Assembly (NCBI GenBank): GCA_964035545.1
Contig: OZ037768.1
Coordinates: forward strand, 14,455,675-14,519,674
Direction of reading: 5' to 3'
Length of the DNA stretch: 64,000 nt
Source: Bugula neritina
Lineage: Eukaryota; Animalia; Bryozoa
Shown: positions 1-64,000 of the stretch, piece by piece
Numbering within the stretch: the stretch's first letter is position 1
Layout of the letters: each line of letters begins with the position of its first letter
The notes under the pieces: model-generated
What the model was told of the DNA's origin: nothing
Database searches by the model: none
The model's input: the letters and a program-made list of their open reading frames with translations, nothing else
Position numbers and translations under genes: made by a program

Positions 1-36695
<36,695 letters not shown>

Positions 36696-37387
36696 GATCT
36701 GCAGTTACGCAAAATTTGGCAAAGTATTAACACTACATCTGGTGGTTGCAGCTACTACTAGAACTGCAGTATAACTTTACACCTTCAAGTTACGGAATAG
36801 TCAATAACTTTTAATAAACTTTATAAAGCCGTGAAATTAAATCTACAATCGGCATTAAAGCATGCTTATTAACAATAGCTTCATGCATTCTGAATTGTAG
36901 TTAAGGCATTTGGCTAAAAGAAGAAGTATTTGCTTTACACAAATCGCCTTTTATTTGTTATTCAATGCCTTTCGCTAACGGGGTTAGTCAAGGTACTCAA
37001 GAACAATGCACAGAGGCAGTACAGCTTTATTTTACGCAAAGCTTGAAGTCGAAAATGCTGCAATAAAACTGGTAATACCCTAGTAACTTGCTTTTTTACA
37101 TTTTAAGTGAATATGAATTTCGCGATTGTCATCTAACAATGCAAAAAAATTGGTGTTATTAATGGCATTTTCCAGTATTAGCTAGTTTTCAACACAATTA
37201 CTTCCAACAGCTCAACTACATAATCAAATTATGATTATTAATGATAATTAATACGGTACCCAATAGTATATTATGTAATAAATATTACCTACGGATTTGG
37301 GAAGCAGAAAAGAAATTAAACTGCTGCCTAAGCAAATTGAAAACACTTTTAGAAACTTGCACAATGAGCCACCTGATTATTGCATGG

Positions 37388-38547
37388 TGATGTACGTTTA
37401 ATCTTGCCTTCCTCTGCTATTCGTGGTGGCACAAACTGTACAGCTAAAACATGAATTTGGCTGTAGATTTGAAAGAGTATCTTTATTGATTTGTTATATT
37501 AAATAAATAAAGATCAGATGCAACAAAATCAGCAAAGTTTTAATATATTTGTTGTGTCCCACCCAGTGGCCCATTGTACCCCGGTACTGGGGCACAATGG
37601 GCCGATTTTTTGGTCATGAAAACTTCATCATTCTGAAAGTTGTGAGAGAGATAGAAACAACAAACTGATACCTGTAATAGACAACAAATGCAGCATTAGG
37701 ACTAAAGATTATTGAACTAATAATTTGAAAAACAGACGAATGAGAACAACAAATGCAAAATCAGCCCGATGTGTCCCCCCCCCCGTTACCCCTATTCTAG
37801 TCAAAGTGTTCTAATGACAGTGTTGTGGGGTACAATGGGCCACTGGGTCGAACACAACAAATATATTGAGACTTTGCTGATTTTGTTGCATCTATTATTT
37901 ATTTATTTAATATGACAAATAGATAAAAATATTCTTTCAGATCTACAGCAAAATTTATGTTTTAGCTGTACAGTTTGTGCCACTATGGATAGCAGAGGAA
38001 GGCAAAATTAAACCCACATCACTCGGTTCTACAGTTCCATTATCATTAATGTTTAGAACTAAAAATTTTCTTTTATTTTCACTGATCAGAAGAACTTTCA
38101 TCAAAAGAAAAAAACTTCAGTAACATGTACTACAAAATTCCGAGTGGACGTTTTTCTATGAACTGTAGTTAAGGTGTGGCCAAATTGAAAATAAATGTGC
38201 CTCAAGGAAAATTTATTTTAGAGTTTGCTGTTTTACTAATTTAGCAATGTAGAGACAAACAATGGCAACATTATCAGTAAAATATAGGCTTCTTGCCTTT
38301 GAGTGTAAAAAGTTATGAAGCTTTAATGATATCCTAAAAAATTTACAAAAAGTAGGTGAAAACAGTTTTTTTATTCGTCTTTTCAACACGTATGTTTCGC
38401 AAGTGTTTAAACTACAAAGGCTGAATAATTATGTCAATATCTTTTCACGAAAAAAAATCACAATTCTAAATTAATAAGTTCTCTTGCAATTTAGCCGGCT
38501 TTTTGTACCCCTATGACTGTTGTGCCCCTCCTTCCCCGTTAACCCTA
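37388..38547. mobile_element. Rearranged copy of the TA-flanked DNA element family seen at 52103-53434
   Basis: 37388-37794 matches the 3' part forward; 37828-38547 matches the element in reverse; both end in CCCCGTTA(A/C)CCCTA. Confidence 0.8.
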
Positions 38548-39377
38548 CTGTGACTAGAACACTGTGACTATTACGCTGTGACTAGAACATTGTGAGTAGA
38601 ATACTGTGACTATATAGAAGATCACTAGGATGATGTCACTGATTTATTGTCATACAATGTCATTCATTAACATATTGTTACTAGCAAACACTAAAGATAG
38701 TAGTGACATGAATTTTTCCTTAAATTTAACCTGGTCAATATGTTAAGAATGTGAATCATTCTGTTGTTAATCTGACTTCTAAGCTAATCAAATGATAAAT
38801 GAATGCAACAACTCGCTAATTCACATTTGATAAACTGGAAGGCCCATTTGAAATCACTGTCACTTGGATTAGACAATTTTGTGAATTCTAGGCCGAGAGT
38901 CTCTAAACATTTTGGTGCAGCTTGCTTTACTTTTGATGCATATGCATGTATAAGAAAATTGGTTTCCTGTGCAACTTTCTTATAGCTTATAATTGAGGTT
39001 TAGAGAGTCCTTTTCAAAAAGAACAAATAATTATTAGTAAATAATCCAAGCTAATGTAATAAAAATTCGATGTCCATAGTGCATTTTAATAAAAAAATGG
39101 GTTCAAAGCACCTTTGCTTACATTTAGTGCAATAAATAGAATATCACAGTTAATAATAAAGCTGGCACCATACATATATATATCCTAATATTATGAATAA
39201 TTATTATATTACTTTAAAAGCAGTACTATTCAAATCTACCTGAACACTCTGACATAAAGAAAAATGTTGTAATATTCTAAAACAAACATGAAAGATAACA
39301 GAAATTATAACTAATTCAATATAATATTGCATGTTATAAATATTCTACTTCAACAGATTGTGCCATATACTGCCTAC

Positions 39378-40032
39378 CTCTTAGCATCAGTCGAGAACCC
39401 AAATGTGGAGAGTTTAATAGACTTAATCCTTGGCCGGAACTTATTTCTACAAGCGACTGTTTGTGAGACTGCTGCAGTTCTTTAGACTCTCTAATAGACA
39501 TTTTTCTAGCAGCTTGCTGAATGTGAGGCGTTTTTTGGGAATGCACTCTGGTTACCTTTACAGACTTGACTATTGTCTTCTGTTTAGATTCAATTGCATT
39601 ATCAAATTTTTTATCAAGTAATGGCAATATCTCATTTGTTTCGGTTGCACTGAATATAAATGCATTGGTTACATCATTTTCGTTGTCAGATTCCTCATTA
39701 GCTGAGTATTTTGGTGCAATACTAGATTTTAGAGTTGACCAAGACATTGACAAAGAAGGAGCTGATATACCGATTAGCTGTTTGTCAAAAAAAGATGGTT
39801 GTACTAGGTTTATGCTTCTTTGCAAAATTTTGCCAAACTTTTCTATCCTAGGAGACTTGCTTTTTTCTTATTTAAGTTCACTACCATCTTTAAAAGCATT
39901 TTCTACATACCGGTGTCTTTGTTTAGGCTTGGCTAAGAAAATGTGGTCATCAATGCTAGATGAGTCTTTTAGCTCAGAAAGTGAACCACTTTATGAAACA
40001 AGAGGTAATGCGACTTTGTCTGTTCCTGTCAT
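39378..40032 (-). pseudogene. Decayed exon-like frame (MTGTDKVALP...SRLMLR) with two in-frame TAA stops
   Basis: ~215-codon protein-like frame broken by two stops, ending at a G|GTAGGC donor; no homology recognised. Confidence 0.4.
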
Positions 40033-40366
40033 TCTGTAGCATTAGCTGCTTTCAACTATTTCCACAGTAGATCTTTACTTTGAATATAGCAGAAAAAAAT
40101 GTAGCATTTACATGTTCCAGACCAAAGTTAGCACCACTTCCATAAGTTGCAATACGGAGAATACTAGGCAATGGTAGTACCTAACTCAGGGTCATACATA
40201 TATTTATAACGTGCTTTCTTCTATTGCTAGCCTTCATGCTTCACTGATATCACCAATGAAAAACCTCACTGCAGACAATACCTGTCTTAAATAATTAATC
40301 TTTTACTGCAGCAGATTGGGATTTCTACGGCAACTATAAATCTATATTTCCAAAATGAACTAGTAA

Positions 40367-40504
<138 letters not shown>

Positions 40505-42972
40505 GTCCATCAGTCCCGTTGCCAATAGTTTCAAAGTATGAAGTTTTAACATACAAGCACAGTTCTGAAAAAATAAGGATAAAGTCTTGCTCTAATGTAT
40601 TCATACATAAAACTTGTGGGAATTGAAGCTCAGACTAGGCTTTCTTGAAGTTTATTAAAGTCAAAATGACTTGCAAAAAGGCCACCAAAATATCTACAAA
40701 TACTAAACAAGATATATTTATAGAAACTTCACAGGCCATCTATTTACTGCAGCTAACTCAATTATACCATTTGTTGTTTTGTTAACACTATTACAAAACT
40801 TTCAAAAAGTGTGCCAAATGTATTAATTACTTTCTCATTATATTAGTATGTTTAAGGATTTTGCCAAGATACTCATCAACACCATTTATAACTGATTAAA
40901 AGCAATATGGTTCCCACTAGCTATACTGCGCTGCTTGACTTTGACACTGCTGACTAAAGCCCTCAGTACTAATTAGAAACATAAAGTTAGCCAGCTTCAT
41001 TGTTTGAATGCCATGTTGCTGCCTACAGGCATAAAATGTCAGTTGTGGGACTGCAGCGATTTCTGAAATTTGATACTTCTTGAACGGTGTGTGAATCATA
41101 AACTACATAATTCAAAGCATAAAGAGGCAAAACAGAGCTGTGCAACTTATAACATTTAACATTATAATGATTATTTATCTAGCATATTTTCTATTATATG
41201 TACTTGTGATATCAAGCATATCCTTCATGATTATGAATATAATATATTTGAAATATAAATAATGTAAGGGTTTTGGCTTACATTGAAAATAATTTTTCAG
41301 TCCAGACAGTTTAAATTTAAAAAGCTATTTATGGTTTAGTAGGCTGATGGATTGCTTTAACTTTGTATAGAGTATAGATTGTACAGTCCATGTACAAGAC
41401 ATTAGGAATATATTGTAAAAGTTCTTCAAGTTTTGTAAGCTTTATCTGGTTATTTGAATTTGCTATTCTGTTTAAATATTATATCCATAACTGAATATCG
41501 TGTCAGTTTCTATCTCGATATCAAACATAAACATTTTGCTGTCAGAGAATGATGCTAGGCTGTCAGTCCGACATATTCAAGTAAAGATTACAAGAGATCA
41601 GTTCTTCTATTTCATAGCCTCAGAACCTATCTCTTGAGTTCATACAGCTTTACCATAGACACTTTCAAGTATAGGTCTAGACCTAAGGCACAAAAATGAA
41701 CTACAGTTGATGGCTGTTGTTTATCAGCCCACCAGGAACCATATTAGGTGTACTAGTTTATTGTTAAGTATCTGCATGCAATAACATACAAGCCTCTTTG
41801 TTTTCATGAAAGATGTACTGATAGCCAACATATTTGCTGTAAATTACAAATACTGTTTTTAGTTGCTGTATACTGTACAAGTTATACTAATACAGCTTCA
41901 AAATTTCGAGTCAATTGTAAGGTATTTATAAATTGTTGGGCAAAAATTATTATTAGAAGTTTTTAATTTTTCATCTCCAATTTTCAACATTGACTTTGCA
42001 TTGCTTTTTGCTTGTATCAGTTGAACATCAGTTCAAATAAAGCACCCATAAAACTGAGAGCACTAAGTATTTCCTCACCTATCCCGCTCTGTCCTGTTCC
42101 TTGTATGGAATTATGAAATGGTCACCTACCCTCAATTGCAATGAGTAATTGATATAAGGCTGTAACTACAACCAGTTCAATTTGATTGTGCAGGTAACAG
42201 TCGTGGCAACTACAATAAATGGAGGATACAGTTAGGGTTAATATTAATACAGCTATTTCTAGCAGTAAGTTGTATGTTAAAACAATTTTTTCATTAAGTT
42301 ATGAGTAAAAATAATAAAATATATTACTTTTGATTGCAAAGTCTTAACAAATGCAGGTCTGACTTTTTGGATTTAAATCCTCTGTTTTTACACATTGTTT
42401 TAATAAAAGCTTCTTATCACTGTAGCTATTGGATGAGAATTTAGTCTTGCAATTTTACTTGAAGTATAATTGTCTTCTCACTCTCTTTCAGTACATATAA
42501 ATTTAGTACTTCTTTAATTTATCTTCGTTATAAAAATTAAGTGTCTTCCTATTAAAGGATATTTTTGTAAATTTATTACCACCAATAACTTATACACTCT
42601 TGTAAAATACTAATATTATGTTTTAGCATTTATGGTTTATTAAGATAAACTCTCTTAAGCTGTATAACAAATTGCATGTGTATGAAAAAAAAACATAATT
42701 AAAAATAAATATAGAGATAGTCGGTAGCATATAAATGAATGCTAGATAATTCATATAAATTATAATATATATGAATATATTATTGTGATAAATATTAGAG
42801 TTACCCACCCCTGACACATGACACATGACTTATATTTTAACACAATGGTGTGGGCTGTAACTTAACCGATCATGCACGCAGGTCATGCTCATCAGATTAA
42901 CACTACAACTTGATTGGTTAATTTCTGTGCATCAGCCCTTTGTAATAAAAACGATGTTAGACAGACTGATAC

Positions 42973-43315
42973 TGTTGTGAGTTTTAGCACAATTATCAAG
43001 CGTGGATTGCCTGCGTATTTAGTTTCAATTTAACTAGCAACTACTAACAGAGCTTGCGTACGATAACCTTTATTTAATTCGATAAACATAATTATAACAG
43101 TATGTCAAAACCACAATACATCAATCAATTATAACACGTCTTACTACTACGAGCCCCTGCTCTCAACACACATGGTTTCTGCTAGCTAACCCGCGAACAG
43201 TCACTTGACCGGAACCTTGTCTTCCGGTCCTTCTGATTGGATAGTAAAACATAGTTATAAGTATTCCCAAACAGGAGGAGACAAATGCATTATTATGCTA
43301 CGTAATCCCATTACA
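42973..43315 (-). repeat. Element B 3' LTR
   Basis: TGTAATGG...CAACA on the minus strand, preceded by PPT GGTGGGGGCGG (43316-43326). Confidence 0.95.
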
Positions 43316-43592
43316 CCGCCCCCACCAGCAGAAAGCCATACTTTCTGATAAAAACAGAAATAGTATAATAATGCAAAAATAACATAAGTAAAGAAAACCC
43401 ACAAAGAGAAAGAAAAGAAATATCAAATGTATGACATATATAAACACATAGTAAGATAACGGATGGCCGGCGTACAACTGGCCAGCTATAAAGAGAGAGT
43501 CCTGGATCGTAGGTCATTAGCAGTCGAGCATTTACATGATCACAATGTAGTACCCCGGGAACATGCGGGGTGGAATTGTCAACTGTCAGCTC

Positions 43593-44264
43593 CTATTTTT
43601 GTAGGGACTGGATCCGGTGTCGTGCCTGCCGTGCACGTAGTCTACGCTTAAGGCGTCCCACTGAGCCCTTTAGTTCATTAAGGCTCACTGAAGTGCTGAG
43701 TAAATCGGGTGCCAACTGGGTGAATTCATCCTGCAGCCGTAGGAGTCTTTCTTCGACGGTTGCTAGTCGGGTAGGCCTGGTTGAGGTTGGCGTCGCCTCT
43801 TCCGGGGAGTCTGATGCTTCCATGGGGGTATTGTCTAGCCGCGGTATGATTGCAGCGACCGTTTTCACCATAGGGGACTTCTGACGGGCGGCTGTTAGCA
43901 ATGTATAAAATCCGGAGGATAACGCGGCCCAGGTTAAAGCTTTCTTAACCATTGGTTTGACCGCTTCTATGTATTGGTTGTAGTTGTCCGCGTCTACTAT
44001 ATAGCCCTCGCCCGCAAAACAGTCCATCATATGAGCCACGACAGGGTATGGGTACACGTCGTGAAATCCACACGGACAGAACCGTAGCAGGAAGTGTGCA
44101 TTCACATGCAGCCGCAGTCCTTGGTGTGAGGGAAGCTCTTCGTAACACACGTGGCAGGTGTGTTGTGACCTACTCGGTCCCCAGGCTTCTTCAATCTGCC
44201 GCTCCGTTAGTCGCGACACCCATCTGTGTCTTCGACGCAGCACCGCGGGCAGTCCGTTGTCCAT
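43593..44264 (-). CDS. Element B accessory ORF3: C2H2 plus C2HC-like zinc finger and C-terminal coiled coil (223 aa from first ATG; frame open to 44492)
   Basis: CHVC-x12-HVNAH, then CPC-x11-H-x3-C; heptad-like LATVEERLLRLQDEF...LNELKGSVGRLKRRL; lies between pol and the PPT. Confidence 0.8.
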   Translation of the reverse strand: MDNGLPAVLRRRHRWVSRLTERQIEEAWGPSRSQHTCHVCYEELPSHQGLRLHVNAHFLLRFCPCGFHDVYPYPVVAHMMDCFAGEGYIVDADNYNQYIEAVKPMVKKALTWAALSSGFYTLLTAARQKSPMVKTVAAIIPRLDNTPMEASDSPEEATPTSTRPTRLATVEERLLRLQDEFTQLAPDLLSTSVSLNELKGSVGRLKRRLRARQARHRIQSLQK

Positions 44265-44641
44265 TTCCGGTCCGTTATCCAAGGAGGAGAGAGAGTGTAG
44301 ATCCTGTGACCCAGAGTTGGTCGATCGAGTGTGATCTGCAAGAGTATAACAGTGTAAGAGGGTACACTGAGTGCAACCGGCGTATACAGCCTGGTGGGTA
44401 CTTAACTCAATTAGACACTCGTGAGACTCAGTTAATGAATAGTTGATCGAAGACACACACTGCTGTAACAGACTGTTAAGTCTTAGAGTCAATGTGAATT
44501 CTCACCACTAAAAATCATTACCGAGTCTCCAGCTTACTCTATTATAGCTAAGCTGATTAATACAGTTTAGCCCTCATACCAAAAACATAACTAACTCACC
44601 CCTCGATTCTTGGCAAGCCATTGTGAATGAGAGTGGTATGT

Positions 44642-47014
44642 TTATGAATTCTGCGTACGTCTACTCAAAGCTGTATTAACATGGTGAAAGAGCGAGCAGC
44701 GTGATTGTGAAACGTGACTATGACTTATTACCTCCGGCGTATGAATCTTATTTGAATTTCCGCCGAGGCAAAAGTTGATATTTTCGTGGTGCTCACAACT
44801 CCCACGCTCTGCTCTCTTCCCCTCACGGCGTCTCGTAGGACGTTTGACCGCGCCCTGAACGGAACGTGGTAAGTCCTTGCGATACGCGGGGCCTGGCTTA
44901 GGACACCGTTTCTGAGGTGTCGTCACTAACCAAGGCGGTTTACGCACCCGTGGACGGTCACGTCTCTTGGGTGGTGCTTCCAGCCAGTTTGTGACAAATG
45001 GAGCTTTCCTAGCATCTCCGTTCGGAGCCTGGGGAAGTGTTGTCTCCAGCCATGGTGGTTTACGCACCCGTAGACGGTCACGTCTCACAGGTGGTGCTTC
45101 CAGCCAATTTGTGAGAAATGGAGCTTTCCCAGTACCTCCGCACGGAGCCCCTCCCTTGGGGGGTTTTTGCACTTCCAGGTCGGTTCCTGACCTAGGAAGT
45201 GGCGATGGCGGCTTGCACGCTAACGGCGGTGAGCGCACTTCCCTGAACGGGTGTGGCTTTTCCTGCCTCGCCACTGCTTTGGGTTGCATCCTAGGCGGTT
45301 TGTCGACCAGGTTAGCAGTCTCCGTCTGCCCGGGTCTTTCTGCACTTTGCCTTCGCCGCCCTACCTCGTCAGTAGGGGGGCCGTGCTTACTGACCCGGCA
45401 GACTCCGCACTGCCCAACTCTGTATTGTACATCACGCTCCATGTGAGGCCAATACCACCAGAGTTGTAGTTCGGTGAACACCTGTTGGGCTCCCCCGTGA
45501 GCCTGTTGGTGTACCTCTTCTATCAACTCTTGGCGGATGGCGGCAGGACAGAGGGTCCTCTCCTGGTCTGGCTGGTGGTGGTTATCGGCCAAAGATATAG
45601 TCAGTAGACCATCCGGCTCGATCCGCAGTGCGTTCCAACGTCGGCAGTACAGCTGCCACTCAGGGCAGCCCTGCTTCCGTTGTTTGTCACTGGGTCGTCG
45701 CCCTTCCCGTTTCATTCGATAGACGTCGGCTACCACCCCCGGAATAATTTCCTGGAGGTGTCCTAGCTCCTTGACGCCATCGATTGAGACAGGTTTGGCG
45801 TGGGAGTCCTGTGCCACTTCTGGGGGCATGTCAGGGTCCCCAAGGTGAGGTGTAGCCTCGGTTTTGTGTAGTGACGTGGCCGTCTCTGGGCGCTGTTCGT
45901 CATCCACGCAACCGTCTGATGTTCTCCCACGGGTCTCCTGGCTGTGGGGTGAGGCAGTCCTTCGCCCGAAGGGCGGCTTCTCTAGAGGACTTTTCATCGC
46001 GGTTTCCCGCGATGGCCTGCTGTTATCTTCTTGAACAGAAGGAGTACAGCTTGGTGGAGAGGTGGGTGGTAGGCTCACTGGTTCTGAGGGGGAGTGGAGG
46101 CATGGCACCGAGGTCTTTCCTTTCCGTGTCAGCTGGTTAGAGCTGCGGACAGGTGGGACTTTTGGGTGCGCGCTCTCTACAGCTCCCGGCTTGGAGGTAC
46201 GGCCACCGTCTACCTTGCGGTGGACGGTGCCCCGGGAGTGGCAAGGCATAGTACAGGTACGTACTACCGGCTCTTCTCCCGTTAGGGGATGGCCAAACTT
46301 ATCGACACAGGCGAGCTCCCTGCCGCCCATAATCATCGCAGATTTACCAAAATCAATGCGACATCCGTGTCGTTGTAAGAATGGCATCCCAAGGATGGCG
46401 TCCTCCTGGAGTTGTCCTACTATGAATCCCTCCTGGATAGTCTGGTTACAGACGCTCCCAGGGAGTTCAATGATACCGTAGAAGGGGATGCACGACCTGT
46501 CTGCCAAGGTGCCATGATCGCCTTCATACGGTTCCAACCTGTTTCGGATCTGAGCACTGAGTGTGTCAAAGAATCGACGACCCAGGAGGTTGGTGGTACA
46601 GCCCGTGTCCAACAGATATCTGGCAGGTTTGCCGGCTATCTGTCCTGGTAGAAACAGGCTGCTCTCGTGGGGATGTAGTGGTATCTTGGGTGACCTCATC
46701 TCCCTCACCTTGGCGGAGGGGTTAGGTTCTTGACGACGACTCGGGACCAGCTGCCGAGGGGCTGGCGCCGCGCCTTGCGGCGTTTGGGCACCTTTCCTCG
46801 CAGACTCTGCGGTCCGTCGTTTGTCAAACCTGTTGCGGGGTGGCATTGAGAACACCGGCGGCGAGCGGCTTGTACAGCCTGCTTGCCGTCCTGGTGGCCG
46901 TTCCGCGAGGTCCCGGACGGGTGTCCGGCGTGGCGGACGCCACTGTGTCCTCCCTTGGGGTTTTAACGGCGGCCCGCCGGATGTGGGAGCATCCGCGGGC
47001 CGTCGTAGTTTAAC
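44642..47014 (-). CDS. Element B truncated Pol: aspartic protease, integrase H2C2 finger and Pro/Arg-rich tail; no RT, RNase H or DDE core
   Basis: Open frame; LLDTGCT and ILGMPFL; HQQAH...CGVC; no YxDD, RNase H or DDE motifs, all of which are present in related element D. Confidence 0.85.
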   Translation of the reverse strand, partial: VKLRRPADAPTSGGPPLKPQGRTQWRPPRRTPVRDLAERPPGRQAGCTSRSPPVFSMPPRNRFDKRRTAESARKGAQTPQGAAPAPRQLVPSRRQEPNPSAKVREMRSPKIPLHPHESSLFLPGQIAGKPARYLLDTGCTTNLLGRRFFDTLSAQIRNRLEPYEGDHGTLADRSCIPFYGIIELPGSVCNQTIQEGFIVGQLQEDAILGMPFLQRHGCRIDFGKSAMIMGGRELACVDKFGHPLTGEEPVVRTCTMPCHSRGTVHRKVDGGRTSKPGAVESAHPKVPPVRSSNQLTRKGKTSVPCLHSPSEPVSLPPTSPPSCTPSVQEDNSRPSRETAMKSPLEKPPFGRRTASPHSQETRGRTSDGCVDDEQRPETATSLHKTEATPHLGDPDMPPEVAQDSHAKPVSIDGVKELGHLQEIIPGVVADVYRMKREGRRPSDKQRKQGCPEWQLYCRRWNALRIEPDGLLTISLADNHHQPDQERTLCPAAIRQELIEEVHQQAHGGAQQVFTELQLWWYWPHMERDVQYRVGQCGVCRVSKHGPPTDEVGRRRQSAERPGQTETANLVDKPPRMQPKAVARQEKPHPFREVRSPPLACKPPSPLPRSGTDLEVQKPPKGGAPCGGTGKAPFLTNWLEAPPVRRDRLRVRKPPWLETTLPQAPNGDARKAPFVTNWLEAPPKRRDRPRVRKPPWLVTTPQKRCPKPGPAYRKDLPRSVQGAVKRPTRRREGKRAERGSCEHHENINFCLGGNSNKIHTPEVISHSHVSQSRCSLFHHVNTALSRRTQNS
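46950..47014 (-). promoter_or_regulatory. Putative -1 ribosomal frameshift signal
   Basis: G TTA AAC heptamer in the gag frame, 6-nt spacer, hairpin GGCCCGC-GGATG-ctccca-CATCC-g-GCGGGCC; the pol frame is -1. Confidence 0.75.
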
Positions 47015-47892
47015 CCTGGTTGAAGTCGGGGACAGTGTTTCTGGAAGTGTCCTGGTCTTCCGCACCCCCAGCAGGAGGGGTGTCCTCTACCAGGCGACTG
47101 CACCGGTGGCCCGTCAAGCTCACTGGTGATGCCTAGCTGGCTTTCCAAGGCGGAGACCAGTTCGGCTAACATGTCGGTCATTTGTGCGACCTGTGATGCC
47201 ACCGTCATCTGCGTCACCTTGGCTACCGCTGGAGTTTCCGCGTGAGAAGCGGTAGGAGCAGCGGAGGGCTCCATGTCCACCTGACGAGAAGTCACACGGC
47301 TCCGGTGCAGCTGGCTGGCCAGGAGGTAAACCTCCCCTTCTGCCAGCGCACCTTCAACCGTGGTGACTCCCCTCGCCAAGAGTTGGTGATGGAGTCCCAA
47401 GTCGTTGATGGACTGCACGAAGGCATCATAGGTATACCTCTCACGGTTTACTTGCGGCAGATCGCAGAACGCAATCTGCGCCAGTCTCATAACCGTGGTA
47501 GCAGGCTCTTGTAGCGGCGTGTGAGGATCACGCCGTAGTCTCTGAAGACGGGCCCGCGCATCCACAGCGGAGATACCAAAACGGGCCCACAGGGAAGCAA
47601 AGATGCCATCAATGTCTGGTCCCACTCCGTATGGCTTGGCTTTGTCTGACAGCGCCATCCTGAGCTTGAGCAATGCTATTCTAGGTGGCCATTGTGCAAC
47701 TTCCATTACATTTTGGAATTCCTGAACAAATTGCTCCACCGGCTCTTCACCTGAGAAGGTGGGTACCCTCAGCCGGTACTTCTCTTCGTAACATTCCCTA
47801 TGTACTCGCACTTCTGGTTCTATAGGTATAGCAATGTTATCTTCCTCACCTTCATTCCTCCGAAGGGGTAGCTCTGTGCCTCTTTCTGTCAT
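46963..47892 (-). CDS. gag: Element B Gag, 309 aa, with CCHC knuckle
   Basis: Intact ORF; CWGCGRPGHFQKHC; ATG just after the PBS. Confidence 0.92.
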   Translation of the reverse strand: MTERGTELPLRRNEGEEDNIAIPIEPEVRVHRECYEEKYRLRVPTFSGEEPVEQFVQEFQNVMEVAQWPPRIALLKLRMALSDKAKPYGVGPDIDGIFASLWARFGISAVDARARLQRLRRDPHTPLQEPATTVMRLAQIAFCDLPQVNRERYTYDAFVQSINDLGLHHQLLARGVTTVEGALAEGEVYLLASQLHRSRVTSRQVDMEPSAAPTASHAETPAVAKVTQMTVASQVAQMTDMLAELVSALESQLGITSELDGPPVQSPGRGHPSCWGCGRPGHFQKHCPRLQPGLNYDGPRMLPHPAGRR

Positions 47893-47906
47893 CTTGAAAT
47901 ACGCAA

Positions 47907-47925
47907 AATCCCACTGCTGCCACCA
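47907..47925 (-). promoter_or_regulatory. Primer binding site, tRNA-Leu
   Basis: TGGTGGCAGCAGTGGGATT, complementary to the 3' end of tRNA-Leu(AAG/TAG), 1 nt from the LTR. Confidence 0.85.
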
Positions 47926-47926
47926 C

Positions 47927-48269
47927 TGTTGTGAGTTTTAGCACAATTATCAAGCGTGGATTGCCTGCGTATTTAGTTTCAATTTAACTAGCAACTACTA
48001 ACAGAGCTTGCGTACGATAACCTTTATTTAATTCGATAAACATAATTATAACAGTATGTCAAAACCACAATACATCAATCAATTATAACACGTCTTACTA
48101 CTACGAGCCCCTGCTCTCAACACACATGGTTTCTGCTAGCTAACCCGCGAACAGTCACTTGACCGGAACCTTGTCTTCCGGTCCTTCTGATTGGATAGTA
48201 AAACATAGTTATAAGTATTCCCAAACAGGAGGAGACAAATGCATTATTATGCTACGTAATCCCATTACA
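47927..48269 (-). repeat. Element B 5' LTR
   Basis: Identical to 42973-43315. Confidence 0.95.
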
Positions 48270-48468
48270 ATACGCTACTTTGATTAACTATTGTTGTGTT
48301 GTACTAGTAATTGTGTTGTGTAAAATATAAATATTATTCACTTGAGAGACCAATTTATTATTTACAAGCTATTTTGGCGCAATGGCTAAAAGTTTTAAAT
48401 ACTCGGATATAATAAAAAACTATGAAGATCAAAACGTGAGTTGAGAGTTCTTTGTGTAGATTGAGAAA

Positions 48469-51400
48469 TTGGAGCTCGTGGCAGAGCTACAGGGAGGGTC
48501 AGCGGATATATTGAAGTTACTACCTCTGTTCCTAGCAGAGCTTGCTTTCGCAGTTTATCAGCAGTTGAGCGCAGAGGTGAAGGCAGATTATGAAAAACTC
48601 AAAAGTGAGCTGAGCACAGCTTTTAGTATTGATGCCTTCTCATTATATGAGCAGTTGAAAGGCAGAACCCTGATGGAAGGTAAGTCTGTGGATGTTTATC
48701 TAGCAGATTTAAAGAGGTTGGTTTGTTTGATCAGACAGAAAACTGCAGATTCTCTGCTGAAGTGCGCTCTTGTGTCTGGGCTACCAGCTGATGTAGATAT
48801 GAGTCTAAAATCGTCAGTAAATGTCAGTAGACTAAAATTGCCTAAAATTGTGAGCAAAGCGAGTGCCATGCTCGCAATTAAAAATGAGAGGTCAAGTGTC
48901 ATTTGTGCTGGTATAAGGCAAGATGTAAGAACAACAGGGACAAAGTGCTTTGCTTGCTCAGGTCTGGGTCACATTTTTCATGATTGTGCCAATAACAAGA
49001 GGGATAGACAGCCTGGTGCTCGTAACCAGTAAATACGCAAATGCTTCGTGTGCTAGTTGCCGGAGCATTTAGCCCACCAATGCCCTGAACGTTTAGAAAA
49101 AGTCAACGAGAGAGCATCTGCGTCGGATACTCACCCCGCATCACAACATTAGAGACGCCCTTTCCTATGACGAATCTTTTAATAAATGGTGTAACATTCA
49201 AATCATTGGTTGATACTGGGTGCCAGCAACTGTAGTCAGCTAAAATGTTGTTCACTTGTTGAGAGAAAATCATAGTTTTGTGCCAAAAATTGTGACAATG
49301 TTGGATGGTAAAATAACTATGTGTCTAGGGGAGGTTAGTCTAAAAATCACAGCAGGAACAAGATGTGTAAATGTTCGATGCCTGATATCAAAATCCTTGA
49401 TTTGTGGGTGTGCAACCATAATTGGAATAAATGCAGTGAAGGGGCTCGGAGGATTAACAGTGAGCTCTCAAGGTGTGCCTTTCTCTTGACGGTGCTCGCC
49501 AATATGATAAGTTAGCAGTTGTGGCGTTCGGAGACTCTAATAAACCATGCAGTTTGCAAGTCGAGGATGCAGACTTTGTAGCGTCATTCAATGAAAGTGA
49601 CTTGGAAATAGAAAGGTGGTGAGCCAGTGTTGAAAAATCAATGTTGTCAATCTGAGATTCTTGAAAAATGCAGGAAAAGTTATGTGCAAGAGATTTGAAC
49701 TTGGATTGAAAATGGGTGGTTAGAAGAGCACAATGAAGCTGACCATGGCAAGGTTCAGGGAGTCATTCCTATGATGGCAGCGTTCCAACCCAACAAAGAA
49801 AGGAAAGTATCGCCTTTGATAGACAACAGCCGTGAACTAAACCAGTACATAAGCTGTAACCCTGAGGCAGATGTGGCAGTGTGCCAGGAAAAGTTGCATA
49901 AGTGGCGTAGGCTTGGTCCCAGTTGCTGCATGCTTGATTTGAAGAAGGCTTAATTACAGCTGTCCGTGGATGCCGAGCTGCTCAAATTTTCAGGCAGTTC
50001 GCTATAAGGGCAAGCTCTTTGTCACGATAAGAATGGGATTTCGACTCAATGTGGCTCGCAAGATTATGTCAAAGGTACTAGGCAGAGTACTTTTAATGGA
50101 TAACTCTATTCAAAAGGGGACTGATAATCACATTGATGACATTATTGTTGATGAAAAAGTGGTTTCAGTAATTAGTAGTAAGAGTTAAGGAGCACCTCAC
50201 TGGTTATGGATTAATTTCAAAAGACCCTGAAAGTATTGATAATGCCAGAGTTCTTGGCCTTCGAGTGAAGAAAGGTCCCTCCGAACAGTTGCGTTGGAAA
50301 AGAGACAATGACATGAATGTTGGTGAAGTTGTGACTAAACAGGATTTGTTTTCTTTGTGTGAGAAATTGGTGGGCCATTAACCTGTTGGGGGTTGCTTGA
50401 GAGTGGCGTGCAGCTTTATGAAGAGAAGCACCAATGATTGTGGTTGGAATGAGTCAATCACAAAAAGCACAGTGGAAATGCTTGGTGAGACAATGCAGAG
50501 GCTTCAGGAAAAAGACCCAGTGAGTGGACAATGGCATGTGTCTGTATCAAACTTTGGAACAGTGTGATGTGATGCCAGCAACCCGTCAGTTGAGATAGAT
50601 GGAGAGCAGGTGGAGGATGGGAGTTGTTACAGATTCAGTTACAGTGTATGCTTGGGTTCAGTCAATCATAAGTAATAGTAAGCGACCCAAAGTAAATGGT
50701 CTTGGCGAGATGCCTATCCGAAGAAGGTTGGCCATGGTTGCAGAATCGATAGAGCTGTATGAGCTTGAAGTAAGAGTTAGGTTAGCGAAGTCGGAAGAGA
50801 ATCTGGCTGACTTGTTGAGATGTGTTCCAAAGAGCTAGTTGCAGACTCAAGTATGCTCTGTTGAGTGCGCAAGTAACTACTTTATCCCCCCAATAAGAGA
50901 TTTACATGACACAAACCACTTGGGTTCTGAAAAGACGTTACACTTGGCAAAATATAAGTGGGGTGATGCTGCCGTGAAAGAGGATATAGCTAAAGTCGTA
51001 AGGAAGTGCCATGTTTGTCGTCAAGTTGATCCTGCACCAGTAAAATGAGAGAGTGGCAAACTGTCAGTTGAAACAACATGGATCAGGCTTGTATTGGACA
51101 TCACCCACTGCAATGGAGTTCCTTTTCTGACAGTTATTGATTGTGGGCTAAGCAGGTTCTCAATATGGAGGCAATTGAGGAATGAAACATCTGAGTTGGT
51201 TGCAAAACAACTGGAGGAATCGTTCCATGAAAGAGGCCCTCCCAAAGAACTGCTGACTGATAATGAGTCGAGCTATCGTGGTGAGAAGATGAAAAAGTTG
51301 ATGGCTCGGTGGAAAGTTGAGCACATGTTTTGCAGTGCATATAAGCCGCAAGGAAATGGTATAGCGAAACGTTATCACAGAACAGTAAAGCGTATGATGG

Positions 51401-51960
51401 CTAGGTCTAGTAGAAGTGCACAGGAAATGCTGTATTGGTACAATTTCTCTCCAAGAATAGCAGGTCACACACCAGCAGAGCAGGTGCACAAGCATAACAT
51501 TCATTCCCTCCTAGATGTGAGTGATAATTCCTGCCGGCCATGAGATATATCCTTAAACCCATATCAACCAGGTGATGTGGTGTATGTCAAGCCTCCAGGT
51601 GCCAGATGCAAAACACCCTGGAAGAAGGGTACAGTCACAGCATTGGTTTCTAATACCACTGTAAAAGTTGATGGCACCAACTGGCATGTCAGCGTTATTA
51701 GACTCTGTCATGCAGGTCCAGTCAGCTATACCAATAGTGACAAAGGAGTGATGATAGAAGACGATGAATCAGTAGTTGAGGACAGTGATAAGGAGAGTGA
51801 TGTGAATAGTAATGAAGATGATATGCAAAATGTGGCTGATGAGCCTCCTATGGCTGGTGGCAGTGTCGCAGATGAAGGGGTGGCAGCTGACCATGAAAAT
51901 ACAAGCTATCTCAATAGAGACAGAAAAAACCCTGCTGGGCATAAGGATTATGTATTTTTT
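48469..51960 (+). pseudogene. Element C gag-pol remnants
   Basis: gag with CCHC knuckle CFACSGLGHIFHDC, protease VDTG, RT LDLKKA and HIDDIIV, RNase H CDAS, integrase H..H..CHVC, DITH and TDNE; many stops and frameshifts. Confidence 0.9.
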
Positions 51961-52102
51961 CATAGTTTATTAGTGATTTTGATATCAAGGGGAGGTGTGT
52001 GTGTGTGTGTGTTTTATTTCATCATAATATAGTGTTTTACAACTAGCATATGTTACAAGAGCAGATAAACAACTAGAAAAGAAACATAGGAAAACATAAC
52101 AG

Positions 52103-53434
52103 TAGGGGTAACGGGGGGGGGGGGGGGGGGCACAACGGTCATAGGGGTACAAAAAGCCGGCCAAATTGTGAGAGAACTTATTGACTTGGAGTTGAGATTT
52201 TTTTTCATAAAAAGGTATTGACATAAATATTCAGCCTTTGTAGTTTCAACACTTGCGAAACATACATGTTGAAAAGGCGAGTAAAAAACTGTTTCTACCT
52301 ACTTTTTGTAAAATATTTTAGATGTCGTTAAAGCTTCATAACTTTTTACACTCAAAGGTAAGAAGCCTATATTTTACTGATAATGTTGCCATTGCTTGTC
52401 TCTACATTGATTAATTAGTATAACAGCAAACTCTAAAATAAGTTTTCCTTGAGGCACATTTATGTTCAATTTGGCCATCCGCGGCACAATGGGCCACGCT
52501 GACCGGGACACAATGGGCCACTTGATTATTGTACCCTGATCACTGTTATTAGTTTGTTTGCCCAAAAAGTTGGTTGAAATGTTACTAAAATCTATAGATA
52601 TAGCCATTTCTGACTTTTTTGTAAAATATCAAAGACATCATGGTAAGACTACAAAACTACAAGGTGAAGCTCCCTTAATATATACATTTGGTGAAGTTAA
52701 AGCTATGCTATTTTATACATAATACAAAACACTCTGCTGTTCCTACTAGTAAATAGTCATGATATTCATTATACATTATATCATTGAGGGAATATACATG
52801 TAGTTGACTAAAATGAATTGTGATTTGCTCACTCGCTCCCCTCCCCTCTCCCTTCCGTACCCCAGCCACAAACCGAAGCCATGCACCTTAGCTACAGTTC
52901 ATAGAAAAAGTCCATTCAAAATTTTGTAGCACATGTAACTAAAGTTTTTTTTTGATAAAAGTTTCTCTGAAGTGTAAATGAAAAACATTTTTAGTTCTAA
53001 ACGGTAATAATAATGGCACTGTGGAACCGATTGATGTGCGTTTGATTTTGCCTTCCTTTGCTATTCGTGGTGGCACAAACTGTACAGCTAAAACATGAAT
53101 TTTGCTGTAGATCTGAAAGAATATTTTTTAATTATTTATAATATTAAATAAATAAAGATCAGATGTAACAAAATATGCAAAGTTTCAATATATTTGTTGT
53201 GTCCCACCCAGTGGCCCATTGTACCCCGGTACCGGGGCACAATGGGCCGATTTTTTTGTCATAAAAATTTCATTATACTGAAATTTGTGAGAGAGATAAA
53301 AACAACAAACTGATACCTGTTATAGACAACAGATGCAGCATTAAGACTAGAGATTATTAAACTAGTAACTTGAAAAACAGACGAATGAGAGCAAAAAAAG
53401 TAAAATTCGGCCCGTTGTGCCCCCGTTACCCCTA
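52103..53434. mobile_element. Non-autonomous DNA transposon, TA target (Tc1/mariner-pogo type inferred)
   Basis: TA-GGGGTAACGGG..GCACAACGG and CCGTTGTGCCCCCGTTACCCC-TA; sits in the LINE 3' UTR. Confidence 0.8.
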
Positions 53435-53788
53435 TATAAAAATAAAACTGTCGGAAGTGATGATGAGGCCCAGTGCGAAACAGCATGGCTAGTGGTACGC
53501 CGGCCAAATGTTGGCATAACCATACAAGGCACCACAGATCACTCAACAGAGTGGAGGTAATGCCTCAATTTTGTTTTAAATTTACCAAGTGGCTGTATAA
53601 TCTTTAAAAATTTAGGCAACTTATTCCACAGTGCAGATATTACAAAATTGGAGGTGCGTTGATCAGCAAATGAGGAATAAAATGGAACAGGAAGATATTG
53701 CAACTGATGACGAGTAGTATAGTGAGAGTGTGTCGAAAAGCTTCTTGAATAGTAGATTTTATGAGCTTTAATTAGCAGTTTGTACTTG

Positions 53789-54349
53789 TGTGGTAAATGG
53801 CAATCTCTCGCACCAGAGCCCATAGACCAATCATCATCAAGCCAGCCGTAGCTGCAATGACTAATGCTAATAGTTGTCTGGGCAAGTCTGGAGATTTTCC
53901 ATTATTAAGTAACTGTTACGCATCGACTTGCCCCAGAGAATGCTGGAACATTCTGAGCTTCCGTTTAGATGATCATGTGGATGGACAATGATTGGCTGGC
54001 TGACCCCACCGTGTTATTCATAAGCTTGAGCTTATTGGTCAGCCTGTAAATGGGCTGATCTCAGTATATAAGGAGGTGACCACGCTGGCCCAGAGAGTTG
54101 GGGTGTAGTTGGTTACTGTTGTATTCTAAGATTGTGTACTGTTATTTTGCTACTTGTAATTATGTCTTTGCTTTGTTACTAATAAAGGAAGTAGGTGTGG
54201 CCTTTACAATATGCCAACCTACCATACATGTCTACCCATAAAACATTCTCGTACCTTTCTCTCAAATAATAACATTAGATTAAGTGAGTGCATTGGTTCT
54301 TCTCAAAACCCACAAAGTGGAATCATATATATCCCGAAATTCCACAACA
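53789..54349 (+). mobile_element. Solo LTR, 561 bp
   Basis: TG...CA, 4-bp TSD CTTG, ATTGG boxes, TATATAA ~54065, AATAAA 54181; removal restores LINE frame DKLYKYKLLIKAHK. Confidence 0.88.
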
Positions 54350-54996
54350 CTTGTACAACTTGTCAACTGGTAAAATGTCTGAATTCCTAAACAGGTCTTT
54401 AGAGTGGTATCCAAAAGGTTTGTGGTGAATTATACAAACAATTTTTTTTTGAAATTTCATCACTCTATCAAGATGGACCCTGGATGCATTCTCCCATGAT
54501 TCTATAGAGTAGCACAACCTGGAATGTATAAGTGAATAGTATAACAATCAAAATATTTTGGGAGCGAATGCATTTAAACGATAAAAAAGTCCCGAAATTG
54601 GTCGAAGATTTAATAATATTTTCTGAATGTGGGATGACCAGTTTAAATTTTTATCAATTATCACACCTAAAAATTTTACTTCGTCAACTGCTGTTATTGG
54701 TTTGTCATTTATTGTTAATTTTAAATCAAATTGGAACTTATTTTGACAGTTCTTAAAAATAATGTAAGATGTTTTTTCATAATTATTTGTTAGCTTATTT
54801 ATCTGGCACCATTCACATAGTCTTTTAAGATCAAAAGAGATTTTCTCATACTCATTGTTTAAATTTTTTGATTTTAAAAATAAGTTAGTATCGTCAGCAT
54901 ATTAAATTGGTGTTACATATTGTAAGGTTTCGCAAAGATCGTTGATATATATATTAGGAACCAGGTGGGACCTAGCACAGATCCTTGGGGTGCACC
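54350..54996 (-). pseudogene. LINE ORF2 reverse transcriptase C-terminal half
   Basis: PQGSVLGP, YADDTNL, LYYSLIHSRLCY; disrupted frame. Confidence 0.9.
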
Positions 54997-57900
54997 TGTA
55001 GTGAATTTCGCAATTCCTATATTATGTGTGGTTCAACTTAAACAAAGCCACTACACCAGGTTATTTACGTTATGATAAGTTTATTATTTACAAGATACAA
55101 GAGGTTCTAATTGCTGCTAACATGAATTGAAACGATTACATAATAAGTGAGCATTTACACACAACTACTCTAAATGAAGTCCCAAGCTGCTCTGCCTGGC
55201 TAGCTACTCAGCGCGCTTCCACTACAAGTAGCTAGCTCTACCTGCTATCAATTAATATGCCTGTCCTAATTGGTTGTTACTAGTGGTGCCACTGTCGACC
55301 ATAGATACAAGTCGCTGGAGGTCGATGTAGTCAATCTCCACAATAGCATACAATATAGAGTCGACCCTTTCGATATAATAACTAACACTAATTGCACCAC
55401 TAAAATCCATTACACTCTCCACACCTATCGAAAGGTACACTCTATGACTAATGTTTGAAAATACATTATAAAATAAAAGATTGAAAAATAGACAGGAATA
55501 AAAGAACACAAAATAACATGATCAAAACGATTCACATAACATTAACAAGACGATCGATTAAGGATCCGCCGCAGGGTCGAAGTGTCTCTCACCCGATCAT
55601 GTAAGACAGCATGAGCATAGTAAGGGAAGGATGTACTGTATCACATTCACATAGTCCGAACCAAGCAATGGGTGGTGTCGAGAAACCACCAGGCATCATG
55701 GCTACAAGTGAAAAGGAATCTCCCCAAAGGGGGGGGAGAAAGGAAGGGAGTACGAAGGGATCTCCCCAAAGGGGGAGAAAGAAGGGGGGGTTGACTGGTC
55801 TCTTTCTAGAGGGTCGTGTCGAATACCAACATCCACACTGATCACCGTCGAATTCCCAAAGGGGGGAATTTAAGGCTTCTTCATCTTGACTTTTATAGTT
55901 AATTATTACTTCATGCAGGATTTTTTAATATTACTTGTTACTTCTTATTATTATTACGATGTCGCTATGGCGAAAAGAGAGAGGAGCTACTCTGCCTGAT
56001 TGCATTCTTCCTTGCAGTATTATTACGTCGGTACGTCGTCGCCAGGATGAGAAGAGGAAAGAACTCCTCTGTTAGTTGCCTCTCTGTACTTTGCCGTTGT
56101 GGGGCACCATCCGCCATGACAGTCACCAGAGTTGCTATTATGGCGCTACAAGAATCAAATCAAGCAGTCAGCATCGTGTCGACAAATAATGTGATGAATG
56201 ATGGGTGACTGCGCGACGGTGGTGCCAGGAGAAAGAATTATGCTCCGCCATTAAAGTCTCACCTGCAACAGAATGCCAGAAACTGTTGAAGGGGTTTTCA
56301 CCTGGTCAGTACGACACCTCGACTGAGTCTCGCAATCTACTAACCACTGATTATTACTAAATCATGCGGTCGACTGCCTCACTCAAGTCGTCAGTGAAAT
56401 CACCTGACTTGGGAAACCAACTTTATCGTTATGATAAAGCGAGACTGATTTAACGCTACCAGCTTGAATTCTACTTAAATAATAGAATTATACTAGTAGA
56501 CTTACCATAAGACAGCCGTGACGTTAGTCTGCTGCCCACTTAGGCCACGTAGTACGCCAGCCTGCCAAGTACATGCGTGCACATTGGCAGTTAAAATAGA
56601 AAAGAACGCTCTTTGCAGTGAAAGTGATTACATAATACCCCTTTCACTAGCGAGCTGGCTTCGCTCTTTTCTTTACCCCTGGTAGTGTTATATTTACACC
56701 ACTGGGTAGGCAACTCACAGTTGCGTCTCCTTATATTTCGGAAACGCAACTCTCAATTGCTCGTCGCCCCAGATTTTTTTTATTATAGCTGATGGATGTT
56801 TTTCCACTGCGTCACACAAGAAATCTTTTAAATAAGATGGAGGCGCCCTAGTGCGTTGCCTACACTCCAACTGCACTGGGGAATTTGCTACAACTGGTGA
56901 CTTTTCCACCACGGGTGGTGTCGCCAGTACGGGGGGGGGGGTCCACCAGTACGGGTGGTCCTCCCCCAGCTGCCTCTTCCTCATGATTTTGAGGAATTTC
57001 CATCTCATCCGGGGCGATGGGCCTGTCGACCGGCTCCACAGGTGGTGGAGTCGGCTCCGACGGGTCTTCTGGTGTGTCGGCCTCCTCCTCCTGGGGTGGA
57101 GGAGGCTGGGGCGGGTCGGGTGGCGCGTCGGCCGCCCCGTCCTGATCTTGCAGTGTCTCCTCAACCTCTCTATACGCCATGCCTCGCCCCCTCATAGGAG
57201 GGCGTCTAGCGGGCTCTAAGAGGGGAGGTGCTTGACCTGCTGCATCAGGACTCGCCCAGTGAGGTTTCAGCCGTACTTCGTTCTGGACTGACACTTGTCC
57301 AGACCGTTCCACTTTATAGGTGTGATTTGGCATCACCTCAATCACGCAGTAGGGACCTACGAACTTCGGCTGCAACTTGGCTGCCTGTCCGCGCCGCCGG
57401 CAATGACTGGTCATTCAGACCCTGTCTCCCACCTTGTATAAGGGAGGGGGGTCGTCAGAGTCACCACTTCTGACCTGCCAGTGCTGCTCACGTAGCACCT
57501 CGTGAGCTGTCCCCATGCATTTCACGAGCTTGTCCACATAATCGTGGACGTTGCTCTCGGGAGCCGGAACATGATAGGTTACGTGCTCAGGAACCCTGGT
57601 TTCTCTCCCCAGCATGAGAAAATTAGGGGTCTCCAGTGTACTCGAGTGAGGGGTACTACGGTACGCTCGCATGATCTGCGGCAGCACCAAGTCCCACTCT
57701 TCCTGGCTCCTACCAATAAGCAGGCTTTTCAGTGAGTCCCCTAGCATTCGGTTGTTCCGCTCCACAACCCTGTTCCCTTGCGGGTGATACGGGGTCGTCC
57801 GACTCTGGTTTACCCCCCACATTTTACAGAGATTGCTCATAAGTTGCGACAGAAACTGGGCGCCTTGATCAGAATGTATCTGCTCCGGCAAGCCGAAATA

Positions 57901-60900
57901 ACAGAACACCTGCTGATCCAAGGCTCTGGCCACCGAGGGGGCCGACGCATCTGGAATAGCCAGTGCATCAGCCCACCGCGTGAAATGCTCAGTTAGTACC
58001 AGTATCCAGTTATTACCTCTCACTGTTGTGGGCATGGGGCCTACCAGATCGACAGCAACTACCTGCCACGGACGACCGGCATGGAGGCGACGCCTCCCTG
58101 CGGTCTCAGTGGGGCGGCCATGCTTGCTAGCTTGGCACACCTCGCACTTCCGCACCCGGAGTCGGACATCCCGGGTCATACCGGGCCAAAACCACTGGAG
58201 TTGAAGACACCTAGTCACACGCCCAGCTCCTGCATGAGCCTGCTTATAGGTTTACCAGATCAACTCCCGCCTCAGAGCAGATGGACAGACTACCCTTTTT
58301 TGTTCACAGCAATTGGTGCCTGCTGCTAGCGTTATCGCTAACAGCCCTTCGCTTTTAAACCGGAGGGAGTCCCAGCGGCTGCAGAAATATTTAAACTCCG
58401 CGCACTTGACCCGCTGTTCAGCCTCATTAGGCCGCTGTCCCTCACTCTTGGCCCGGACTAAGTTAGCTACTACCCCTGGTAGCGTTGCTTGGAGCTGACA
58501 CAGCTCCTTGACGTTCTTGAGCAGCGTGGGGTTTGCATGAAGGTTGTTAACAGCTTCACTAAGGGCTTCGGACTGAAGTTGTCCTTTCTCCTAGCTGTAT
58601 ATACCTGCTTTCCCCACCTGTTTTTCAACGTCCGAGCGAAGGGTCCACCATCCTTATGCTCAATATTTTGGCATTGCCCACACCCATCTGCCTGGCGGCG
58701 GCTCAGTTTGTCGGCATTACCGTGTTTCTTACTGGGTCGGTGTTCGATTAGATAAAAAAAACTCTGCCAATTTTTCAAGCCAGCGCGCTACTTGGCTAAA
58801 TGGCTCAGCCCCTTGACACAGCCATATCAAAGACGCATGGTCAGTTCGTAATCTGAACGTGCGTCCATAAAGGTATGCTCTAAAGTGCTTCACCGCCTTG
58901 ACTACTGCCAGGAGCTCTTTCCTGGTGGTACAGTAGTTCTTCTCAAACGCCGACAGAGCCTTACTATAGTAAGCTACCACTACCTCGCGGCCATCTTAGA
59001 CCTGAGACAGCACAGCCCTCACATTGTGGTTACTGGCATCAGTATCCAATATGTACTCTTTCGCCGGATCAGGGTACGACAAGATGGACGCTTCTACCAA
59101 GTGATCCTTGAGGTGGTCAAATGCCTGCTGTTCTGTCTGCGTCCACTGCCATTGCACCTCCTATGCTGTCAGCCGGGTTTAGTGGCTGCGCAATTCCTGC
59201 GAAGTCCGGCATGTACTGACGATAGTACCCTACCAGTCCCAGGAATGCCGGCAATTTAAAGAGATCGACAGGGACAGCCCAGTCCCTCACAGCCCGTACC
59301 TTCTCGGGGTCAGTGGCGACCCCGTCTCGACCAACTACATGGCCCAGGTACTTAACCTCTTGCTGCAACAATGTGCACTTAGAGGGCTTGAGCTTCAGAA
59401 CAGCACCTCAAAGTCTGTCAAACACCTTTCTGAGCTGACTGACATGAGTGTCGAAGTCGGGGGAGATGACAATGACATCATCGAGATAGATGAGCAAGGT
59501 CTTCCAGTGTAGCCCACTCAGGACCTGCTCCATGATTCGCTGGAAGGTGGCCGGTGCAGACATAAGTTCAAATGGCAACACCTTCCATTTCCAGAGCCCA
59601 TCCCGCGTAATAAACGCGGCCTTGTCCTGTGCATCAGAACTCAGGGGCACCTGCCAATACCCGCTTAGCAAGTCCAATGTACTGAAGAACTGGCCACCAG
59701 CTAAAGCATCTAGCGACTCATTGATCCTAGGAAGAGGGTAAGCATCCTGGATGGTCACGCTGTTCAGTTTGAGATAATCCACGCAGAACCTCCACCTCCC
59801 ATCCTTTTTCCGAACGAGGACAACTGGAGAGCTCCAAGCACCATGGGCTGACTCAATCAGGTCCCGGCGCAGAAGGTCTTGCACTTGTCTGCTCACTTCC
59901 TTTTCCTTCTCAGGACCTAACCGGCGAGTCGGCTGCCTGAATGGCACCGTCCCAGCCGCCAGGGGTATTTCATAACAGACAGCCTTCGTCAGGCCCATGT
60001 CATGATTGCCGCAACTGAACACATCCTTGTACTTAGAGAGTAGCTGCGCCACTACCAGGCGTTCCCGCTTGCTCTCACAGTCATCACAGGCATCCCCGTG
60101 CAATTCTACCAAGTGTTTAGGCACCGGCCCCCAGCTGTCCCTAGTGGGTACCCGTCGAGCCCCATTCGCTGTTTCCAGGGCCATACCGACATCCTCCTCC
60201 TGTATGGAGTGGACCCAGCCGGCAATTCTACCAGCTCCGTGAAAGGATTCATGCACTGGACCAGGAACTCCCCCGCTCATCCAGTCTATTCAGACTGTTA
60301 GCGAGCTGGACACCCCCCAGTGCACTTTTCACCACTCCTAAATCGGAGATTTTCCTACAGTTAACTCTGCAGCGAACTGTAGTCCGAGAGCGCCCAGGTT
60401 CAGTACAGTGCTGTACCACCTGCACTCCCTCCACCAAGGGTCGGCCAAATCGGTCGACACAGGCCAGCTCACGCCCGGCCATCACCACCGCCGACTTGTT
60501 AAAATCAATGTGGCACCTGTGTCGCTTCAGAAATAGCATGCCCATTTGCAGGCAAGTCACCACAGGCGACTTGTGCTAGCCGCTCAGCTACGGTAGCGTG
60601 CTCCCTCAAAGTAGTCTTAGGATTTCTCCTAAGCTCTTGGAGCTGCACACGATCATTCCAAGCAGTAAGCCCAAACCGAGCTCTTAACGCCTCAAAGATG
60701 TCGCCGACGTCTTGACGAATCCTATAGGGTTTGGCCGGCCCCGTCAGGCACAACCGTAGCTGAATCAGAGTAACCCTGGCAGGCCATCGACAGATGGCTG
60801 CCACATAACTGAACTCAGTGATAAATTGCTCCACATCTTCTTCTCCAGAGAAGATGGAAGCCCGAAAGTGGTACCTGTCCACAGTCAGCGCTGGGCCGCT

Positions 60901-61428
60901 TATGCCGTCCTCCATAGCTACTGGTTCTTGGCGAAGTATATCTTCTTTGTCGGCCATCTTTTACACCCTGGCTAGGAGCATTTACCATAAATAAATCCCA
61001 CAGCTGCCACCACTGTTGTGAATTTATGCTTCACTGCAATCGATGGGTTTATTCAATGAAGGCCACTTCGCCCGGTTTACTAATTAATATGAGTTTATTT
61101 ATTACTGATAACACACGCATAAAATGAATAACACTACCAACACAGACTGTTACATAATAGAGAGCTAACTGTACACAACTTTACACTAGCATTATCAAGT
61201 CCTCTCTGCCGGCTATGTTGCCTAACTAGCTTCCACTACCTGTTTGTAGCTCCGCCTACTAAATTAATTGCTAGTCCTGTTTTATTGGCCAATACGATCA
61301 GGCCATCCTGATGGCATGATGCTGGCTGCATCATGTAACTGCCTGAGTGAGAAGTAAAATTTCGATATAACTAATGCAGTACTAAAAATTTTTACAATAT
61401 AATTAATACATTATTAAAAATCCTTACA
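54997..61428 (-). mobile_element. Element D: degenerate Ty3/Gypsy element with divergent LTRs (54997-55414, 61014-61428)
   Basis: tRNA-Leu PBS 60994-61012, gag start 60957, RT (LDLLSGYWQ, YLDD), RNase H, integrase (VDLVGP, HSDQG, VERNN), PPT GGTGTGGAGAG; no matching TSD. Confidence 0.9.
56715..60957 (-). pseudogene. Element D gag-pol, frameshifted, with gag-to-protease deletion near 60545
   Basis: ORFs 60505, 60249, 59408, 59117, 58729, 57415, 56860. Confidence 0.9.
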
Positions 61429-61547
61429 CGTGTTCAGTTCATTTCTCAATCTTTTATATTCAACTTCCAACTTTGTACTTAATGGAGATTTTCGCCAATT
61501 TCTATAAAAGCAATTTTTCTTTTGTATCATAAACAGAAGATCCCCAT

Positions 61548-62630
61548 TGTAACTTCTGCCCCATTTTATTTTTGATAGGTTGCACTGCTGGATTTATGCT
61601 GATGTTTATTGAAACCAACTGATAACCAACGTGAAACTACAATAATACAATAATACGATTTGATAATAAAGACATTATTGAAAGAAAAATGAAACATACA
61701 AAAATTACAAAATTGTTGCAAAACAATGTTTGACATACCTCTATTACCCTTCCTGGGGAGAGTTAGAATTAAATGTATAAAGTTGTGATTGTGAAAGTTT
61801 AATCAAAAATCAAAAATGACTAGTGAGAACTACAACAGTCAGTGGAGAAAGCATCAGACTGGCATAAAGGTATGAAACACCTCAGCTACTATAATTTCTG
61901 GCTACAAGCTATACAAAGCTGACAGCTATTCTGGTAGCAAAAATCATTGCATTGTAATTGTGAAAACAAAGCTACTTGTGGTTTAAAAAACTGTGGCTAA
62001 GTGAGTAGCAAAGTGAGTAGCAAAGTGAGTAGCAAAGTGAGTAGCTAAGTGAGTAGCTAAGTGAGTAGCTAAGTGAGTAGCTAAGTGAGTAGCTAAGTGA
62101 GTAGCTAAGTGAGTAGCTAAGTGAGTAGCTAAGTGAGTAGCTAAGTGAGTAGCTAAGTGAGTAGCTAAGTGAGTAGCTAAGTGAGTAGCTAAGTGAGTAG
62201 CTAAGTGAGTAGCTAAGTGAGTAGCTAAGTGAGTAGCTAAGTGAGTAGCTAAGTGAGTATAAGGGTGAATGGTGATGAATTGTCCTGTGCCACTGTTGTG
62301 TTTTACACAATACTAATGCGTGGTTCCTAGCTTGTAATTATGACTTGGTTATCTGCAGCAATATAGGAATTGTGATAAGATTAGAAGAGATTTATTTATA
62401 ATTACATACTAATAAAATGATATAAGAAAGCACACGGATTAAAGTATTACATCTTCCTAATTGCTAGTACGCTCTCTCTACTGACGATTCTCTCGTTACG
62501 CATCGCTGGGGGTTGTCACCTGATGCATCTCCAATTGGCTAGGGGACACGGGGACGCGCGTATTGCGTGCTCCACTACACCACTGTATGTAGTAGTGTGT
62601 AATATAATAAAAAACGACCAAAACGCTATA
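61548..62630 (-). mobile_element. Probable solo LTR (~1.08 kb) containing a 12-bp tandem array
   Basis: 5-bp TSD CCCAT, ends TGTAAC...GCTATA; removal restores LINE frame KPWINGDLLFMIQKK. Confidence 0.75.
61996..62259. repeat. 12-bp minisatellite GAGTAGCTAAGT
   Basis: About 22 tandem units. Confidence 0.95.
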
Positions 62631-63541
62631 CCCATTTATCCAAGGCTTTGAAATGCTTTTTTTAGCAAGCTTTGCTTTATGCTCTATTTTACAACTGTTT
62701 GTAAGTTCAGTAAGTTTTTGAACGAATTTATCATAAAACACATTAACATCACTACAGCAAAAAGCTTCCCAATTTGTAGTTATTAACACGTTATGTAATT
62801 TTTTGTAATTGATGATGCTATACTGTTTTTGAGACACAGAAATCAGGTCTGATCTTTTAAATTTATGTATGAAAGTATAGGCAGACAAGTAATCACTCAA
62901 ATCAGAAAAAACTGTTCCAGAAGTTATCGCATCGTTGTTTAGATTTAAAAGGATATGATTCAGGCATGTCCACTTATTAATAGGCTTAAAGTGATGAGTG
63001 CGCACAGTAATGGAGTTGCTGAAACAGTAGGTAGACAGGAGACTAAGATACTCAACATTAGAATGGTCTAGGATATCAATGTTGATATCACCAGCAATAA
63101 TGTGGTTACTTGCGTGTGAAGCGGATATGAATTTTTCGAAATCGTTCAAAAATTCAGTAACATCTGCACTGGGTTGTCGGTAAATAACTGTTAGAACCAC
63201 AGGTGGAGAAGAGCCATCACATTCTAACCTAATAGAATGAACATCACACCCAGATATGGTCACCACTGAGACCAGGACCATGCCAATGCCATTTCTCACA
63301 TACACCCCAACACCACCTCCACGCGAATCGCGTTGTGCACCTGAAAAAGTGAAGTTAGGAATTGCAAAAAATTCTATTTCATCATTTTTTAGCCAAGTTT
63401 CTGTTGCACAAATTACATCAAATGGGACATTACAAGAATATAACAATTGCTCAAAAAGGTAGAACTTGTTTCTTAAACTTTGACAGTTAATATTTAGTAT
63501 AGAAAATGTGTCAGGAGAAAAATCACTGTTTATTATTAAGT
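62631..63541 (-). pseudogene. LINE ORF2 apurinic-type endonuclease domain
   Basis: NINCQSL, ATETWL, GGGVGVYV, VIYRQP, AGDINID, LSDY, KPWIN motifs. Confidence 0.92.
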
Positions 63542-63544
63542 AGG

Positions 63545-63761
63545 TGTGGGCTGTAACTTGAATGATCATGCACGCAGGTCATGCTCATCAGAATGACACT
63601 ACAACTTGATTGATTAATTTTTGTGCATCAAACCTTTGTGATAAAAACGATGTTAGACAGACTGATACGCTACTTTGATTCATCATTGTTGTGTTGTACT
63701 AGTAAGTGTGTTGTGTAAAATATAAATATTAGTCACTTGCGAGACCAATTTATTATTTGCA
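63545..63761 (+). repeat. Element C 3' LTR
   Basis: TGTGGG...TTGCA, about 92% identical to the reassembled 5' LTR. Confidence 0.88.
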
Positions 63762-64000
63762 AATAGTATTATTATTATTGCCTAGTGACTAGTATTTTCC
63801 CTTCCCCTTATTCAACCTACAATACTCATGCACTTGGTTGGGTTTTATGTTGCTAATTCATGTAAACCGACAGTCGACTGAAGTTTGGTTCACTGGCTTG
63901 CTGACAATCCGAGTGTCGGTCTTTGAAATTATGAATATCGGCACACTTTGCCGAACTTCAGCCAACTGTCGGTTGAAGGTTCTAGAACCCCTTTGTCCAA

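Follow-up and report, generated by a model that had tools for sequence, protein, structure and literature searches.

In the Gypsy/Ty3 element Cer1 of C. elegans, the env position is occupied by CERV, a protein made from a spliced message with a start common to Gag (PMC10309623). CERV is needed for the export of Cer1 genomic RNA and not for transcription, and the accessible text of that study reports no CERV homologues outside nematodes (PMC10309623). According to the same text, the majority of non-Env ORFs at the env position are without a known function, and any element with internal splice sites has to find a way of exporting its unspliced RNA (PMC10309623). LTR elements of bdelloid rotifers carry non-Env ORF3s of GDSL esterase, DEDDy exonuclease, coiled-coil and TM types, which are typically expressed from spliced messages, and a non-autonomous bdelloid family, TelKA2n, retains its ORF3 (PMC5408684). 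The bryozoan env-carrying elements described in PMC13524379 have a gB-type Env and the gene order GAG-ENV-POL.

Here we describe a zinc-finger/coiled-coil ORF3 in a young Gypsy retrotransposon found in a 64-kb stretch of DNA, referred to below as the window. Rev, Rex and Rec, the retroviral export factors, are small products of spliced RNA that carry an arginine-rich motif, oligomerise and are paired with structured intronic RNA. An RNA regulator of the CERV/Rev type appears, by analogy, to be the closest precedent for ORF3, and it was absent from the options considered in the first-pass annotation of this DNA. The three roles named there, LTR transactivator, anti-silencing factor and targeting adaptor, gained no direct support from our analysis. 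ORF3 has in common with CERV the env position and, most likely, splicing and an N-terminus shared with Gag, as far as the accessible text on CERV allows the comparison. CERV is a protein of 517 aa encoded in five exons; one of its domains forms a ring and contains a C4 loop, and another is GTPase-like (PMC10309623). The ORF3 product, compared by description, would instead have 261 aa from two exons and combine two fingers, one C2H2 and one C2HC, with a coil at its C-terminus. Like Rev, Rex and Rec, the ORF3 protein would be a small product of spliced RNA with an arginine-rich motif, predicted oligomerisation and predicted structure in the intron RNA, a likeness that involves no demonstrated homology; unlike Rev, it has no exposed leucine-rich export signal that we could find. 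Rev is not known to have zinc fingers.

The bdelloid ORF3s resemble ORF3 as family-specific captured genes that occupy the env position in LTR elements of invertebrates, but no zinc-finger type is described among them and the word 'zinc' is absent from the main text (PMC5408684). Errantivirus Env, of F type or gB type, is likewise a third Gypsy gene (PMC13524379), whereas ORF3 has no signal peptide, fusion peptide or anchor. A zinc-finger/coiled-coil ORF3 is not mentioned in the accessible text of PMC13524379, PMC12440569 or PMC8556966, and no description was found in the literature searched; subscription journals, supplements, Repbase and Dfam lay outside that search and may have one. A search for literature on bryozoan gypsy LTR retrotransposons returned nothing. 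Non-Env ORF3s are already known as a kind, from CERV and the bdelloid types.

The element that carries this gene, element B, spans positions 42973 to 48269 of the window on the minus strand and comprises, in the direction of transcription:

47927–48269, minus strand: 5' LTR, 343 bp, TG...CA, with no difference from the 3' LTR
47908–47925, minus strand: primer-binding site, TGGTGGCAGC..., the same motif occurring at 61012 in element C
46963–47892, minus strand: gag open frame, with a weak CCHC knuckle match
44642–47086, minus strand: pol remnant, a single 814-codon open frame with protease, linker and integrase zinc-binding domain
43316–43330, minus strand: polypurine tract (PPT)
42973–43315, minus strand: 3' LTR, 343 bp

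With its paired TG...CA LTRs, primer-binding site (PBS), PPT and target-site duplication (ATAC), element B has the structure of a Ty3/Gypsy LTR retrotransposon. Its host site is another repeat, of which an empty copy lies at 63543–63762. We take the PBS to be tRNA-Leu-like; no tRNA genes were found within the window. A strict pattern found no slippery heptamer around the end of gag. The domain order in pol is PR followed by the IN zinc domain only: the protease has a DTG motif and matches the Pfam aspartyl-protease profile at E 0.001, short of the curated cut-off, and no Pfam match for RT, RNase H or the integrase core was obtained in the 814-aa frame. Judged from these frames, element B is non-autonomous, RT, RNase H and integrase core being missing. 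The earlier statement that the element had lost its enzymes is accordingly right for these three, but the protease and the integrase zinc-binding domain were kept.

The pol remnant is still open over 814 codons despite these losses, and its listed variants look neutral; it is rich in P, S, T and R and has much predicted RNA structure, and may perhaps be retained as RNA and not as protein. Close to its end lies a 116-nt tandem duplication (44914–45029 and 45034–45149, 84% identity). Element B is multicopy in four sequencing runs (X1–X4) of one organism. Sequencing pieces cover the pol remnant with few differences, and a single 794-nt piece connects most of ORF3 with the region adjoining the PPT.

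The window holds several other repeats. Element C (~55–61 kb) is a decayed relative with RT, RH and IN in Gypsy order and 46–49% identity to element B (tblastn). At 55300–56714 (minus strand), it has a strongly structured post-pol region of 453 nt (folding z -6.1) that ends at the acceptor-like CTGTTGCAG, beyond which there are broken frames with no relation to ORF3 by HMM; element C may have been laid out in the same way as element B, its third gene being another one that has decayed. A decayed Gypsy-like element of the same clade lies at 25294–28766 (plus strand), with a gag fragment at 25294–25959 (minus strand) and pol fragments on the plus strand, and neither an LTR pair nor an ORF3 was found in it. 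Adjoining element B, at 48460–52032 (plus strand), is a decayed LTR-type element with gag-like and integrase-core frames. An Exo_endo_phos endonuclease frame of a LINE-like element (62496–63578, minus strand) adjoins the empty-site copy of the host repeat of element B. A long inverted repeat at 14583–16671, with 636-nt arms that are 99% complementary, resembles a young foldback/MITE-type element. Tandem arrays, with units of 31, 18 and 12 nt, are found together with a long CA microsatellite at 20728–21837, 4238–5022, 61933–62316 and 31307–32429.

ORF3 lies after the stop of the pol remnant (44642) and before the PPT, in a frame at 43593–44501 (minus strand) that is open for 302 codons, 223 of them counted from the ATG at 44264. 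Frames of at least 247 codons appeared in none of 2000 shuffles of the 1326-nt segment from pol to the PPT, the maximum being 200. The sense frame of 223 aa that the first-pass annotation placed between pol and the PPT is therefore borne out as a real open frame, but the start assigned to it is probably wrong, the 223-aa gene being probably just exon 2 of a 261-aa product. Two plus-strand ORFs (43961–44446 and 43540–43884) were taken as antisense by-products. The parts of the putative splice form are:

47850–47892, minus strand: coding part of exon 1, the gag ATG plus 43 nt (14 codons plus 1 nt), common to Gag and the ORF3 product
47844–47852, minus strand: splice donor AAG/GTGAGG, cut between 47850 and 47849, top among the 22 GT sites of the 427 nt that follow the LTR
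44336–47849, minus strand: GT-AG intron of 3514 nt, carrying the remaining gag and the pol remnant
44333–44355, minus strand: splice acceptor TACTCTTGCAG/ATC, cut between 44336 and 44335, with a pyrimidine tract tied for best among 25 AG sites
43593–44335, minus strand: coding region of exon 2, 740 nt plus stop, including the 223-aa ORF from 44264

Joining 47850 to 44335 gives an in-frame product of 261 codons (14 codons plus 1 base, then 740 nt). Runs X3 and X4, both from one sample, each contain one contig that joins 44335 to 47850 and skips the 3514 nt, and the ends at this joint are CT..AC, which is GT..AG on the minus strand; the joint was absent from runs X1 and X2. Taken alone, these contigs are weak evidence, because the joint is one among 52, its short side has 39 letters and there is a microhomology of 2 letters. 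A natural protein, P0004, one among the 264 proteins screened, also has 261 aa, with 80% identity to ORF3: it begins with a leader of 14 residues, 10 of which equal the Gag start, and continues directly with DHT, at exactly the predicted junction. P0004 is encoded on a 5320-nt contig and is therefore probably an integrated reverse-transcribed copy of spliced RNA. At the acceptor position, 11 of 14 close homologues with long N-termini have the motif [LF][SL]D[YHRC]T, whose codons would spell an acceptor in those homologues as well. No longer fused forms of ORF3 were found among proteins of 1044–2980 aa, which is weak evidence. ORF3 is most likely made as a 261-residue protein, with the first 14 Gag codons spliced onto ORF3; the spliced origin expected of a CERV/Rev-type factor is seen indirectly, through the joined contigs and P0004. 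If both LTRs were kept, the intron-less copies represented by the X3/X4 joint and by P0004 would be mini-elements of ~1.8 kb consisting of LTR, PBS, ORF3, PPT and LTR.

A word-indexed search identified 144 close homologues, with 46–90% identity among the 120 matches listed. An exhaustive search yielded 73 representatives with identity down to ~26%, and a profile search gave 81 matches, mainly from a second large clade. In a tree of 93 domains, the 37 rows of the close family came together in a single, well-supported clade (100/98), with other groups next to it. Column conservation across 56 close sequences was highest for the coil (0.88), followed by the fingers (0.80–0.81), and fell to 0.48 for the linker; ORF3 is thus conserved as a protein. 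It is also, as had been claimed, intact in a non-autonomous copy. Seven zinc ligands were invariant in 93 sequences, most of which were pre-selected for intact ligands, and five were invariant in 38 unselected sequences. All eight ligands were kept in 116 of 157 complete domains, at least one being missing in the other 41, and both end motifs were present in 28 of the 120 listed close matches (of 144). The homologue set is a mixture of intact, decaying and truncated copies, and protein databases overstate intactness because they contain open frames only, broken frames being left out.

The named relatives, four clusters among 20 proteins looked up, are all bryozoan and all distant (XP_067940964 and XP_067944745 in Watersipora subatra, KAF6037488 and KAF6040923 in Bugula neritina). 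The domain is present twice in some annotated bryozoan proteins, among XP_067940964, KAF6040923 and KAF6037488. Two domain copies were seen in some bryozoan proteins of our set (P0128, P0189, P0176 and P0187/P0272); the two-domain proteins are possible host genes or domesticated copies. No homologue DNA was confirmed in viral contigs, metagenome contigs or prokaryote genomes, so that a place in Gypsy 3' regions is indicated for the close relatives only. Among 1054 variant rows, 40 were listed and 39 classified, a small selected sample in which 3 of 12 gag variants and 5 of 20 pol variants were synonymous, against a neutral expectation of 0.29; these gag and pol variants look neutral. Both ORF3 variants in the list were synonymous (2/2), a sample too small to weigh much.

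Two parts of the ORF3 product can be distinguished:

43890–44258, minus strand: double zinc-finger domain (C2H2 plus C-x-C/H/C finger, with flanking helices), about residues 3–125 of the 223-aa ORF
43596–43769, minus strand: predicted coiled coil with an arginine-rich tail, net +10 over the last 25 residues

Finger 1 is a classical C2H2 finger (C-x2-C-x12-H-x3-H), as the first-pass annotation had it, and the spacing of x11 given there for finger 2 has to be corrected to C-x-C-x12-H-x3-C. The C-terminal coiled coil with its basic tail was also predicted by our analysis: hydrophobic residues occupy 12 of 15 heptad a/d positions, and the C-terminal 58 residues are predicted as a single long helix. 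The fold of residues 1–135, predicted from 93 sequences, reached a mean pLDDT of 90.8 and a pTM of 0.84; with the 56 close sequences, the fingers had been modelled poorly (mean pLDDT 66), a weakness that the 93-sequence alignment removed. In this model, the ORF3 domain would be a finger pair wrapped in extra helices.

No family in Pfam, PHROGs or NCBIfam reached its cut-off for ORF3, and the libraries searched gave no match to an already described Gypsy ORF family, a match that the first-pass annotation had named as fatal to its proposal. Only finger 1 has the classical C2H2 ligand spacing and the query itself falls below the Pfam cut-off, while the generic zf-C2H2_4 profile was matched at E 0.1 or better by 17 of 38 aligned family members. 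Foldseek with residues 1–135 found nothing at E 0.001 or better in the PDB and BFVD, VIA-align found no structure match at Z 5 or more, and the ESM Atlas returned solely unnamed or generic C2H2 clusters; a missing Foldseek or VIA-align match does not amount to proof of a new fold. The tightest VIA-align matches were tandem C2H2 pairs covering residues 26–84 only (Kaiso, Z 3.8 and rmsd 3.2; SALL4, Z 3.6 and rmsd 2.7). Kaiso/ZBTB33, SALL4 and HIC2 share with ORF3 the spacing of finger 1 and the two-finger geometry of residues 26–84 (rmsd 2.7–3.2 Å), whereas ORF3 has a C-x-C...H-x3-C finger 2 and extra conserved N- and C-terminal helices in a predicted compact domain of 125 residues. The finger pair is probably of host origin.

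In typical DNA-reading fingers, the contact residues of the recognition code stand at -1, +3 and +6. At these positions, finger 2 of 37 close sequences carries Y/F (-1), P (+3, in 97%) and V/L/A (+6), and finger 1 of the close family has L at +6 in 100%. Finger 1 keeps R at +2 and +5 in ~80% of sequences. The close family does not show polar or basic residues at -1, +3 and +6 of both helices. The distant sequences (n=56) mostly have a DNA-type finger-2 helix, H/Q-R-D-Y-I/V-L-R. Finger 2 of the close family thus appears, from these alignments, to have lost DNA-type contact residues that distant relatives mostly keep. The double-finger domain has a net charge of 0. Beyond it, six or more K/R fall within 14 residues in 38 of the 44 close proteins and in 29 of the 50 distant ones; the ORF3 tail has the basic motif of a CERV/Rev-type factor. 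In a simple pattern scan for leucine-rich export signals, the conserved patterns all lay within the folded domain, so that no classic, exposed export signal of Rev type was evident.

The intron is predicted to be more structured than exon 2 and control DNA, with one stretch of particular note:

44336–44820, minus strand: predicted long hairpins, a candidate cis-acting RNA element directly upstream of the acceptor

Intron windows had a mean folding z of -1.97, with 10 of 23 at or below -2. In exon 2 the mean was 0.05 and in control DNA (34800–37300) it was 0.29, and no window went that low (0 of 6 and 0 of 16); the 3' UTR of element B gave -0.12. The segment from the pol stop to the acceptor (44336–44641) had a folding z of -2.65, and 44420–44820, a window picked post hoc after the scan, one of -5.5. 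Rfam had no match for the predicted hairpin region upstream of the acceptor. Good folding is likewise predicted for the intron's antisense strand (mean z -1.56, 5 of 23 windows), and pol RNA is structured in the related elements C and A too (mean z -1.0 and -1.1; 4 of 28 and 4 of 16 windows), with z -6.09 in the 453-nt post-pol region of element C. No ORF3 homologue was detectable in elements C and A within the window.

We tentatively propose that the ORF3 product is a CERV/Rev-like regulator of the element's own unspliced RNA, acting in export or stabilisation, which we regard as a plausible reading, if not quite a probable one. It is suggested by the start shared with Gag, the conserved arginine-rich tail, the finger-2 residues of non-DNA type and the structured intron RNA. 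As element B has strong internal splice sites, its unspliced RNA must still be exported. The spliced mRNA would leave the nucleus first and yield the regulator, which the basic tail would bring into the nucleus; there, the regulator would oligomerise through its coil and bind a structured element found in unspliced RNA only, and full-length RNA would then get to the cytoplasm, there to be translated into Gag and packaged. A copy without RT and integrase would take enzymes in trans but still depend on a matched regulator of its own, which would account for the retention of ORF3 in a non-autonomous copy. Several observations speak against the RNA regulator: no exposed export signal was found, its structural relatives are DNA-binding tandem C2H2 fingers, distant relatives mostly have the DNA-type finger-2 helix, elements C and A are structured although they have no detectable ORF3, the antisense strand of the intron folds too, and the contig joint is a single one of the 52 and is absent from X1 and X2.

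In a second reading, the same spliced protein would be a DNA-level regulator, a dimeric zinc-finger factor on LTR or internal DNA that activates transcription or blocks silencing, roles comparable to those of foamy-virus Tas and plant VANC. ORF3 aligns by profile with DNA-binding tandem C2H2 proteins (SALL3 at E 1e-5, HIC2 at E 4e-5) and by structure with tandem C2H2 proteins as well, finger 1 mostly carries R at +2/+5, the finger-2 helix of distant relatives is of DNA type, and a coiled coil with a terminal basic patch could grip DNA. This second reading is plausible but rather unlikely: in the close family, position +6 of finger 1 is L and the contact positions of finger 2 are taken by proline and hydrophobics, the domain carries no net charge, and the structural matches are weak and cover less than half of it.

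The hydrophobic and aromatic residues on the exposed finger-2 helix of the close family would suit a protein-binding surface. Acting on particles or host proteins and not on nucleic acid, the ORF3 product might then be an adaptor that associates with Gag, limit copy number or counteract a host defence protein. The coil being the most conserved part (0.88) and the N-terminus being common to Gag are in line with such a role, but the leader in common with Gag has only 14 residues and close and distant relatives alike retain the basic clusters, and we consider a protein-level role rather improbable, a little more so than one on DNA.

That ORF3 is a passenger, a captured host zinc-finger exon without a role for the element, and that the joined forms are chance deletions, seems very unlikely. 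A host origin is plausible from the occurrence of the same domain, sometimes twice, in annotated bryozoan proteins, and many matches are truncated, as the 28 of 120 with both end motifs illustrate. Against this stand the diversification of the family from 90% to ~26% identity with region-specific conservation, a junction that falls in frame on canonical sites in two separate records, and, in a small sample, synonymous variants in ORF3 beside neutral-looking ones in gag and pol. We are highly confident that ORF3 is a genuine accessory gene other than Env, both spliced and under selection. A degenerate envelope or fusion protein, which the env position, the env-style splicing, the coiled coil and one RLKR motif might bring to mind, can be dismissed as extremely improbable, since there is no hydrophobic segment (over 19 residues, hydropathy peaks at 0.88 in ORF3 and likewise in P0004, and a value of 1.6 is attained by just 3 of 56 aligned sequences), no N-glycosylation sequon and, for residues 1–135, no viral structure match at E 0.001 or better, and the Cys and His residues are spaced as zinc ligands. 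Env identity, examined through signal peptide, fusion peptide and anchor, none of which was found, was rejected, in agreement with the first-pass annotation; its statement that there is no furin-plus-fusion-peptide pattern holds in that no hydrophobic peptide follows, although a furin-like RLKR is present at residue 204.

A further-reaching form of the RNA-regulator reading, which we hold to be doubtful, is that ORF3 represents a second, independently evolved Rev-like export protein of Gypsy elements: a captured host zinc-finger pair that would have switched from DNA to RNA and spread over bryozoan Gypsy families with a structured intronic response element, would have been kept by non-autonomous copies after the loss of RT and integrase, and would also circulate as intron-less, ORF3-only mini-elements possibly supplying the regulator in trans. 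If ORF3 is instead a DNA-level activator or anti-silencer, this would be likewise unusual for an animal LTR retrotransposon. The zinc-finger domain that ORF3 defines is unclassified and counts more than 200 members in databases. The protein is small, folds well in prediction and occurs in multiple families, and since its splice form is defined and there is a candidate for the RNA element, repeated Rev-like invention by Gypsy elements would become testable with reporters.
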